In this document: positions 1-64,000 of the stretch, in pieces | Numbering within the stretch: the first letter of the stretch is position 1 | How the letters are laid out: each line of letters opens with the position of its first letter | Program-made: the position numbers and the translations under genes | The notes under the pieces: model-generated | What the model saw: only the letters and a program-made list of their open reading frames with translations | The model's database searches: none | What the model was told of the DNA's origin: nothing | Origin: an uncultured Allorhizobium sp. | Lineage (GTDB): Bacteria > Pseudomonadota > Alphaproteobacteria > Rhizobiales > Rhizobiaceae | DNA: 64,000 bases | Direction of reading: 5' to 3' | Assembly: GCA_958439205.1 (NCBI GenBank) | Contig: OY288189.1 | Span: 511,960-575,959, forward strand

Positions 1-431
1 GCACGCTTCAATGCGCCTTCGCTGCCGAGTGAGCTGCCCTTGCCGGTGATGACCAGGACGTGGCGCAGCCCACGCTCATGCGCGCGGATCAGGAAGTCCA
101 GCAACATGCCATGCGCCTCGCTCTGGATCAGGCCGTGCAGATCGATGCGCGCTTCGAGTGCCAGATGACCACGGGAGAGCTTGCGCTTGACCGGTTTTTC
201 CAAGGGGTGGTGCGCATGCTGGGCTGGCTTGCGATCGCCTTCCGTGCTGACTGCAGACGAGGACAAGGCAGCGCGGTTGAGCGCGGGTACATCCTTTTCC
301 TCGACCGGTGTCTCGAACTGCTCCTCGAAGCTCAAAAGGTCTTCCATCCGCCCGGGCATCGGACGGGTCGAGCGGGCGACCTTGCCCCAGAGGACACGAT
401 CTTCCGGATTGAGCTTTGATCCACCCGACAC
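1..431 (-). CDS. Smr/MutS2-C domain protein (3' end runs off the window)
   Basis: Not in the ORF track. GTG at 431 directly after the mltA stop reads MSGGSKLNPEDRVLWGKVARS...ARIDLHGLIQSEAHGMLLDFLIRAHERGLRHVLVITGKGSS, containing the Smr DLHG and LVITGKG motifs. Confidence 0.9.
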   Translation of the reverse strand, partial: MSGGSKLNPEDRVLWGKVARSTRPMPGRMEDLLSFEEQFETPVEEKDVPALNRAALSSSAVSTEGDRKPAQHAHHPLEKPVKRKLSRGHLALEARIDLHGLIQSEAHGMLLDFLIRAHERGLRHVLVITGKGSSLGSEGALKR

Positions 432-1550
432 TCAGAAGAACCTCTCTGCCGCCTGCTTCGGGATCAGTATATAGAAATCCGCCGCGCTACGCACGGCGCC
501 GGCCAGTTCGCCAGCCTCATCGCCAGACCCGGTGAAGATATCTCCACGAGCCGGGCCAACGATCGCAGAGCCGGTATCGAGCGCCAACATGGTGCGGGCA
601 AAATCGCGCCCTCCATCCATGTGGGTGAGCCCCTTGGCATGGATGAAGAAGGGAAAGCCGAAAGTGTGGATCTGGCGATCAACCGCGAGTGACCGTCCGG
701 CGATCAGCGGCACCTTGGCCGCTGCAATCGGGCCGCGGGTGAGATCATCGACCTCTGCCTCGCGAAAGAAGATGTAGGATCTGTTGTGCCACAGGATCTC
801 GTCCACCCGCTCAGGATGGTCAGCCAGCCAGGCCCGGATCGACTGCATCGAAATTGCCGCTTCCGGGATCTCGCCAAGATCGATCAGCAGACGGCCTATG
901 CCTGAGAAGGGATGTCCGGCTTTTGCGGTATAGGTGATGCGCCGAAGGCGGCCGTCCGGGTATCGCAAACGCGCTGCACCCTGAACATGGGCAAAGAAGA
1001 CATCGACCTTCGAGCGAGCCCAGGCAATCTCAAGGTTCCGACCCTCGAGCCAGCCTTCGTCGATCGCGCGTCGATCCGGATAGAGCTGGATCCCAGCACC
1101 CGCCTGCAAGGCGAAGGCATAAGACGGACCGAGGTGATCGGGACGATTGCTGTCATCGACATCAACCAGATCCAGGGGGCGGCGATAGAAGGGATAGGAG
1201 AATTCATCATCCCGAACGTCGCTGACGGCCACTTCCGGCTCGTAAAAAGCCGTGACGAGCCCCGATTGAGTGCTCGTGGGCTCGATCAGAAAAGCCTGCG
1301 TCTCTTGCTCGAAGAATGATCGCGCCTCAGCAGCATCAACATAATTCAGACTTCCTGCCTGCTCAAGAAGAGGCAGCAGATCATCTGCAGTCAGACCGAG
1401 TGCACCCGCCTTATACGGTTTGACCGACCGCAGGTAATTCCCGCAGTCGGCCATGGCAGTCCAGAGAGACGATGGGTCATCGAAGCGCCAGCCCGGGATA
1501 TCCTCGAAGGAGACGGGCTTCAGGCGAAAGGCGGAACCGACCTCCGTCAT
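432..1550 (-). CDS. mltA: Membrane-bound lytic murein transglycosylase A (MltA/3D domain)
   Basis: Motifs TAFYEP, FFAHVQGAARL, NRSYIFF, SLAVD, ALDTGSAIVGPARGDIFTG. Confidence 0.95.
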   Translation of the reverse strand: MTEVGSAFRLKPVSFEDIPGWRFDDPSSLWTAMADCGNYLRSVKPYKAGALGLTADDLLPLLEQAGSLNYVDAAEARSFFEQETQAFLIEPTSTQSGLVTAFYEPEVAVSDVRDDEFSYPFYRRPLDLVDVDDSNRPDHLGPSYAFALQAGAGIQLYPDRRAIDEGWLEGRNLEIAWARSKVDVFFAHVQGAARLRYPDGRLRRITYTAKAGHPFSGIGRLLIDLGEIPEAAISMQSIRAWLADHPERVDEILWHNRSYIFFREAEVDDLTRGPIAAAKVPLIAGRSLAVDRQIHTFGFPFFIHAKGLTHMDGGRDFARTMLALDTGSAIVGPARGDIFTGSGDEAGELAGAVRSAADFYILIPKQAAERFF

Positions 1551-2245
1551 TGTTCCGCTTCGGTCGCAATCAGCTTCCAGTTCGGGTCACGCGAACGAAC
1601 ATCGCGTGCGAATGTCCAGACATCGTTCACCTCGGACACCGCCTCGGCGTCGCCATCGATCATGGTGCCGTCCTTATCGAAGGTGGCCGTAATCAGCTGG
1701 CTGACGATCCGAACCGTGACCTGCTCTTCGTTGTCCCGTGCCGAAGCCTGGGTGATTTCCGCCTTCTCGATCCCGACAAAGGTCGACCTCACGGTCTCGC
1801 CCCTGCTTTCGCGGTCGGCAATTGCGCTCTCGAAGCCCTCGAGGACTTCGCGAGACAACAGGCCCTTCAGGGCTTTCCGGTCGCCATCCGCGTAGGCCAT
1901 GACGATCATCTCGTAGGCAATCTTGGCGCCGTTCAGGAATTCCTTGGGGCTGAAGCTCGGATCGTGGCGGAGAAGTTCGCGAAGCTGATCATTGAGGGGC
2001 GTGCCGGCCGGCGCATAAGCGTCTACAGCACCGAAGCGCTCCTCACCTGTCGCTTCCTCGCGGCGCGGCAGGGTCACAACCTTGCCGTCGTCACGCTCCG
2101 ACGCCTTGGACAGATCGCGCTGAGCAAAGGGATCGAAGGGTGGCTTTTCGCTGCCCGTACGACGTCCGAGCACACTGCGAAGCTGAAAAAAGATCAGGAC
2201 CGCGGCCACCAGGAAGAACAATGTAACGAAATCGCTAGATCCCAT
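1547..2245 (-). CDS. Tim44/TimA-like domain protein
   Basis: N-terminal TM segment then LRSVLGRRTG; FLNGAKIAYEMIVMAYADGD; DVWTFARD...PNWKL. Start moved to ATG 2245. Confidence 0.9.
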   Translation of the reverse strand: MGSSDFVTLFFLVAAVLIFFQLRSVLGRRTGSEKPPFDPFAQRDLSKASERDDGKVVTLPRREEATGEERFGAVDAYAPAGTPLNDQLRELLRHDPSFSPKEFLNGAKIAYEMIVMAYADGDRKALKGLLSREVLEGFESAIADRESRGETVRSTFVGIEKAEITQASARDNEEQVTVRIVSQLITATFDKDGTMIDGDAEAVSEVNDVWTFARDVRSRDPNWKLIATEAEQ

Positions 2246-2287
2246 GAATACCGCCAGGCTTGATTGAATTTGATTTTTCGTTCTCCC

Positions 2288-2316
2288 ATATAGTCTCCAG
2301 CGCCGCATCATTCAAA
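2288..2316 (-). promoter_or_regulatory. Promoter TTTGAA-N17-CTATAT for the Tim44-mltA-smr operon
   Basis: Read directly on the minus strand; close to the rhizobial sigma70 consensus CTTGAC-N17-CTATAT and also RpoH-like. Confidence 0.65.
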
Positions 2317-2393
2317 TGGCGATGAGCATTCTTTGCAGCGAGTTTCCGCCGACTGTTGCGATATCGGGATCACAATGGCGTTTGGAGTGATAC

Positions 2394-2897
2394 ATGCGCC
2401 TGCCACTGGTGATCTTTCTGATCGCACCGCTCATCGAGATCGCCAGCTTTATCATCGTTGGTCAGGCGATTGGCGTTCTGCCCACGCTCGGGCTGATCAT
2501 CCTGTCAGCCGTTGTCGGTGTAGCGCTGTTGCGCTTCCAGGGGGCTGGCATCTTGCGCCGCCTGCAGAGCGAGGCCCAGAGAGGCGTCGACCCGGGACGC
2601 GAACTGGTTCATGCGGCACTTCTCGTCGTTGCGGCCTTCCTGCTTATCGTGCCCGGCTTCTTTGGCGACATCATCGGGATTCTGCTCTTCCTCCCCTTCA
2701 TCCGCGACCTTGCCTGGCGCTTGATCAAGCCGCGCCTCGTCGTCCGGAGCGCGTTTTCAAGCGACGGTTTTCGCACAACCCGTCCGGCCGATGAAAATGT
2801 CGTCGACCTCGGTGACGACGAGTTTCAAAGAGAGAGCAATCCGAACTCGGCAAGGCCCGACTCACCCTGGCGCGATCCTCGGATCGGCCGCGACTGA
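2394..2897 (+). CDS. fxsA: FxsA family membrane protein
   Basis: [31 protein letters not shown] and [16 protein letters not shown] motifs; upstream of secB. Confidence 0.9.
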
Positions 2898-2986
2898 CAT
2901 GCCCTGCCCCTGCCGGGCCGCAGGGTTGTAAGGTGAAGTTTCAAATGTTAGATGGCCTTAGCAATTCATCTTCAAGGACACGCCCT

Positions 2987-3463
2987 ATGGCCGACAACAA
3001 TCAGGGAACGACTTCTCCTTCCCTCAATATTCTCGCCCAGTACATCAAGGATTTCTCCTTCGAAAATCCGGGTGCACCGCGATCGCTTCAGGCGCGCGAC
3101 AAGGCGCCGGCCATCAACATCAATGTCAACGTCAATGCCAATCCGCTGTCCGACACCGACTTCGACGTGGTCCTGGCTCTGAATGCAGAAGCCAAGGATG
3201 GCGACAAGGTGGTGTTCGTCACCGAGCTGGTCTATGGCGGCGTCTTCCGGATTTCCGGCTTCCCACAGGAACACATGCTGCCGGTCCTCTTCATCGAATG
3301 CCCGCGCCTGCTCTTCCCGTTTGCCCGCCAGATCATCGCGGACGCTACCCGCAACGGCGGTTTCCCGCCGCTGATGATCGATCCGATCGACTTTGCGCAG
3401 ATGTTCGCGCAGCGCGTTTCCGAAGAACAGTCGCGCGCGCAGAGCCAGTCGGCTCCGAACTGA
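2987..3463 (+). CDS. secB: Protein-export chaperone SecB
   Basis: [11 protein letters not shown] and [15 protein letters not shown]...[10 protein letters not shown]; start moved to ATG 2987 after AAGGA. Confidence 0.97.
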
Positions 3464-3488
3464 GAAACTGCTGCAGTCAGCAGATATG

Positions 3489-3515
3489 GAAAGGGCCCTT
3501 GATCGGGCCCTTTTT
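3489..3515. terminator. Bidirectional intrinsic terminator between convergent secB and dnaQ
   Basis: GAAAGGGCCC-TTGATC-GGGCCCTTTTT with A and T tracts on both sides. Confidence 0.85.
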
Positions 3516-4216
3516 CATGCGCTGTATTTGGACCAGATCGCCTTAGCCCCAAGGCGAGCGACAAGTCCGCCGTGACCTTCTACCTCGGTGGGGGAGAGGC
3601 GCGGCGCGAGTGTCCGAGGCCGCTCATAGCTGATCTCGATGACATCGGTGACTTCGTCAGTCTGGTTGCGCCGCGTTTCGACACTGGTAAGCCCGAGCGC
3701 CGCCTGGCGACCGCCGAGCATCTCGATATAGACTTCGGCTAGAAGTTCGGAGTCGAGCAAGGCGCCATGCTTGGTGCGGTGCGAGTTGTCGATCCCGTAG
3801 CGCCGGCACAAAGCATCCAGCGAGTTCGGACCCATCGGATGTTTGCGACGGGCGAGCGAAAGCGTATCGATGACCATATCGCCGGGAACGGGCGGCAGGC
3901 CCAACCGATCGAATTCCGCATTGATGAAGCCCATATCGAATGTCGCGTTGTGCGCGATCCACTTCGCTCCGTCGAAGAATTCCTGCAGCTCCGCGACAAT
4001 GCCTGCGAATGGTGGCTTGTCTTTCAGGAAGTCATCCGTGATGCCGTGAACCGCAAGCGCATCCGGATGAACCTTACGGTCGCCTGGATTGATGTAGACA
4101 TGGAATGTGCGGCCGGTCGGGAAGTGGTTCATCAACTCGATGCCGCCGATTTCGATGACACGATCGGCCTTGTTGTCGAGGCCGGTTGTTTCCGTGTCGA
4201 AGATGATCTCACGCAT
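3515..4216 (-). CDS. dnaQ: DNA polymerase III epsilon subunit
   Basis: DEDDh exonuclease motifs FDTETTG, AHNATFD, HGALLDSELLA. Confidence 0.97.
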   Translation of the reverse strand: MREIIFDTETTGLDNKADRVIEIGGIELMNHFPTGRTFHVYINPGDRKVHPDALAVHGITDDFLKDKPPFAGIVAELQEFFDGAKWIAHNATFDMGFINAEFDRLGLPPVPGDMVIDTLSLARRKHPMGPNSLDALCRRYGIDNSHRTKHGALLDSELLAEVYIEMLGGRQAALGLTSVETRRNQTDEVTDVIEISYERPRTLAPRLSPTEVEGHGGLVARLGAKAIWSKYSA

Positions 4217-4814
4217 GGTTCGTCTGCTCCGCCTGCTCGCGTAACTCTCTCACGATCGTCTTGACCTGCTCGCGCGCCATGTCAATGCCGTGGCCGGTAT
4301 CTACAACGTAATCCGCGCGCGCGCGCTTCTCCGCATCCGGTGTTTGGCGGGAAAGGATGAGCGCAAACTTCTCTTCCGTCATGCCCGGCCGTGACAGAAC
4401 ACGTTGTCTTTGGACCTCCGGCTCGCAAGTCACGACTACTACCATGTCCATTCTGGCATCGGCACGCGTCTCGAACAGGAGCGGTATGTCGAGCACGACG
4501 ATTGAACACCCCAACTCCCGTTGTTTCTGCAGAAAGGCTGCCTCGCGTGCGCGGACCAGCGGATGAACGATCGCCTCGAGATCTCGGAACTTAGCCGGAT
4601 TCTTCGCCAGATTCTCCGAGAGCTTCACGCGATCGACGACGCCATCAACGACTACTTCGGGAAAAAGCTCGGCAATCGGAGCGACGGCATCAGACCGGTA
4701 TAGGTCATGTACGACCTGATCTGAATCGTTGACGGGAACGCCTTCATCAGCGAACAGCCCTGCTGTCGTTGTCTTTCCCATGCCGATCGATCCGGTCAGT
4801 CCGATGACGATCAT
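4209..4814 (-). CDS. coaE: Dephospho-CoA kinase
   Basis: [13 protein letters not shown]-loop; DIPLLFE. Confidence 0.97.
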
Positions 4815-5671
4815 GCATATGCCTCGATATCATCAAGAACGATCTGCCGCAGTTCCTGCGTGACTTCCGGTTTTTTCCCGAACCACTTTTCAAATCCCGG
4901 CGCCGCCTGGTGCAGAAGCATGCCCAGTCCATCGACGGTGGCAAGGCCCGCCTCTTTGGCCTGCAACAGAAAGGGAGTCATCAGGGGGACATAGACAATG
5001 TCGGTGACCAGGCCATCGCTCTTCATCTTGTGGAACGGCAGGTGAGGAGCTGGTGCGCCATCCATGCCAAGAGACGAGGTGTTCACAAAAAGGCCGGCGC
5101 CATCGAGAAGTGAATCGAGAGCCTCCATGCCATGAGCCTCAAGCTGTCCACCAAAACGGTCGACCAGTTCACGTGCGCGGTCGATGGTCCTGTTGACCAC
5201 GTGGATTTCAGAAATACCGCGGTCGCGAAGCGATTGAAGGATCGCCCGGCTGGCGCCCCCTGCACCCAGAACAACAGCGCGTTCTGCCCGGTCCCAGCCA
5301 GGATGCTGAGTGTCGAGATTGGCGATGAAGCCGATGCCATCGGTATTGGTCGCATGCAGTAGCCCGTCCTTGCGCCACAAGGTATTGGCTGCACCGAGTT
5401 CCTCGGCGATCGGATCTACCCGATCCGCTAGCCGGCACGCGGCTTCCTTATGTGGGATCGTGACGTTGCCGCCGCAAAACGAACTCGTCTCCTGTTTCAG
5501 CGCATCGACGAATTCCGCAAACCGATCGGGCTCCACTGCAATCTTCTCATATGAGCCTGGGAGGTCATATGTCTTCAGCCAATGTCCATGGATCAGCGGC
5601 GAGCGCGAATGCTTGATCGGATAGCCGGCGACAAATGCACGCGGCGGAAATGTTTCACGTGAATCACGCAT
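4811..5671 (-). CDS. aroE: Shikimate dehydrogenase
   Basis: [42 protein letters not shown]; start moved to ATG 5671 (MRDSRET). Confidence 0.97.
5651..5666. promoter_or_regulatory. parS centromere site 1
   Basis: TGTTTCACGTGAATCA, 15/16 match to the parS palindrome TGTTTCACGTGAAACA. Confidence 0.85.
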
Positions 5672-6263
5672 GGTTAATCTCGTGTTCACGCAGCGCCTCG
5701 AGGAGCGGGAGAAGCGGCAGGCCGAGGATCGTGAAGTAGTCACCTCCGATCGCATCGAAGAGTTGGATGCCCTCCCCTTCCAGCTGATAGCAGCCGACGC
5801 TGGAGAGGATCGTCTCGCCGTTGCGCTCCATATAGCCATCGAGGAATGCATCAGAGAATTCCCGAACTTGCATGCAGGCACGGACCACCTCGCTCCACAG
5901 CAGCTCGCCGTCCCGCACCAGGCAGACGGCGCTGTTCAGAAAATGCGCCTTGCCCCTCAACTGCGTGAGGGTGTCGCGTGCCTCATCCAGAGACGCCGCC
6001 TTGTGGAAGATCCGATCACCAAGCGACATGGTCTGGTCGCAGCCGATGACGTAGGCACCTGCATGACGCTGGGATACTTCGATGGCCTTGGCGAGTGCGA
6101 GGTGGCGCGCGACGGAGACGGGATCCCTCCCTGCTAGCGGGAGGTTCTCTTCTATGGCGCGTTCGTCCACCGCAGCCGGGACTGCCAGAAACTGCAGCCC
6201 CGCATTTTTCAGAAGCGCCTGGCGGGTCTTGCTGCCGGACGCCAGGATCAAAGGTGAACCCAT
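5664..6263 (-). CDS. maf: Maf-like nucleotide pyrophosphatase
   Basis: [35 protein letters not shown]. Confidence 0.93.
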
Positions 6264-6296
6264 GATAGATACCTTGATGATAGCAATTGACGTGGA

Positions 6297-7118
6297 TTAG
6301 CGCGGCTTCGGACGGAGAGCAACAATCGCCGCTGCCGTCTCTTCGATCGATCGGCGGGTGACATCGATCAGCGGCCAGTTATTGCGGGCACACAAAGCGC
6401 GGGCGTATTTGAGCTCTTCGGTAATCGATGCGCGATCGACATATTCGCTTCGATCATAGCCTGGCGTTGTTCCCAGAATGCGGTTCTCGCGCACCTGAGA
6501 GATCCGGTCCGATGTTGCAATCAATCCGACGACGAGCGGCCGGGTCGCCTTGAGGAGACCGTCGGGCAATGGCACACCGGGAACGATTGGCAGGTTCGCC
6601 GTCTTGATACCCCTGTTGGCGAGATAGATGCTCGTTGGCGTCTTTGACGTCCTGCTGATGCCGATGATGACGACATCGGCCTGATCATAGTCTTCCGGCG
6701 CCTGACCATCATCGTGGTCCATCGTGAAATTCAACGCTTCGATGCGTGCGAAATAGTCGGCGTTCAGCACGTGCTGGGCACCCACCCGCCCCCGCGACGG
6801 TGCTCCGAGATAGGTCTGAAACTTTTCGATGATCGGCGCCAAGACGTTGACACAGGGCAGACCGAGCTCGTGACACCCTGTCTCGATCAGCGCCGCCAAG
6901 TCCTGGTCGACAATCGTATAGAGGACGATGCCCGGTTCTCGGTCTAGAGCGTCGATCAGGGCCTTGATCTGTTTTTTGCTGCGGATCAGCGGATAGACAT
7001 GCTCGATGGCATTGGATCCACGAAACTGCGCGGCTGCGGCGCGCCCTGCAGAGATGAGAGTCTCACCTGTTGAGTCAGAAATCAGGTGGAGATGGAAGAA
7101 GTTTTTCCGGTTCTCCAC
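6297..7118 (-). CDS. ppsR: PEP synthase/pyruvate phosphate dikinase regulatory protein (DUF299 kinase/pyrophosphorylase)
   Basis: [46 protein letters not shown]; probable GTG start 7118 (7127 is an alternative). Confidence 0.93.
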
Positions 7119-7127
7119 GTTGTTCAC

Positions 7128-7523
7128 CGTGCCCTGTTGATAGTTTGGGATAAACAGAGGTAGCGGCGACGATGGCCGGGGGGCAAGGGGAAAAGTGCCG
7201 ATTTATCCACAATCCCGCACCACGATGGATGTGTTTGGCCAGGGTTGTGAATAACGGTGATCAAACGATGTCATCCTTTGGTGATCGACTCCTGATCCCC
7301 GGTTAAGAACGCGTTGGCGTGAAACTGAAGCCGCTGGAATCGCGGGTTAATTTCGACTTATCCCCACTATCCCCAAATTGCCGTCTGAGCGATGATGGGA
7401 GCCGTGACGGATCACACTGGATAAGGAACAAGCTGTGATCCCGGATTAATCCTTGATAGTCAGAGACTCTTAGAAATAGAAGAAGAGTCTATATATCTTT
7501 TCTTTATTGAAAGGGCCTGAGCC
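7128..7523. other. Chromosomal replication origin (oriC)
   Basis: Gene-free ~400 bp upstream of hemE. DnaA boxes TTATCCACA (7203-7211) and TGTGAATAA (7246-7254), weak boxes TTATCCCCA (7358-7366) and CTATCCCCA (7367-7375), an AT-rich tract at ~7470-7510 and four GANTC sites. The hemE-linked origin is established in Caulobacter and Sinorhizobium. Confidence 0.9.
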
Positions 7524-8555
7524 TTGAGCACGCCGAACCGTAAAGTCCTCGACGTTCTGAATGGGAAGACGGCGACGCCGCCCCCGATCTGGCTCATGAG
7601 GCAGGCAGGCCGATACCTTCCGGAATATCGGGAAACGCGACAGAAAGCGGGTAGCTTTCTCGATCTCTGTTATTCGCCTGAGTTCGCCACCGAAGTGACG
7701 CTTCAGCCGATCCGGCGCTATGCCTTCGATGCGGCAATCCTGTTCTCGGATATCCTGGTCATCCCGGATGCACTGCATCGGAATGTGACCTTCACTGAGG
7801 GACATGGGCCACAGATGGATCCGATCGATGCTGACGGCATCGCCAAGTTGTCACCGGACGGCGTCATGGATCACCTGAAGCCAGTCATCGAGACCGTTGC
7901 GCGTCTTCGTGCAGAGCTTCCCGCTGAGACCACCCTGCTCGGCTTCTGTGGTGCGCCCTGGACAGTGGCGACCTATATGATCGCGGGCCACGGCACACCG
8001 GACCAGGCGCCTGCGAGATTGTTCGCCTATCGTCATCCGGAGGCATTCCGACGCTTGCTGGATTTTCTGGCGGAAGTTTCCGCGGATTACCTTGTCGCCC
8101 AGATCGATGCTGGAGCAGACGCGGTTCAGATCTTCGATTCCTGGGCCGGCGTGCTCGGAGAGGCGGAGTTCGAAGCCTTTGCAGCTCGACCTGTTCGTCG
8201 CATCATCGATCTTGTCAAATCGCGTCGGCCGCAGGCCAAGGTTATCGCCTTTGCCAAGGGTGCCGGGATTTTGCTCAAGCGATACCGCCAGGACACCAAT
8301 GCCGACGCAATCGGTCTCGACTGGTCAGTCCCGTTGAGCTTTGCAGTCGAACTGCAGAAAGATGGCCCGGTGCAGGGCAATCTTGATCCGATGCGCGTCG
8401 TGGCGGGTGGTGTGGCTCTGAGGGATGGTATTGATGCCATCCTTCAGTCTCTCGGACATGGACCTCTGATTTTCAATCTCGGCCACGGGATTACGCCGCA
8501 GGCAGACCCTGCACATGTCACCGAGCTGGTCGCACAGGTCCGGAGTTTCGGCTGA
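7524..8555 (+). CDS. hemE: Uroporphyrinogen decarboxylase
   Basis: [32 protein letters not shown]; TTG start. Confidence 0.98.
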
Positions 8556-8557
8556 GG

Positions 8558-9094
8558 ATGGAAAAGCAGATCGACGCCAAGCCGGGAGCTCGCGCCGCGC
8601 GGAAGGCAGCTACGGCTTTGCTGTTCTTCGGTCTCGTAGGTGGTGGCATCATGCTGGCAGGACCGGATCAGGCTTATCCCTGGATCAAGGCGCTTCATGT
8701 GATTGCCATCATCTCCTGGATGGCCGGCATGCTCTATCTGCCGCGGCTGTTCATCTATCATTCGGATTGCGATCCGGCCTCTGATCAGGCGCGGACCTTT
8801 TCCGTAATGGAAAGCCGTTTGATGAACGTGATCATGAACCCTGCCATGGTGGTGTCATGGGTGTTGGGCCTTTATCTCGCCTGGCAGGTCTTTGGATTTC
8901 AGGGTGGCTGGCTGCATGCGAAGATTGCCGCAGTCTTTGCGCTTTCTGGCGTGCATGGCTATTTCGCCAAGTCGGTGAAGTCTTTCGGCCGGGGCCAATA
9001 TGTTGGGTCGCCTCGCTATTGGCGGATGATGAACGAGGCCCCTACCCTTCTGATGATCCTCATCGTCGTGCTTGCCGTGGTCAAACCTTTCTGA
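8558..9094 (+). CDS. hemJ: Protoporphyrinogen oxidase HemJ
   Basis: WIKALHVIAIISWMAGMLYLPRLFIYH, WLHAK, MNEAPTLLMI. Confidence 0.95.
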   Translation: MEKQIDAKPGARAARKAATALLFFGLVGGGIMLAGPDQAYPWIKALHVIAIISWMAGMLYLPRLFIYHSDCDPASDQARTFSVMESRLMNVIMNPAMVVSWVLGLYLAWQVFGFQGGWLHAKIAAVFALSGVHGYFAKSVKSFGRGQYVGSPRYWRMMNEAPTLLMILIVVLAVVKPF

Positions 9095-9140
9095 GCATTT
9101 TCAGCACGGTCGTATTATTTTCGTGATCCCGGGCTTTTCG

Positions 9141-9169
9141 CTTGCGGTCGAATCCGCGAGTCGCTATTT
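9141..9169 (+). promoter_or_regulatory. sigma70-type promoter of rho (CTTGCG-N17-CTATTT)
   Basis: Direct match to the rhizobial consensus spacing; the spacer contains GAATC (9150-9154) and GAGTC (9158-9162). Confidence 0.7.
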
Positions 9170-9288
9170 TCGCGCCACTCCCTCTTTTGGCTTGCGTATT
9201 ATTCAGTCATTTGCGGCCTTCGCGATCGTACCGAATTCCACCAGCTCGCCGTTCCCCTTGAAAATTCTATCTGACGTGGTCCCTCTTC

Positions 9289-10554
9289 ATGGCTGAAATG
9301 AAGCTACAAGAACTCAAAAGCAAATCGCCGACCGATCTTCTGACGTTTGCCGAATCGCTCGAAGTTGAAAACGCGAGCACGATGCGCAAGCAGGAGCTCA
9401 TGTTTGCGATCCTCAAGATGCTGGCGAGCCAGGATGTGGAGATCATCGGCGAAGGCGTGGTGGAAGTTCTGCAGGATGGTTTCGGCTTCCTGCGCTCCGC
9501 AAACGCAAACTATCTGCCGGGTCCTGACGATATCTACATCTCGCCCTCGCAGATCCGTCGTTTCTCGCTGAAGACCGGTGACACAGTCGAAGGCCCGATC
9601 CGGGGACCGAAGGAAGGCGAACGCTATTTCGCGCTCCTGAAGGTCAACACGATCAATTTCGAGGATCCCGAAAAGATCCGCCACAAGGTTCACTTCGACA
9701 ACTTGACGCCGCTTTATCCGAACGAGCGCTTCAAGATGGAACTCGACGTTCCGACCTCGAAGGATCTTTCGTCGCGCGTCATCGATCTCGTCGCACCGCT
9801 CGGCAAGGGCCAGCGCGGTCTGATCGTCGCTCCGCCGCGTACGGGTAAGACGGTTCTTCTGCAGAACATCGCCCATTCCATCACGGCCAATCATCCGGAA
9901 TGCTACCTGATCGTTCTTCTGATCGATGAGCGGCCGGAAGAAGTTACGGATATGCAGCGATCGGTGAAGGGTGAGGTCGTGTCCTCCACCTTCGACGAAC
10001 CCGCCGTGCGGCACGTCCAAGTCGCAGAAATGGTCATCGAGAAGGCCAAGCGCCTGGTCGAGCATGGCCGCGATGTCGTCATCCTGCTGGATTCGATCAC
10101 CCGCCTCGGCCGCGCTTACAACACGGTTGTGCCGTCTTCCGGCAAGGTCCTGACTGGTGGTGTGGACGCCAATGCACTGCAGCGACCTAAGCGCTTCTTC
10201 GGCGCCGCGCGTAACATCGAAGAAGGCGGCTCGCTGACGATCATTGCTACGGCTCTGATCGATACCGGCAGCCGTATGGACGAAGTCATCTTCGAAGAAT
10301 TCAAGGGTACGGGTAACTCGGAAATCGTGCTCGACCGCAAGGTCGCCGACAAGCGCATCTTCCCGTCCATGGACATTCTCAAGTCCGGCACGCGTAAGGA
10401 AGACCTGCTCGTACCGCGTCAGGATCTGCAGAAGATCTTCGTTCTGCGCCGCATCTTGGCCCCCATGGGAACGACCGACGCTATCGAGTTCCTCATCGAC
10501 AAGCTCAAGCAGACGAAGAACAACGGCGATTTCTTCGACTCCATGAACACGTGA
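9289..10554 (+). CDS. rho: Transcription termination factor Rho
   Basis: [49 protein letters not shown]. Confidence 0.99.
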
Positions 10555-10605
10555 TTGTCGACCGGCGATAGTCGGTCGGTTTCGTTCAGCGGCTGAGGTT
10601 GTCCC

Positions 10606-11928
10606 GTGACCACGCACTCTGACACGATTTTTGCTTTGGCTTCTGGTGCTTTGCCGGCCGGTGTTGCTGTTCTGAGGATCAGCGGACCGGCCGCTTTCAC
10701 GATGGTACGGAGCCTCGCTGGCGATCTCCCTGCCCCGCGGGTTGCTGCCCTGCGGACGATCCGCACGCCCGATGGGATGTTTCTCGATCGTGGGCTGGTT
10801 CTTGTCTTCCAGGGGCCTCATTCCTTCACCGGTGAGGACTGCGCAGAACTGCATCTCCACGGAGGGCGTGCAGTCGTGACCGCTGTTCTCACTTCATTAG
10901 CCGGATTCAACGGCGCCAGGTTGGCTGAAGCAGGTGAGTTCTCGCGGCGTGCCTTCGAAAATGGCAAGATGGATCTCGTGGAAGTCGAAGGTTTGGCGGA
11001 CCTGCTGGCAGCAGACACCGAGATGCAGCGGCGTCTGGCAGCCGAACAAGCGAGCGGTCAGCTGTCCAGCGTTTACGAAGGTTGGCGTGAGAAGCTCGTA
11101 TTCGCGCGTTCGATGCTCGAGGCAGAGCTGGATTTCAGCGATGAAGGCGATATTCCCGGCTCCGTGTCGGACCGCATCTGGGATGAAGTCGCCAGGTTGA
11201 AGGGTGAGGTAGACGACGCTCTCTCCAAACTGCGCGCTGGTGAGATCTTGCGTGATGGCTTCAGGGTGGCGCTCGCCGGCAAACCCAACGCGGGCAAGTC
11301 GAGCCTGATGAACGCGCTGGCGCAAAGGGATATCGCGATTGTGACCCCTATCGCCGGGACGACGAGAGATGTTGTCAGATGCGAGCTGGATATTGAAGGC
11401 TACAAGTTCGAGCTGTTCGATACCGCCGGGTTGAGAGATACGGACGATGTTATCGAGCGCGAAGGCATACGTCGCGCGGTGAAGACGATCAGCGATGCCG
11501 ATCTTGTACTGAATGTCATAGATCTCAGCGCGCTTGGCGACAACGACGTCAGTGAGTACGCCGGGCTGCGGGTGGGGTCGAAACTTGATCTCGTCGATGG
11601 GAAAGTCGATTCCTCCATTCGCTTCGATGTGTCGGTTTCCTCGTCCACTGGGGCGGGTCTCAATGAGTTGAGAAGCCTTCTACTGCAGGCCGTGCGAAGC
11701 AGTACGAATGTCGGCAGTCTTGCAATTCCCAGCCGTATGAGGCATGCAGAGCGCCTTCGCTCTGCATCTCACCATTTGCGGTCGGCTCTGGACGGGGTGT
11801 CATGTCCCCTCGAGCTGCGAGCTGAGGATTTACGGCTAGCTTCAGTTGAGCTGGCGCGTGTGACTGGTCGAATCGATACCGAAACGCTTTTGGGCAAAAT
11901 CTTCTCCGAATTCTGTGTCGGCAAGTGA
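10606..11928 (+). CDS. mnmE: tRNA modification GTPase MnmE
   Basis: [43 protein letters not shown]. Confidence 0.98.
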
Positions 11929-11941
11929 TTCACGTGAAACA
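11926..11941. promoter_or_regulatory. parS centromere site 2
   Basis: TGATTCACGTGAAACA, 15/16 match to consensus. Confidence 0.88.
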
Positions 11942-11953
11942 GGCTTACTGTAC

Positions 11954-13825
11954 ATGTCTCAGAGAGATTTTGATGTAATCGTTGTCGGTGGAGGCCATGC
12001 CGGCACAGAGGCCGCTGCAGCATCTGCTCGTATGGGCGCGAAAACCGCGCTGGTTACTCACCGCTCCGATACAATTGGCGTGATGTCCTGCAATCCTGCA
12101 ATCGGCGGCCTCGGGAAAGGCCATCTTGTTCGCGAGATCGACGCACTCGACGGTCTTATGGGTCGCGCAGCGGACGAAGGCGGAATTCAGTTCCGCATGT
12201 TGAACAAGAAAAAGGGCCCGGCCGTCTGGGGACCCCGCACACAGGCGGATCGTAAGCTCTACCGACTTGCGGTTCAGCGCTTGATTCAGGAAACCGATAA
12301 TCTTGAAGTTCTAGAGGGAGGCGTGGCGGCCCTCATTCGTGACTCATCCGAAATAAATGGTGTCCTGCTCCATGATGGGCGGCACCTGCGAGCTTCGGCA
12401 GTGGTCTTGACGACCGGTACGTTCTTGAACGGGCTCATTCATATCGGTGATCGGAAAATTCCCGCTGGACGGGTTGGCGAGGCACCTGCCCTGGGCTTGA
12501 GCCATGATCTGGCCGACCTGGGGCTGAAACTCGGCCGTCTGAAGACGGGTACGCCGGCGCGTCTTGACCGAAAGACGATCCGCTGGGAGGGACTGGAGCT
12601 TCAGGAGGCTGATCCTGATCCCGTCCCGTTCTCATTCATGACGAAAGCCATCACCACGCCTCAGATCGCCTGCGGGATCACGAGGACGACTGCCCAAACC
12701 CATGAAATCATTCGGCAAAATATCCACCGGTCCGCCATGTATTCTGGTCAGATTGAGGGTGTCGGGCCGCGCTATTGCCCATCGATCGAAGACAAGATCA
12801 ACCGTTTCGGCGATCGTGACGGTCATCAGATCTTCCTCGAGCCGGAAGGCCTCGACGACGATACGATCTATCCCAATGGGATTTCCACTTCGCTACCCGA
12901 GGATGTCCAGGAGCTTTTCATCCGGTCTATTCCTGGTCTGGAGAACGTACGGATTTTGCAGCCTGGCTACGCAATTGAATATGACTATGTGGATCCCGAG
13001 CAGCTTGATCTTGGTCTAGCCGTGAAGGGTGCGAGCGGTCTGTTCCTTGCCGGGCAGATCAACGGCACGACGGGTTATGAAGAGGCCGGGGCACAGGGTC
13101 TAGTCGCCGGCATCAATGCAGCACGGTTTGCTGCCAACGAACCAGGGGTCAAGTTCAGCCGCACGGATTCCTACATCGGTGTGATGATTGATGACCTGAC
13201 ATCGCGGGGGGTCGCTGAGCCCTACCGCATGTTCACCTCCCGGGCGGAATATCGGCTTTCGCTTCGCGCCGACAATGCCGACATGCGCCTGACCCCCTTG
13301 GGCCTTGCTGTCGGCTGTGTTGGCTCGGACAGGGCGGCCAAGTTCACTCGATACCAAGAGCAACGTATTGATCTTTATGACAGATTGGGTTCACTGACAG
13401 CTTCGCCAAACGATATGTCTGCGGTCGGCGTGAGCGTGAATCAAGACGGGCGCCGTCGCTCAGCGCGCGAGATCCTCTCCTATCCTGATATTACCTGGGC
13501 TGACGTGGTCCGTGTGTGGCCAGATCTCTCCAGCGGAGATGCTACTATTGCGGCGGCGGTAGAGATTGATTGTCTCTACCATGTCTATCTGGAACGCCAG
13601 TCTGCAGATGTCGCCGGTTTGCGCGCTGAAGAGGAGCGCCAGATTCCGGATGAGTTCAGCTACGAAGCGTTGCCTGGTCTGTCGAATGAGTTGAAGTCAA
13701 AGCTCTCAGCACTTCGCCCAGCCAATGTGGCGCAGGCTAGCCGTATCGAAGGTATGACGCCGGCGGCGGTGGCTTTGTTGGTGGCACATCTGCGCAAAAA
13801 CTCGATTGGTCGATTGGCTTCGTAA
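11954..13825 (+). CDS. mnmG: tRNA uridine 5-carboxymethylaminomethyl modification enzyme MnmG (GidA)
   Basis: [42 protein letters not shown]; start ATG 11954 (in-frame GTG 11915 is possible). Confidence 0.98.
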
Positions 13826-13826
13826 A

Positions 13827-14456
13827 ATGAAATCTATAGTTCGAGATTATGGAATCGATGTTTCACGTGAAACGCAGGCACGCCTCGAGCGGTTTGCAGA
13901 CCTGTTCCTGAAATGGGCTGCACGGATAAATCTAATCGCCCCTTCGACAATTGAACAGGTTTGGGCCCGCCATATCGTCGACTCGTTGCAGATTCGAAAC
14001 ATTGTGCCCCAACCAGGCCGCTGGATCGATATTGGTAGCGGTGGCGGCTTCCCGGGCATCATCACCGCAATCACTCTTGCAGAAAGTCAGGACGGCTGGA
14101 TTGATCTGGTTGAGAGCAACAACAAGAAGTGTAGCTTCCTGCGCATGGCTATCACTGAAACTGGCGGTCGTGGTAAAGTCCACCCTGTGAGGATCGAAGA
14201 GGCGGTCAAGTCGCTAGAAGCTCCGGATTTCATTTCCGCCAGGGCGCTTGCCGATCTGGATGCATTGTTCGGTTATGCTATGCCCTGGGCCGAGACCAAT
14301 CCCGATCTCCGTCTGGTTTTTCATAAAGGCAGGGATTATCAGGCTGAAATCGATAAAGCGCGTGGTCGCTGGGACTTTGATCTGATAAAACATCAAAGCG
14401 TGGTCGAGGCAGATTCCGTTATCCTAGAGATCGCCTCCCTGACGCGCAGGGTTTAA
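13827..14456 (+). CDS. rsmG: 16S rRNA m7G527 methyltransferase RsmG (GidB)
   Basis: [32 protein letters not shown]; start ATG 13827 just after the mnmG stop. Confidence 0.96.
13859..13874. promoter_or_regulatory. parS centromere site 3 (inside rsmG)
   Basis: TGTTTCACGTGAAACG, 15/16 match, encoding VSRET. Confidence 0.88.
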
Positions 14457-14471
14457 CGCTTCGGGTGCCAA

Positions 14472-15266
14472 ATGAGTCTCGAGAAAAACCGTATCATTAC
14501 CATTGCCAACCAAAAGGGCGGCGTGGGGAAGACCACGACGGCCATTAATCTGGCAACCGCGCTGGCCGCCATCGGCGAGCGCGTGCTCATCGTTGATCTC
14601 GACCCCCAGGGTAATGCGAGTACTGGCCTCGGAATCGACCGTCGAGATCGCCGTCTATCTTCCTATGACGTGCTGATCGGTACGCATTCGATCTCAGACG
14701 CAGTGTTGGATACGGCTGTGCCCAATCTTTCCATCGTGCCCTCTACGATGGATCTTCTTGGCTTCGAGATGGAGATTTCGCAGCAGTCCGATCGTGTGTT
14801 CCGCCTCCGCAAGGCACTCAATCTCGATGATGCGCGTGCCTACAGCTATGTTCTTCTCGATTGCCCGCCGTCGTTCAATCTGTTGACGATGAATGCCATG
14901 GCTGCAGCCCATTCCGTGCTTGTGCCCTTGCAGTGCGAGTTTTTCGCGCTCGAAGGGCTGAGCCAGCTGCTCGATACGATCAACCAGGTCCGGCAGACCG
15001 TCAACCCCACCCTGGATATCCAGGGCATCGTGCTGACGATGTTCGATTCCCGCAACAACCTGGCTCAGCAGGTGGTGAGCGATGTTCGGGAGCATCTCGG
15101 TGAAAAGGTCTACACGACCTTGATACCCCGCAATGTTCGGGTATCCGAAGCGCCGTCTTATGGTAAGCCGGCTATCCTTTATGATCTGAAATGTGCTGGC
15201 AGTCAGGCATACTTGCAGTTGGCTTCCGAGGTCATCCAGCGCGAGCGGCAGCGAAAAGCCGCTTAA
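14472..15266 (+). CDS. parA: Chromosome partitioning ATPase ParA
   Basis: ANQKGGVGKTTT, DLDPQGNA, DCPPS, PLQCEFFALEG, IPRNVRVSEAPS. Confidence 0.98.
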   Translation: MSLEKNRIITIANQKGGVGKTTTAINLATALAAIGERVLIVDLDPQGNASTGLGIDRRDRRLSSYDVLIGTHSISDAVLDTAVPNLSIVPSTMDLLGFEMEISQQSDRVFRLRKALNLDDARAYSYVLLDCPPSFNLLTMNAMAAAHSVLVPLQCEFFALEGLSQLLDTINQVRQTVNPTLDIQGIVLTMFDSRNNLAQQVVSDVREHLGEKVYTTLIPRNVRVSEAPSYGKPAILYDLKCAGSQAYLQLASEVIQRERQRKAA

Positions 15267-15287
15267 TCTTCGTACAAGGGTGTGAGT

Positions 15288-16169
15288 ATGAGCGAAGACG
15301 TATCGAAACGCCGCCTCGGGCGCGGCCTGGCAGCGTTGATCGGTGAAATGGATCAGCCGGTTCCCGCCGGCGAAGCGCGGCCGACTGTCAATCCGGATCG
15401 TACCGTTCCAATCGAGTTCGTCGCTCGCAGCCCCAGAAACCCCCGTCGTTATTTCGATGAAGCCGAGTTGCAGGATCTTGCCGGTTCCATTCGCCAGCAT
15501 GGGATCGTGCAGCCTGTCGTCGTTCGCACTGTCGGAACCGACCGCTTCGAGATCATTGCCGGCGAACGTCGTTGGCGTGCGGCCCAGCTGGCCGGGCTCG
15601 TCCAGATTCCGGTCATTGTCCGTGATGTCGATGATCGGACTGCTCTGGAACTTGCCATTGTCGAAAACGTCCAGCGTGCAGACCTCAATCCCCTCGAAGA
15701 AGCGCTTGGCTATGAGCAGCTGATTGCCGAGCATGGCTATACCCAGAATGATCTGGGTGAGATCATCGGCAAGAGCCGTAGTCATGTGGCCAACAGTCTT
15801 CGGCTGTTGAAGCTTCCTGATCCGGTCCGGGACATGCTGGCGGATGGAAGCCTGTCGGCTGGACATGCGCGTGCCCTGGTTTCCACGCCTGATCCGGTTG
15901 TTCTGGCGAAAACGATCGCGCAGAAGGGCCTCTCCGTCCGTGATGCCGAGAAGCTGGCTCAGAACCACATCAAGGCACAGCAGGCGCCAGCGCCGACCGA
16001 GGTTCGTGAATCCAAGGATTCGGACACGATTGCCCTCGAGCGTAGCCTTTCGGATCGCCTAGGGCTGTCTGTATCGATCAATCACAAGGGCGGCGGCGGT
16101 CAGCTCAAGATCAACTACAAGACACTAGATCAACTTGAAGAGATCTGCAGGCTTCTGGAAGCCCGGTAA
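15288..16169 (+). CDS. parB: Chromosome partitioning protein ParB
   Basis: RRLGRGLAALIG, IIAGERRWRAA, ENVQRADLNPLEEA, KSRSHVAN HTH. Confidence 0.98.
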   Translation: MSEDVSKRRLGRGLAALIGEMDQPVPAGEARPTVNPDRTVPIEFVARSPRNPRRYFDEAELQDLAGSIRQHGIVQPVVVRTVGTDRFEIIAGERRWRAAQLAGLVQIPVIVRDVDDRTALELAIVENVQRADLNPLEEALGYEQLIAEHGYTQNDLGEIIGKSRSHVANSLRLLKLPDPVRDMLADGSLSAGHARALVSTPDPVVLAKTIAQKGLSVRDAEKLAQNHIKAQQAPAPTEVRESKDSDTIALERSLSDRLGLSVSINHKGGGGQLKINYKTLDQLEEICRLLEAR

Positions 16170-17216
16170 TCAGCCGCGGCGATTGCGGCGCGCAGATTGC
16201 AACGTGGTTGCCAACAGCGTCTGGATGGCAAGATTGTCTTCGAGTGCCGCGTTCTGCCTGCTCTGCAGAATTGCCGCGTTGAGGCGTGCCCCTTCGCGGG
16301 CCAGATCAGAACTGTTCCAGTTCCGTAACGCTTTCTCGATGATCGGCTTCCGTTTGAAATGGATGCCGCGCCCGAGGGTTTGAAGAACCTGCGCCGGCTG
16401 CTGTTGGCGCTCCTCCATCTCGATCCGCATCGTCTCCAGCAGCTGTACCTGCTTCATCGTGCCTTGCAGCACGAGGAAGACGGCCGTCTTCGAGGCTATG
16501 ACCTTTTGAATAGCATGCAGGAAGCCATCGGGGTCGCCGGACAACACGGCATCGACGACCTCGTCCGTCGACACGGCGCTGGCGTCACCAACGATCTCGA
16601 AGACATGCTTTTCGTCAATGAGATCGTCATTCATGCAATAGAGAAGGAGCTTCTGGATCTCGTTGCGCGACGCTATTCGATCTCCGCCGATGGAATCGAG
16701 CAAGAGTTCACGTGCAGCAGGGGTGATCCGCAAGTTCGCCGTTGCAAGCTCCGCATCTATCAAGGCATTCAAGGCTCTCGCATCGTCCTGGTAACAGGCG
16801 ATACAGGCCACGCTGCGCTCTCCTTCCGCGACCTTGCGCAAGGCGGAGCCCTTCTTGAGGTCGCCCGCTTCGATCAGCAGGTAACTTCCTTCCGGTGGAT
16901 GCGCCGCGATATGGGCCAACCCATCGACGAGCTGTTTTTCATTGGCAGCGCCACGCACCCATATCAGCTTCTCGCCGCCGAAGAGCCCAAACGCGTTCAC
17001 CTCGTCGATCAGCCGACCGGGATCCGATTGAACATCAGATGCGTCCAGTCTGATCAAAGCGAAGCCATCGCTTAGATCGACGCCCGTTGTGGCAGCCACC
17101 TGTGCTGCGCGCTCCGCCACAAGCCCACGGTCGGGGCCATAGACAACAACCAACCTGTAGTGCCTGGCCGACTTGGCCAGGAATCCATCAAACTCGTGGG
17201 ATTTAACTTCCACCAT
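16170..17216 (-). CDS. holA: DNA polymerase III delta subunit
   Basis: YGPDRGLVAERA, FGLFGGEK, GGDRIASRNEIQKL; synteny leuS-lptE-holA. Confidence 0.93.
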   Translation of the reverse strand: MVEVKSHEFDGFLAKSARHYRLVVVYGPDRGLVAERAAQVAATTGVDLSDGFALIRLDASDVQSDPGRLIDEVNAFGLFGGEKLIWVRGAANEKQLVDGLAHIAAHPPEGSYLLIEAGDLKKGSALRKVAEGERSVACIACYQDDARALNALIDAELATANLRITPAARELLLDSIGGDRIASRNEIQKLLLYCMNDDLIDEKHVFEIVGDASAVSTDEVVDAVLSGDPDGFLHAIQKVIASKTAVFLVLQGTMKQVQLLETMRIEMEERQQQPAQVLQTLGRGIHFKRKPIIEKALRNWNSSDLAREGARLNAAILQSRQNAALEDNLAIQTLLATTLQSARRNRRG

Positions 17217-17225
17217 GGTCGCCGA

Positions 17226-17741
17226 TCAGCGACCAAGTGCCATAGCGAGATCGGCGTAGATGAACTCGGCCAGTTCACGGGCGGCCCGCGTCTCTGCGTC
17301 GCGCGCAGCACGGAGCTTGGCGAATTCCTGACGCGGATAGTCGAAGAGCGCCACACCGGTTCTGCGACCCGTCTTGACGACGGTGTCGTCCGAAATGCGC
17401 TTCAAGGTGTATGTGCCGACGATCGCTGCCCGACCCGCGTTTGGCGTGTCCGCAGCCTCGTCGAGAAGGATACCTTCGACGCCGCCGCTGACGACGAGCT
17501 CGACCCGGTATTCGGGGGTCTGCGATTCCTTGCCGCCGTTCGTCAGGAAGATCAGACGGTTACGCGTTTCCAGCCCGACGCGGCTGGTCGCTTCCGAATA
17601 GGAAATTGCGGCCAGAGCGCCACGGGTTTCCCCATTGGCGTCCTGGTACAGGGGACGTGCCTGGCATCCCGCCAGAAGCAGGGCCGCACCGATCAGAAGC
17701 GAGCGCCGAAGCACCGTGGATGGCTTGAGTTCAGAGGACAA
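17226..17741 (-). CDS. lptE: LPS assembly lipoprotein LptE-like
   Basis: Lipobox LLAGC then QARPLY; located between leuS and holA. Confidence 0.8.
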
Positions 17742-20352
17742 TATTCACGATCCTTAGCGGGACGACGATGATCTTCTTCGGAGCCTGACCGTTGAGCGCG
17801 GTCTTGACGGCATCGAGCGCCAGCACGGCTGCCTGAACTGCATTCTGGTCTGCGTCGCGCGCGATTGTCAATTCAGCGCGCTTCTTGCCATTGATCTGCA
17901 CAGGCAGAACAATTTCGTTTTCAGCGACCAGGCCTTCATCGAATTGCGGCCAGGCTGCCTTGGCAATCAGGCCCTTGTTGCCGAGGATGGACCAGCATTC
18001 TTCGGCCAGATGCGGCGTCATCGGCGCAATCAACTGTACGAGAATCTCGGCCGCGTTGCGCACGGCAGCGACATAGGCGGTATCGCCCTGCCCTGATGCG
18101 ACATTGGTCAGCGGTGCGGCAAGTGCGTTGACCAGTTCGTAGATGCGCGCGATCGCCTTATTGAAGGCCAGCTTGTCCAAGTCGCCCTGAACAGCCTTCA
18201 GCGTCTTGTGCGCGATCTGCGATACGGAAAGCGCTTCGCCTTCGTTAGCCGGATTCGGTGCAACGGACTTCAGTCTGTCGGCCGCTTCCGAGACCAGGCG
18301 CCAGACTCGCTGGACGAAGCGGTGGGCGCCTTCGACGCCGGCTTCGGACCAGATCACGTCACGATCCGGCGGCGAGTCGGAGAGAACAAAGAAGCGTGCG
18401 GTATCGGCGCCGTAAGAGCCGATGATGTCATCGGGGTCGACGACATTCTTCTTCGATTTCGACATCTTCTCGATGGAGCCGATCTTGGCCTCCTGGCCAT
18501 TGGTCAGCAGATATGCCCGGCGAGCACCGTCGGTTTCCTCGATCCGCAGATCGACAGGGGCAACCCATTCGCGCGTCAGACCTTCGCCGATGCTATAGGT
18601 CTCGTGCACGACCATGCCCTGGGTGAAGAGACCCTTGAAAGGCTCCTTGATCCCTACATGGCCTGTCTCGCGCATCGCGCGGGTGAAGAAGCGCGAATAG
18701 AGCAGATGCAGGATCGCATGCTCGATGCCGCCGATATACTGATCGACCGGCAGCCAATGGCTGGCGACCGCCGGATCCGTCGGATTGTCTTCCCACGGCG
18801 CGGTGAAACGGGCGAAGTACCAGCTGGAATCGACGAACGTGTCCATCGTGTCCGTCTCGCGACGGGCATCCTTGCCGCAGCAAGGGCAGGCTACATGCCT
18901 CCACGTGGCGTGGCGGTCGAGCGGGTTGCCCGGCTTGTCGAAGCTGACATCGTCGGGGAGCTTGACCGGCAGGTCTTTCTTCGGAACGGGCACGACGCCG
19001 CAATCATCGCAGTGAATGACCGGGATCGGGCAACCCCAGTAACGCTGACGGGAGATGCCCCAGTCGCGCAGGCGGAAGTTGACCTTGCGCTCGCCTTGCG
19101 GCGCGCCGTTCAGCTGCTGCGAGGACAGGCGCTTGGCGACTTCCTCAAAGGCTTCCGTCGTGGACATGCCATCGAGGAAGCGCGAATTGATCATCACGCC
19201 GTCATCGGTAAACGCGGTATCACCGATCTCAAAGGTTGCAGCGTCGCTGTCCTTCGGCATGACGACCGGGACCACCGGCAAGTCATATTTGCGGGCGAAG
19301 TCGAGGTCGCGCTGGTCGCCGGAGGGGCAGCCGAAGATCGCGCCCGTGCCGTATTCCATGAGAACGAAGTTCGCGACATAGACCGGCAGCTCCCAGCTCG
19401 GATCGAGCGGGTGCTTTACCCGGATGCCGGTATCGATGCCCTTCTTCTCGGCTGTTTCCAGAGCCGCAAGCGACGTGCCGGCATGACGGCATTCCTGGCA
19501 GAAGGCATCAACGGCTTCATCACGCGCCGCAGCTTCCTTCGCCATCGGATGATCGGCGGCGATCGCCAGGAAGGAGGCGCCGAACAGGGTATCGGGACGG
19601 GTCGTGTAAACAGTGACTTCCCCAGCCGCGCTGCCGGACGCCACTTCCCAACGCACAGCCATGCCTTCAGAGCGGCCGATCCAGTTCTTCTGCATCAGCC
19701 GAACCTTTTCAGGCCACTGGTCGAGTTCGTCCAGCGCGTCAAGCAGGTCCTGGCTGAAATCGGTGATCTTGAAGAACCACTGTGTCAGTTCGCGCTGTTC
19801 GACCAGTGCACCCGAGCGCCAGCCGCGACCGTCGATGACCTGCTCGTTGGCGAGCACCGTCATATCCTCGGGGTCCCAGTTGACCTTGGAATTCTTGCGA
19901 TAGACGAGACCCTTTTCCAGGAAATCCAGGAAGAGGTGCTGCTGGCGATGGTAGTAGTCGACGTCGCAGGTCGCGAATTCACGCGACCAGTCGAGCGACA
20001 GGCCCATGGACTTCAGCTGACCACGCATGGTGGCAATGTTCTCATAGGTCCAGGCCTTGGGATGAACCTTGTTCTTCATCGCCGCATTTTCGGCCGGCAT
20101 GCCGAAAGCGTCCCAGCCCATCGGGTGCAGAACGTTGTATCCGCGGGCACGCTTGTAGCGAGCCACAACGTCGCCCATCGCATAGTTGCGCACATGGCCC
20201 ATATGGATGCGTCCCGAGGGATAGGGGAACATCTCGAGGACGTAGTATTTCTCGCGCGGATCAGCGTTGTCCGTCTCGAAGACCTTGTCTTCGGACCATT
20301 TGACCTGCCAACGGGGCTCGGCGTCGCGCGGATTGTAACGTTCGGTAGCCAT
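17731..20352 (-). CDS. leuS: Leucine--tRNA ligase
   Basis: [31 protein letters not shown]; start ATG 20352 (MATERYNP). Confidence 0.99.
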
Positions 20353-20545
20353 GGATTGCATTTCCGGGAATAGCATCAAAAAGAGAGGGCCGACCTTCAT
20401 CATGAAACCGGCCAAGCGTCAAGTTTTTGAGGCATTCACGCGACCTTTCCGCGCCCGCGCTTGCCATCGTCCAAGGCTGCGATTAACCCCTTGCAGAAAG
20501 TTCTGGTGACGCCAGATATCGAGCAGATCAACACGAGGGTTTGGC

Positions 20546-21205
20546 ATGTCAGTTGAACAGCGGCTTCAGGACGTTCGGGACAAAATCGCGAAGGCAGCGG
20601 AAGAAGCAGGTCGTGAGCCGGATTCGGTTTCACTCGTTGCAGTGTCGAAAACCTTCGATGCCGAGCATATCAGGCCGACAATTCAACTCGGACAGCGGGT
20701 ATTCGGTGAAAACCGGGTGCAGGAAGCGCAGGGCAAATGGCCAGCCTTGAAGGCTGAAACACCTGCCATCGAACTGCATCTCATCGGCCCCCTTCAGTCG
20801 AACAAGGCCGCCGATGCCGTGGCGCTTTTTGATGTCGTCGAGACTGTCGATCGCGAGAAGATCGTGCGTGCACTTGCAGAGGAAGTGAAACGGCAGGGGC
20901 GCAGCATTCGCTTCTACATTCAGGTCAACACGGGGCTTGAACCGCAGAAGGCCGGGATCGCGCCCGACGATGTGGCTTCGTTCGTCGGGCTCTGCCGGGA
21001 TGAACTGGGCATGCAGATCGAGGGGCTGATGTGCATCCCGCCGGTCGATGAAAATCCAGGTCCGCATTTTGCACTTCTGGCAAAGCTTGCGGGCGAAAAC
21101 GGTCTCGAGAAGTTGTCGATGGGCATGTCGGGCGATTTCGAGACGGCGATCGGCTTCGGGGCGACCAGTGTGCGTGTCGGTTCGGCGATTTTTGGCACAC
21201 GTTAA
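20546..21205 (+). CDS. yggS: PLP homeostasis protein (YggS/PLPBP family)
   Basis: LVAVSKT, FGENRVQE, HLIGPLQSNK, GLMCIPP, LSMGMSGD, VRVGSAIFG. Confidence 0.96.
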   Translation: MSVEQRLQDVRDKIAKAAEEAGREPDSVSLVAVSKTFDAEHIRPTIQLGQRVFGENRVQEAQGKWPALKAETPAIELHLIGPLQSNKAADAVALFDVVETVDREKIVRALAEEVKRQGRSIRFYIQVNTGLEPQKAGIAPDDVASFVGLCRDELGMQIEGLMCIPPVDENPGPHFALLAKLAGENGLEKLSMGMSGDFETAIGFGATSVRVGSAIFGTR

Positions 21206-21315
21206 GTTGCCTTAGACCTTCGGCATAGCGCTTTGGTCTCTCTTCCCTCCTCCCTTCGTCGATCCTAAAATGACGGTAAAGGCGAAAGCCGAAGCGTTGT
21301 CACGGGAGGATCGAC

Positions 21316-23253
21316 ATGCGCGACAGTTATCAGGACATCTATGATTCCTGGAAAGCGAACCCCGAGGGCTTTTGGGGTGGCGTGGCGGAGGAGATCCATT
21401 GGTACAAAGCCCCCGATGTTGTCTTCGATCCTTCACAAGGTAGCTACGGCCGCTGGTTTTCCGGTGGTGAGACAAACACGTGCTTCAACTGCATCGACCG
21501 CCACATTGAGACAGGACGCGGGGCGGAGACCGCGGTCATTTATGATAGTCCGATGACCGGGCAGACTGCCCGCTACAGCTACGATGACGTGTTGACCGAG
21601 GTCTCGGCGATAGCCGCCGTGCTGCGCAATCATGGCGTCGGCAAGGGGGATCGCGTCATCATCTACATGCCGATGATCCCGGAAGCCGTCTTCTCCATGC
21701 TCGCCTGCGCGCGCATCGGTGCCGTGCATTCCGTGGTCTTTGGAGGATTTGCGGCGCACGAGCTTGCCACGCGTATCGATGATTCCGGGGCGAAGGTGGT
21801 GATCGGCGCGAGCTGCGGTCTGGAGCCGGGGCGTATCGTTCCCTACAAGCCACTGCTCGATCAGGCGATCGACATGGCCAAGGTCAAACCTGATTTCTGC
21901 CTGATCCTGCAGCGTGACCAATATCATGCGCCGTTGCGCTACGAGCACGGCGATGTGGATCTCGCCCAGGCGATCGAGCAGGAAAAAGTCAACGGGACCA
22001 AAGTCGATTGCGTGCCGGTGGCGGCAACCGATCCGCTCTATATCCTCTACACATCCGGGACGACGGGCCAACCCAAGGGCGTCGTGCGCGACAATGGCGG
22101 ACATATGGTCGCGCTGAACTGGACCATGAAGAACGTCTATGGCGTCAAGCCAGGGGAGGTCTTCTGGGCGGCATCCGACATCGGTTGGGTCGTCGGGCAT
22201 TCCTATATCGTCTATGGTCCGCTGCTGGCCGGCAACGCGACAGTCATCTTCGAAGGCAAGCCCGTGGGGACGCCGGACGCTGGCACCTTCTGGCGCGTGG
22301 TGAGCGATCATGATGTCAAAGTCCTGTTCACCGCGCCGACTGCATTCCGTGCGATCCGTCGCGACGATCCTGAAGGTGACCATGTCGCCCGTTATGACCT
22401 GTCAGGGCTGCGCGCCCTGTTTCTTGCGGGCGAGCGGGCCGACCCCGAAATCCTGAAATGGGCGGAGCGGATCCTCAAAATCCCTGTGATCGATCACTGG
22501 TGGCAGACGGAGACGGGCTGGGCCATCGCCGCCAATCCGGCGGGTCTTGGACTGCTTCCGGTGAAACACGGATCACCGACCAAGGCTATGCCGGGTTACG
22601 CGCTTGATGTTCTCGATGACGCCGGCCATCCGGTGGCCCCTGGCACGCTCGGCAATATCGTTGCAAAGCTGCCCCTGCCCCCGGGTTGCCTGGTTACCTT
22701 CTGGAATGCCGACGAGCGTTTCCGGACGTCATGCCTCGAAGAATTCCCCGGCTACTACAAGACGGCCGATGCCGGTGTTATCGACGAGGACGGTTACGTC
22801 TTCGTCATGGCCCGCACCGACGATATCATCAACTGCGCCGGCCACCGCCTCTCGACGGGTGGGATGGAAGAGGTCTGCGCGATGCATCCCGATGTGGCCG
22901 AATGCGCTGTCATCGGTATCGCCGACGAGCTCAAGGGCCAGATCCCCTGCGGCTTCCTCGTGTTGAAGAAAAATGTCCACCGCGACCATGCCCTTATCTC
23001 CAAGGAAGTCGTTCAGCTGGTGCGGGACGAGATCGGCCCGGTGGCCGCCTTCAAGATGGTGTTGATGGTGGATCGTCTGCCGAAGACGCGTTCAGGCAAG
23101 ATCCTGCGTGGCACCATGCAGAAGATCGCCGATGGACTGCCCTGGAAGATGCCGGCGACCATCGACGATCCTGCGATCCTGGACGAGATTACAGCCGTCC
23201 TGCAGGCGCATGGTCAGGTTCCTGGCGTCGCGAAGACAGCTGCGATCGTGTGA
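21316..23253 (+). CDS. prpE: Propionyl-CoA synthetase (PrpE-like acyl-CoA synthetase)
   Basis: [41 protein letters not shown]; RDNGGH distinguishes it from Acs. Confidence 0.85.
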   Translation: MRDSYQDIYDSWKANPEGFWGGVAEEIHWYKAPDVVFDPSQGSYGRWFSGGETNTCFNCIDRHIETGRGAETAVIYDSPMTGQTARYSYDDVLTEVSAIAAVLRNHGVGKGDRVIIYMPMIPEAVFSMLACARIGAVHSVVFGGFAAHELATRIDDSGAKVVIGASCGLEPGRIVPYKPLLDQAIDMAKVKPDFCLILQRDQYHAPLRYEHGDVDLAQAIEQEKVNGTKVDCVPVAATDPLYILYTSGTTGQPKGVVRDNGGHMVALNWTMKNVYGVKPGEVFWAASDIGWVVGHSYIVYGPLLAGNATVIFEGKPVGTPDAGTFWRVVSDHDVKVLFTAPTAFRAIRRDDPEGDHVARYDLSGLRALFLAGERADPEILKWAERILKIPVIDHWWQTETGWAIAANPAGLGLLPVKHGSPTKAMPGYALDVLDDAGHPVAPGTLGNIVAKLPLPPGCLVTFWNADERFRTSCLEEFPGYYKTADAGVIDEDGYVFVMARTDDIINCAGHRLSTGGMEEVCAMHPDVAECAVIGIADELKGQIPCGFLVLKKNVHRDHALISKEVVQLVRDEIGPVAAFKMVLMVDRLPKTRSGKILRGTMQKIADGLPWKMPATIDDPAILDEITAVLQAHGQVPGVAKTAAIV

Positions 23254-23270
23254 CCTGAATTCAAGGCAAT

Positions 23271-23301
23271 AAAAAACCCCGGCTGCCATGGGCGGCCGGG
23301 G
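23271..23301 (-). terminator. Intrinsic terminator of the DUF1013 gene
   Basis: CCCCGGC-TGCC-ATG-GGCG-GCCGGGG stem with an A6 tract on the left, i.e. U6 on the minus strand. Confidence 0.75.
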
Positions 23302-23323
23302 CTGAATTCGTCGATCAGGCAGC

Positions 23324-24025
23324 TCAGTACTGATCGTCTTCGTCGTCGTTGCGACGGTCGGACTTCAGCGACTGGAGCTTGGCGAAGACGGCGTTTGCGT
23401 CAATTTCCTTCTCTTCCTCGCGCTCATAGCTGAAACCGACATTCTCGGTTTCGCTAGCAGACTGCAAGGTCGCGCCGAGTTCGGCAGCGGTCGGCAGCGG
23501 ACGACCCTTGGAGGCCTTTTCGACTTCCAGGTCTAGGTCGATCTGGCTGCAGAGGCCCAGCGTTACGGGATCCATCGGTGTCAGGTTGGCAGAGTTCCAG
23601 TGGGTGCGGTCACGGATCTGCTCGATCGTCGACTTGGTGGTGCCGACGAGACGGGAAATCTGGGCGTCCTTCAGTTCAGCATGGTTGCGAACCAGCCAGA
23701 GAATGGCGTTCGGGCGATCCTGACGCTTCGAGACCGGCGTGTAACGCGGGCCACGACGCTTGGAGTCCGGCACGCGAACCTTCGGCTCCGAAATCTTCAG
23801 CTTGTAGTTCACATCCTTTTCAGCGCGGGCGATCTCATCGCGCGAAAGCTGGCCGGTTGCGATCGGGTCCAGACCCTTGATGCCCTGGGCTGCTTCGCCG
23901 TCCGCAATAGCCTTCACCTCGAGCGGGTGCAGCTTGCAGAACTGCGCGATCTGGTCGAATGACAGCGCGGTATTGTCGACGAGCCAAACGGCGGTCGCCT
24001 TCGGCATGAGCAGTGTCTGGGCCAT
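23324..24025 (-). CDS. trcR: DUF1013 protein (TrcR-like, RNAP-associated cell-cycle regulator in Caulobacter)
   Basis: LLMPKATAVWLVDNTALSFDQIAQFCKLHPLEV, RQDRPNAILWL, HWNSANL are typical DUF1013; the name is transferred from Caulobacter by family membership. Confidence 0.85.
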   Translation of the reverse strand: MAQTLLMPKATAVWLVDNTALSFDQIAQFCKLHPLEVKAIADGEAAQGIKGLDPIATGQLSRDEIARAEKDVNYKLKISEPKVRVPDSKRRGPRYTPVSKRQDRPNAILWLVRNHAELKDAQISRLVGTTKSTIEQIRDRTHWNSANLTPMDPVTLGLCSQIDLDLEVEKASKGRPLPTAAELGATLQSASETENVGFSYEREEEKEIDANAVFAKLQSLKSDRRNDDEDDQY

Positions 24026-24258
24026 GGATACAATCCTTCTGAGGGTCCGCGCCGGTTGTCGCGGGCCGTGGGTTTAAACCACTATTTCCGGGAATTCGGC
24101 GTCCTTATAGCGATTATGTAACGAAATTGCAATTCGCGAAGTCGCGAATGACCTTTGTCTAATTGCTGGCCATGTTGCACCTGCTATGTATGTCGGCGAT
24201 AGGCCGGGGAGGACGGTCCTGGTCGCCAGTTGTGGCCCGTCAACATGAGGAGGAATTC

Positions 24259-26211
<1,953 letters not shown>

Positions 26212-26231
26212 TCATTCTCCGGAGAAAATGA

Positions 26232-26264
26232 AGAAAGGGGCTTCCGCAAGGGAGCCCCTTTTCT
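26232..26264. terminator. Bidirectional intrinsic terminator after acs
   Basis: AGAAAGGGGCTTCC-GCAA-GGGAGCCCCTTTTCT, GNRA loop. Confidence 0.88.
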
Positions 26265-26266
26265 GT

Positions 26267-26695
26267 TCAGTCATTCGGGCAGGGACGTTTGCTCTTCGAT
26301 CGTCCCTGATAGGGCTCGACGAGACCGGCTTCGAGAAGATGTTGTGCCGGGCGCATTCCATCCTGAAGCGCGAGATCAGCGACCACGCGGCCGAAATATT
26401 TGTCGCCCGAGATTGCGGTGAGCGACACAATGTCTTGCCCGACCATAAGGTCGGTCAGTTCTTCCTTGGCGCGCAGGGCCGCTTTTCTGAATGTCGGGCA
26501 TTTTGATTTCAGTTCGGGTGCGTCGATGCCGCGAAGCCTCACATAGGTGCTCACCTTGTTATCCGGCCAGGGCATGGCCTCAACCAGCACCGTATCGCCG
26601 TCCACGACCTTAACGAGATGCGCCAGAACCGGCCCGTCGATCTGTCGGCTGGCTGCCTTTCCCGGCGCTGCAACCGTCGAGACAAGGAAAATCAT
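26267..26695 (-). CDS. Thermonuclease (SNase-like) family protein
   Basis: VVDGDT, VRLRGIDAPE, DKYFGRVVA motifs; hydrophobic N-terminus. Start probably 26695 (the track starts at 26722). Confidence 0.88.
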   Translation of the reverse strand: MIFLVSTVAAPGKAASRQIDGPVLAHLVKVVDGDTVLVEAMPWPDNKVSTYVRLRGIDAPELKSKCPTFRKAALRAKEELTDLMVGQDIVSLTAISGDKYFGRVVADLALQDGMRPAQHLLEAGLVEPYQGRSKSKRPCPND

Positions 26696-26716
26696 CACAT
26701 GAGTGAGCGCTGACCG

Positions 26717-26731
26717 GAACATAATAGGAAC
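26717..26731 (-). promoter_or_regulatory. Alphaproteobacterial LexA (SOS) box
   Basis: GAAC-ATAATAG-GAAC (GTTC-N7-GTTC on the gene strand), overlapping the -10 of TTGATT-N17-TATGTT (26757-26729). Confidence 0.8.
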
Positions 26732-26771
26732 ATATTCCGATCACTCTCCCAAATCAATAGGCAACTATTCC

Positions 26772-26981
26772 TCAGAAGTCGATGGCACGACCCTTGATCT
26801 CCCAGTCGCCAAATCGGGCGGGATCGGCACCTCCGCGCCCGCCGATCTCAGGCGGCATCTCCGCGGCAGCCTCCTTGCGGCGTCGCTCCTCCGCTTCGGC
26901 GAGTGCCCGCTTCGCAGCCGGGCTCAACTCACGTGGCTGTTCTTCCACGCTGACATCGGCTTCACGATCTTCTGACATCAC
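26772..26981 (-). CDS. DUF1674 small protein
   Basis: C-terminal EIGGRGGADPARFGDWEIKGRAIDF signature. Confidence 0.88.
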   Translation of the reverse strand: MMSEDREADVSVEEQPRELSPAAKRALAEAEERRRKEAAAEMPPEIGGRGGADPARFGDWEIKGRAIDF

Positions 26982-27103
26982 ATCGTCCTTTGCTGAGACG
27001 GCATTTCATGCGCAAACATTGAAATTGGGGTCGCCGCTTTTTAAATCAACAGGCGAAAACGGCAACAGATTTGCCGTGAGTGCTGCTTTTAGAGGACCAC
27101 GCC

Positions 27104-28066
27104 ATGAATACCATGCGGACTGCCATGCTGCTTGCCTTCATGACCGCCCTCTTCATGGGCGTCGGCTTCCTGATCGGTGGCAGGGGCGGCATGATGATCG
27201 CCTTTGTCGTTGCGGCAGGCATGAACTTCTTCTCCTACTGGAATTCCGACAAGATGGTGCTCCGTGCCTACCGGGCGCAGGAGGTCGATGAGCGGACGGC
27301 ACCGGAATTCTACATCATGGTCCGGGATCTGGCCCGCAATGCGGGCCTGCCGATGCCGAAGGTCTACGTCTTCGACAATCCCCAGCCGAACGCCTTTGCA
27401 ACGGGTCGCAATCCGCAGAATGCCGCAGTCGCTGCTTCGACCGGTCTTCTCCAGCGCCTCACACCGGAAGAGGTGGCTGGCGTCATGGCACATGAACTCG
27501 CCCATATTGAGAACCGCGATACGTTGACCATGACGATCACCGCCACCCTCGCCGGTGCCATCTCGATGCTTTCCAACTTCGCCTTCCTGTTTTCCAGCGG
27601 CCGCGATGATCGCAACAATCCTTTCGGTTTCATCGGCGTCATCATCGCCATGATCGTTGCACCGCTTGCGGCCATGCTGGTTCAGATGGCGATCAGCCGG
27701 ACGCGTGAATATGCGGCCGATCGACGTGGGGCAGAGATCTGCGGTCAGCCCCGCTGGCTCGCCTCCGCCCTGCAGAAGATCGCAGGCGATGCGTCGCAAA
27801 TCGAGAACATGGATGCCGAGCGCAATCCCGCGACAGCGCACATGTTCATCATCAATCCCTTGAACGGCCAGCGGATGGACAATCTGTTCTCGACGCACCC
27901 GAACACGCGAAACCGGATCGAAGCGCTTCTGGCGATGACGGATATCCGCTCTGGGGGATCGACGCCGCCGGAGGCCCCTGTTAAGGCAACGCGCACGGCG
28001 CGTTCCGTTCCGACCACCGGTTGGGGGCGCGGCAAAGCCGAACCACCCAAAGGACCATGGTCTTGA
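27104..28066 (+). CDS. htpX: Zinc metalloprotease HtpX
   Basis: [32 protein letters not shown]. Confidence 0.97.
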
Positions 28067-29445
28067 GCGATCGATCGACGGGCAAACCGAAAAACAATCA
28101 GGCCGGACGCAAGAGCCATGGCGAGCGCGCGCCTCGGCAACCTTTGAAGCCTGGCCTTGAGGCGCGCATCGCTGCCACACGCATTCTGGCAGCGGTTGTC
28201 GACCGGAAGACATCACTCGACGGGATGCTTGATTCCGAGCATGGAAACCCTGCCTATCTGCCGCTGAACGAGGCTGACCGCGGTCTCGTAAAGGCCATTC
28301 TCCAGAGCGCCTTGCGTCATCTGCCGCGGATCGACGCCACCATCGCAGGGATGCTCGACAACCCGCTGCCGGAAGGCGCTCGCTCTCTTCACCATCTGCT
28401 GGTCGTTGCTGCCGCTCAGATGCTTTATCTCGATGTCCCCGATCATTCGGCCGTCGATCTGGCTGTGGAGCAGGCCAATGGTGATCCTCGCAGTCGCCGT
28501 TTCGCCAAGCTGGTAAATGCCATCCTGCGGCGCATCGGACGGGAAAAAGAGGACCTGCTCGCGGCTGTCGACGATCTTCCCTGCATGCCCGACTGGTTCA
28601 TGAAGCGGCTTGAAGCTGTCTATGGTCAGGAGCATGCGCTCGCGATCGCTGCCTCGCAGCTCCAACCGCCGACGATCGACCTTACCGTGAAATCCGATGC
28701 TTCCGGCTGGGCCGAACGGCTGGGCGGTCAGGTTCTGCCGACGGGCAGTGTGCGGCTTGATCGTTTCCGCGGCGCGATTACCACGCTCGAAGGCTTCGAA
28801 GACGGCGTGTGGTGGGTTCAGGATGCTGCTGCTGCCATTCCGGCAAAGTTGTTCGGTGATCTTCACGGGAAGCGCGTGGCGGATCTCTGTGCCGCTCCCG
28901 GCGGCAAAACTGCCCAGCTTGTGCTGGCTGGTGGCGATGTTGTCGCCGTCGAACAGTCCAAGTCGCGGGTCAAGAGGCTCGAAAGCAATCTGGCGCGGCT
29001 CGGTCTGCCGGCTGAGACCCGATGCGTCGATCTTCTGACCATCGGTGCCGACGACAGCTTCGATGCGATCCTGCTCGATGCTCCCTGCTCCTCAACCGGC
29101 ACCACGCGTCGCCATCCCGATGTTCTGTGGACCAAGGATGCCGCAGATATCGCGAAGCTGGCTGCCCTTCAGGAGAAGCTGCTTCGCCACGCGGTCACAC
29201 TCCTGAAGCCGGGTGGCCGCCTTGTATTTTCCAACTGCTCGATCGATCCCTCAGAGGGCGAAGAAATCATCGATCGTCTGCTGGTCGATTTTCCTGATTT
29301 GCGCTTGCTCCCGATCGCTCCAGAAGACTGGCCAGGGCTTGAAGCGGCGATCACGCCGAAGGGCGAGTTTCGGACCACGCCCGCGATGCTTGCCGATCAA
29401 GGTGGCCTCGACGGTTTCTACGCGGCGGTCGTTGCTAAAATTTAA
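28057..29445 (+). CDS. rsmB: RsmB/NOP family RNA m5C methyltransferase with NusB-like N-terminal domain
   Basis: [31 protein letters not shown]; start ATG 28057. Confidence 0.88.
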
Positions 29446-29638
29446 CTAATATCTCAATAAACCTGTTGGCAAGTCTGCGTGGACATCGCCGGTCGCTCCG
29501 CATGTCCGCGACATGGCGGTATGACATGAAATTTCGTGCCCCAGAAAATCGGGTTCGGAGGACCCTTGTCCTTCCGGCTCACGATTGTCGGACAACAGGA
29601 AATGGCTGGATCATCAGGATCCGGTTACAGGAACCAGT

Positions 29639-31315
29639 ATGCGAATCAATGATCGCGCTCGACTGATTTCGCTTCACATTGCCGAGGCCTGGCGGCAGAT
29701 GCGGCAGACGGCTGCCGTCTTGACCCCGCCTTTCGTTCTCCTGGGTCGTTTCCGGATCAATCGTGTGGTTGTTGCACCAACCGATCTGAGGGCGGTTGAT
29801 TCCTTCGTCGCTGAAGAAATTCTCAACGGTCGCTATCCGCTTGCCGGTCGGGTTCTCGATGCCGGGCAGCAATCCCCGTTTGAACTGGAGCTGCCGTCAG
29901 TGCAATTCGCACGGCGTCTCCACGGTTTCGGGTGGCTGCGCCATGTTCGTGCCGACAAAAGCAGTGTTGCCTGCAACAATGCCCGCTGGATTACGGATCA
30001 GTGGATTGGCCTTCATGGCAACCGCACCCGCGGTCTGGCCTGGGATAGCGAGGTCGTTTCGCGGCGTATCATCAGCTGGCTATCCCATTCGCCCGTCGTG
30101 CTTCAGGATGCCGATGCCGGGTTTTATCGCCGGTTTACAGCTTCCCTCGGTCAGCAGGTGCGTTTCCTCCAGCGCCGCGTGGATTCACTGCCGGAGGGAT
30201 TACCCCGACTGAAGGCGCGCATCGCGATTGCCATGGCCTCCATTGCCGCGGAAGCTCGTCCAGCCGCTGTACGCCGTGCCGGCCGTTTGCTCGACCGGGA
30301 ACTGGAGCGGCAAGTCTTGCCGGATGGGAGCCACATTTCTCGCAACCCGCAAGCTTCGGTCGATTTGCTCTTCGACCTCCTGCCGTTGCGCCAGAGCTAC
30401 ATCAACCTCGGCCACGACGTGCCGTCCAAGCTGATCCCTGTGATCGACCGGATCTTTCCGGCGGTCCGCTTCTTCCGGCACAGCAGCGGCGACCTTGCCT
30501 TGTTCAATGGGGCCAGTTCTTCGCTTGCGACTGACCTGATGAGTGTCTTGCGCTACGACGAGACATCCGGCCAACCGTTCAAGGCCTTGCCCCACGGCGG
30601 CTTTCATCGATTGTCGGCCGGGGATACGGTGATCCTCGTCGATACCGGAAAGCCGATTTCGGCCAGGCTGTCGACAACAGCTCATGCCGGCTGCCTTTCG
30701 TTCGAGCTGTCTTCCGGGCGCAACCGTTTCATGATCAACAGCGGATCGCCCAGGTTTGCCGGAGAGCGGTTGCGGCAGCTTGCCCGCACCACGGCGGCGC
30801 ACAGCGCCGTCTGCATCGGCGATGTGTCGTCTGCGCGCATCGCGCATTCCTCCCATCTCGGCCCCATCATCGTGGCTGGTCCATCACGCATCGAGGTTGA
30901 TCGCCAGACGGGCCCTGATGCCAGCGATCGTCTCTCCGCCCGTCACGACGGCTATGTCGAACGTTTCGGCGTCTTGCATGAGCGGGAAATCCGCATCAAC
31001 GAGCAGGGCACCAAAATCGCTGGTCGCGATCGTCTTCTCCTGCCTGATGGGTTGCCGACACCGAACCTGCCCAGTGCCGAAGTCGTTGCACGCTTTCACA
31101 TCCATCCATCGATCACCGTCGAGCGTTCCGACGATCGCAAAGTGCGTCTCGTCGCACCCGATGGGGAAAGCTGGTCCTTCTCCATTCCGGTCGGTGAGAT
31201 CTCCGTCGGAGAGGACGTATTCTTTGCCGATGTCTCCGGCATTCGACCCTCACAACAGTTGGAGATCGTCTTCCAAGGGCCGGAAATACGCTGGTTTCTG
31301 GCCCATCACGCCTGA
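29639..31315 (+). CDS. Heparinase II/III-like domain protein
   Basis: LHGFGWLRH, PDGSHISRNP, HAGCLSFE, ARTTAAHS, HDGY, ARFHIHP; conserved rsmB-X-purH position. Confidence 0.85.
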   Translation: MRINDRARLISLHIAEAWRQMRQTAAVLTPPFVLLGRFRINRVVVAPTDLRAVDSFVAEEILNGRYPLAGRVLDAGQQSPFELELPSVQFARRLHGFGWLRHVRADKSSVACNNARWITDQWIGLHGNRTRGLAWDSEVVSRRIISWLSHSPVVLQDADAGFYRRFTASLGQQVRFLQRRVDSLPEGLPRLKARIAIAMASIAAEARPAAVRRAGRLLDRELERQVLPDGSHISRNPQASVDLLFDLLPLRQSYINLGHDVPSKLIPVIDRIFPAVRFFRHSSGDLALFNGASSSLATDLMSVLRYDETSGQPFKALPHGGFHRLSAGDTVILVDTGKPISARLSTTAHAGCLSFELSSGRNRFMINSGSPRFAGERLRQLARTTAAHSAVCIGDVSSARIAHSSHLGPIIVAGPSRIEVDRQTGPDASDRLSARHDGYVERFGVLHEREIRINEQGTKIAGRDRLLLPDGLPTPNLPSAEVVARFHIHPSITVERSDDRKVRLVAPDGESWSFSIPVGEISVGEDVFFADVSGIRPSQQLEIVFQGPEIRWFLAHHA

Positions 31316-31416
31316 TGGCAGTCATCTTGCAGTTTCATCACACATGAAGCTGTGCTAGGCGGCGGCATCGCGCCCGCTGCCGATTGTCCGGGCGCCCGCC
31401 AGCTCGGAGTGAACCC

Positions 31417-33033
31417 ATGGCCGTCGTATCCAAGAAGATCCCCGCCCCTGACCTCGTGCGCGTGCGTACCGCGCTTCTTTCGGTGTCCGACAAGACCGGC
31501 ATCGTCGAATTTGCGCAGGCACTGCACCAGCGCGGTGTTCGCCTGCTGTCGACGGGCGGCACCCACAAGACTTTGGCGCGGGCCGGTCTGCCGGTGATCG
31601 ACGTCTCCGAAATCACGGGTTTCCCGGAGATCATGGATGGGCGCGTGAAGACGCTTCATCCGCTTGTCCACGGTGGCCTTCTTTCGATCCGCGACGACGC
31701 GGAGCATGTCGAGGCCATGAAGGCGCATGGCATTGAAGCGATCGATCTCTCGGTCATCAATCTCTATCCGTTTGAACAGGTCCGTGCGGCGGGTGGCGAC
31801 TATCCGACCACCGTCGAGAACATCGATATCGGCGGCCCCGCGATGATCCGCGCTTCCGCAAAGAACCACGCTTATGTCACCGTCGTCACCGACGCTGCCG
31901 ATTACGCCGAGGTCATTGCAGCGCTTGGCGAAAACGATGGTCAGACGACCTACGCGCTCCGTCAGCGGCTGGCTGCCAAGGCCTATGCCCGCACGGCTGC
32001 CTATGATGCCGCAATTTCGAACTGGTTTGCCGAAGCGCTCGAGATCGATATGCCCTCCTATCGCGTGGTCGGCGGCGTCTTGAAGGAGAAGATGCGCTAC
32101 GGCGAGAATCCGCACCAGAGCGCCGGCTTCTATGTGACCGGCGAGAACCGGCCCGGTGTCGCCACCGCCACCCTGCTCCAGGGCAAGCAGCTTTCCTACA
32201 ATAACATCAACGATACGGACGCTGCCTTCGAACTGGTCGCCGAATTCCCGCCGGAGAATGGCCCGGCCTGCGCGATCATCAAGCACGCAAACCCCTGCGG
32301 CGTTGCCACCGGCTCGAGCCTTGTCGAGGCTTACAAGCGGGCACTCGCTTGCGACAGCACCTCGGCCTTCGGCGGCATCATCGCGCTGAACCAGATCCTC
32401 GATGCTGAGACGGCGCAGGAAATCGTCAAGCTCTTTACCGAAGTCATCATTGCGCCAGAGGTAACCGATGAAGCCAAGGCCATCATCGCGGCCAAGCCGA
32501 ACCTGCGTTTGCTGACGACTGGCGCCCTGCCCGATCCGCGTTCGCATGGCATCATGGCGAAGACCGTCTCCGGCGGCCTGCTCGTCCAGAGCCGTGACAA
32601 TGTCATGGTGGAAGATCTCGACCTGAAGGTCGTGACCAAGCGCGCGCCGACGGCGACCGAACTTGAGGACATGAAGTTCGCCTTCAAGATCGCCAAGCAT
32701 GTGAAGTCCAACGCGGTGATCTATGCAAAGAATGGCCAGACCGCCGGTATCGGCGCTGGCCAGATGAGCCGCGTGGATTCGGCCCGTATTGCCGCTCTGA
32801 AGGCCGAGGATGCCGCCAAGGCACTGGGACTTTCCGAGCCTCTCACCAAGGGTTCGGCGGTCGCTTCGGAGGCTTTCTATCCCTTCGCAGACGGTCTGTT
32901 GGCCGCGATCGCCGCGGGTGCTACGGCTGTCATTCAGCCGGGCGGCTCGATGCGGGATGAAGAGGTTATCGCCGCTGCCGACGAACACGGCGTTGCCATG
33001 GTGTTTACCGGCGTTCGCCACTTCCGCCACTGA
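31417..33033 (+). CDS. purH: Bifunctional AICAR transformylase/IMP cyclohydrolase
   Basis: [57 protein letters not shown]. Confidence 0.99.
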
Positions 33034-33055
33034 CGACGATTGAGGTTAGACAGAG

Positions 33056-33089
33056 AAACGGCCGGTGGATCGATCCGCCGGCCGTTTTT
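33056..33089. terminator. Bidirectional terminator between purH and the MFS gene
   Basis: AAACGGCCGGTGGAT-C-GATCCGCCGGCCGTTTTT. Confidence 0.85.
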
Positions 33090-33093
33090 GTAA

Positions 33094-34488
33094 TCATCGG
33101 TCTGTAGCCGGATATCTGGTCGTCCAGAGCATAAGCAACCCGCCTATCAGGAAGACCAGCAAGGTCGCCATGCCGGCACGCGCCGAACCGGACCATGCGG
33201 TGACGACAGAGAAGCTGAGCGTTGCGAGAAAGCTGGTTGCGCGTCCCGACAGGGAATAGATGCCGAAATAGCGGCCCGCCTCATGGAGCTCCACGCTGCG
33301 CGCCAGATAAGAGCGCGAAGAGGCCTGGACGGGGCCGAAGGACATCCCGATCAGCAGGCCGTAGAGAATATACGCCTTCTCTGCCGGCGTGGCGAAGAGA
33401 CCTTCCGTTCCGGTGATCGGCAAGCTCACGAGCCCGAAGAGGGTGAAATCGACGCCTGTCGAAATGATGCCGAATGTCGCGAGAATGAGCATGCCCAGGC
33501 TCACGAGAACGACGACCTTCGAGCCGAGCGCCCTGTCCACGCGGCCGGCGACGAGGCAACCGAAGATGGCGACGACGTTGAGGATGATGCCGTAAATGCC
33601 GATCTCCATCGTCGACCAGCCGAACATGGCGGCGGCGAAAACGCCGCCCAGGACGAGCAAGCCGTTGACACCATCCTGATAGATCATCCGCGCTATCAGG
33701 AAGCGCAGGATATTGGTGCGGTGGCGCAACTCCCCAAGCGTCGACCGGATTTCCCGGAGCCCCGAGCGAACCGCAGCGCCCAGCGGCTTTCCTTTGGCCG
33801 CATCCGGCGTGAAGAAAAACATCGGTAGGATGAACAGGAAATACCAGACCGCGGAGATCGGGCCTGTGATGCGGGCGTCTTCGCCGGCTGCGGGCTCCAG
33901 CCCGAAGAGAGGATCGAGCCCGATCAGCGTTTTACCCGTCGTCGGGCTGCCGGCTAGGAAGAGAACGACAAAGATCAGAACGATGATGCCGCCCATATAT
34001 CCCATGCCCCAGGCGATGTTGGAGACACGACCGACATCCTGCTGACTGACCAGCCGCGGCATCATGGAATCGTTGAAGACGATGGAAAACTCGGCAGCCA
34101 CGCTCGCAAGGATGATCAGGAGCATCACCAGGGCCACGGAAGATCCAGGCGCTGCAGTCCACAAGAGCGCGAGGCACAGGATCTTGATGAGCGCGAAGAA
34201 GGCAATCCAGGGTTTTCGCGCGCCTGATTCGTCGGCGATGGAGCCTAGGATCGGGGCGAGAACGGCGATGACTACGCCGGAAATCGTTGCCGCATTGCTC
34301 CAGTCTGTCTGCGCGCTGACCGGATCATCCGTCATGCGCGACACGAAGTAGGGACCGAAGATAAAGGTGGTCACGACCGTGAAGAAGGGTTGCGCCGCCC
34401 AGTCAAAGAACATCCAGCCACGGACCCCCCTGTTGATGGGGCCGTGGCTGGTCTTTGTTACTGCACTTGTCGTCACGCACACCCCCAC
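33094..34488 (-). CDS. MFS transporter (UMF1/Atg22-like)
   Basis: [39 protein letters not shown]; about 12 hydrophobic segments. Confidence 0.88.
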
Positions 34489-34511
34489 AGGCTATCAGGC
34501 CCGCGACAGTG

Positions 34512-37500
34512 TCACCTCACATGCTCTTGTGCAAGATCACCCAAAAGGCCGGCAGCGACCGCGAGTTTGGAAATGCTCGGCTCGCCGCTGTCGACGATCG
34601 AGGCCAGTTCCTTGCCGATGCGCTCCACACGGGTCTTGTCCGTCGCAATCCAGGCCTGAACCGGCTGGGCGTCCTTGCCGTGGCTGGTCAGAGCCGCGCA
34701 AACGATCTGCCGGCGTGCCTGGCCGATCCGGTCCAGGCTGCGTGTCAGAGCCAGGCTGTCGTAGTGGTCGGTCGTCTGGATGCGGCCTGCATTTTCGATG
34801 ATACGGCCGATCCGGAACGCTTCGGAGACCGCGAAGAAGCCACGCATCGCCGAGGCGAAGTCCGCTCCTGTTTTTTCCGCGATCTGCAGGATCTCCGGCA
34901 GAAGCTGCATGGTCTGCAGGTTGACGACGTCTGCCGCCAGTGCTGCCGGTGCGCCAGCTTCGGTCAGTTCCGTGATCTGGTCGTCGAAATGTTGACGGAG
35001 CGCGGCTGGCAAGGCTTTCTTGAACACTGGGGACGCTGCCGAAACGGCGGCCGTCAGTTGGGACACGGCATCGCCGACCGATCCCTTGACCAGACCTGTG
35101 TCGATCAGAAGCCGGGTCATGGCCGTGTAGACGTCCGCAATGATCGCATAGAGCCGGTTCTGCGTCTGACCTGGCATCTTGGCGTCTAGTGCGTCGATCT
35201 TGTCCCAGAGAGCCGAGAGACCAAGGGCGTCGCGCGTTACCAGAGCGGCTTTGACGGCCTCATCCGGGGCGCTGCCCGTCGCATCGCAAACCGAAACCAC
35301 GAAGCCCGGGCCTCCGCGGTTGATCGCGTGGTTGGCGAGAACCGTTGCAATAATCTCCCGGCGCAGGCGGTGGCCAGCTATGTCGTTCGCGAAGGCCTTG
35401 CGCATGGCTGCCGGGAAGTAATTGGCGAGCGTCGTCTCGCAATAGGGATCGTCCGGCAGATCCGACTCGATCAACTGGTCAAAAAGCACGATCTTTGCGT
35501 AGGACAGGAGTACACCGATTTCCGGGCGGGTAAGCGCCTTGCCGGAAACATAGCGTTCTGCAACAGCGGCAGAATCCGGCAGCATCTCGACCTTGCGGTT
35601 GAGACGCCCCATGCCCTCGAGATAGTCCATCAGCCGGCTCAGTTCCTCCCGGTTGCCGGCGCCCTTGGCTTCGGTCAGGGAGATGGCGAGAGACTGCAGA
35701 TAGTTGTTGCGCAGCACGAGGCCCGCCACTTCATCCGTCATCTCGGCCAGCAGCACGTTGCGCTTCTCGCGGGGCAAGCGGCCATCTTGCATCGCGGGGC
35801 TCAGCGCAATCTTGATGTTCACCTCGACGTCCGACGAATTCACGCCAGCCGAGTTGTCGATCGCGTCGGAATTGCAGCGTCCGCCGTTCAAGGCATAGGC
35901 AATACGGCCCTTCTGGGTGACACCCAGATTGGCACCCTCACCGATCACCTTGGCGCGTACGTCTGTAGCATTAATGCGGATGGCATCGTTGGCCCTGTCG
36001 CCGACTTCGGCATCCGTTTCCGCAGCGGCCTTGATGTAAGTGCCGATACCGCCGAACCAGAGCAGGTCGACCGGCGCCTTCAGGATGGCCGTCATGATGT
36101 CCATCGGTGTCGCGTTCGTTGTTTCAAGCCCGATGGCAGCTGCGGCTTCAGGCGTGAGTTTGACGGACTTCTCGGCGCGAGAAATGATCATTGCGCCGGC
36201 CGATAGGGTGGACTTGTCGTACTCCTGCCAGCTGGAGCGCGGCAGGTTGAACATGCGCTTGCGCTCCGCAAACGAGATCGCCGGATCCGGATTGGGGTCG
36301 ATCACGATGTCGCGGTGGTCGAAGGCAGCGATCAGCCTGATTTTTTCCGACAGCAGCATGCCGTTGCCAAAAACGTCACCCGACATGTCGCCAACGCCTG
36401 CCACGGTGAAAGGCGTCGTCTGGATGTCTATGTCGATCTCGCGGAAGTGACGCTTCACCGTCTCCCAGCCGCCGCGGGCCGTGATGCCCATTTTCTTGTG
36501 GTCGTAACCAGCAGAACCACCCGAAGCGAAAGCATCGTCCAGCCAGAAACCGGCAGCCTGGGCCAGACCGTTTGCCGTGTCGGAGAAGGTAGCGGTGCCC
36601 TTGTCGGCTGCCACGACGAAATAGGGATCGTCACCATCCGGGCGCAAGGTGTCGGCGGGCGGGGAGATCTCGCCACCGACGATGTTGTCGGTGATCGAAA
36701 GGAGCGTCCGGATGTATGTCTTGTAGGCCTCCGTCCCGGCGGCAAGCCATGCCTCGCGGTTGGTTTGGGGCGGCAGGAGTTTCGGGAAGAAGCCACCCTT
36801 TGCGCCGACGGGAACGATGACCGCGTTCTTGACCTGCTGGGCCTTCACCAGGCCCAGCACTTCCGTGCGGTAATCCTGCGCGCGATCCGACCAGCGGAGG
36901 CCACCACGTGCAACCTTGCCGAAGCGCAGGTGCACGCCTTCCACTTCGACGCCATAGACGAAGATTTCGCGGAATGGGCGCGGCTCTGGCAGACCTTCGA
37001 GCTTGTGGGGATCGAACTTGAAGGCGAGCATCGGACGCTCGCTCTGCTGATAGCCCTTCTGGAAGAAGTTGGTGCGCAGTGTCGCTTCGATCGCATTGAT
37101 GTAGCGACGCAAAATGCGGTCTTCGTCCAGGCTCTTGACGTCGGTCAGCCTGCTTTCCAGCGTTTGCAGAAGTTCTGCGTGACGGCTTTTCCGGGTCTTC
37201 TCCGCCACGGCAACATCGAAACGATTGCGAAAGAGCGCCACCAGATCCGAGGCGATGGCCGGATGCTTGGTCAGCGTTTCTGCCATGTAGGTCAGCGAGT
37301 AGACCGCGCCTGCCTGACGAAGATAGGCGGCATAGGCTCTCAGCACCGATGCCTCGCGGGCGCTCACGCCTGCGGCGAGGATCAGACGGTTGAAAGCGTC
37401 GTTGTCGACCGCACCGGTGAAGGCTGCGAGGAATGCTTCCTCCACCTGGGTTCCGTGCAGTCTGTTGTCGAAGTTCACGCCTTCCGGGATCTGCAGTTCC

Positions 37501-39299
37501 ATGTCGTGCAGGACGATCGCATTCTGCTCGTCTTTAGAGCCCGCGATGTCGATATCGAAGGTCCGCTCGCTGATCACCCGGAAGCCGAGGTTTTCGAGGA
37601 GCGGCACGCGCCTGGAGAGCGGCAGATGATCTCCGGCGTGGAAGATCTTCAGATAGAGCAGTGGCCCGTCTTCAGCCGCAACCTGATGGAACTCCAGCGA
37701 GAGCGGTGCGCCGGCCATGCAGGCCTTGATATGCTTCAGGTCGCTGACGGCTTCCTCAGGCGTGAAGGCTTCCTGGAAAGCCTGTCCGACATCGAGCGTC
37801 GGGGCTCCGGTGCCAGCGAGAGCCGCGAAACGATCCGTCCAGCGGGCCGTGATTTCGCGCACGGCGTCTTCAAGGGTCTGCTGCGGGATCTGAGGCGTTT
37901 CGCCTTCCCGACGGCCGATGATGATGTGAACGCGCGCTACGCCGCCTTCGGGGAAGGCCGGGTAGAAGGCGGACACATGTCCCTTGTAGACGGATTGGAA
38001 ATAGAGCCCGATTTTCTCGCGGACCATGGAGTTATAGTCTTCGCGCGGCACATAGACGATCAGGGAGACGAAACGGTCGAAGTGATCGATGCGCGGCAGA
38101 ACGCGGACGCGGGGGCGTTCAGACAGATCGTTGATCTGTTCGCAGAATTTGGCCAGCAGATCCGGCGTAATCTGGAAGAGGTCGTCGCGAGGATAGTTCT
38201 CGAGCGTATTCTGCAGCATGCGGCCTGAATGGCTGCGGGGGTCGAAATCGAAGTGGGACACCACTTTCTCGACCTTGGCGCGCAGGAGCGGGATCTGGTT
38301 GACCGAGCGCGTGTAGGCCGTCGCGGTAAAGAGGCCGACGATGCGCAGTTCGCCGATGACCTTGCCGTTCGGACCGAAGCGCTTGATGCCGACATAGTCC
38401 ATATAGGCACGGCGATGGACGACCGATTTGACGTTGGCCTTGGTGACGATCAGATAGTCCGGCCCTTGCAGGAAGGCCAGGATTTCGGGCGTGGTCGTCA
38501 CATGGTTCTGCCCCTGGCGAAGGACCAGCACGCTGGGATCCGACAGGATGCCGAGGCCGCTTCCCTTGTCGCGTTCTACCGTGGCGTCGGCACCTTCACC
38601 GGAATAGACGTATTCCCGCATGCCGAGGAAGGTGAAATTGTTGTTGCGCAGCCATTCCAGGAAGGCGACTGCCTCGTCACGCTCTGCTTCGCTTCTTCCG
38701 GCCGAGAGATCTCGCAGTTCCGAGAGCGTTCTCTCCAGGAGGTTGAGCATCGGCTTCCAGTCGGTGGCGGCCATCTTGACCTGGCCCAGCACGTGCTGAA
38801 GCCTCTGGACAAGCTCGGCCGACTGATCCGCCGTGAGCGGTGCCAGATGGAGCTGGATGTAGCTGACCTTGATTGCGCCTTCCGGATCCGAATCCGGGTT
38901 CGACAGCGAGATGTCGCCTCGCGGTGTCACAGCCAGGATAGGGTGCACCGCCATGTAGATGTCACGGTAGTGGCTGGTGACCTCACCCATCAGGGAATCG
39001 TAGAGGAAAGACTTGTTGTGATCGACGATGGAGAGAACGCTGACGGGAATGCCGCCGGGGCTTACACCTTCGATCGTCTCGATGCGGATATGTGGTGTCT
39101 GGCGATCCCAGGCGGCAATGTCGCTGGCCGCTCGGACCGATGCGCGCGCAAGCATCGCGTCGTCGTAGCGGTTGATGTCGTCATTGCTGGCCCTGCTGAA
39201 AATGACCGCTGGCGGGACAAATACATGGTCGAGCCTGCGAGCCTCCTCCGCTGCCCTCTCCAGAAGCTCCTCGCGCTTCGTTTTCCCAGTCACGCCCAT
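34512..39299 (-). CDS. gdh: Large NAD-specific glutamate dehydrogenase (GDH2/GdhB type)
   Basis: 1595 aa; ARGGLRWSDR, GAKGGF, VVAADKGTATFSD, GVGDMSGDVFGNGML, NSDAIDNSAGV. Confidence 0.96.
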   Translation of the reverse strand: MGVTGKTKREELLERAAEEARRLDHVFVPPAVIFSRASNDDINRYDDAMLARASVRAASDIAAWDRQTPHIRIETIEGVSPGGIPVSVLSIVDHNKSFLYDSLMGEVTSHYRDIYMAVHPILAVTPRGDISLSNPDSDPEGAIKVSYIQLHLAPLTADQSAELVQRLQHVLGQVKMAATDWKPMLNLLERTLSELRDLSAGRSEAERDEAVAFLEWLRNNNFTFLGMREYVYSGEGADATVERDKGSGLGILSDPSVLVLRQGQNHVTTTPEILAFLQGPDYLIVTKANVKSVVHRRAYMDYVGIKRFGPNGKVIGELRIVGLFTATAYTRSVNQIPLLRAKVEKVVSHFDFDPRSHSGRMLQNTLENYPRDDLFQITPDLLAKFCEQINDLSERPRVRVLPRIDHFDRFVSLIVYVPREDYNSMVREKIGLYFQSVYKGHVSAFYPAFPEGGVARVHIIIGRREGETPQIPQQTLEDAVREITARWTDRFAALAGTGAPTLDVGQAFQEAFTPEEAVSDLKHIKACMAGAPLSLEFHQVAAEDGPLLYLKIFHAGDHLPLSRRVPLLENLGFRVISERTFDIDIAGSKDEQNAIVLHDMELQIPEGVNFDNRLHGTQVEEAFLAAFTGAVDNDAFNRLILAAGVSAREASVLRAYAAYLRQAGAVYSLTYMAETLTKHPAIASDLVALFRNRFDVAVAEKTRKSRHAELLQTLESRLTDVKSLDEDRILRRYINAIEATLRTNFFQKGYQQSERPMLAFKFDPHKLEGLPEPRPFREIFVYGVEVEGVHLRFGKVARGGLRWSDRAQDYRTEVLGLVKAQQVKNAVIVPVGAKGGFFPKLLPPQTNREAWLAAGTEAYKTYIRTLLSITDNIVGGEISPPADTLRPDGDDPYFVVAADKGTATFSDTANGLAQAAGFWLDDAFASGGSAGYDHKKMGITARGGWETVKRHFREIDIDIQTTPFTVAGVGDMSGDVFGNGMLLSEKIRLIAAFDHRDIVIDPNPDPAISFAERKRMFNLPRSSWQEYDKSTLSAGAMIISRAEKSVKLTPEAAAAIGLETTNATPMDIMTAILKAPVDLLWFGGIGTYIKAAAETDAEVGDRANDAIRINATDVRAKVIGEGANLGVTQKGRIAYALNGGRCNSDAIDNSAGVNSSDVEVNIKIALSPAMQDGRLPREKRNVLLAEMTDEVAGLVLRNNYLQSLAISLTEAKGAGNREELSRLMDYLEGMGRLNRKVEMLPDSAAVAERYVSGKALTRPEIGVLLSYAKIVLFDQLIESDLPDDPYCETTLANYFPAAMRKAFANDIAGHRLRREIIATVLANHAINRGGPGFVVSVCDATGSAPDEAVKAALVTRDALGLSALWDKIDALDAKMPGQTQNRLYAIIADVYTAMTRLLIDTGLVKGSVGDAVSQLTAAVSAASPVFKKALPAALRQHFDDQITELTEAGAPAALAADVVNLQTMQLLPEILQIAEKTGADFASAMRGFFAVSEAFRIGRIIENAGRIQTTDHYDSLALTRSLDRIGQARRQIVCAALTSHGKDAQPVQAWIATDKTRVERIGKELASIVDSGEPSISKLAVAAGLLGDLAQEHVR

Positions 39300-39487
39300 T
39301 GACCCCTCCGTAGCTCGCGTCGTTTCGCGTCATGTTCCCGCAAATGATTTGCGAAATTATGTATGGAACAGGAATATAAAGAATTCGGGCAAAAATATGC
39401 GGCCAGATTTATGTGATCCGAGAAATTTTCACACAGATTGGTCCGTGAACGCTTCGAATGCCGGATTTGAGAAGGGAATCACGCAAA

Positions 39488-40372
39488 ATGCACGAAATAG
39501 CCAGGGGTGCTGTTATCGTCATATCCAGCCATGTTGTCCGCGGATCGGTCGGAAATCGAGCCGCGGTATTCGCTCTGGAGGTCCTCGGTCATCCCGTCTG
39601 GGCACTTCCGACCATCGTCCTTCCCTGGCATCCGGGGCACGGACCGGCCACGCGGCTGCGGTTTCCGGACGATGATTTCGAGAGTGCTATCGACGATTTG
39701 ATCCGGGCTCCGTGGCTTGGAGAAGTCTCGGCGATCCTGACCGGATATTTCGGCAGTCCGCGGCAGCCGGCGGCGGTGGCGCGATTGGTCCGGGCCGCCA
39801 AAGAGCGCAATCCGAAACTCACCTATGTCTGCGATCCCGTGATGGGGGATCTGGGTGGATTGTACATACCCGTCGAAACCGCAACTGCCATCCGCGATCA
39901 TCTGATCCCGATCGCAGATATTGCGACCCCCAACCGCTACGAACTTCAATGGATGGTCGGCGGTGAACTGGTGAGCAATCAGCAGATCATCGACGCCGCG
40001 CTATCTCTCGGACCGAAGCGCATGCTGGTGACTTCTGCCGTGCCGATGATGGCAGGAGGCACCGGCAACCTTCTGCTCAGCGGTCGCTCCGCACTGCTGG
40101 CCGAGCACAGGTTGATCGACAATCCGCCGAACGGGCTGGGTGATCTGCTGGCGGCTGTCTTCCTTGCCCGCCTGCTCGACGGTGTCGATGAAGAGACCGC
40201 GCTTCGCACTGCGACAGCCAGTGTCTTCGAGATCCTTGCCCGCACAGCCAAACGCGGAGGAGACGAACTTGCCCTGGAAAGCGATGCGTCCAGCCTGTCT
40301 ACGCCTATGGCGATGGTGCAGATGCGCCGGCTCATGCATCCGGCACAGCGCAAGCCCGTCCGCTCAGACTGA
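39488..40372 (+). CDS. pdxY: Pyridoxal kinase
   Basis: SSHVVRGSVGN, LTGYFG, CDPVMGD, TPNRYEL, NGLGDL. Confidence 0.92.
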   Translation: MHEIARGAVIVISSHVVRGSVGNRAAVFALEVLGHPVWALPTIVLPWHPGHGPATRLRFPDDDFESAIDDLIRAPWLGEVSAILTGYFGSPRQPAAVARLVRAAKERNPKLTYVCDPVMGDLGGLYIPVETATAIRDHLIPIADIATPNRYELQWMVGGELVSNQQIIDAALSLGPKRMLVTSAVPMMAGGTGNLLLSGRSALLAEHRLIDNPPNGLGDLLAAVFLARLLDGVDEETALRTATASVFEILARTAKRGGDELALESDASSLSTPMAMVQMRRLMHPAQRKPVRSD

Positions 40373-40434
40373 TCGCCCAGGCAAACCTTGTTCCCGGTGT
40401 TGCAACGACTGGTCACGCGCTGTAATCGGTAACA

Positions 40435-41088
40435 ATGACCAGTTTTCCTCCCGCACTCCTCAACGGCTACCGCAATTTCATGGGCGGCCGCTACCAAGAC
40501 CAGCGTGATCGTTACCGGGTTCTCGCCGAGCAGGGGCAGAAGCCCAATACGCTGGTGGTTGCCTGTTGCGACTCCAGAGCCGCTCCGGAAGTGATCTTCG
40601 ATTCCATTCCGGGCGAACTTTTCGTGGTACGCAATGTGGCGAACATGGTGCCGCCCTATGAGCCGGACGGGCAGTACCATTCGACATCTGCGGCCCTCGA
40701 GTTTGCCGTGCAGGCGCTGAGGGTCCAGGACATCATTGTCATGGGCCATGGTCGTTGCGGCGGTATTCGGGCCGCACTCGACCCGAATGCGGAGCCTCTG
40801 TCCCCGGGCGATTTCATCGGGAAATGGATGAACCTGCTGGCGCCTGCCGCCGAGCAGATCCAGGGCAATGCCAACATGACCCCTGCGGAACGGCAGACAG
40901 CTCTCGAGCGCATCTCGATCCGCAATTCGATTGCGAACCTGCGGACCTTTCCGTGTGTGAAGATCCTCGAAGAACGTGGGAAGCTGCGCATTCATGGCGC
41001 TTGGTTCGACATCAGCAATGGCGAGCTTTGGCTGATGGATCCGAAGAGCCAGGATTTTGCCCGGCTGGATGTCGACGCGGCTGCCTGA
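40435..41088 (+). CDS. Beta-class carbonic anhydrase
   Basis: ACCDSR, FVVRNVAN, MGHGRCGGI zinc ligands. Confidence 0.95.
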   Translation: MTSFPPALLNGYRNFMGGRYQDQRDRYRVLAEQGQKPNTLVVACCDSRAAPEVIFDSIPGELFVVRNVANMVPPYEPDGQYHSTSAALEFAVQALRVQDIIVMGHGRCGGIRAALDPNAEPLSPGDFIGKWMNLLAPAAEQIQGNANMTPAERQTALERISIRNSIANLRTFPCVKILEERGKLRIHGAWFDISNGELWLMDPKSQDFARLDVDAAA

Positions 41089-41156
41089 GGGCGGGCGCTC
41101 TGTCTTACATCTCTGAGTGATTATGCGGCGGCCCATGAGCCGCCGCATTGCGTTTC

Positions 41157-41978
41157 TTATTCGGCGTCGATCCGGGCCGCGATATGGGCAATCGCCTGCT
41201 GGTAGACGGTCGCAGCGTTCCAGCCCTGAATAGCGACGAAATTCGGCTCGCCCTGCTGGTAACCGGCGCCCGGCTGCCAGCCATGGCCGCGCAGGAAGTT
41301 CGCGGTGGAGGCAAGCGCGTCGGAACGCGAACGCACCATGTCGATATGGCCATCACCATCGCCATCAATACCGTAGCGCACGACATTGCGCGGCAGGAAC
41401 TGGGTTTGGCCGATTTCGCCATGGGCCGCGCCCTTGGCGTTCACTTCGAGATTGCCGGCCTGGACGAGCTCCAGAGCGGCGTAGAACTGATCGGTGAAGA
41501 ACTCGCTGCGGCGGCAATCAAACGCCAGAGTGGCGACAGCCGACAGGGTGTGTTCCTTGCCGAGGAATGAGCCGAAGCCGGTCTCCATGCCCCAGATGGC
41601 GATCAGCGGACCTGCTGGCACGCCATAGCGCTGCTCGAGACGGGAGAACAAAGCCGCGTTGTTCTTCTTCATCGTCTTGCCGCGATTGATGATCGTCTGG
41701 CCGCCGCGCTTCTGCATGAACTGATCGAAAGAGAGCTTGAAGCTCTTCTGGCCGCGGTCGGCGCTGATCGTGCTGCGGCTATAGCTCACACTCGAAAAGA
41801 CCTTGTCGAGCATGCGCGGGCTGAAGCCCTGGCCTTCGGCCTGCTGCTTGAAGGCAGCAGCCCATTCCTCAAAGCCGGCGGATGTATTGCTGCAGGCGGC
41901 CGCTGCTGCGGATTGCGTGCCGGCCAAAAGGGCGACCACGGAAACCAGGGCTGCCGACAGAGTGGATGTCAGTCGCAT
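41157..41978 (-). CDS. Lytic murein transglycosylase (MltB/SLT_2 family), secreted
   Basis: Signal peptide, AIWGMETGFG, AHGEIGQTQF, DGDGDG, DALASTAN, GWN; start ATG 41978. Confidence 0.9.
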   Translation of the reverse strand: MRLTSTLSAALVSVVALLAGTQSAAAAACSNTSAGFEEWAAAFKQQAEGQGFSPRMLDKVFSSVSYSRSTISADRGQKSFKLSFDQFMQKRGGQTIINRGKTMKKNNAALFSRLEQRYGVPAGPLIAIWGMETGFGSFLGKEHTLSAVATLAFDCRRSEFFTDQFYAALELVQAGNLEVNAKGAAHGEIGQTQFLPRNVVRYGIDGDGDGHIDMVRSRSDALASTANFLRGHGWQPGAGYQQGEPNFVAIQGWNAATVYQQAIAHIAARIDAE

Positions 41979-42114
41979 TGATGCCTCATAACGGACTTTG
42001 AATGGGTACGAATCGGCGGCACCATGCCAGTGAAAGCGGATGCTGTCATCCATCTCACGCTAATGTATGGCGCCCGACCTCTCAAATCGGATCACTTTCA
42101 GCTGAAAGGTCCAG

Positions 42115-42147
42115 CTGAGGCTCCCGGGCCGAACCCGGAAGCCTCAG
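42115..42147 (-). terminator. Hairpin downstream of asd (possible terminator)
   Basis: CTGAGGCTCCCGGG-CCGAA-CCCGGAAGCCTCAG with one mismatch; no clear U tract. Confidence 0.45.
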
Positions 42148-42157
42148 GATTGTTGTC

Positions 42158-43189
42158 TCAGGCGGCTGCGCGCGGCTTGATCAGCCCGCGATTGACCAGA
42201 AGCTCTGCAATCTGGATCGCGTTCAGAGCGGCGCCCTTGCGCAGGTTGTCGGACACGACCCACATGTTGAGGCCGTTTTCGACAGTTGCGTCTTCGCGAA
42301 TACGCGAGATGTAGGTCGCGTCTTCGCCGGCGCATTCGAGCGGGGTGATGTAGCCGCCGTTCTCATGCTTGTCGATGACCAGGCAACCCGGGGCGTCGCG
42401 CAGGATGTCACGGGCCTGATCGGCGGTGATCTCGTTTTCGAACTCGATGTTGACCGATTCCGAATGGCCGATGAAGACCGGTACGCGCACGGCCGTGCAG
42501 GTCACCTTGATCTTCGGATCGAGCATCTTCTTGGTTTCGGCCAGTACCTTCCACTCTTCCTTCGTATAGCCGTCTTCCATGAAGCTATCGATGTGCGGAA
42601 TGACGTTAAAGGCGATGCGCTTGGTGAACTTCTTGGATTCGACCGGGTCGGCCACGAAGACGGCGCGGGTCTGGGTGAAGAGTTCGTCCATGCCTTCCTT
42701 GCCGGCGCCCGAAACGGACTGGTAGGTCGAGACCACCACGCGCTTGATCTTCGCGAAATCATGCAGCGGCTTCAGAGCCACGACCAGCTGGGCAGTCGAG
42801 CAATTCGGGTTGGCGATGATGTTCTTCTTCTTGAACCCGGCAATGGCGTCCGGATTGACCTCGGGCACGATCAGCGGCACTTCGGAATCGTAGCGCCAGG
42901 CCGAGGAGTTATCGATGACGACGCAGCCCTGCGCGCCGATCTTCGGCGACCACTTCTGGGAGATCGTGCCGCCGGCCGACATCAGGCAAATGTCGGTGTC
43001 GGAAAAATCGTAATTGTCGAGGTTGGAAACCTTGAGAACCTTGTCCCCGAAGGAGACTTCGGTGCCCTGCGAACGCGCCGAGGCGAGCGCCACGACTTCC
43101 GATGCCGGAAATCCGCGTTCGGAAAGGATGTTCAGCATTTCGCGACCGACATTGCCGGTGGCGCCTACGACTGCAATCTTGAAACCCAT
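42158..43189 (-). CDS. asd: Aspartate-semialdehyde dehydrogenase
   Basis: VVGATGNVG, IANPNCST, STYQSVSGAG, CTAVRVPVFIGHSE, DNLRKGAALN; true start ATG 43189 (MGFKIAVVG). Confidence 0.98.
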   Translation of the reverse strand: MGFKIAVVGATGNVGREMLNILSERGFPASEVVALASARSQGTEVSFGDKVLKVSNLDNYDFSDTDICLMSAGGTISQKWSPKIGAQGCVVIDNSSAWRYDSEVPLIVPEVNPDAIAGFKKKNIIANPNCSTAQLVVALKPLHDFAKIKRVVVSTYQSVSGAGKEGMDELFTQTRAVFVADPVESKKFTKRIAFNVIPHIDSFMEDGYTKEEWKVLAETKKMLDPKIKVTCTAVRVPVFIGHSESVNIEFENEITADQARDILRDAPGCLVIDKHENGGYITPLECAGEDATYISRIREDATVENGLNMWVVSDNLRKGAALNAIQIAELLVNRGLIKPRAAA

Positions 43190-43298
43190 GTCTATGCTCT
43201 CTTTCTGTCTCTCCGCGGATGGTGAGGGGGAAGCTCGCGACAGGACGCAACCTTCCTTGTCCCCGGCCGTGCCGGGGAGAGAGCGGTGGCCGAAGACG

Positions 43299-43418
43299 TC
43301 AGACGGTTTTCGTCGTCGTTTTGGCCTTGGTCGTGGATGCAAGAGAATGGCATGCGCCGCCGGCAGCAGACTGCTGCAGGAGGTGGAAGACCGCAATGGG
43401 TTGCCCGAAAGCGTGCAT
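43299..43418 (-). CDS. Putative asd leader peptide (39 aa, Thr/Lys-rich C-terminus)
   Basis: GAGGAA-N8-ATG, then MHAFGQPIAVFHLLQQSAAGGACHSLASTTKAKTTTKTV-stop, ending 109 nt before the asd start. Confidence 0.7.
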   Translation of the reverse strand: MHAFGQPIAVFHLLQQSAAGGACHSLASTTKAKTTTKTV

Positions 43419-43600
43419 GGACCGAATTCCTCTTCGCGGCGAGGGATTACAAGGTTTTCAGCGCGAGTCAAGCCGACAGGCCGCTGGCTTTGGCGAAAAG
43501 AGAATGTCGCCTGGCCGATCGCCGTGTCACGGTGACACCGAAAGGCTTGTCCGCCCCCCTTCGTCATGGAAATAAGGACCATTCCGAACGGAGCAACCGC

Positions 43601-44152
43601 ATGAGCCTCGACATACGCGACCTGACCCCCGACGACCTCTCAGAGGTGACGTCGATCTATGCCGATGCGGTCGCGAACGGAACGGCGAGCTATGAGATCG
43701 TGCCTCCTGATCTTTCGGAGATGTCCGAGAGATATCAAGCGCTCAAGGCAAAGGGCTACCCCTACCTGGCGGCTGTCGACGAGCAAGGTTCTCTTTCCGG
43801 CTACGCCTATGCTTCCGCCTTCAGGACGCGTCCGGCCTATCGATGGCTGGTGGAGGATTCCATCTACATTCATCCATCCGCGCGTGGCCGGGGCGTGGGA
43901 AAGGCCTTGCTGAACGCGCTGCTCGACCGCTGCGAAACAGCGGGCTTCCGACAGATGGTCGCGGTGATCGGCGGTGCCAGCGAGGCGTCCATGGCGGTCC
44001 ACCGTAGCTGTGGTTTCGAGTTTTCGGGCAGACTGGTGGGGACCGGTTTCAAGCACGGGCTTTGGCTCGATACCGTCTTCATGCAAAAGGCGATGGGTGA
44101 GGGCAATACGACCTTGCCCGATCTTTCGACCTATCCTGGCGTCATGCCTTAA
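43601..44152 (+). CDS. GNAT N-acetyltransferase (phosphinothricin/methionine sulfoximine acetyltransferase-like)
   Basis: NGTASYE, GYAYASAFRTRPAYRW, EDSIY, RGRGVGKALL, GFKHGLWLD; start ATG 43601. Confidence 0.9.
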   Translation: MSLDIRDLTPDDLSEVTSIYADAVANGTASYEIVPPDLSEMSERYQALKAKGYPYLAAVDEQGSLSGYAYASAFRTRPAYRWLVEDSIYIHPSARGRGVGKALLNALLDRCETAGFRQMVAVIGGASEASMAVHRSCGFEFSGRLVGTGFKHGLWLDTVFMQKAMGEGNTTLPDLSTYPGVMP

Positions 44153-44155
44153 GCT

Positions 44156-44554
44156 TTAGTCCAAAGCCTTCAGCGCCTTGTCGAAGACCTTCAGAACCTG
44201 GCGGAGGTCATGCCCACGCTTGAGTATCCGTCCGTCCGTGCCGACCACGGAGAAGGCGCCCTGCTTGGCTGCGAGTTTCGGGTTCTTCTCGATCCGGTAC
44301 AGCGGATATTCGCCCGATCGCTTAAAGACGGAGAACACTGCCTTGTCCTTCAAGTGATCGATCGCGTAGTCGCGCCACTCGCCTTCTCCGACCATGCGGC
44401 CGTAGATCCAGAGAATGGCGTCGAGTTCGCGACGATGGAAGGTGACGGGTAGAGGGTCGAGCGATTGTCTGTAGACACCCAGGTCGACAACGGGAGTGGC
44501 GCTTCTGTCTGCACCCTCGTCGTCGCGGCGCTGCCCTTCCGGCTGCTCTGTCAT
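44156..44554 (-). CDS. DUF2794 family protein
   Basis: VTFHRRELDAILWIYGRMVGEGEWRDYAID, PLYRIEK, GHDLRQVL. Confidence 0.88.
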   Translation of the reverse strand: MTEQPEGQRRDDEGADRSATPVVDLGVYRQSLDPLPVTFHRRELDAILWIYGRMVGEGEWRDYAIDHLKDKAVFSVFKRSGEYPLYRIEKNPKLAAKQGAFSVVGTDGRILKRGHDLRQVLKVFDKALKALD

Positions 44555-44657
44555 CAATGCTCCACGAGCTCCGATTCATGACGGATGGGTGACAGTGTGC
44601 CTGACATGCCCGAAATTGCAAGCTTCGACGGGCAGGCTCTGTCCGGAGCTGCCCTCC

Positions 44658-45596
44658 TTAGCGGCTTCGGCTGAGGAAGTGGCCAAGCAAAAGTTCGCGC
44701 AGGCGTGCTGCGATCGGCGACAGTCGTTTACCGCTTAGCGTGATGAGGTGATACGGCGTCACCTCGATCGGTGTGTCCAGCCTGAGCGTCGTCAGATCGC
44801 CGACCGGCGTCTGGCGACAGAGAAGGTCCGAAACTTCCCGCGACATCGGCGCGATCGCGTTCGACGAGGCAAGCATGGCAATCATCACCAGAAGCGAGGT
44901 CGTGTTGACGATGTTGCGCGGGATCGGGGCGCCTTCCTCGATGAAGACATTCTCGACCGCCTGACGCAGAGGCGTGCCGGGGGCCTGCATCACCCAGGGG
45001 AAATGCGTCATGTCCGAAATGTTCAGCCGGTCGACATTGACCAGGGGATGGCTGCGGTGGACGACGATCTCCACTTCTTCCATGGTCGCCCCTTCGACAT
45101 GAAACTGCCTTGCGTCGATGCCCGCGGGGATACGCCCCAGGACAAAGTCGTACTGGCCAGACAGTAGGTCCCGGATCATTTCGCCGCTGGGGGCGACGTC
45201 GACGTGGATGTCGACGGTCGAGGCTTCTGCCTTCAGGGCGCGAATGGCCGGAACGACGTGACCGACGGCGCCGCCCGTGACGGCGCCGATCCTGACCTTG
45301 CCGGTCAAACCCCGCTGGATGGCTTCGACTTCTCTTGCCGCTTCGCGCATTTCCTCAAGAACGTTCAAAGCCCGGCGGGCAAGCGCGCTGCCGACAGCCG
45401 TGGGCTCCATGCCCTTCGGCGTGCGGACGAAAATCGGCGAGCCGACATAGCGCTCAATTTCCCCCAACATGCGGGAAGCCGCAGGCTGTGTCAGCGCAAG
45501 TGCCTGAGCGGCCAAGCTTAATTGACCAAGCTCCGCGATGGAGCGGATCAGGTTCAAATGCTTGGGCTGCAATCGGTGGATATGAATCTCGGCCAT
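44658..45596 (-). CDS. gbpR: LysR-type regulator (GbpR-like), divergent from chvE
   Basis: LTQPAASRML HTH, VRIGAV, PRNIVNTTS; classic gbpR/chvE divergent layout. Confidence 0.8.
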   Translation of the reverse strand: MAEIHIHRLQPKHLNLIRSIAELGQLSLAAQALALTQPAASRMLGEIERYVGSPIFVRTPKGMEPTAVGSALARRALNVLEEMREAAREVEAIQRGLTGKVRIGAVTGGAVGHVVPAIRALKAEASTVDIHVDVAPSGEMIRDLLSGQYDFVLGRIPAGIDARQFHVEGATMEEVEIVVHRSHPLVNVDRLNISDMTHFPWVMQAPGTPLRQAVENVFIEEGAPIPRNIVNTTSLLVMIAMLASSNAIAPMSREVSDLLCRQTPVGDLTTLRLDTPIEVTPYHLITLSGKRLSPIAARLRELLLGHFLSRSR

Positions 45597-45603
45597 TAAG
45601 CAC

Positions 45604-45619
45604 ATATCAACTACGGTAT
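45604..45619. promoter_or_regulatory. Candidate GbpR operator (ATA-N10-TAT)
   Basis: CATATC-AACTAC-GGTATG inverted repeat 8 bp upstream of the gbpR start. Confidence 0.5.
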
Positions 45620-45767
45620 GCAGAAAGTCAAAATAATCATTTGATCGGTATATTGGCCACGATAAGACTCGCCACGGAGCTGGGGGCTGCCGTGTCAGCC
45701 GTCCGTTCTTGTTTCAGCGAGTGCCAGGAGGAGCTTGGCCTCGCACGGTATGACCAGGGAGGTTACC

Positions 45768-46838
45768 ATGAAGAAACTTGGCGCCCTGATTGCGTCGCTC
45801 GCAATCGGCATCGCATCATTCGCGCCCATGTCCTACGCACAGGACAAGGGTATGGTCGGCATTTCCATGCCGACGAAGACGTCGACCCGTTGGATCTCGG
45901 ACGGCGAGACAATGGAAAAGCTGTTCACGGAAGCCGGCTACACCCCGGACCTGCAGTTTGCTGACGACGATATCCCGAACCAGCTCGCCCAGATCGAAAA
46001 CATGGTCACCAAGGGTGCCAAGGTTCTCGTCATCGGCGCCATCGACGGCACCACGCTTTCCGACATCCTGCAGAAGGCTGCCGATGCTGGCGTCAAGGTC
46101 ATCGCTTATGACCGCCTGATCCGCGATTCCGGCAACGTCGACTACTACGCCACCTTCGACAACTTCCAGGTTGGCGTTCTCCAGGCAACCAGCCTCGTTG
46201 ACGGCCTCAAGGCGAAGTTCCCGGACACCAAGCCGTGGAACGTCGAACTCTTCGGCGGTTCGCCGGACGACAACAACGCCTTCTTCTTCTACGATGGCGC
46301 AATGTCTGTTCTGCAGCCCCTGATCGACAGCGGCGACATCGTCGTCAAGTCGGGCCAGATGGGCATGGACCAGGTTGGTACGCTGCGTTGGGACGGCACT
46401 GTCGCCCAGGCTCGTATGGAAAACCTGCTCTCCTCGACCTACACCGAAGACAAGCTGCACGGCGCTCTTTCGCCGTATGACGGTCTCTCGATCGGTATCC
46501 TGTCCGCTCTGAAGGGCGTTGGCTACGGTTCGGGCGATATGGTCATGCCGGTTGTTACCGGTCAGGACGCCGAGCTTCCTTCGATCAAGTCGATGCTTGC
46601 CGACGAGCAGTACTCGACCGTGTTCAAGGACACCCGCGAACTCGCCAAGGTCGCTGTTTCCATGGTTGACGCGATCATGGGCGGCAAGGCTCCGGAGATC
46701 AACGACGAGAAGACCTACAACAACGGTGTGAAGGTCGTTCCGTCCTACCTGCTGAAGCCTGTCGCTCTCGACAAGGCCAATGCCAAGGAAGTTCTCGTCG
46801 GCGCCGGCTACTACACCGCCGAGCAGATCGACAACTGA
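45768..46838 (+). CDS. chvE: Multiple-sugar ABC transporter periplasmic binding protein (ChvE/SbpA family)
   Basis: Signal peptide; [63 protein letters not shown]. Confidence 0.9.
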
Positions 46839-46855
46839 TCCTTCGGATCGCATCC

Positions 46856-46879
46856 GGGTCCGCGACATGTCGCGGACCC
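46856..46879. repeat. Perfect 24-bp palindrome in the chvE-gguA spacer
   Basis: GGGTCCGCGACATGTCGCGGACCC is its own reverse complement. Confidence 0.9.
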
Positions 46880-46958
46880 ATTTTCTATACGCATTGAGGG
46901 AGCTCGCGCCTCCAGCTGGATCTTTCGGGATCGCTGGCCTGGCGCCGGAATTCTGCAC

Positions 46959-48494
46959 ATGGACAACATCATTCTCGAGATGCGCGGCATCACAAAGACA
47001 TTTCCCGGCGTGAAAGCGCTGGACAATGTCAGCTTCAAGGTGCGCGAGGGCGAGATCCACGCGCTGGTCGGCGAAAATGGCGCCGGCAAGTCTACGCTGA
47101 TGAAGGTCCTGAGCGGTGTCTATCCCGCTGGCACCTATGACGGCGACATCTTCTACGACGGAGAAGTCCGTCGCTTCGGCCGGATCTCCGACAGCGAAGA
47201 GCTCGGCATCATCATCATTCACCAGGAACTGGCGCTCGTGCCGCTCCTGTCGATCGCCGAGAACATCTTCCTCGGCAATGAAATCGCCCAGAACGGCGTG
47301 ATCCACTGGCCCCAGACATTTGCGCGGACGAAAGAGCTGCTGGCAAAGGTCGGCCTGAAGGACGCGCCGTCGACACGCATCACCGACATCGGTGTCGGCA
47401 AGCAGCAGCTGGTAGAAATCGCCAAGGCCCTGTCGAAGAAGGTTCGCCTGTTGATCCTCGACGAGCCGACCGCTTCTCTGAACGAAACGGATTCGGACGC
47501 GCTGCTGACGCTGCTCATGGAGTTCCGCAAGCAGGGGATGACCTCGATCATCATCTCCCACAAGCTGAACGAAATCCGCAAGGTTGCTGACCAGATCACC
47601 ATCCTTCGTGACGGCGGCACCGTCGAAACGCTCGACTGTCACACCCAGGAGATCACGGAAGACCGGATCATCAAGGGCATGGTCGGCCGTGACATGGAAG
47701 ACCGCTACCCGAAGCGCGACCCCAAGATTGGCGACGTCCTGCTTGAGGTGAAGAATTGGAACGTCTTCCACCAGAACCACCGCGACCGTCAGTTCCTGCA
47801 CGATGTCGCCTTCAATGTCCGCGCCGGCGAAGTCGTTGGCATCGCGGGCCTGATGGGTGCCGGGCGTACAGAGACGGCGATGAGCATTTTTGGCAAGTCC
47901 TGGGGTCACAAGATCACGGGTGACGTCTCGATGCATGGGAAGCCGGTCGATGTTTCGACGATCCCGAAGGCGATCGAGGCCGGTCTTGCCTATGTGACGG
48001 AAGACCGGAAACATCTCGGTCTCGTGCTGCAGAACAACATCAAGGAAAACACCACGCTCGCCAATCTCGACGGCGTTTCCAGCGGCACGATCATCGATGA
48101 CCGCAAGGAAGCCAAGGTGGCGTCCGACTATCGCCAGAAGCTCCGGATCCGGTCGCACTCGATCTACCAGGAGGCCGTGAACCTCTCCGGTGGCAACCAG
48201 CAGAAGGTTGTTCTGTCGAAGTGGCTGTTCACGAACCCTGAGATCCTGATCCTCGACGAGCCGACGCGCGGCATCGACGTCGGGGCGAAGTTTGAAATCT
48301 ACACCATCATCAACCAGCTTGCCGCCGAAGGTAAGGGCATTCTGATGATCTCGTCGGAAATGCCCGAACTGCTCGGCACCTGCGACCGCATCTACGTCAT
48401 GAACGAAGGACGCATCGTCGCGGAACTGTCCAAGGAAGAAGCAAGCCAAGAGTCCATCATGCGTGCCATCATGCGCTCTGGGGAGAAACACTAA
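46959..48494 (+). CDS. gguA: Sugar ABC transporter ATP-binding protein (GguA/MmsA)
   Basis: [14 protein letters not shown] twice, LSGGNQQKV; double NBD. Confidence 0.93.
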
Positions 48495-49705
48495 TGGCTA
48501 TCGACACAAGAACCGAAACCCCCAAGGTCTCCGTAGGCGACTATCTGCGCAACAACATCCGCGAATACGGACTGCTGCTCGCGCTCGTCGTCATCATGCT
48601 GTTGTTCCAGTTCCTGACCAACGGCGTTCTTTTCCGTCCGGTCAACATCACCAACCTGGTGCTGCAGAACTCGTTCATCGTTATCATGGCGCTCGGCATG
48701 TTGCTGATCATCGTGGCGGGGCACATTGACCTGTCGGTCGGCTCGATCGTCGCCTTCATCGGCGGCATATCGGCGATCATGCTGGTTAAATGGGGCTGGC
48801 ATTTCTCGCTGGTCGTGCCGCTGTGTCTGGTGCTCGGTGGCGTCATGGGTGCTGCCCAGGGTTACTGGGTCGCCTATCAGAAGATCCCGTCCTTCATCGT
48901 GACGCTCGCCGGCATGCTGGTTTTCCGCGGCCTGACCTATGTCGTGCTCCAGGGTCGCCCGATCGGTCCCTTCCCGAAGGAATTCACGCTGCTGTCGACC
49001 GGCTTCATCCCGGACTTCCTGCCGCTGACAGATGTCGCGACCACCGGCATCGCCAACCACGTTGCCATCATTCTGATTGTGCTGCTTGTCGGTATGGCGA
49101 TCTATAACGGCATGAAAAACCGCCGCCTGAACGAAGAGCACGGCACCGAAAACGAACCCTTCGTGTTCTTCGCCGTACAGATGGGCATCATCAGCGCTGT
49201 TGCTATCTTCCTCGGCTATCAGCTCGCCACCTATCGCGGCCTGCCGAACGTGCTCGTCGTCATGGGCGTTCTCATCGCGCTTTATTCCTTCGTCACCACC
49301 CGCACCACGATCGGTCGCCGCATCTATGCGCTGGGTGGCAATGAAAAGGCTGCGAAGCTTTCCGGCATCAATACCGAAAAGCTGGTGTTCCTGACCTTCG
49401 TCAACATGGGTGTGCTCGCAGCTCTCGCCGGCATGATCATCGCGGCTCGCCTCAATTCGGCGACACCGAAGGCGGGCGTCGGCTTCGAGCTCGACGTTAT
49501 CGCGGCCTGCTTCATCGGCGGTGCCTCGGCGTCCGGCGGCGTTGGCAAGATCACCGGTGCTGTCATCGGCGCCTTTATCATGGGTGTCATGAACAACGGC
49601 ATGTCGATCATGGGTATCGGCATCGACTACCAGCAGCTCATCAAGGGCCTCGTGCTTTTGGCTGCTGTCTTCTTCGACGTTTACAACAAGAACAAAGCAG
49701 TCTGA
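48494..49705 (+). CDS. gguB: Sugar ABC transporter permease (GguB/MmsB)
   Basis: IDLSVGS, IPSFIVTLAGM, GRRIYALGGNEKAAKLSGI, FELDVIAACFIGG. Confidence 0.93.
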   Translation: MAIDTRTETPKVSVGDYLRNNIREYGLLLALVVIMLLFQFLTNGVLFRPVNITNLVLQNSFIVIMALGMLLIIVAGHIDLSVGSIVAFIGGISAIMLVKWGWHFSLVVPLCLVLGGVMGAAQGYWVAYQKIPSFIVTLAGMLVFRGLTYVVLQGRPIGPFPKEFTLLSTGFIPDFLPLTDVATTGIANHVAIILIVLLVGMAIYNGMKNRRLNEEHGTENEPFVFFAVQMGIISAVAIFLGYQLATYRGLPNVLVVMGVLIALYSFVTTRTTIGRRIYALGGNEKAAKLSGINTEKLVFLTFVNMGVLAALAGMIIAARLNSATPKAGVGFELDVIAACFIGGASASGGVGKITGAVIGAFIMGVMNNGMSIMGIGIDYQQLIKGLVLLAAVFFDVYNKNKAV

Positions 49706-49715
49706 GGATAGGCTT

Positions 49716-50681
49716 ATGTTTCTCTCGCAATTGAAGACTGGCGGCGTCATCTGCCGCCAGGGTGAGGCCGCGCGCCTTGTCCCAGGTTACAAGACAACTT
49801 ACGAACTCGCAAAGGCAGCGATTGCTGCCGGCACTGACGTAGCGACCCTCATCGAGAAGCAGGGTGCTGGCGATGCCGTCGATCTCATTGCTCTGGCGGC
49901 CGAAGGCAAGCTTGACTGCCCCGTGCGTCATCCGGATCCGGCTCACATGTACCTGACGGGTACAGGCCTGACGCATACCGGGTCGGCATCCGCCCGTGAC
50001 AGCATGCATGCGGATACGGCTGGCATGAGCGATTCGATGAAGATGTTCCGCATGGGCATGGAAGGCGGCAAGCCGAAGCCCGGCGAAATCGGCGTTCAGC
50101 CGGAGTGGTTCTACAAGGGCAACGGCTTCAACGCGGTTGCACCTGGCGAAGATCTCGTCTCGCCATCCTTCGCGCTCGATGGTGGTGAAGAGCCGGAAAT
50201 GGCTGGCTACTACATCATCGGCGAGGACGGCACCGCGCATCGCCTCGGCTTCTCCGTGGCCAACGAATTCTCCGACCACGTGACCGAGAAGATCAACTAC
50301 CTCTTCCTCGCACACTCCAAGCTGCGTCCGGCCTCCTTCGGTCCGGAACTGCGTGTCGGCGCTCTGCCCGACCACGTCGAAGGCATTTCGCGCATCGTGC
50401 GCGCTGGCCAGACCGTCTGGGAAAAGCCGTTCCTCTCGGGTGAGGCCAACATGTCCCACACGATCGCAAACCTGGAGTATCACCACTTCAAGTATGCGCT
50501 GTTCTGCCAGCCTGGCGATCTGCATGTCCACATGTACGGCACAGCGACGCTGTCCGTCGCGGATGGATTCGTCACGCAGGAAGGCGATGTCTTCGAAATC
50601 GAGTCCCCGCAATTCGGTCTCCCACTGCGCAACCGCCTGGCAAAGGCTGCCGCAGAGACCGTTAAGGTGAAGATGCTCTGA
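49716..50681 (+). CDS. araD1: AraD1/GguC family FAH-fold protein (probable 2-keto-3-deoxy-pentonate dehydratase)
   Basis: TGTGLTH, QPEWFYKGNG, DGGEEPE, NEFSDHVTE, AHSKLR; directly after gguB. Confidence 0.85.
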   Translation: MFLSQLKTGGVICRQGEAARLVPGYKTTYELAKAAIAAGTDVATLIEKQGAGDAVDLIALAAEGKLDCPVRHPDPAHMYLTGTGLTHTGSASARDSMHADTAGMSDSMKMFRMGMEGGKPKPGEIGVQPEWFYKGNGFNAVAPGEDLVSPSFALDGGEEPEMAGYYIIGEDGTAHRLGFSVANEFSDHVTEKINYLFLAHSKLRPASFGPELRVGALPDHVEGISRIVRAGQTVWEKPFLSGEANMSHTIANLEYHHFKYALFCQPGDLHVHMYGTATLSVADGFVTQEGDVFEIESPQFGLPLRNRLAKAAAETVKVKML

Positions 50682-50730
50682 GCGGATCGGTCAACCGACC
50701 CGCCCATTTCCCAGAGACAGGACGAAAGCC

Positions 50731-52476
50731 ATGAGCAAGTTCAAACCGGCGGCTTGGCCGCGCCAACTGAGATCCCAGCACTGGTATGGCGGGACATCCC
50801 GCGACACGATCTATCATCGTGGCTGGATGAAGAACCAGGGCCACCCGCACGACCTCTTCGATGGTCGCCCGGTCATCGGTATCCTGAATACCTGGTCCGA
50901 CCTCACCCCATGCAACGGCCACCTGCGTGAGCTCGCTGAAAAGGTGAAGGCTGGCGTCTGGGAAGCTGGTGGTTTCCCGGTCGAGATCCCGGTTTTCTCG
51001 GCTTCCGAAAACACCTTCCGCCCGACGGCGATGATGTACCGCAACCTTGCGGCACTGGCCGTCGAAGAAGCTATGCGCGGCCAGCCGATCGATGGTGCCG
51101 TGCTGCTCGTCGGCTGTGACAAGACGACCCCGTCGCTGGTCATGGCGGCTGCTTCGACCGACCTTCCGTCTATCGTCGTCACCGGTGGCCCGATGCTGAA
51201 CGGCTATTTCCGCGGCGAACGCGTCGGTTCCGGCACGCATCTCTGGAAGTTCTCCGAAGCCGTGAAGGCTGGCGAGATGACCCAGGAAGAATTCGTCGAA
51301 GCCGAAGCTTCCATGTCCCGCTCCAGCGGCACCTGCAACACCATGGGCACCGCCTCGACCATGGCGTCGATGGTTGAAGCCCTCGGCATGGCGCTCTCGG
51401 GCAACGCCGCGATCCCGGCTGTCGACAGCCGCCGCAAGGTGATGGCGCAGCTTTCGGGGCGCCGGATTGTGCAGATGGTCAAGGACGACCTGAAGCCCTC
51501 CGACATCATGACCAAGGAAGCCTTCGAGAACGCGATCCGCGTCAACGGTGCGATCGGCGGCTCGACCAATGCCGTCGTGCATATCCTGGCGATGGCCGGC
51601 CGTGTCGGCATCGATCTGACGCTCGACGACTGGGATCGCCTCGGTCGCGACATCCCGACGATCGTCAACCTGATGCCGTCGGGCAAGTATCTAATGGAAG
51701 AGTTCTTCTATGCTGGCGGTCTGCCTGTTGTCATCAAGCGTCTTGGCGAAGCTGGCAAGCTGCACAAGGATGCGCTGACCGTCTCGGGCGAAAGCATCTG
51801 GGACGAGGTCAAGGACGTTCGCAACTGGAACGAGGACGTCATCCTGCCGGTCGACAAGGCACTGACCCAGCAGGGCGGTATTGTCGTTTTGCGCGGCAAT
51901 CTCGCGCCGAAGGGCTGCGTGTTGAAGCCGTCTGCTGCTTCCGCCCACCTGATGAAGCATCGTGGCCGCGCCGTGGTCTTCGAAGACATCGACGACTACA
52001 AGGCGAAGATCAACGACGAGGCGCTCGATATCGACGAGACCTGCGTCATGGTGCTGAAGAACTGTGGTCCGCGCGGCTATCCGGGCATGGCTGAAGTCGG
52101 CAACATGGGTCTGCCGCCGAAGGTCCTGCGCAAGGGCATTACCGACATGGTCCGCATTTCGGATGCGCGCATGTCCGGCACCGCCTATGGTACCGTTCTC
52201 CTGCACACCTCGCCTGAAGCCGCACGTGGCGGACCGCTCGCGATCGTCAAGAATGGTGACTTCATCGAGCTCGATGTCGAATCGCGCCGCATTCACCTCG
52301 ATATCTCGGAAGAAGAGATGCAGCGCCGTCTCGCAGACTGGCGCCCGTCGGTTGAGCCGCCGGCCAGCGGTTACGCCCGCCTTTTCCACGATCATGTCGA
52401 AGGTGCCGATACGGGTGCCGACTTCGACTTCCTGAAGGGCTGCCGCGGTTCGCCGGTCGGCAAGGACGCACACTGA
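50731..52476 (+). CDS. araD: L-arabinonate/aldonate dehydratase (IlvD/Edd family)
   Basis: LRSQHWYGGTSRD, PCNGHL, RPTAMMYRNL, GCDKTTP, GTCNTMGTASTM, SDARMSGT; gene nomenclature varies between species. Confidence 0.9.
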   Translation: MSKFKPAAWPRQLRSQHWYGGTSRDTIYHRGWMKNQGHPHDLFDGRPVIGILNTWSDLTPCNGHLRELAEKVKAGVWEAGGFPVEIPVFSASENTFRPTAMMYRNLAALAVEEAMRGQPIDGAVLLVGCDKTTPSLVMAAASTDLPSIVVTGGPMLNGYFRGERVGSGTHLWKFSEAVKAGEMTQEEFVEAEASMSRSSGTCNTMGTASTMASMVEALGMALSGNAAIPAVDSRRKVMAQLSGRRIVQMVKDDLKPSDIMTKEAFENAIRVNGAIGGSTNAVVHILAMAGRVGIDLTLDDWDRLGRDIPTIVNLMPSGKYLMEEFFYAGGLPVVIKRLGEAGKLHKDALTVSGESIWDEVKDVRNWNEDVILPVDKALTQQGGIVVLRGNLAPKGCVLKPSAASAHLMKHRGRAVVFEDIDDYKAKINDEALDIDETCVMVLKNCGPRGYPGMAEVGNMGLPPKVLRKGITDMVRISDARMSGTAYGTVLLHTSPEAARGGPLAIVKNGDFIELDVESRRIHLDISEEEMQRRLADWRPSVEPPASGYARLFHDHVEGADTGADFDFLKGCRGSPVGKDAH

Positions 52477-52487
52477 GGACCTTGACG

Positions 52488-53417
52488 ATGTCAGATCGTA
52501 TTCCGCTCGCGCTTGTCGGCATCGGCAAGATCGCCCGCGACCAGCACATTCCGTCGATCGAAGGCGGTCAGGACTTCGTCGTTGCCGTTGGCGTCAGCCG
52601 TCACGGCAAGGTCGAGGGTGCCGAGAACTTCACCGACTTCGATGCGTTTCTGGCCGCGCGTCCTGATATCAAGGTCGTGTCGCTCTGCACCCCGCCTGAA
52701 GTGCGCTTCGACATGGCAAAGGCTGCGATTGCGGCTGGTCGCCACGTGCTGATGGAAAAGCCACCGGCGACCACCCTGGGTGAGGCAGAGGCTCTGACTG
52801 AGCTTGCGGCCAAGGCTGGTGTCACCTTGTTTGCCACCTGGCACTCGCGCTTTGCGCTGGGTGTTGAGCCCGCTCGCCAGTGGCTTTCCGATAAGGTCAT
52901 CCAGTCGATTTCGATCGTCTGGAAGGAAGACGTGCGCCGTTGGCATCCCGGCCAGGCCTGGATCTGGGAACCGGGTGGCTTCGGCGTTTTCGATCCTGGT
53001 ATCAACGCACTCTCCATCCTGACGGAGATCGTGCCTGGCCACATCATGGTGGAAAAATCCACCCTGGAGTTCCCTGAAAACAAGAAGCAGCCAATCGCCG
53101 CTTCCATCGCCATGCGGACCGTCGAAGGCGCGCCGATCACGGCCGAATTCGACTGGCGACAGGAAGGGCCGCAGACGTGGGATATCACAGTCCAGACGAA
53201 TGCCGGCGAGCTGCGTCTTTCAAAGGGCGGTTCGGAACTCTATATCGGGGGTAAGGAACAGGCGTCCGGCCCGGACCGCGAATATGCGGGAATCTACGAA
53301 CGCTTCGCCCATCTCATCCGCTCCCGCCAGAGCGATACCGACTATCAGCCGCTGCGCATCGTGGCGGATTCGTTCCTTTGCGGGGAACGTAAAGTCGTCG
53401 CTCACTTCGAAGACTGA
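52488..53417 (+). CDS. Gfo/Idh/MocA oxidoreductase (L-arabinose/D-galactose 1-dehydrogenase type)
   Basis: VGIGKIARDQH, LMEKPP, WKEDVRRWHPGQAWIW, GVFDPGINALS. Confidence 0.88.
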   Translation: MSDRIPLALVGIGKIARDQHIPSIEGGQDFVVAVGVSRHGKVEGAENFTDFDAFLAARPDIKVVSLCTPPEVRFDMAKAAIAAGRHVLMEKPPATTLGEAEALTELAAKAGVTLFATWHSRFALGVEPARQWLSDKVIQSISIVWKEDVRRWHPGQAWIWEPGGFGVFDPGINALSILTEIVPGHIMVEKSTLEFPENKKQPIAASIAMRTVEGAPITAEFDWRQEGPQTWDITVQTNAGELRLSKGGSELYIGGKEQASGPDREYAGIYERFAHLIRSRQSDTDYQPLRIVADSFLCGERKVVAHFED

Positions 53418-53438
53418 CATCAAAAGGAGGCCCATCCC

Positions 53439-54953
53439 ATGGCCTATACACCGACTGGAAAACACCTGATCGCCGGCAACTGGGTTGCCAGCACGGATAC
53501 TTTCACCTCGTCGCCTGCCACGGGCTCCTCCCACACCTTCTCGAAGGGCACCCCTGCCCTGGTCGATCAGGCGGTGAAAGCCGCCGAAGAGGCATTCGAA
53601 ACCTATGCCTATTCGACGCGCGAAGAGCGTGCCGCCTTCCTCGACGCCATCGCCGAGGAAATCGATGCACGTGGTGACGCGATCACCGAGATCGGCTCCC
53701 AGGAAACCGGTCTGCCGGAAGCACGCCTGATCGGCGAGCGCGGCCGCACCGTCGGCCAGCTTCGTCTCTTCGCGGCGCATATCCGCAAGGGCGACTATCT
53801 CGACCGCCGTCATGACGAAGCCCTGCCCGATCGCAAGCCGCTGCCACGTTCGGACCTCAGGATGGTCCAGCGTCCGATCGGCCCGGTCGCCGTCTTCGGT
53901 GCCTCCAACTTCCCCCTCGCCTTCTCCACGGCTGGTGGTGATACGGCAGCGGCACTCGCTGCTGGCTGCCCTGTCGTCGTCAAGGCGCATGATGCCCATC
54001 CGGGCACCGGTGAAATCGTCGCCTCCGCGATCGATGCTGCCATCAAGCGCTGCGGCGTGCATCCGGGCGTGTTCTCGCTCGTTCACGGCGGGAGCCGCGA
54101 CGTCGGCCAGGCACTCGTTCAGCATCCGCTGATCAAGGCTGTCGGCTTCACCGGCTCGCTCGGTGGTGGTCGCGCGCTCTTCGATCTCTGCGCGCAGCGA
54201 CCAGAACCCATCCCGTTCTTCGGCGAGCTCGGCTCGGTCAACCCGATGTTCATGCTGCCCAAGGCGATCGCCACCCGTGGCGAAGCCATTGCCAAGGGCT
54301 GGGTCGGTTCGCTGACCATGGGTGCCGGTCAGTTCTGCACCAATCCGGGTATCGTCGTGCTGCTCAAGGGCGCTGATGCGGAAAAGTATGTCGAGACAGC
54401 AACGGAAGCTCTCTCGGCCGTTGGTCCGCAGACGATGCTGACGGATGGGATTGCTGATGCCTACCGCAAGGGTGCGACCAAGATCGCCGGTACCGAAGGT
54501 GTTCGTTCGGTTCTCACCTCGACCTGCGACCTGCGCAATGCGACGCCTTACCTGTTCCAGACGACGGCCAAGGACTGGCTCGACAACCATGTGCTCGGCG
54601 AAGAAGTGTTCGGTCCGCTCGGCCTGATCGTTATCGCCGAGAGCGAAGACGAAATGGTCGCCATGGCCCGCAGCCTTTCCGGCCAGCTGACGGCTTCGAT
54701 CCATCTCGCCGATGGTGACGAGACGCTTGGCAAGCGCCTCATGCCGATCCTGGAGCGCAAGGCGGGTCGTGTGCTTGCCAACGGCTTCCCGACGGGTGTC
54801 GAAGTGGCTGATTCCATGGTTCACGGTGGCCCCTACCCGGCTTCCACGAACTTTGGCGCCACGTCTGTCGGCACGCTCTCGATCCGTCGCTTCCTGCGGC
54901 CGGTCTGCTTCCAGGATATTCCGGCGGCGCTTCTGCCGACCGATCTCGCCTGA
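53439..54953 (+). CDS. Alpha-ketoglutaric semialdehyde dehydrogenase (NADP+ aldehyde dehydrogenase)
   Basis: FGASNFPLAFS, GFTGS, ELGSVNP, GAGQFCTNPG, EEVFGP, HGGPYPAST. Confidence 0.88.
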   Translation: MAYTPTGKHLIAGNWVASTDTFTSSPATGSSHTFSKGTPALVDQAVKAAEEAFETYAYSTREERAAFLDAIAEEIDARGDAITEIGSQETGLPEARLIGERGRTVGQLRLFAAHIRKGDYLDRRHDEALPDRKPLPRSDLRMVQRPIGPVAVFGASNFPLAFSTAGGDTAAALAAGCPVVVKAHDAHPGTGEIVASAIDAAIKRCGVHPGVFSLVHGGSRDVGQALVQHPLIKAVGFTGSLGGGRALFDLCAQRPEPIPFFGELGSVNPMFMLPKAIATRGEAIAKGWVGSLTMGAGQFCTNPGIVVLLKGADAEKYVETATEALSAVGPQTMLTDGIADAYRKGATKIAGTEGVRSVLTSTCDLRNATPYLFQTTAKDWLDNHVLGEEVFGPLGLIVIAESEDEMVAMARSLSGQLTASIHLADGDETLGKRLMPILERKAGRVLANGFPTGVEVADSMVHGGPYPASTNFGATSVGTLSIRRFLRPVCFQDIPAALLPTDLA

Positions 54954-54962
54954 GGACATGCC

Positions 54963-55892
54963 GTGACGACATCACCGTTTGCCGCGCTCGTCGACTGGGG
55001 CACCAGCAACCTTCGGATCTGGCTGACCGACAGCCAGGGTGAGGTGATCGGTGAACGTCAATCTGCAGAGGGTATGGGCAGCCTCGATAAGGCTGCCTAT
55101 CCCGCCGTGCTTGAAGGGCATCTCACAGCGCTCGGTGCGCCTCCGGATCTCCCTGTGGTCATCGCCGGCATGGCGGGCGCCCGCACAGGCTGGCGCGAAG
55201 CTCCCTATGTGGAAACGCCGGCGCCGCTGGTCGGACTTTTCCAGCATGCAGTCCAGCCGGAGGGCGTCAGCCGTCCGGTCTATATCCTGCCTGGCGTCTG
55301 CCAGCGCGAGGGCGGTGCCTTTGACGTCATGCGGGGTGAGGAAACCCAGCTTGCCGGCGCCCTCGAGCAGGGCCTGGACAACGCTCTCTTCTGCCTTCCA
55401 GGCACCCATTCGAAATGGGCTCTCGTCGAGGGGGGGCAGGTTCGCAATTTTTCCACCGTGATGACGGGCGAGCTTTTCAATTTGATCAGCCGGCAGTCCA
55501 TCCTGCGCCTTTCCGTTCCCGAGGACGGTGACGCCGAGGCGGATCCTGAAATCTTCGACGCTGCCGTGCAGCAGGCGCTTGAGCCTGGATTTGCGCTGAC
55601 ATCGGTTCTCTTCTCGATCCGAGCCGAGGGCCTGCTTGCTTCGAATACGAAGATCAATCCGGCGGCGCGCCTCTCCGGTCTGCTGATCGGCGCCGAGATC
55701 GCGGCGATCCGCAAAGACCTGACGCGGTATGGCAAGGCCTACCTGATCGGTACCGGCAAGCTGACGCGTCTCTATGCCCGTGCCATCGTCCAGGCTGGCG
55801 GCGAACCGGTTCTCCTTGATGGGGGGCTGTTGGTCCGTCGCGGTCTGCTTGCCTCGGCACTCTCTCTTTTCGACCACGAATTCAAGGATTGA
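54963..55892 (+). CDS. dgoK: 2-dehydro-3-deoxygalactonokinase
   Basis: DWGTSNLR, GMAGARTGWREAPY, DVMRGEETQ, LPGTHSKW, MTGELF. Confidence 0.93.
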   Translation: MTTSPFAALVDWGTSNLRIWLTDSQGEVIGERQSAEGMGSLDKAAYPAVLEGHLTALGAPPDLPVVIAGMAGARTGWREAPYVETPAPLVGLFQHAVQPEGVSRPVYILPGVCQREGGAFDVMRGEETQLAGALEQGLDNALFCLPGTHSKWALVEGGQVRNFSTVMTGELFNLISRQSILRLSVPEDGDAEADPEIFDAAVQQALEPGFALTSVLFSIRAEGLLASNTKINPAARLSGLLIGAEIAAIRKDLTRYGKAYLIGTGKLTRLYARAIVQAGGEPVLLDGGLLVRRGLLASALSLFDHEFKD

Positions 55893-55896
55893 CCTG

Positions 55897-56529
55897 ATGA
55901 CTGCATCCGTTGCCTGGCCCGCGCTTCGCCGCAATCTTGTTGCCATCCTGCGCGGCATCAAGCCGGAGGAGATCGAAGCCGCAGTGGATGCGCTGCTGGA
56001 AGCAGGGTTCGAGGCGATCGAAGTGCCCTTGAACTCGCCCGATCCGTTCGTTTCCATCGAGAAGGCCCGCAAACTTGCACCGGCAAATGTGCTGATCGGG
56101 GCAGGGACAGTTCTCGAAGCGTCCCAGGTGGACCGGCTGAACGATGTCGGCGGCAATCTTCTGGTGACACCGAATGTCGAGCCTGATGTGATTCGCCGTG
56201 CGGTTTCGCATGGGATGGTCGCAATGCCGGGCGTCTTCACGCCGACGGAAGCTCTGCTTGCCGCCAAGTGCGGCGCTTCGGCGCTCAAGTTCTTCCCGGC
56301 TAGCGTGCTGGGCCCGAGCGGCATTTCCGCCATCAAGGCCATTCTGCCGCCGCATCTGCCTCTCGGCGCTGTCGGCGGCGTCTCCGATGCCAACTTTGCG
56401 GATTACTGGAAGGTCGGCGTTCGCGCCTTTGGCCTGGGCTCCAGCCTCTATAAGCCGGGCGATAGTGCCGCGGTCATCGGTGAGCGCGCCATCAAGAACG
56501 TTCAGGCTTACGACGCGCTCGTCGGCTGA
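55897..56529 (+). CDS. dgoA: 2-dehydro-3-deoxy-6-phosphogalactonate aldolase
   Basis: LVAILRG, EVPLNSPDP, GAGTV, LKFFPA, AVGGV; start ATG 55897. Confidence 0.93.
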   Translation: MTASVAWPALRRNLVAILRGIKPEEIEAAVDALLEAGFEAIEVPLNSPDPFVSIEKARKLAPANVLIGAGTVLEASQVDRLNDVGGNLLVTPNVEPDVIRRAVSHGMVAMPGVFTPTEALLAAKCGASALKFFPASVLGPSGISAIKAILPPHLPLGAVGGVSDANFADYWKVGVRAFGLGSSLYKPGDSAAVIGERAIKNVQAYDALVG

Positions 56530-56554
56530 CCATCGCTTGACTACGAATTCATTG

Positions 56555-56587
56555 AGGCCTGTCCGGCATCCCCCGGCCGGGCCTTTT
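56555..56587 (+). terminator. Intrinsic terminator of the sugar operon
   Basis: AGGCCTGTCCGG...CCGGCCGGGCCTTTT, an imperfect GC-rich stem with a T4 tail. Confidence 0.6.
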
Positions 56588-56700
56588 CGTTGGCTCTGCT
56601 GACGCACCGGTTGTGACAATAATCACGCTGCAAATCAGATAAACGTCGCCGCGCCCAAATTTGAACATACGTGCGCCGCTTTTTGAGATATAGTATAACT

Positions 56701-56795
56701 AACTTGGTTGGCGCGATGCGCCAAAAGGTCCGGTCTGGCGCATTGACCCCTTACCCCCAGCCCCCCAATGTTTCCAGGCCGGACCACACCAAGTT
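56701..56795 (+). ncRNA. Putative structured small RNA with C-rich apical loop (possibly PmaR/C10-like)
   Basis: Nested helices 56701-08/56788-95, 56709-14/56718-23, 56727-38/56774-85 and 56741-45/56766-70; TATAGT -10-like box at 56689-56694. Strand is inferred from that box. Confidence 0.7.
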
Positions 56796-56810
56796 TCCAG
56801 CACCCTGAAA

Positions 56811-57623
56811 TCAGAGCGTCTTTGGCGTGGTCATCATGACGGTGGCCCCGATGATTCGGGACGGATTGCCGCCCTCATCGGCAGCCTGAAGGAGAATGGC
56901 TATACCGTCGCTCTCTTCGTCGCCCATGGGCTTTGCCGGAAGCGTCAGATCAAGCGACTTTCCATCCCACATGCCAACGGTCTGAACGTCGGTCACGCTG
57001 TGCCAGTAGTTCAGGCTCTGCCCGAGGTTTTCGCCCTTGAGCACCTCGACGGTCTGGTTCTGACGGAAATAGACAACCACGACATTTGCCTTGCCGGCAC
57101 CTTTGCCGATCGTAATCGACAACTGGTCGTCGTGACGCGAGGCCTTCACCGGCACGATCAAGCCGTTTCCGCTCGACTTCATGTGGTCCAGCCGCTGATT
57201 GACCTCCGATGCGTCGGTGCCCTTCAGATGTTCACGACCATTGAGCACCGCCTGCGGGGTGTAGACCCCATTTCGACCGAAGGTCTTGGCATAGGCATAT
57301 TGCCTTGCTGTGTTTTCCTTGGTCGCCAGGGTATCGGCCCAGCCAAGGTAGTTCCAATAATCGACGTGGTAGGACAGCGCCACGACCTTGCCTTCGCGAA
57401 CGAGCTGCTCGAAAGCGCGGTCCGCAGGAGGACAGGAGCGGCATCCCTGTGAGGTGAAGAGTTCCACAACGCCCTTCGGCGTCGATGCGTCGTCAGCCTT
57501 CGCTGCAGCGCCGGAAAGGATGATGAATGGCGCGAGGACCAAAGCAATCAGCTTTGCCCTTAGCTTTCCTCGACCCGTGCTTTTGCTTGCCTGCAACATG
57601 CTGATGCGATGCCTTTTCTGCAT
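56811..57623 (-). CDS. DUF1223 thioredoxin-like secreted protein
   Basis: VELFTSQGCRSCPPAD, YHVDYWNYLGWAD, VYTPQAVLNG; start uncertain (57623 or 57599). Confidence 0.88.
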   Translation of the reverse strand: MQKRHRISMLQASKSTGRGKLRAKLIALVLAPFIILSGAAAKADDASTPKGVVELFTSQGCRSCPPADRAFEQLVREGKVVALSYHVDYWNYLGWADTLATKENTARQYAYAKTFGRNGVYTPQAVLNGREHLKGTDASEVNQRLDHMKSSGNGLIVPVKASRHDDQLSITIGKGAGKANVVVVYFRQNQTVEVLKGENLGQSLNYWHSVTDVQTVGMWDGKSLDLTLPAKPMGDEESDGIAILLQAADEGGNPSRIIGATVMMTTPKTL

Positions 57624-57708
57624 GGTGCACTTGATACTCTCTCGTGCCCTGTGCGCAAAGTCACGATGGGGTGAAATTTTGGTCAACGGTCCAATTCCGT
57701 CACCCACG

Positions 57709-57738
57709 AAAAAAGCCGCCGGTCACCCGGCGGCTTTT
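57709..57738 (-). terminator. Intrinsic terminator after acnA
   Basis: AAAAAAGCCGCCGG-TCAC-CCGGCGGCTTTT. Confidence 0.88.
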
Positions 57739-57758
57739 CATCTGTCGTCTCAGAACTT

Positions 57759-60452
<2,694 letters not shown>

Positions 60453-60632
60453 GGATAGAAACCCCGCATATTCTGATAGCCAACACAATCGTGCGGACGC
60501 CTATGCACTTCATGCACATCAGGATGCGGGTACGACCATTTCCGCTGTCCGCCCGTGAAAATCGCTCCTCGCGATGTCCAAGTTCGGCACAAGGATGAAC
60601 TTCACGCCGGCCGCTGGCGTGGTTGCAGGTCT

Positions 60633-60649
60633 TATAGATAATTTCTAAG
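60633..60649. promoter_or_regulatory. Irr ICE-like iron-control element between acnA and ccmA
   Basis: TATAGAT-AAT-TTCTAAG versus the ICE consensus TTTAGAA-N3-TTCTAAA (11/14). Confidence 0.5.
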
Positions 60650-60722
60650 AAAGGCGCCAGACCGACGAAGGACGAAATCGGAAATTTTTATGAGGCAGGC
60701 CTCATCCTGCCAGAAGGCGATC

Positions 60723-61373
60723 ATGATCAGGCTTGAAGCCGAAAATCTCTCAGCGCGCCGTGGCGAGGACCTGATTTTCGTTAATGTTTCCTTTACGTTG
60801 GCTTCCGGAGAGGCACTGGTTCTCACGGGCCGAAACGGCTCTGGAAAATCGACCTTGTTGCGTGTCGTGGCGGGGCTGCTTCGCCCTGAAACGGGACGTG
60901 CCGTTTGCTTTTCGCAAGCCCATGACGAAGCGCGCCCTGCGGGCGAATTCAGTCACTACCTCGGTCATCGCAACGGTATGAAACGCGAATTGACGGTTGC
61001 TGAAAATCTGACCTTCTGGAAATCCTTCCTGGGTGATCTCGGCATGGGGCAAAGCCTTGAGGTCGAAGAGGCGGCAGCGGCCGTCGATCTGGCTGGGATC
61101 ACGCATCTTCCCTATGGCTATCTCTCTGCCGGTCAGCAGCGACGCTTCGCTATGGCGCGCCTTTTGGTCGCCTATCGGCCGGTCTGGATTCTCGACGAGC
61201 CGACAGCTGCTCTCGACCGTCGCGCTGACACCATGTTCGAAGAGTTGGTGCGGCAGCACCGGCAGGCAGGCGGCATCGTGCTTGCGGCAACCCACCAGCC
61301 TCTCGGCATGGAGGGCGCGGCGAACCTGGAGATGCTCGGCTTCGATGGCGTCGATGAGGAGTATGCGGCATGA
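60723..61373 (+). CDS. ccmA: Heme ABC exporter ATP-binding subunit CcmA
   Basis: GRNGSGKST, YLGHRNG, LSAGQQRR, WILDEP, ATHQPL. Confidence 0.95.
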   Translation: MIRLEAENLSARRGEDLIFVNVSFTLASGEALVLTGRNGSGKSTLLRVVAGLLRPETGRAVCFSQAHDEARPAGEFSHYLGHRNGMKRELTVAENLTFWKSFLGDLGMGQSLEVEEAAAAVDLAGITHLPYGYLSAGQQRRFAMARLLVAYRPVWILDEPTAALDRRADTMFEELVRQHRQAGGIVLAATHQPLGMEGAANLEMLGFDGVDEEYAA

Positions 61374-62029
61374 TGGCGCTCTTCCTCCGAGACCTGAAGC
61401 TCTCGGTGCGCGCCGGTGGCGGCGCACTGATCGGCGTGCTTTTCTTCACGACCGTCGTTGCCGTCATCCCCTTCGGTGTCGGTCCTGATCTTAATCTGCT
61501 TTCCCGCATCGGTCCGGCCATCGTCTGGATCGGCGCGTTGTTGTCGGCTCTGCTCGGTCTCGACCGGCTGTTTCAGGCCGAGCGCGATGATGGATCGCTC
61601 GATATCCTGCTGATGCAGGAAACGCCCTTGGTTCTTACAGTGTTGGTCAAGTGCCTTGCGCATTGGGTTGCAACGGGCCTACCCCTTGTCATTGCTTCGC
61701 CGCTGCTCGGCCTCTTCATGAATATGGATGAAGTGGCCATCGGCGCCGTCATGCTGACCCTGTTGGTCGGTTCGCCTGCCATTACCTTCATCGGTGCTGC
61801 AGGTGCAGCCGTTGCCGTTGCCCTGCCCCGAGGCGGTCTGCTGGTGTCTATCCTCGTGCTTCCGCTCGCCGTGCCGGTGCTGATCTTCGGGGTTAGCGCA
61901 TCCTACGCGGCGGTCGAAGATCCGGCGCCCTTCCTGCCGCCTTTCATGTTCCTCTCGGCCATCACACTTCTCTTTGCCGTGATCGGACCTGTTGGTGCAG
62001 CCGCTGCTTTGCGCAGCTCGGCGGACTGA
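61370..62029 (+). CDS. ccmB: Heme exporter membrane protein CcmB
   Basis: RDLKLSVR, LFQAERDDGSLD, KCLAHW, LPLAVPVLIFG. Confidence 0.95.
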   Translation: MMALFLRDLKLSVRAGGGALIGVLFFTTVVAVIPFGVGPDLNLLSRIGPAIVWIGALLSALLGLDRLFQAERDDGSLDILLMQETPLVLTVLVKCLAHWVATGLPLVIASPLLGLFMNMDEVAIGAVMLTLLVGSPAITFIGAAGAAVAVALPRGGLLVSILVLPLAVPVLIFGVSASYAAVEDPAPFLPPFMFLSAITLLFAVIGPVGAAAALRSSAD

Positions 62030-62040
62030 GGCATTTCAGC

Positions 62041-62054
62041 TTGACCAGGATCAA
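62041..62054. promoter_or_regulatory. FNR/FixK-type box upstream of ccmC
   Basis: TTGAC-CAGG-ATCAA, one mismatch to TTGAT-N4-ATCAA. Confidence 0.6.
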
Positions 62055-62088
62055 TTGCAGGCGGGATTGAGACAGGCTAAAACACATC

Positions 62089-62856
62089 ATGACCGACAAC
62101 AGCCTTGCCATCACAAAAATCGGCGACCTCGCCAATCCCACCCGATTTCTCGCGCTGGTCGCGCGGATCCTGCCCTGGTTTGCGGGCATTACGGTGCTGC
62201 TCTTTGCGGTCGGGCTCTATCTCGGCTTTGCCTCGGAGACCGACTACCAGCAGGGCGATACGGTGCGCATTATGTATGTGCATGTGCCGGCGGCCTGGCT
62301 CTCGATGATGTGTTACTCCGTGATGGCGCTCTCGGCGATCGGCACGCTTGTCTGGCGGCATCCGCTGGCCGATGTCAGCCACAAGGCCGCAGCTCCGCTG
62401 GGCGCGGCCTTCACGCTGATTGCACTCATCACCGGCTCCCTCTGGGGCAAGCCGATGTGGGGCACATGGTGGGTGTGGGATGCGCGTCTCACCTCTGTCT
62501 TTGTACTCTTCCTGATGTATCTCGGACTGATCGCTCTCAACCGCGCCATGGATGATCCGTCCAAGGCAGCCAGGCTCAGTTCGGTTCTGATCCTTGTCGG
62601 ATTCGTCAACATTCCGATCATCAAGTTCTCGGTCGACTGGTGGAACACGCTGCATCAGCCCGCGAGCGTCATGCGGCTTGACGGTCCAACCATCCATCCG
62701 GAATTCCTCTGGCCGCTGCTGGTGATGGCGCTGGCCTTCACCCTCCTCTTCTTCACGCTGCATCTGATGGCGATGCGCAACGAGATCTGGCGCCGCCGGG
62801 TTGGTGCGCAGCGTCGCCTGGCCGCGCGTCAGGCCGGTCGGGAGCATTCGGCATGA
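62089..62856 (+). CDS. ccmC: Heme exporter/heme-handling protein CcmC
   Basis: RIMYVHVPAAW, WWD motif WGKPMWGTWWVWDARLT, SVDWWNTLHQ. Confidence 0.97.
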   Translation: MTDNSLAITKIGDLANPTRFLALVARILPWFAGITVLLFAVGLYLGFASETDYQQGDTVRIMYVHVPAAWLSMMCYSVMALSAIGTLVWRHPLADVSHKAAAPLGAAFTLIALITGSLWGKPMWGTWWVWDARLTSVFVLFLMYLGLIALNRAMDDPSKAARLSSVLILVGFVNIPIIKFSVDWWNTLHQPASVMRLDGPTIHPEFLWPLLVMALAFTLLFFTLHLMAMRNEIWRRRVGAQRRLAARQAGREHSA

Positions 62857-63038
62857 GCCACGCCTTTTACGTCATTGGGTCGTATGCCTTGACCGCAGGC
62901 ATCTGTCTGGTCCTGACCGTCTGGATCTATCTCGACGGTCGGGCGCGGCAGGCTGAATTGAAGACGCTGGAATCGCAGGGGATCCGGCGACGCTCGGCCT
63001 CGGCCTCATCCTCTTCCGTGCAGGATCCGAGCGCATGA
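62853..63038 (+). CDS. ccmD: Heme exporter protein CcmD
   Basis: Small TM protein with a basic C-terminus (GIRRRS), overlapping ccmC and ccmG. Confidence 0.88.
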   Translation: MSHAFYVIGSYALTAGICLVLTVWIYLDGRARQAELKTLESQGIRRRSASASSSSVQDPSA

Positions 63039-63625
63039 CGCAGCAGAGCGAAAGCGATGCACCGGTCGCAAGGGGTCGTGGGCGATACCTGATAGCCGCG
63101 CTGCCACTGTTGCTGTTCGCGGGTCTTGCCGCAGTGTTCATGACCCAGCTTCAATCCGGCCGGGACGTCTCCGAGATCCCGTCGGCCTTGCTGGGCACCA
63201 AAGCGCCGCCGCTGCAAATGGAGGCACTCGACGGGTCCGAGCGTCCGGCGCTCACCACCGCGGCAATTGACGGCAAGCTCACGCTGGTCAACGTCTTCGC
63301 CTCTTGGTGCGTGCCTTGCCGTCAGGAGCACCCGATGTTGCTCGAACTCTCGAAGGACTCGCGGGTCAACGTCGTTGGCATCAACTACAAGGATCGCAAC
63401 GACAATGCTTTGCGATTCCTTGGCGAACTCGGCAATCCCTATGCGGCGATCGGGGTCGATCCGAACGGGAAGGCTGCGATCGACTGGGGTGTCTACGGCA
63501 TTCCCGAAAGCTATCTCGTCGGTCCTGACGGAACGATCCTCTACAAGAAGGTGGGCCCGTTCGATCCCGAGACCTTCCAGACGCAGCTGATGCCGGCGAT
63601 CGAAAAGGCGCTCGCCGGTCTCTGA
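63035..63625 (+). CDS. ccmG: Thiol:disulfide interchange protein CcmG/DsbE
   Basis: NVFASWCVPC, GINYKD, WGVYGIPES. Confidence 0.95.
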   Translation: MTQQSESDAPVARGRGRYLIAALPLLLFAGLAAVFMTQLQSGRDVSEIPSALLGTKAPPLQMEALDGSERPALTTAAIDGKLTLVNVFASWCVPCRQEHPMLLELSKDSRVNVVGINYKDRNDNALRFLGELGNPYAAIGVDPNGKAAIDWGVYGIPESYLVGPDGTILYKKVGPFDPETFQTQLMPAIEKALAGL

Positions 63626-63631
63626 GAGACC

Positions 63632-64000
63632 TTAGAGAGCGCCCTGCCAGGTCTTCACTGCCTCGATCGGCCAGACCAGCATCAGAACGTTGAGGGTCAG
63701 GTTGTCTCTGATGACGATAGCCGTGAGAACTTCGAAGCCCAGCGCGATGATGACCGTCAGCCAGATTGGCATGCGGGCCGCAAAGAAGAAGCCGGCAATC
63801 ATGGCGACCATGTCCATGCCTGAATTCAGAATGCTGTCGCCGGTATAGCCTACCGCCATGGTAGCAGTTCGATAGCGATCGATCACGATCGGCGAGTTTT
63901 CGAGGATCTCCCAGGCGGCCTCGATCAGCGCCGAAAGCGCAAGCTTGGCGGTGATCGGCTTCCTGCGCATCACGAGCCAGCCCAGGCCGTAAAACAGGAA
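63632..64000 (-). CDS. DUF2585/UPF0314 membrane protein (5' end outside the window)
   Basis: [40 protein letters not shown]; the frame stays open to the window edge. Confidence 0.85.

What the first reader, a model, noticed from the sequence alone, without database searches (positions are those of the whole stretch)
43299..43472. Candidate Thr/Lys-sensing leader-peptide attenuator upstream of asd
An unannotated 40-codon ORF (43418-43299) has its own SD (GAGGAA, 8 nt spacing) and lies just downstream of a CTTGAC -35 (43472-43467; the -10 is imperfect). It ends ACG ACC AAG GCC AAA ACG ACG ACG AAA ACC GTC TGA, which is 6 Thr and 3 Lys in 10 codons, while the preceding 28 codons contain none. Asd makes the branch-point precursor of Lys and Thr (also Met and Ile), so the control codons match the pathway products, as in thrL-type attenuators. 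The rhizobial attenuators I know of control trpE(G) and branched-chain genes. I do not recall a characterised dual Thr/Lys leader on asd, but I cannot exclude a prior computational prediction.
Basis: partly seen in the sequence, partly recalled or inferred. Interest (0 to 1): 0.85.

Follow-up and report, generated by a model that had tools for sequence, protein, structure and literature searches.

The report
Thr/Lys leader peptide controlling asd
A short, translated-looking reading frame rich in threonine and lysine codons lies in front of asd, the gene at the branch point of threonine and lysine synthesis, and is conserved across a whole bacterial order; it is very probably an amino-acid-sensing switch, and its Sinorhizobium counterpart was already flagged in 2023 but never tested.

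Summary
The 39-codon ORF 43418..43299(-) ends in TTKAKTTTKTV* and has its own SD. Its CTTGAC -35 box keeps a fixed spacing in related genomes.

It is far beyond chance. An upstream sense ORF with a Thr/Lys-rich end precedes asd in:
- 24 of 24 genomes of the genus;
- 84% of 97 other genera of the family;
- 23 of 54 other families of the order.

Antisense controls gave 0% and shuffled controls 0.1-0.2%. Codons and stop codons differ between lineages, third positions vary most, and the N-terminal part is free to change.

It is not new as an idea. The S. meliloti orthologue SEP5 was shown to be translated and was called a possible leader peptide (Hadjeras 2023, PMC10117765). Its regulation was never tested, and it was said to be confined to Sinorhizobium.

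The window has no intrinsic terminator and no Rfam match. A covariation-supported RNA domain lies between the ORF and asd. Folding with ribosome footprints predicts a switch: stalling at codons -7 to -3 moves a G-rich segment from one partner to another, which should break the structure that buries the asd ribosome-binding site.

Translational control is my preferred output and Rho-dependent termination is the main rival. Neither has been shown.

The parts
43445..43472 (-). Promoter: -35 box CTTGAC (43472-43467) and -10-like box GTAATC (43450-43445).
   Evidence: CTTGAC is invariant in the genus. It lies 170-175 nt upstream of the leader stop in 48 of the loci of the window's type, 53's count. 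An xTAxxx box follows after 16 nt. The simple sigma-70 scan did not call it. No transcription start data were available.
43427..43432 (-). Shine-Dalgarno sequence GAGGAA of the leader ORF, 8 nt before its ATG.
   Evidence: Read directly from the sequence. A purine-rich SD sits at the same position across the genus.
43299..43418 (-). Leader ORF of 39 codons plus TGA: MHAFGQPIAVFHLLQQSAAGGACHSLASTTKAKTTTKTV. It is the orthologue of S. meliloti SEP5.
   Evidence: Searches show the conservation. SEP5 is also 39 aa, ends in KTTAKTTTKTV and is translated. The identical peptide occurs in a record titled Rhizobium sp. TH135.
43305..43334 (-). Control-codon run ACG ACC AAG GCC AAA ACG ACG ACG AAA ACC (T T K A K T T T K T). 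The predicted effective stall sites are codons -7 to -3, at 43322-43308.
   Evidence: Position-specific conservation: -7 Lys, -6 to -4 Thr, -3 Lys, -2 Thr, -1 Val. Third codon positions vary most. The rare Lys codon AAA makes up 81% of leader Lys codons against 13% in genes of the window.
43288..43326 (-). Hairpin P0. Segment S1 (GGCC, 43326-43323, made of the Ala codon and the base before it) pairs with S2 (GGCC, 43291-43288). The hairpin encloses the Thr/Lys codons, a small GACG-AAAAC-CGUC hairpin and the stop codon.
   Evidence: Folding energy -12.5 kcal/mol, z = -2.2. In the family alignment 80% of cells are paired. The inner small hairpin covaries through synonymous Thr codons, ACG/CGU against ACC/GGU, 42 against 30 sequences.
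43259..43297 (-). Alternative helix ALT: S2 (GUCUUCGGCC, 43297-43288) pairs with S4 (GGCCGGGGAC, 43268-43259). It cannot coexist with P0 or with P2.
   Evidence: Folding energy -18.8 kcal/mol, against -13.6 for P2 alone. The footprint model predicts 9.2-9.7 bp of ALT only when the A-site is at codons -7 to -3. Support from other sequences is limited to compensatory differences between sequence types.
43261..43277 (-). Hairpin P2: CCCCGGC-ACG-GCCGGGG.
   Evidence: Folding energy -13.6 kcal/mol, z = -3.4. 97-98% of cells are paired, and one pair covaries C-G against G-C, 53 against 26 sequences.
43229..43256 (-). Variable hairpin P3. No U-tract follows it in this genome.
   Evidence: Folding energy -14.8 kcal/mol, z = -3.5. 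All 8 pairs show changes on both sides. No terminator-like site was found on this strand.
43276..43284 (-). Pyrimidine tract S3 (GCUCUCUCC), an anti-SD-like segment. It can pair with S7 (helix P1) or, shifted in register, with the asd SD core AGAGAGC.
   Evidence: P1 is 96% paired in the family alignment and 94% in the order alignment, with U-A against C-G covariation. In the window's own fold GCUCUCU pairs with AGAGAGC.
43196..43214 (-). Purine tract S7 (GGAGAGA, 43214-43208) followed by the extended asd SD (AGAAAGAGAG, 43206-43197; AGAGAGC is 43202-43196).
   Evidence: Invariant in the genus. It is the 3' arm of P1. The domain 43284-43196 folds at -44.4 kcal/mol, z = -3.4, and 0 of 200 shuffles fold as well.
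42158..43189 (-). asd, aspartate-semialdehyde dehydrogenase, 343 aa. This is the regulated gene.
   Evidence: NF011456 at 1e-158 and TIGR01296 at 7.9e-142.

Best explanation
This is a ribosome-mediated leader-peptide attenuator of asd that senses the supply of charged Thr-tRNA and Lys-tRNA. It is orthologous to S. meliloti SEP5.

Supported by comparison:
- A promoter about 20-25 nt upstream drives one mRNA that starts with a 39-codon ORF.
- Only the C-terminal Thr/Lys codons of that ORF, its length and its stop position are conserved.
- Between the stop codon and asd lies a structured domain with covariation support: P1, P2 and P3.

Inferred from folding models:
- With no stalled ribosome, hairpin P0 ties the segment just after the stop codon (S2) to the Ala-Lys codons (S1). 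P2 then forms. The pyrimidine tract S3 closes a -44 kcal/mol domain onto the purine tract and the asd SD, so asd is poorly translated.
- A ribosome at the stop codon covers S2 and gives the same result.
- When Thr or Lys is short, the ribosome stalls with its A-site at codons -7 to -3 (K T T T K). It covers S1 and leaves S2 free. S2 captures the G-rich arm S4 in helix ALT (-18.8 against -13.6 kcal/mol for P2). P2 cannot form and S3 is held in the ALT loop, so the asd ribosome-binding site stays open and asd is made.
- Loss of translation may add Rho polarity as a secondary effect.
For: Sensor:
- Conservation in the genus, family and order against null controls.
- The motif lies before asd in 78 of the 80 genomes examined; the other two hits were at a locus edge.
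- Coding-type variation by codon position.
- Bias to the rare Lys codon AAA: 81% in leaders, 13% in genes of the window, 0 of 24 in asd.
- Translation of the orthologue (PMC10117765).

RNA domain:
- Family alignment: 90.9% of cells paired against 82.0% in shuffles, 22 pairs with changes on both sides against 11.4, covariation score 0.256 against 0.131, slid controls at most 0.073.
- Order-level alignment: 85.2% against 65.9%, score 0.359 against 0.136.

Switch, on transcripts cut before S7:
- In 49 sequences of the window's type, ALT has 9.2-9.4 bp and P2 0.3 bp when the A-site is at codons -7 to -3.
- ALT has under 0.4 bp and P2 5.8-6.2 bp when the A-site is at -2 or at the stop. Free RNA has P0 4.4 bp plus P2 5.4 bp.
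- The window itself gives ALT 9.2-9.7 bp in the stalled states and 0-0.01 bp otherwise.

If S3 is held in the ALT loop, the unpaired probability of the SD rises from 0.50 to 0.88 in the window, and from 0.54 to 0.77 on average for its type.
Against: - No experiment shows that asd responds to Thr or Lys through this leader.
- Equilibrium folding of full-length leaders shows no consistent opening of the SD when the ribosome is stalled. It shows slightly more pairing of the post-stop tract with the RBS region. The ON state therefore depends on a kinetic trap and on S3 not forming a pseudoknot with S7.
- ALT is supported only by differences between sequence types, not by covariation within a type. 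It is weak in the Mesorhizobium-like and short types (ALT 2.5 bp against P2 4.5 bp).
- GCUCUCU and AGAGAGC never vary in the window's type, so that register has no covariation support.
- The alignments used for the pair counts were fitted to the model.
Confidence: 0.55

Rival explanations
1. The sensor is the same, but the output is Rho-dependent premature termination. The C-rich, G-poor tract that starts right after the leader stop codon would be a Rho loading site. It would be exposed after normal termination of the leader and hidden in helix ALT, or by the stalled ribosome, when Thr or Lys is short.
For: - The first 30 nt after the stop are 53% C and 20% G in the window, and 51% C, 21% G and 4% A across leaders.
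- The same C-rich, A-poor composition in the first third of the spacer is kept in other families.
- There is no intrinsic terminator.
- There is a precedent in S. meliloti: the duf1127 uORF attenuator has no terminator and has a C>G region starting just after the uORF stop. tnaC is a further precedent (PMC12218461).
Against: - In both predicted folds most of the C-rich tract is base-paired: P0, P2 and P1 in one, ALT in the other.
- The tract is short.
- Its composition is also explained by its pairing with the purine tracts, which has covariation support.
- No 3'-end data exist.
Confidence: 0.2
2. Classical thrL-type transcription attenuation: an intrinsic terminator forms when the leader is fully translated.
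For: In 16 of 48 Mesorhizobium-like loci the variable hairpin P3 is followed by UUUUCU. An ancestral or lineage-specific terminator is therefore possible.
Against: - The window has CUUCCCCCUC after P3 and no terminator-like site on this strand.
- A hairpin with at least 4 U in the next 6 nt is found in only 4 of 53 loci of the window's type and 1 of 21 short-type loci. In the window's type the hairpins called lie at scattered places in the spacer.
- No Rfam leader family matches.
Confidence: 0.03
3. The ORF is translated but does not sense amino-acid supply. The structured 5' leader would be controlled by something else, such as a small RNA, a protein or RNA decay. Alternatively the peptide acts in trans, as peTrpL does, or the nascent KTTTKTV peptide arrests the ribosome in response to a free metabolite.
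For: - SEP5 is stable enough to be detected when tagged.
- The N-terminal motif MRGLLMALFAFDFPGH is conserved in many Mesorhizobium-like genera, which hints at some constraint on the peptide or on the RNA there.
Against: - What is conserved is the identity of two amino acids made from the product of Asd. Lys and Thr swap for each other, and the N-terminal part diverges fully between genera.
- The rare-codon bias and the placement of the control codons inside P0 fit codon-level sensing.
Confidence: 0.1
4. It is a chance ORF, or the A/C-rich stretch is conserved for reasons of RNA alone and is not translated.
For: Within the genus the run is nearly invariant at the nucleotide level, and part of it pairs in P0.
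Against: - Antisense and shuffled controls gave 0-0.2%.
- Other families use different codons and different stop codons.
- Third codon positions vary most, and they follow genomic Thr codon usage rather than an A/C-rich rule.
- The orthologue is translated.
Confidence: 0.01

Closest known systems
SEP5 of Sinorhizobium meliloti 2011 (CP004140.1:3620220-3620339; Hadjeras et al. 2023, Microlife uqad012, PMC10117765)
   Same: Orthologue. It has 39 aa, lies in the 5' UTR of the same gene and ends in KTTAKTTTKTV with six Thr and three Lys codons. Its translation was shown by Ribo-seq and by Western blot of a tagged version, and the authors called it a possible leader peptide.
   Different: The N-terminal 28 residues are unrelated. 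The paper calls the downstream gene 'aspartate dehydrogenase', says SEP5 is conserved only in Sinorhizobium and proposes no RNA mechanism. Here the element is found across the family and in 23 of 54 other families, before aspartate-semialdehyde dehydrogenase.
thrL leader of the E. coli thrABC operon (Rfam Thr_leader)
   Same: A leader peptide whose control codons name end products of the aspartate pathway. Ribosome position chooses between alternative RNA helices.
   Different: thrL uses Thr and Ile codons, controls thrABC and ends in an intrinsic terminator. Here the codons are Thr and Lys, the target is asd, there is no terminator and no Rfam match. The details given for thrL are from my own knowledge.
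trpL attenuator (rnTrpL / peTrpL) of S. meliloti trpE(G)
   Same: A leader-peptide attenuator studied in a genus of the same family, Sinorhizobium.
   Different: trpL is a 14-aa, leaderless ORF followed by a terminator that releases a small RNA (abstracts listed). The asd leader is 39 aa, has an SD and has no terminator.
Translational attenuation of the ermC / cat type
   Same: A ribosome stalled in a leader ORF re-pairs downstream segments, so that the SD of the regulated gene is released from a sequestering helix.
   Different: Those systems sense antibiotics through nascent-peptide arrest. Here stalling would come from uncharged tRNA at Thr and Lys codons. This comparison rests on my own knowledge.
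Rho-dependent uORF attenuators: E. coli tnaC and the S. meliloti duf1127 uORF (PMC12218461)
   Same: No intrinsic terminator, and a C>G tract that starts directly after the uORF stop codon.
   Different: Rho dependence was not tested here. The C-rich tract is largely paired in a structure that has covariation support.

Membership tests
Ribosome-mediated leader-peptide attenuators (general class) | A short ORF with its own ribosome-binding site in the 5' leader of a biosynthetic gene, on the same transcript. | tested here: met
   The SD, ATG and a conserved promoter are in place upstream, and no promoter-like site lies between the ORF and asd. The shared transcript is inferred. For S. meliloti the paper places SEP5 in the 5' UTR.
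Ribosome-mediated leader-peptide attenuators (general class) | A run of codons for the end-product amino acids, conserved while the rest of the peptide is not. | tested here: met
Ribosome-mediated leader-peptide attenuators (general class) | Mutually exclusive RNA helices whose choice depends on where the ribosome sits. | tested here: met
   Met in silico only. P0 and P2 compete with ALT: ALT has 9.2-9.7 bp with the A-site at codons -7 to -3 and about 0 bp otherwise. The prediction is weaker in the other sequence types.
Ribosome-mediated leader-peptide attenuators (general class) | The leader ORF is translated. | not testable with these tools
Ribosome-mediated leader-peptide attenuators (general class) | The downstream gene responds to starvation for the cognate amino acids. 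| not testable with these tools
   No experiment was found in the searchable literature.
Classical transcription attenuators (thrL type; Rfam Thr_leader and relatives) | An intrinsic terminator (GC-rich hairpin followed by a U-tract) between the leader ORF and the gene. | tested here: not met
   None on this strand in the window. 4 of 53 loci of the window's type have a hairpin followed by at least 4 U in 6 nt.
Classical transcription attenuators (thrL type; Rfam Thr_leader and relatives) | A match to a curated Rfam leader model. | tested here: not met
   Scanning 42900-43900 with cmscan up to E = 10 gave only chance hits far below the gathering scores.
Rho-dependent uORF attenuators | A C-rich, G-poor tract downstream of the uORF stop codon and no intrinsic terminator. 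| tested here: met
   53% C and 20% G in the first 30 nt after the stop. The composition is conserved across the order.
Rho-dependent uORF attenuators | Termination depends on Rho. | not testable with these tools
   This needs bicyclomycin or Rho depletion together with 3'-end mapping.
SEP5 orthologue group | Same length, same position before asd and the same C-terminal motif. | tested here: met
   Searches give the SEP5 sequence. The covariance model built from relatives matches the window at 121.5 bits.
Lysine riboswitch (L-box) | A match to the Rfam lysine riboswitch model upstream of an aspartate-pathway gene. | tested here: not met
   No such hit.

The most novel reading that the evidence does not exclude
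The asd leader would be a terminator-less attenuator that senses two amino acids and is conserved across the order that holds Rhizobium, Sinorhizobium and Mesorhizobium. Stalling at five Lys/Thr codons would free the segment just after the stop codon. That segment would capture the G-rich arm of a hairpin and so dismantle a three-helix domain that buries the asd ribosome-binding site. Control would act on translation initiation, by a segment order (1:2, 2:4, 3:4, 3:RBS) that differs from the classical 1:2 / 2:3 / 3:4 scheme.
Probability: 0.45. Interest if true: 0.6.

Novelty: new member of a known kind. Interest (0 to 1): 0.5.

Why it matters
Asd makes the common precursor of lysine, diaminopimelate, threonine, methionine and isoleucine. 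How its expression is set in Rhizobium and its relatives has not been characterised. If this leader works as proposed, it adds three things:
- a new target gene and a new codon pair (Thr plus Lys) to the set of attenuators;
- a case in which one element covers a large part of an order that includes the main legume symbionts;
- a tractable model for attenuation without an intrinsic terminator in a GC-rich bacterium.

It also corrects the published view that SEP5 is confined to Sinorhizobium. The strong preference for the rare Lys codon AAA in these leaders could serve as a test of the idea that control codons are chosen for their sensitivity to starvation.

Tried and rejected
- Rfam scan up to E = 10: only chance hits.
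- Simple promoter and terminator scan: nothing on the asd strand. The two terminator-like hits are on the opposite strand.
- RNAalifold on raw MAFFT alignments: it recovered only fragments, because the variable hairpin is misaligned. I replaced it with a covariance model and realignment.
- RNAduplex between broad halves of the spacer: unspecific, median z = -1.1.
- Equilibrium accessibility of the SD under ribosome-footprint constraints on full-length leaders: no consistent change. The expected pairing between the post-stop tract and the RBS region even rises on stalling. A purely thermodynamic model of SD opening is therefore rejected, and only a co-transcriptional version remains.
- Intrinsic terminator as the conserved output: rejected for the window.
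Vitreschak 2004 is not held.
As a result I could not lay RNA-seq reads, survey the whole class, or scan the window's own genome for other Thr/Lys leaders.

Full report
1. What is in the window

On the minus strand there is a CTTGAC box at 43472-43467. A GTAATC box follows 16 nt later, at 43450-43445. Then come GAGGAA (43432-43427) and, 8 nt on, an ATG at 43418. This ATG opens a 39-codon frame that ends at TGA 43301-43299. The peptide is MHAFGQPIAVFHLLQQSAAGGACHSLASTTKAKTTTKTV. Its last eleven residues hold six Thr and three Lys, and the first 28 hold none.

The next gene starts 109 nt after the stop codon, at 43189. It is aspartate-semialdehyde dehydrogenase (NF011456 at 1e-158, TIGR01296 at 7.9e-142). 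The K-T-T-T-K-T codon pattern occurs once in the 64-kb window, where 0.02 matches are expected.

2. Is it more than a chance ORF?

I took the asd upstream regions of three sets of genomes:
- 24 other genomes of the same genus;
- 97 further genera of the same family;
- 92 loci from 54 other families of the same order.

All 24 genomes of the genus have an ORF ending in (S)TTKAKTTTKTV*. Its stop lies 105-113 nt before asd, and its N-terminal part differs from species to species.

With the criterion 'at least 6 Thr/Lys in the last 12 codons of a sense ORF that ends within 260 nt of asd', the results were:

| Set | Fraction that meets the criterion |
|---|---|
| Same genus | 100% (24 of 24) |
| 97 other genera of the family | 84% |
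| 92 loci from other families | 46% (23 of 54 families) |
| Antisense strand of the same regions | 0% |
| Dinucleotide shuffles | 0.1-0.2% |

Other families have different peptide ends, such as FTTTKTTKKTKTT*, KTTTIKTTKTTTV* and TKATTKTTTTT*. They also use TAA and TAG as well as TGA. In the last eight codons, entropy rises from the first to the third codon position (0.59, 0.84, 1.14). Lys and Thr replace each other at some positions. This is the signature of selection on which amino acids are encoded, not on a nucleotide motif.

The records are titled Rhizobium, Neorhizobium, Pararhizobium, Sinorhizobium/Ensifer, Shinella, Agrobacterium vitis, Mesorhizobium, Phyllobacterium, Nitratireductor and others. 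In 78 of the 80 loci I examined, an asd-like start follows 101-120 nt downstream. The other two hits lie at the edge of their locus. A record titled Rhizobium sp. TH135 carries the identical leader.

3. Prior art

Hadjeras et al. 2023 (PMC10117765) describe S. meliloti SEP5, a 39-aa sORF with the sequence MRPKGSSIAALNLPAHHAGPISHFSLARKTTAKTTTKTV. It lies between SM2011_c04408 and c04410. It was detected by Ribo-seq and by Western blot of a tagged version. [quoted passage not shown]

I found no test of regulation and no follow-up work. The statement about conservation is not right: the N-terminal part diverges, but the control-codon tail and the architecture are found across the order. NCBIfam has no model for the peptide. 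The exact sequence is in public protein collections, where the one named member of its cluster and the S. meliloti entries are called 'hypothetical protein'.

4. What lies between the leader and asd

There is no Rfam match and no terminator-like site on this strand. Across relatives, a hairpin followed by at least 4 U in the next 6 nt is present in:
- 4 of 53 loci of the window's type, at scattered places in the spacer;
- 16 of 48 Mesorhizobium-like loci, where the variable hairpin is followed by UUUUCU;
- 1 of 21 loci of the short type.

A thrL-like terminator is therefore not the conserved output, and it is absent here.

What is conserved is a set of segments. I name them as follows, with window coordinates:
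- S1: GGCC, made of the Ala codon and the base before it, 43326-43323.
- S2: a C/U-rich segment that starts right after the stop codon; the part used in pairing is 43297-43288.
- S3: a pyrimidine tract, GCUCUCUCC, 43284-43276.
- P2: a GC hairpin, 43277-43261. Its 3' arm is part of S4 (43268-43259).
- P3: a variable hairpin, 43256-43229.
- S7: a purine tract, GGAGAGA, 43214-43208.
- The asd SD: AGAAAGAGAG, 43206-43197.

I built a covariance model from 24 seed sequences and realigned the relatives. The nested structure consists of P0 (S1 with S2), a small hairpin in the last codons, P1 (S3 with S7), P2 and P3.

| Measure | Family alignment, 97 sequences | Order-level alignment, 38 sequences |
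|---|---|---|
| Cells paired, observed vs shuffled | 90.9% vs 82.0% | 85.2% vs 65.9% |
| Pairs changed on both sides, observed vs shuffled | 22 vs 11.4 | 28 vs 19.8 |
| Covariation score, observed vs shuffled | 0.256 vs 0.131 | 0.359 vs 0.136 |
| Highest covariation score with partners slid by 1-3 columns | 0.073 | 0.062 |

One detail is telling. The small hairpin is kept through paired synonymous Thr codons, ACG...CGU in some lineages and ACC...GGU in others (42 against 30 sequences). The caveat is that these alignments were fitted to the model, so they lean towards it.

5. The predicted switch

S4 has a second possible partner. GUCUUCGGCC (S2) pairs with GGCCGGGGAC (S4) over 10 bp. I call this helix ALT. 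It excludes both P0 and P2.

Energies in the window:

| Element | Energy (kcal/mol) |
|---|---|
| P0 | -12.5 |
| P2 | -13.6 |
| ALT | -18.8 |
| P3 | -14.8 |
| Closed domain 43284-43196 | -44.4 (z = -3.4; 0 of 200 shuffles fold as well) |

In the closed domain GCUCUCU pairs with the SD core AGAGAGC and stacks on P2.

I then folded transcripts cut just before S7, which is the co-transcriptional situation, and forced a 27-nt ribosome footprint to stay unpaired. For 49 sequences of the window's type the expected numbers of base pairs were:

| State | P0 | P2 | ALT |
|---|---|---|---|
| Free RNA | 4.4 | 5.4 | 1.1 |
| A-site at codons -7 to -3 | 0 | 0.3 | 9.2-9.4 |
| A-site at codon -2 or at the stop | 0.2-3.4 | 5.8-6.2 | under 0.4 |

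For the window itself ALT is 9.2-9.7 bp in the stalled states and 0-0.01 bp otherwise. The codons whose occupancy flips the structure are exactly K T T T K (43322-43308).

If S3 is then held in the ALT loop, the unpaired probability of the SD rises from 0.50 to 0.88 in the window, and from 0.54 to 0.77 on average for its type.

6. Limits of that model

Equilibrium folding of full-length leaders shows no consistent opening of the SD on stalling. The free S2 tends instead to add pairs with the RBS region. The ON state therefore needs ALT to form first and to persist, and needs S3 not to reach S7 as a pseudoknot.

ALT has support only from differences between sequence types. It is weak in the Mesorhizobium-like and short types. 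I hold the sensor half as well supported: control codons, P0, and release of S2 on stalling. I hold the output half as inferred.

7. The main rival output

The first 30 nt after the stop codon are 53% C and 20% G in the window. Across leaders they are 51% C, 21% G and 4% A. The same composition holds in other families.

S. meliloti has a uORF attenuator, before a duf1127 gene, that lacks an intrinsic terminator and has a C>G tract starting just after the uORF stop. Its authors assign it to Rho (PMC12218461). Rho-dependent termination, either as the primary output or as polarity that follows poor asd translation, cannot be told apart from direct RBS control with these tools.

8. Codon choice

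Leaders use AAA for 332 of 408 Lys codons. Genes in the window use AAA for 13% of Lys codons, and asd uses it for 0 of 24. This fits the idea that control codons read by a minor tRNA are more sensitive to starvation. That reading is my inference. Part of the bias may instead serve the A-rich loop of the small hairpin.

9. Verdict

The element is real, conserved and very probably regulatory. It is an orthologue of a published but uncharacterised candidate. It belongs to the known class of leader-peptide attenuators, with a target gene and a codon pair for which I know of no characterised precedent, and with an expression platform that is not a classical terminator.

Read-level evidence, a class-wide survey and a scan of the window's own genome were therefore not possible.

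Noticed in passing
Loci L060, L065, L068, L073, L082, L104, L107, L110, L117, L126, L128 (asd upstream regions of other genera of the family): There is a second, short leader subtype. The ORFs are much shorter, in some cases only about 10-25 codons, and end in Thr/Lys/Ile-rich tails such as MRMLTKTKTTI*, ...RSPIKTTII* and MSALTFTKTTIII*. The stop lies only 77-90 nt before asd. Ile is made from Thr, so this subtype resembles the Thr-plus-Ile logic of thrL.
   Followed up: partly
Loci L064, L067, L087, L088, L090, L095, L098, L101, L105, L106, L119 (Mesorhizobium-like genera): The N-terminal part of the leader is itself conserved as MRGLLMALFAFDFPGH..AGR across many genera, unlike in the window's genus. 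The cause is unknown. It could be a constraint on the peptide or an RNA structure inside the ORF.
   Followed up: no
Loci L059-L127, variable hairpin P3: In 16 of 48 Mesorhizobium-like loci P3 reads (A)CCCGC-N8-GCGGGUUUUCUCC and so looks like an intrinsic terminator. In the window's type the U-tract is replaced by CUUCCCCCUC. The output mechanism may differ between lineages.
   Followed up: partly
window 43305-43334 and leaders of all loci: Leaders strongly prefer the rare Lys codon AAA: 81% of leader Lys codons, against 13% in genes of the window and 0 of 24 in asd.
   Followed up: partly
L130 (JAIBEK010000042.1, MAG titled Arenimonas sp.): A contig binned as a gammaproteobacterium carries the exact Rhizobiaceae-type asd leader motif with an asd-like start downstream. 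It is probably a mis-binned contig.
   Followed up: no
PMC10117765, text on SEP5: The paper names the gene downstream of SEP5 'aspartate dehydrogenase'. In Sinorhizobium loci the same motif lies 101-120 nt before an aspartate-semialdehyde dehydrogenase start (L137, L139, L199). This looks like a naming slip in the paper.
   Followed up: partly
window 43291-43314, plus strand: The simple scan calls two terminator-like hairpins with T-runs on the plus strand. They are the complement of the Thr/Lys codon run. No plus-strand gene ends there, so they are most likely a by-product of the leader sequence.
   Followed up: no

Follow-up and report, generated by a model that had tools for sequence, protein, structure and literature searches.

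Between the dgoK-dgoA operon and a convergent gene for a DUF1223 protein, the window analysed here (the whole stretch of DNA, 64 kb in length) contains a region that folds into a compact structure with a C-rich apical loop, raising the question of whether this region is a small RNA (sRNA) gene in its own right and, if so, to which family it belongs. The answer that we favour, and in which we have good confidence, is that 56700-56795(+) constitutes a stand-alone gene whose product, an sRNA of ~95 nt, acts in trans and is the orthologue of PmaR in the Allorhizobium/Peteryoungia/Ciceribacter clade. PmaR belongs to the small set of alphaproteobacterial sRNAs whose role has been worked out, and at this locus its gene would stand in another genus, with a different fold, missed both by the Rfam cut-off and by genome annotation.

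Position of the element and gene order at the locus

The coordinates of the element and its neighbours are collected in Table 1. The upstream dgoK-dgoA operon ends in a terminator of its own, as the first-pass annotation of this DNA had stated, formed by a hairpin at 56561-82 plus a T-tract. A reading of the element as the 3′ UTR or terminator of dgoA was rejected, since dgoA already has its terminator and other genes stand upstream in relatives. Downstream, the next genes are convergent and there is no + strand gene, so the element is not a leader. The first of the convergent genes has its stop codon only 15 nt from P1, the closing stem of the element, and encodes a DUF1223 protein for which PDB 2AXO ('hypothetical protein Atu2684') is a match with 6e-87. 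By protein homology this gene is the orthologue of Atu2684 and of SrlA of S. meliloti. Atu2684 has been named as a structural homologue of SrlA (SMc03845), a thioredoxin-fold protein of S. meliloti that acts in salt and oxidative-stress/peroxide tolerance and is under CenK-CenR control (PMC9561847).

Table 1 Features of the sRNA locus, in window coordinates
Feature	Position	Strand	Remarks
DUF2794 gene, usual divergent neighbour of the sRNA	44156..44557	-	here 12 kb off; Pfam 7e-40; tblastn
Intrinsic terminator of the upstream dgoK-dgoA operon	56561..56592	+	hairpin 56561-82 plus T-tract
Conserved promoter block	56653..56685	+	33 bp; two GCC-N2-3-(A/T)TTT elements 22 bp apart flanking TTTGAACATAC
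-10-like TATAGT	56689..56694	+	read in the sequence
Predicted sRNA, putative PmaR orthologue, ~95 nt	56700..56795	+	5′ end by homology; 3′ end inferred from P1
P1 5′ arm, AACUUGGU	56701..56708	+	MFE fold
P2 hairpin UGGCGC-GAU-GCGCCA	56709..56723	+	arms 56709-14 / 56718-23
P3, long GC-rich hairpin bearing the C-rich loop	56727..56785	+	part common to PmaR and BjrC174 model positions 88-151
P3a, GGUCCGGUCUGG / CCAGGCCGGACC	56727-38 / 56774-85	+	one G-U
P3b, GCAUUG / CAAUGU	56740-45 / 56766-71	+	
Apical loop, 20 nt, ACCCCUUACCCCCAGCCCCC	56746..56765	+	presumed seed
P1 3′ arm, ACCAAGUU, then UCC	56788..56795	+	MFE fold; stands where Agrobacterium has the terminator hairpin
DUF1223 thioredoxin-fold protein, convergent neighbour	56811..57707	-	Pfam DUF1223 2e-63; PDB 2AXO 6e-87
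acnA (aconitase), syntenic anchor	57759..60488	-	

The gene order in an Agrobacterium-type genome is Bax1-I, DUF2794(-), sRNA(+), DUF1223(-), acnA(-). DUF1223 is convergent downstream in 16/16 loci tested (at least 10 genera), with acnA next in all 16, and DUF2794 stands upstream in 14 of the 16 Rhizobiaceae loci. When compared to the PmaR locus, which runs from DUF2794 to Atu2684/DUF1223 beside acnA, the window is identical on the downstream side, and its DUF2794 gene is present and displaced by 12 kb. The sRNA itself is a single-copy gene in its own 4.53-Mb genome.

A sugar-acid catabolic block of ~12 kb, at window positions 44658-56529, separates the DUF2794 gene from the sRNA promoter. It encodes a LysR regulator, a sugar ABC transporter (periplasmic-binding protein, ATPase, and permease), an IlvD/Edd-type dehydratase, a GFO/IDH/MocA oxidoreductase, an aldehyde dehydrogenase, DgoK, and a KDPGal-type aldolase (dgoA). 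The block looks like an inserted island, because in most relatives the sRNA promoter lies next to DUF2794.

Predicted fold of the element

The first-pass annotation had proposed a three-way junction, and all of the helices it named are present in the sequence and together make up the minimum free energy (MFE) structure returned by RNAfold for 56701-56800(+). This structure has a folding energy of -46.4 kcal/mol compared to a mean of -26.3 +/- 3.3 kcal/mol for dinucleotide shuffles (z = -6.17), none of the 200 shuffles being as stable, and the junction was also kept when the element was folded in a 160-nt context. In the predicted RNA, P1 would join the 5′ and 3′ ends, P2 would form a short GC hairpin, and P3 would present the 20-nt C-rich loop.

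A structure lying this close to the DUF1223 stop codon might instead serve mainly as a terminator, possibly a bidirectional one, for the minus-strand transcript of the srlA-like DUF1223 gene and acnA, with the + strand RNA being incidental. The reverse complement does fold, at -44.3 kcal/mol, and moderately U-rich sequence comes after it. That minus-strand fold is, however, weak against its shuffles (z = -2.4) and is lost in longer context, where the strand refolds differently. A terminator would also need neither an invariant 14-nt loop nor a conserved promoter block on the opposite strand, and the orthologue in Agrobacterium is a proven + strand sRNA. We therefore consider a role mainly in termination to be very unlikely, and return to the reading of the element as an sRNA gene.

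On the + strand, no canonical terminator follows P1 in the window, where the U-tract is only UUU (UUUCC). Many relatives have a U-rich stretch after the 3′ arm of P1 (UUUUC, UUCUUUUCC), and the tails vary. We infer 3′-end formation from P1, which probably defines and protects the 3′ end, either through weak intrinsic termination or as a stop to exonucleolytic trimming.

Covariation and coding potential

A covariance model, R1, was built from 23 sequences with the three-way-junction structure and was used to align 56 loci; the window RNA scores 116 bits on it. In this alignment of 55 distinct homologues, which was fitted to the structure and hence leans towards it, 93.7% of the cells hold pairs and 21 of the 32 pairs are changed on both sides. 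By helix, such changes were seen in 8/8 pairs of P1, 4/6 of P2, and 9/18 of P3, the cells of P3 being 98.6% paired. None of 500 shuffles reached any of these measures, and in slid controls at most 45% of the cells were paired. The same compensations in P1 were recovered when its arms were read from independent single-sequence folds, with the arm pairs differing by lineage: AACUUGG with CCAAGUU or CCAGGUU, CUCUUGG/CCAAGAG, UCUUCAG/CUGAAGA, CUGAG/CUCAG, CCGG/CCGG, and AUCGGUUGG/CCGACCGAU. A few homologues are without P1. RNAalifold missed P1 because a plain MAFFT alignment had put its 3′ arm in the wrong place, and the covariance-model alignment was used instead.

These substitutions also bear on whether the region encodes a small protein, for which there are two reading frames, one of 45 aa on the + strand (56671-56808) and one of 50 aa on the minus strand (56635-56787). 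The strand, frame, and limits of ORFs over the element shift among the 25 members of the genus, and two of these close relatives have no such ORF. Indels of 1 and 2 nt are found in the junctions and the loop among relatives, and the substitutions in the helices are compensatory. A coding function is thus hardly credible.

Match to Rfam and relationship to PmaR

The whole 64-kb window gave no match to Rfam at gathering thresholds. When the cmscan comparison suggested by the first-pass annotation was run with an E-value threshold, the sole meaningful match of the element was to RF02497 (Atu_C10), the full model (1-89) aligning to window positions 56700-56790 with 42.7 bits, where the cut-off is 60 (E = 3.2e-7). 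With a score under that cut-off, the gene would be passed over in annotation. No Rfam match up to E 10 was obtained for the alpha-r14/NfeR1 and CcsR/cuckoo families.

PmaR, 'formerly C10', of A. tumefaciens C58 is expressed and has been structure-probed, revealing a long stem and an accessible C-rich loop; it lies between two hypothetical genes and is induced in stationary phase and at pH 5.5 (PMC6234868). It acts in trans, mostly activating its targets, with a role in peptidoglycan synthesis, motility, and AmpC-mediated ampicillin resistance, and it binds murB and ampC RNA directly in vitro, as seen in band shifts (PMC6234868). Changing nt 58-61 from CCCA to UUUU abolished regulation of all nine targets, and the loop is explicitly described as not anti-SD (PMC6234868).

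The earlier guess that PmaR may lie in this neighbourhood agrees with the Atu_C10 match, the C-rich loop, the promoter block, and the synteny. The window element and PmaR share a long GC-rich hairpin and an almost identical C-rich loop with the CCCA-G needed for regulation, as well as the upstream promoter block, the locus beside Atu2684/DUF1223-acnA, and a similar start position and core length. The nearly identical loop, the common promoter block, and the shared locus establish orthology with Agrobacterium PmaR despite the low Atu_C10 score, and the element is a real, well-supported sRNA gene.

The two RNAs differ in that the 5′ hairpin is UGGCGC/GCGCCA in the window whereas in Agrobacterium it is GUCA..UGAC enclosing UUGAUGCC, and in that P1 of the window ties the 5′ end to the 3′ end in a three-way junction, with no separate terminator hairpin. 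The host genus of the window also lies outside the published range of PmaR, and the Atu_C10 score lies under the cut-off. Folding of 93 unique homologues revealed two designs. In the Agrobacterium design, a local 5′ hairpin (GUCA/UGAC) and the C-loop hairpin are followed further 3′ by a separate, variable GC-rich hairpin, while the window and most of Allorhizobium/Peteryoungia/Ciceribacter have a 5′ hairpin UUGGCGC/GCGCCAA and the closing stem, without a further hairpin. The pairs that the Atu_C10 model makes between positions 3-6 and 28-31 are non-canonical in the window according to cmscan, the 5′ end of the window RNA pairing with its 3′ end instead. The three-way junction is a variant of the Agrobacterium architecture and is not identical to it.

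A conserved promoter block upstream of the element

Upstream of the element lies a block, GCC..ATTT.G..CAAA.CA..GCC..A.TT, that was found at fixed spacing upstream of 119/119 homologues examined, including those of Agrobacterium. There it covers approximately -47 to -17 relative to the mapped PmaR start and is followed by AATAGT 5 nt before +1, the +1 being put at UUGUCAAUUG on the basis of where the Rfam model starts and of the PmaR numbering, in which G62 is a loop base. The covariance-model alignment places position 1 of Atu_C10 at window position 56700. A start at 56701 set by a TATAGT box had been proposed in the first-pass annotation; the box is present and homology puts the start at ~56700/56701, but a consensus scan upstream of the element found no sigma-70-type -35/-10 pair and no -35 hexamer. 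With no sigma-70 consensus match, the promoter is predicted from homology. Transcription of the element in its host would probably start at 56700/56701, driven by the non-canonical block at 56653-56685 together with the TATAGT box. The locus points in this way to a conserved, non-canonical promoter. No further copies of the block were found in the genome, and a CenR motif (TGA-N8-TGA or an AgTCAC..GTgAct repeat) was not seen in the block when read by eye.

Distribution in the Rhizobiaceae

Atu_C10 matches were present in all 25 genomes of the GTDB genus of the window (Allorhizobium/Peteryoungia/Ciceribacter), at 30-52 bits and all under the cut-off. Among 151 Rhizobiaceae genomes, Atu_C10 scored over the cut-off in only 2 genomes of one genus, at 106-117 bits and with the Agrobacterium sequence, and in 16 genomes from other families of the order it gave no match. 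An exact-pattern scan of named genomes found the loop in Agrobacterium species, Allorhizobium vitis, A. undicola, A. taibaishanense, Ciceribacter species, Peteryoungia aggregata, P. ipomoeae, Rhizobium rosettiformans, and many 'Rhizobium sp.' strains. The window RNA is identical to the copy in an Allorhizobium sp. MAG and nearly so to that of Rhizobium sp. TH135. With R1, matches were found in 14/151 Rhizobiaceae genomes (12/135 genera), the weaker of them lying at the same locus. Two of the weaker matches (L145 and L146) share the promoter block; in others the loop is CCCUCAGCCCCAGCCCCUC and the 5′ part is longer, the hairpin of one such match scoring 37 bits on BjrC174.

The published range of PmaR is 'Agrobacterium species and Rhizobium sp. 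IRBG74' (PMC6234868), and it has been described as a recent invention confined to Agrobacterium. The distribution of these homologues shows that predicted PmaR-type RNAs are far more widespread than the literature says. A form of intermediate type and greater length, in which a UCGUUGCC motif precedes the hairpin on its 5′ side, is found in some Rhizobiaceae (L031, L147-L150).

BjrC174 and relatives across the order

A second Rfam family, RF02355 (BjrC174), aligned to the window with its hairpin only (model positions 88-151), at 17.4 bits and E = 0.63 for a 201-nt model with a cut-off of 45, and was not found in the genome at E 0.01. Bradyrhizobium japonicum makes BjrC174 as an abundant sRNA from a strong promoter with neither RpoD nor RpoN consensus (PMC4842269). 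It resembles the window RNA in its central hairpin (88-151), with a GGnCCGGUCC-type stem and a CAGCCCCCCAGCCCCCC (CAGCCCC-type) loop, in a promoter outside the RpoD/RpoN consensus, and in relatives that lie beside a divergent DUF2794 gene and sometimes DUF1223 and acnA. It differs in its length of ~200 nt with its own 5′ domain and terminator, and outside the hairpin the two RNAs are not confidently alignable.

Searching the order with BjrC174 gave matches in 43/121 genomes (34/91 genera), 5 of them over the cut-off. Among 20 of these loci that were fetched (L159-L178), which come from many families of the order, DUF2794 adjoins in 17 and DUF1223 is found in 3; acnA is also present at the Bradyrhizobium-type locus. 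The loop in the BjrC174-type loci reads UCAGCCCCCCAGCCCCCC, and the stems covary.

The neighbours of these relatives also speak to a possible action in cis, in which the RNA would extend by read-through over the 3′ end of the srlA-like gene, convergent with it, and act as an antisense RNA on the mRNA of that gene. This would fit the conservation of the convergent DUF1223 gene in every Rhizobiaceae locus tested (16/16), the gap of 15 nt, and the lack of a strong terminator after P1 in the window. It does not fit the separate terminator hairpin that follows the sRNA in Agrobacterium or the published targets, which are regulated in trans, and across the order the relatives have DUF2794 as their anchor more commonly than DUF1223. 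Antisense action on the srlA-like mRNA is for these reasons quite improbable, and action in trans is the preferred reading.

The hairpin and loop seen across the order, the adjacency to DUF2794, and the non-consensus promoter argue for common descent of the two Rfam families. We lean towards the view that PmaR/Atu_C10 and BjrC174 are diverged forms of one ancient Rhizobiales (Hyphomicrobiales) sRNA gene, anchored to DUF2794 and often convergent with srlA/DUF1223-acnA, in which the CCCCAGCCCC loop stayed nearly invariant and the promoter, an unusual one, was kept, while the scaffold was rebuilt in each lineage into hairpins in tandem, a three-way junction, or a 200-nt form. If this is true, the published idea of PmaR as a recent invention of Agrobacterium is wrong. 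The homologue set (12/135 Rhizobiaceae genera plus the order-wide BjrC174-type loci) allows a better covariance model or an Rfam clan to be built, as well as comparative target prediction over many genera and a test of ancestral targets.

Atu_C10 and BjrC174 are at present in no Rfam clan, though apparently related. In Bradyrhizobium BjrC174 (L159), a box like the promoter block apparently falls within the transcribed region, in its 5′ part at +20 to +70, which is at odds with the upstream position of the block in Agrobacterium.

The C-rich loop and its possible targets

Compared with the Agrobacterium loop, ACCCUUUACCCCCAGCCCC, that of the window RNA, ACCCCUUACCCCCAGCCCCC, has a single U-to-C change and an additional C, and CCCA-G is retained. 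The CCCA that precedes G in the window loop is the tetranucleotide that was mutated in A. tumefaciens. Across the 25 genomes of the genus, which were found by covariance model, the core of the loop, UUACCCCCAG, is invariant, as is most of the next C-run, while P1 and P2 vary, an invariance that is partly an artefact because detection by model or pattern favours conserved loops.

The first-pass annotation had read the loop as a seed that pairs with G-rich or SD sequences. The seed part of that proposal fits the homology to PmaR, but pairing with SD sequences is wrong for the PmaR loop, the targets of which are mostly activated. The anti-SD motif CCUCCUCCC is absent from 56700-56795, as is CCUCC. 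The CCUCCUCCC anti-SD sRNAs of alphaproteobacteria resemble the window RNA in being stand-alone and in using C-rich hairpin loops as seeds. The most likely role of the loop, following what has been shown for PmaR, is to pair with G-rich stretches in the 5′ UTRs or coding regions of several mRNAs, and such pairing would change mRNA stability or translation.

Pairing was scanned as the duplex energy of the loop against the region from -200 to +100 of each of 3561 ORFs; the energies included no accessibility term, and the gene starts were approximate. In this crude scan the murB leader had a rank fraction of 0.15 and the best leader of a class-C-like beta-lactamase (ampC-like) one of 0.65 among the 3561. 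Since neither leader is outstanding, conservation of the Agrobacterium targets is unsupported by the scan. This result, together with a loop that stays invariant across genera over 14 nt, more than a short seed needs, would be compatible with an RNA that mainly binds or titrates a protein recognising the C-rich loop instead of pairing with mRNAs. Against this stand the binding of PmaR to murB and ampC RNAs and the loss of regulation of nine targets upon a 4-nt change in the loop, and there is no candidate for the protein partner. We regard protein titration as unlikely, though less so than the alternatives discussed above, and mRNA pairing in trans as the preferred mode of action.

The longest perfect complements of the loop in the genome are 11-13 nt and of the GGGGCUGGGGG type, the strongest being those of 13 nt and of the GGGGGCUGGGGG type, such as the ones at 3207230(+) and 3295841(+). 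Candidate target sites lie at genome positions 3207230-3207266(+), 3295841-3295877(+), 4405966-4406001(-), and 4092934-4092968(+), the first of these at about +48 of a 759-aa ORF. The duplex ranking was dominated by a repeated intergenic element, CUUCUCCCCGC(C/U)UGCGGGG, that lies 70-170 nt upstream of several ORFs, with examples upstream of genome positions 2713434, 2714739, 1577990, 3598841, and 1573676. This repeat is probably REP-like and unrelated to the sRNA.
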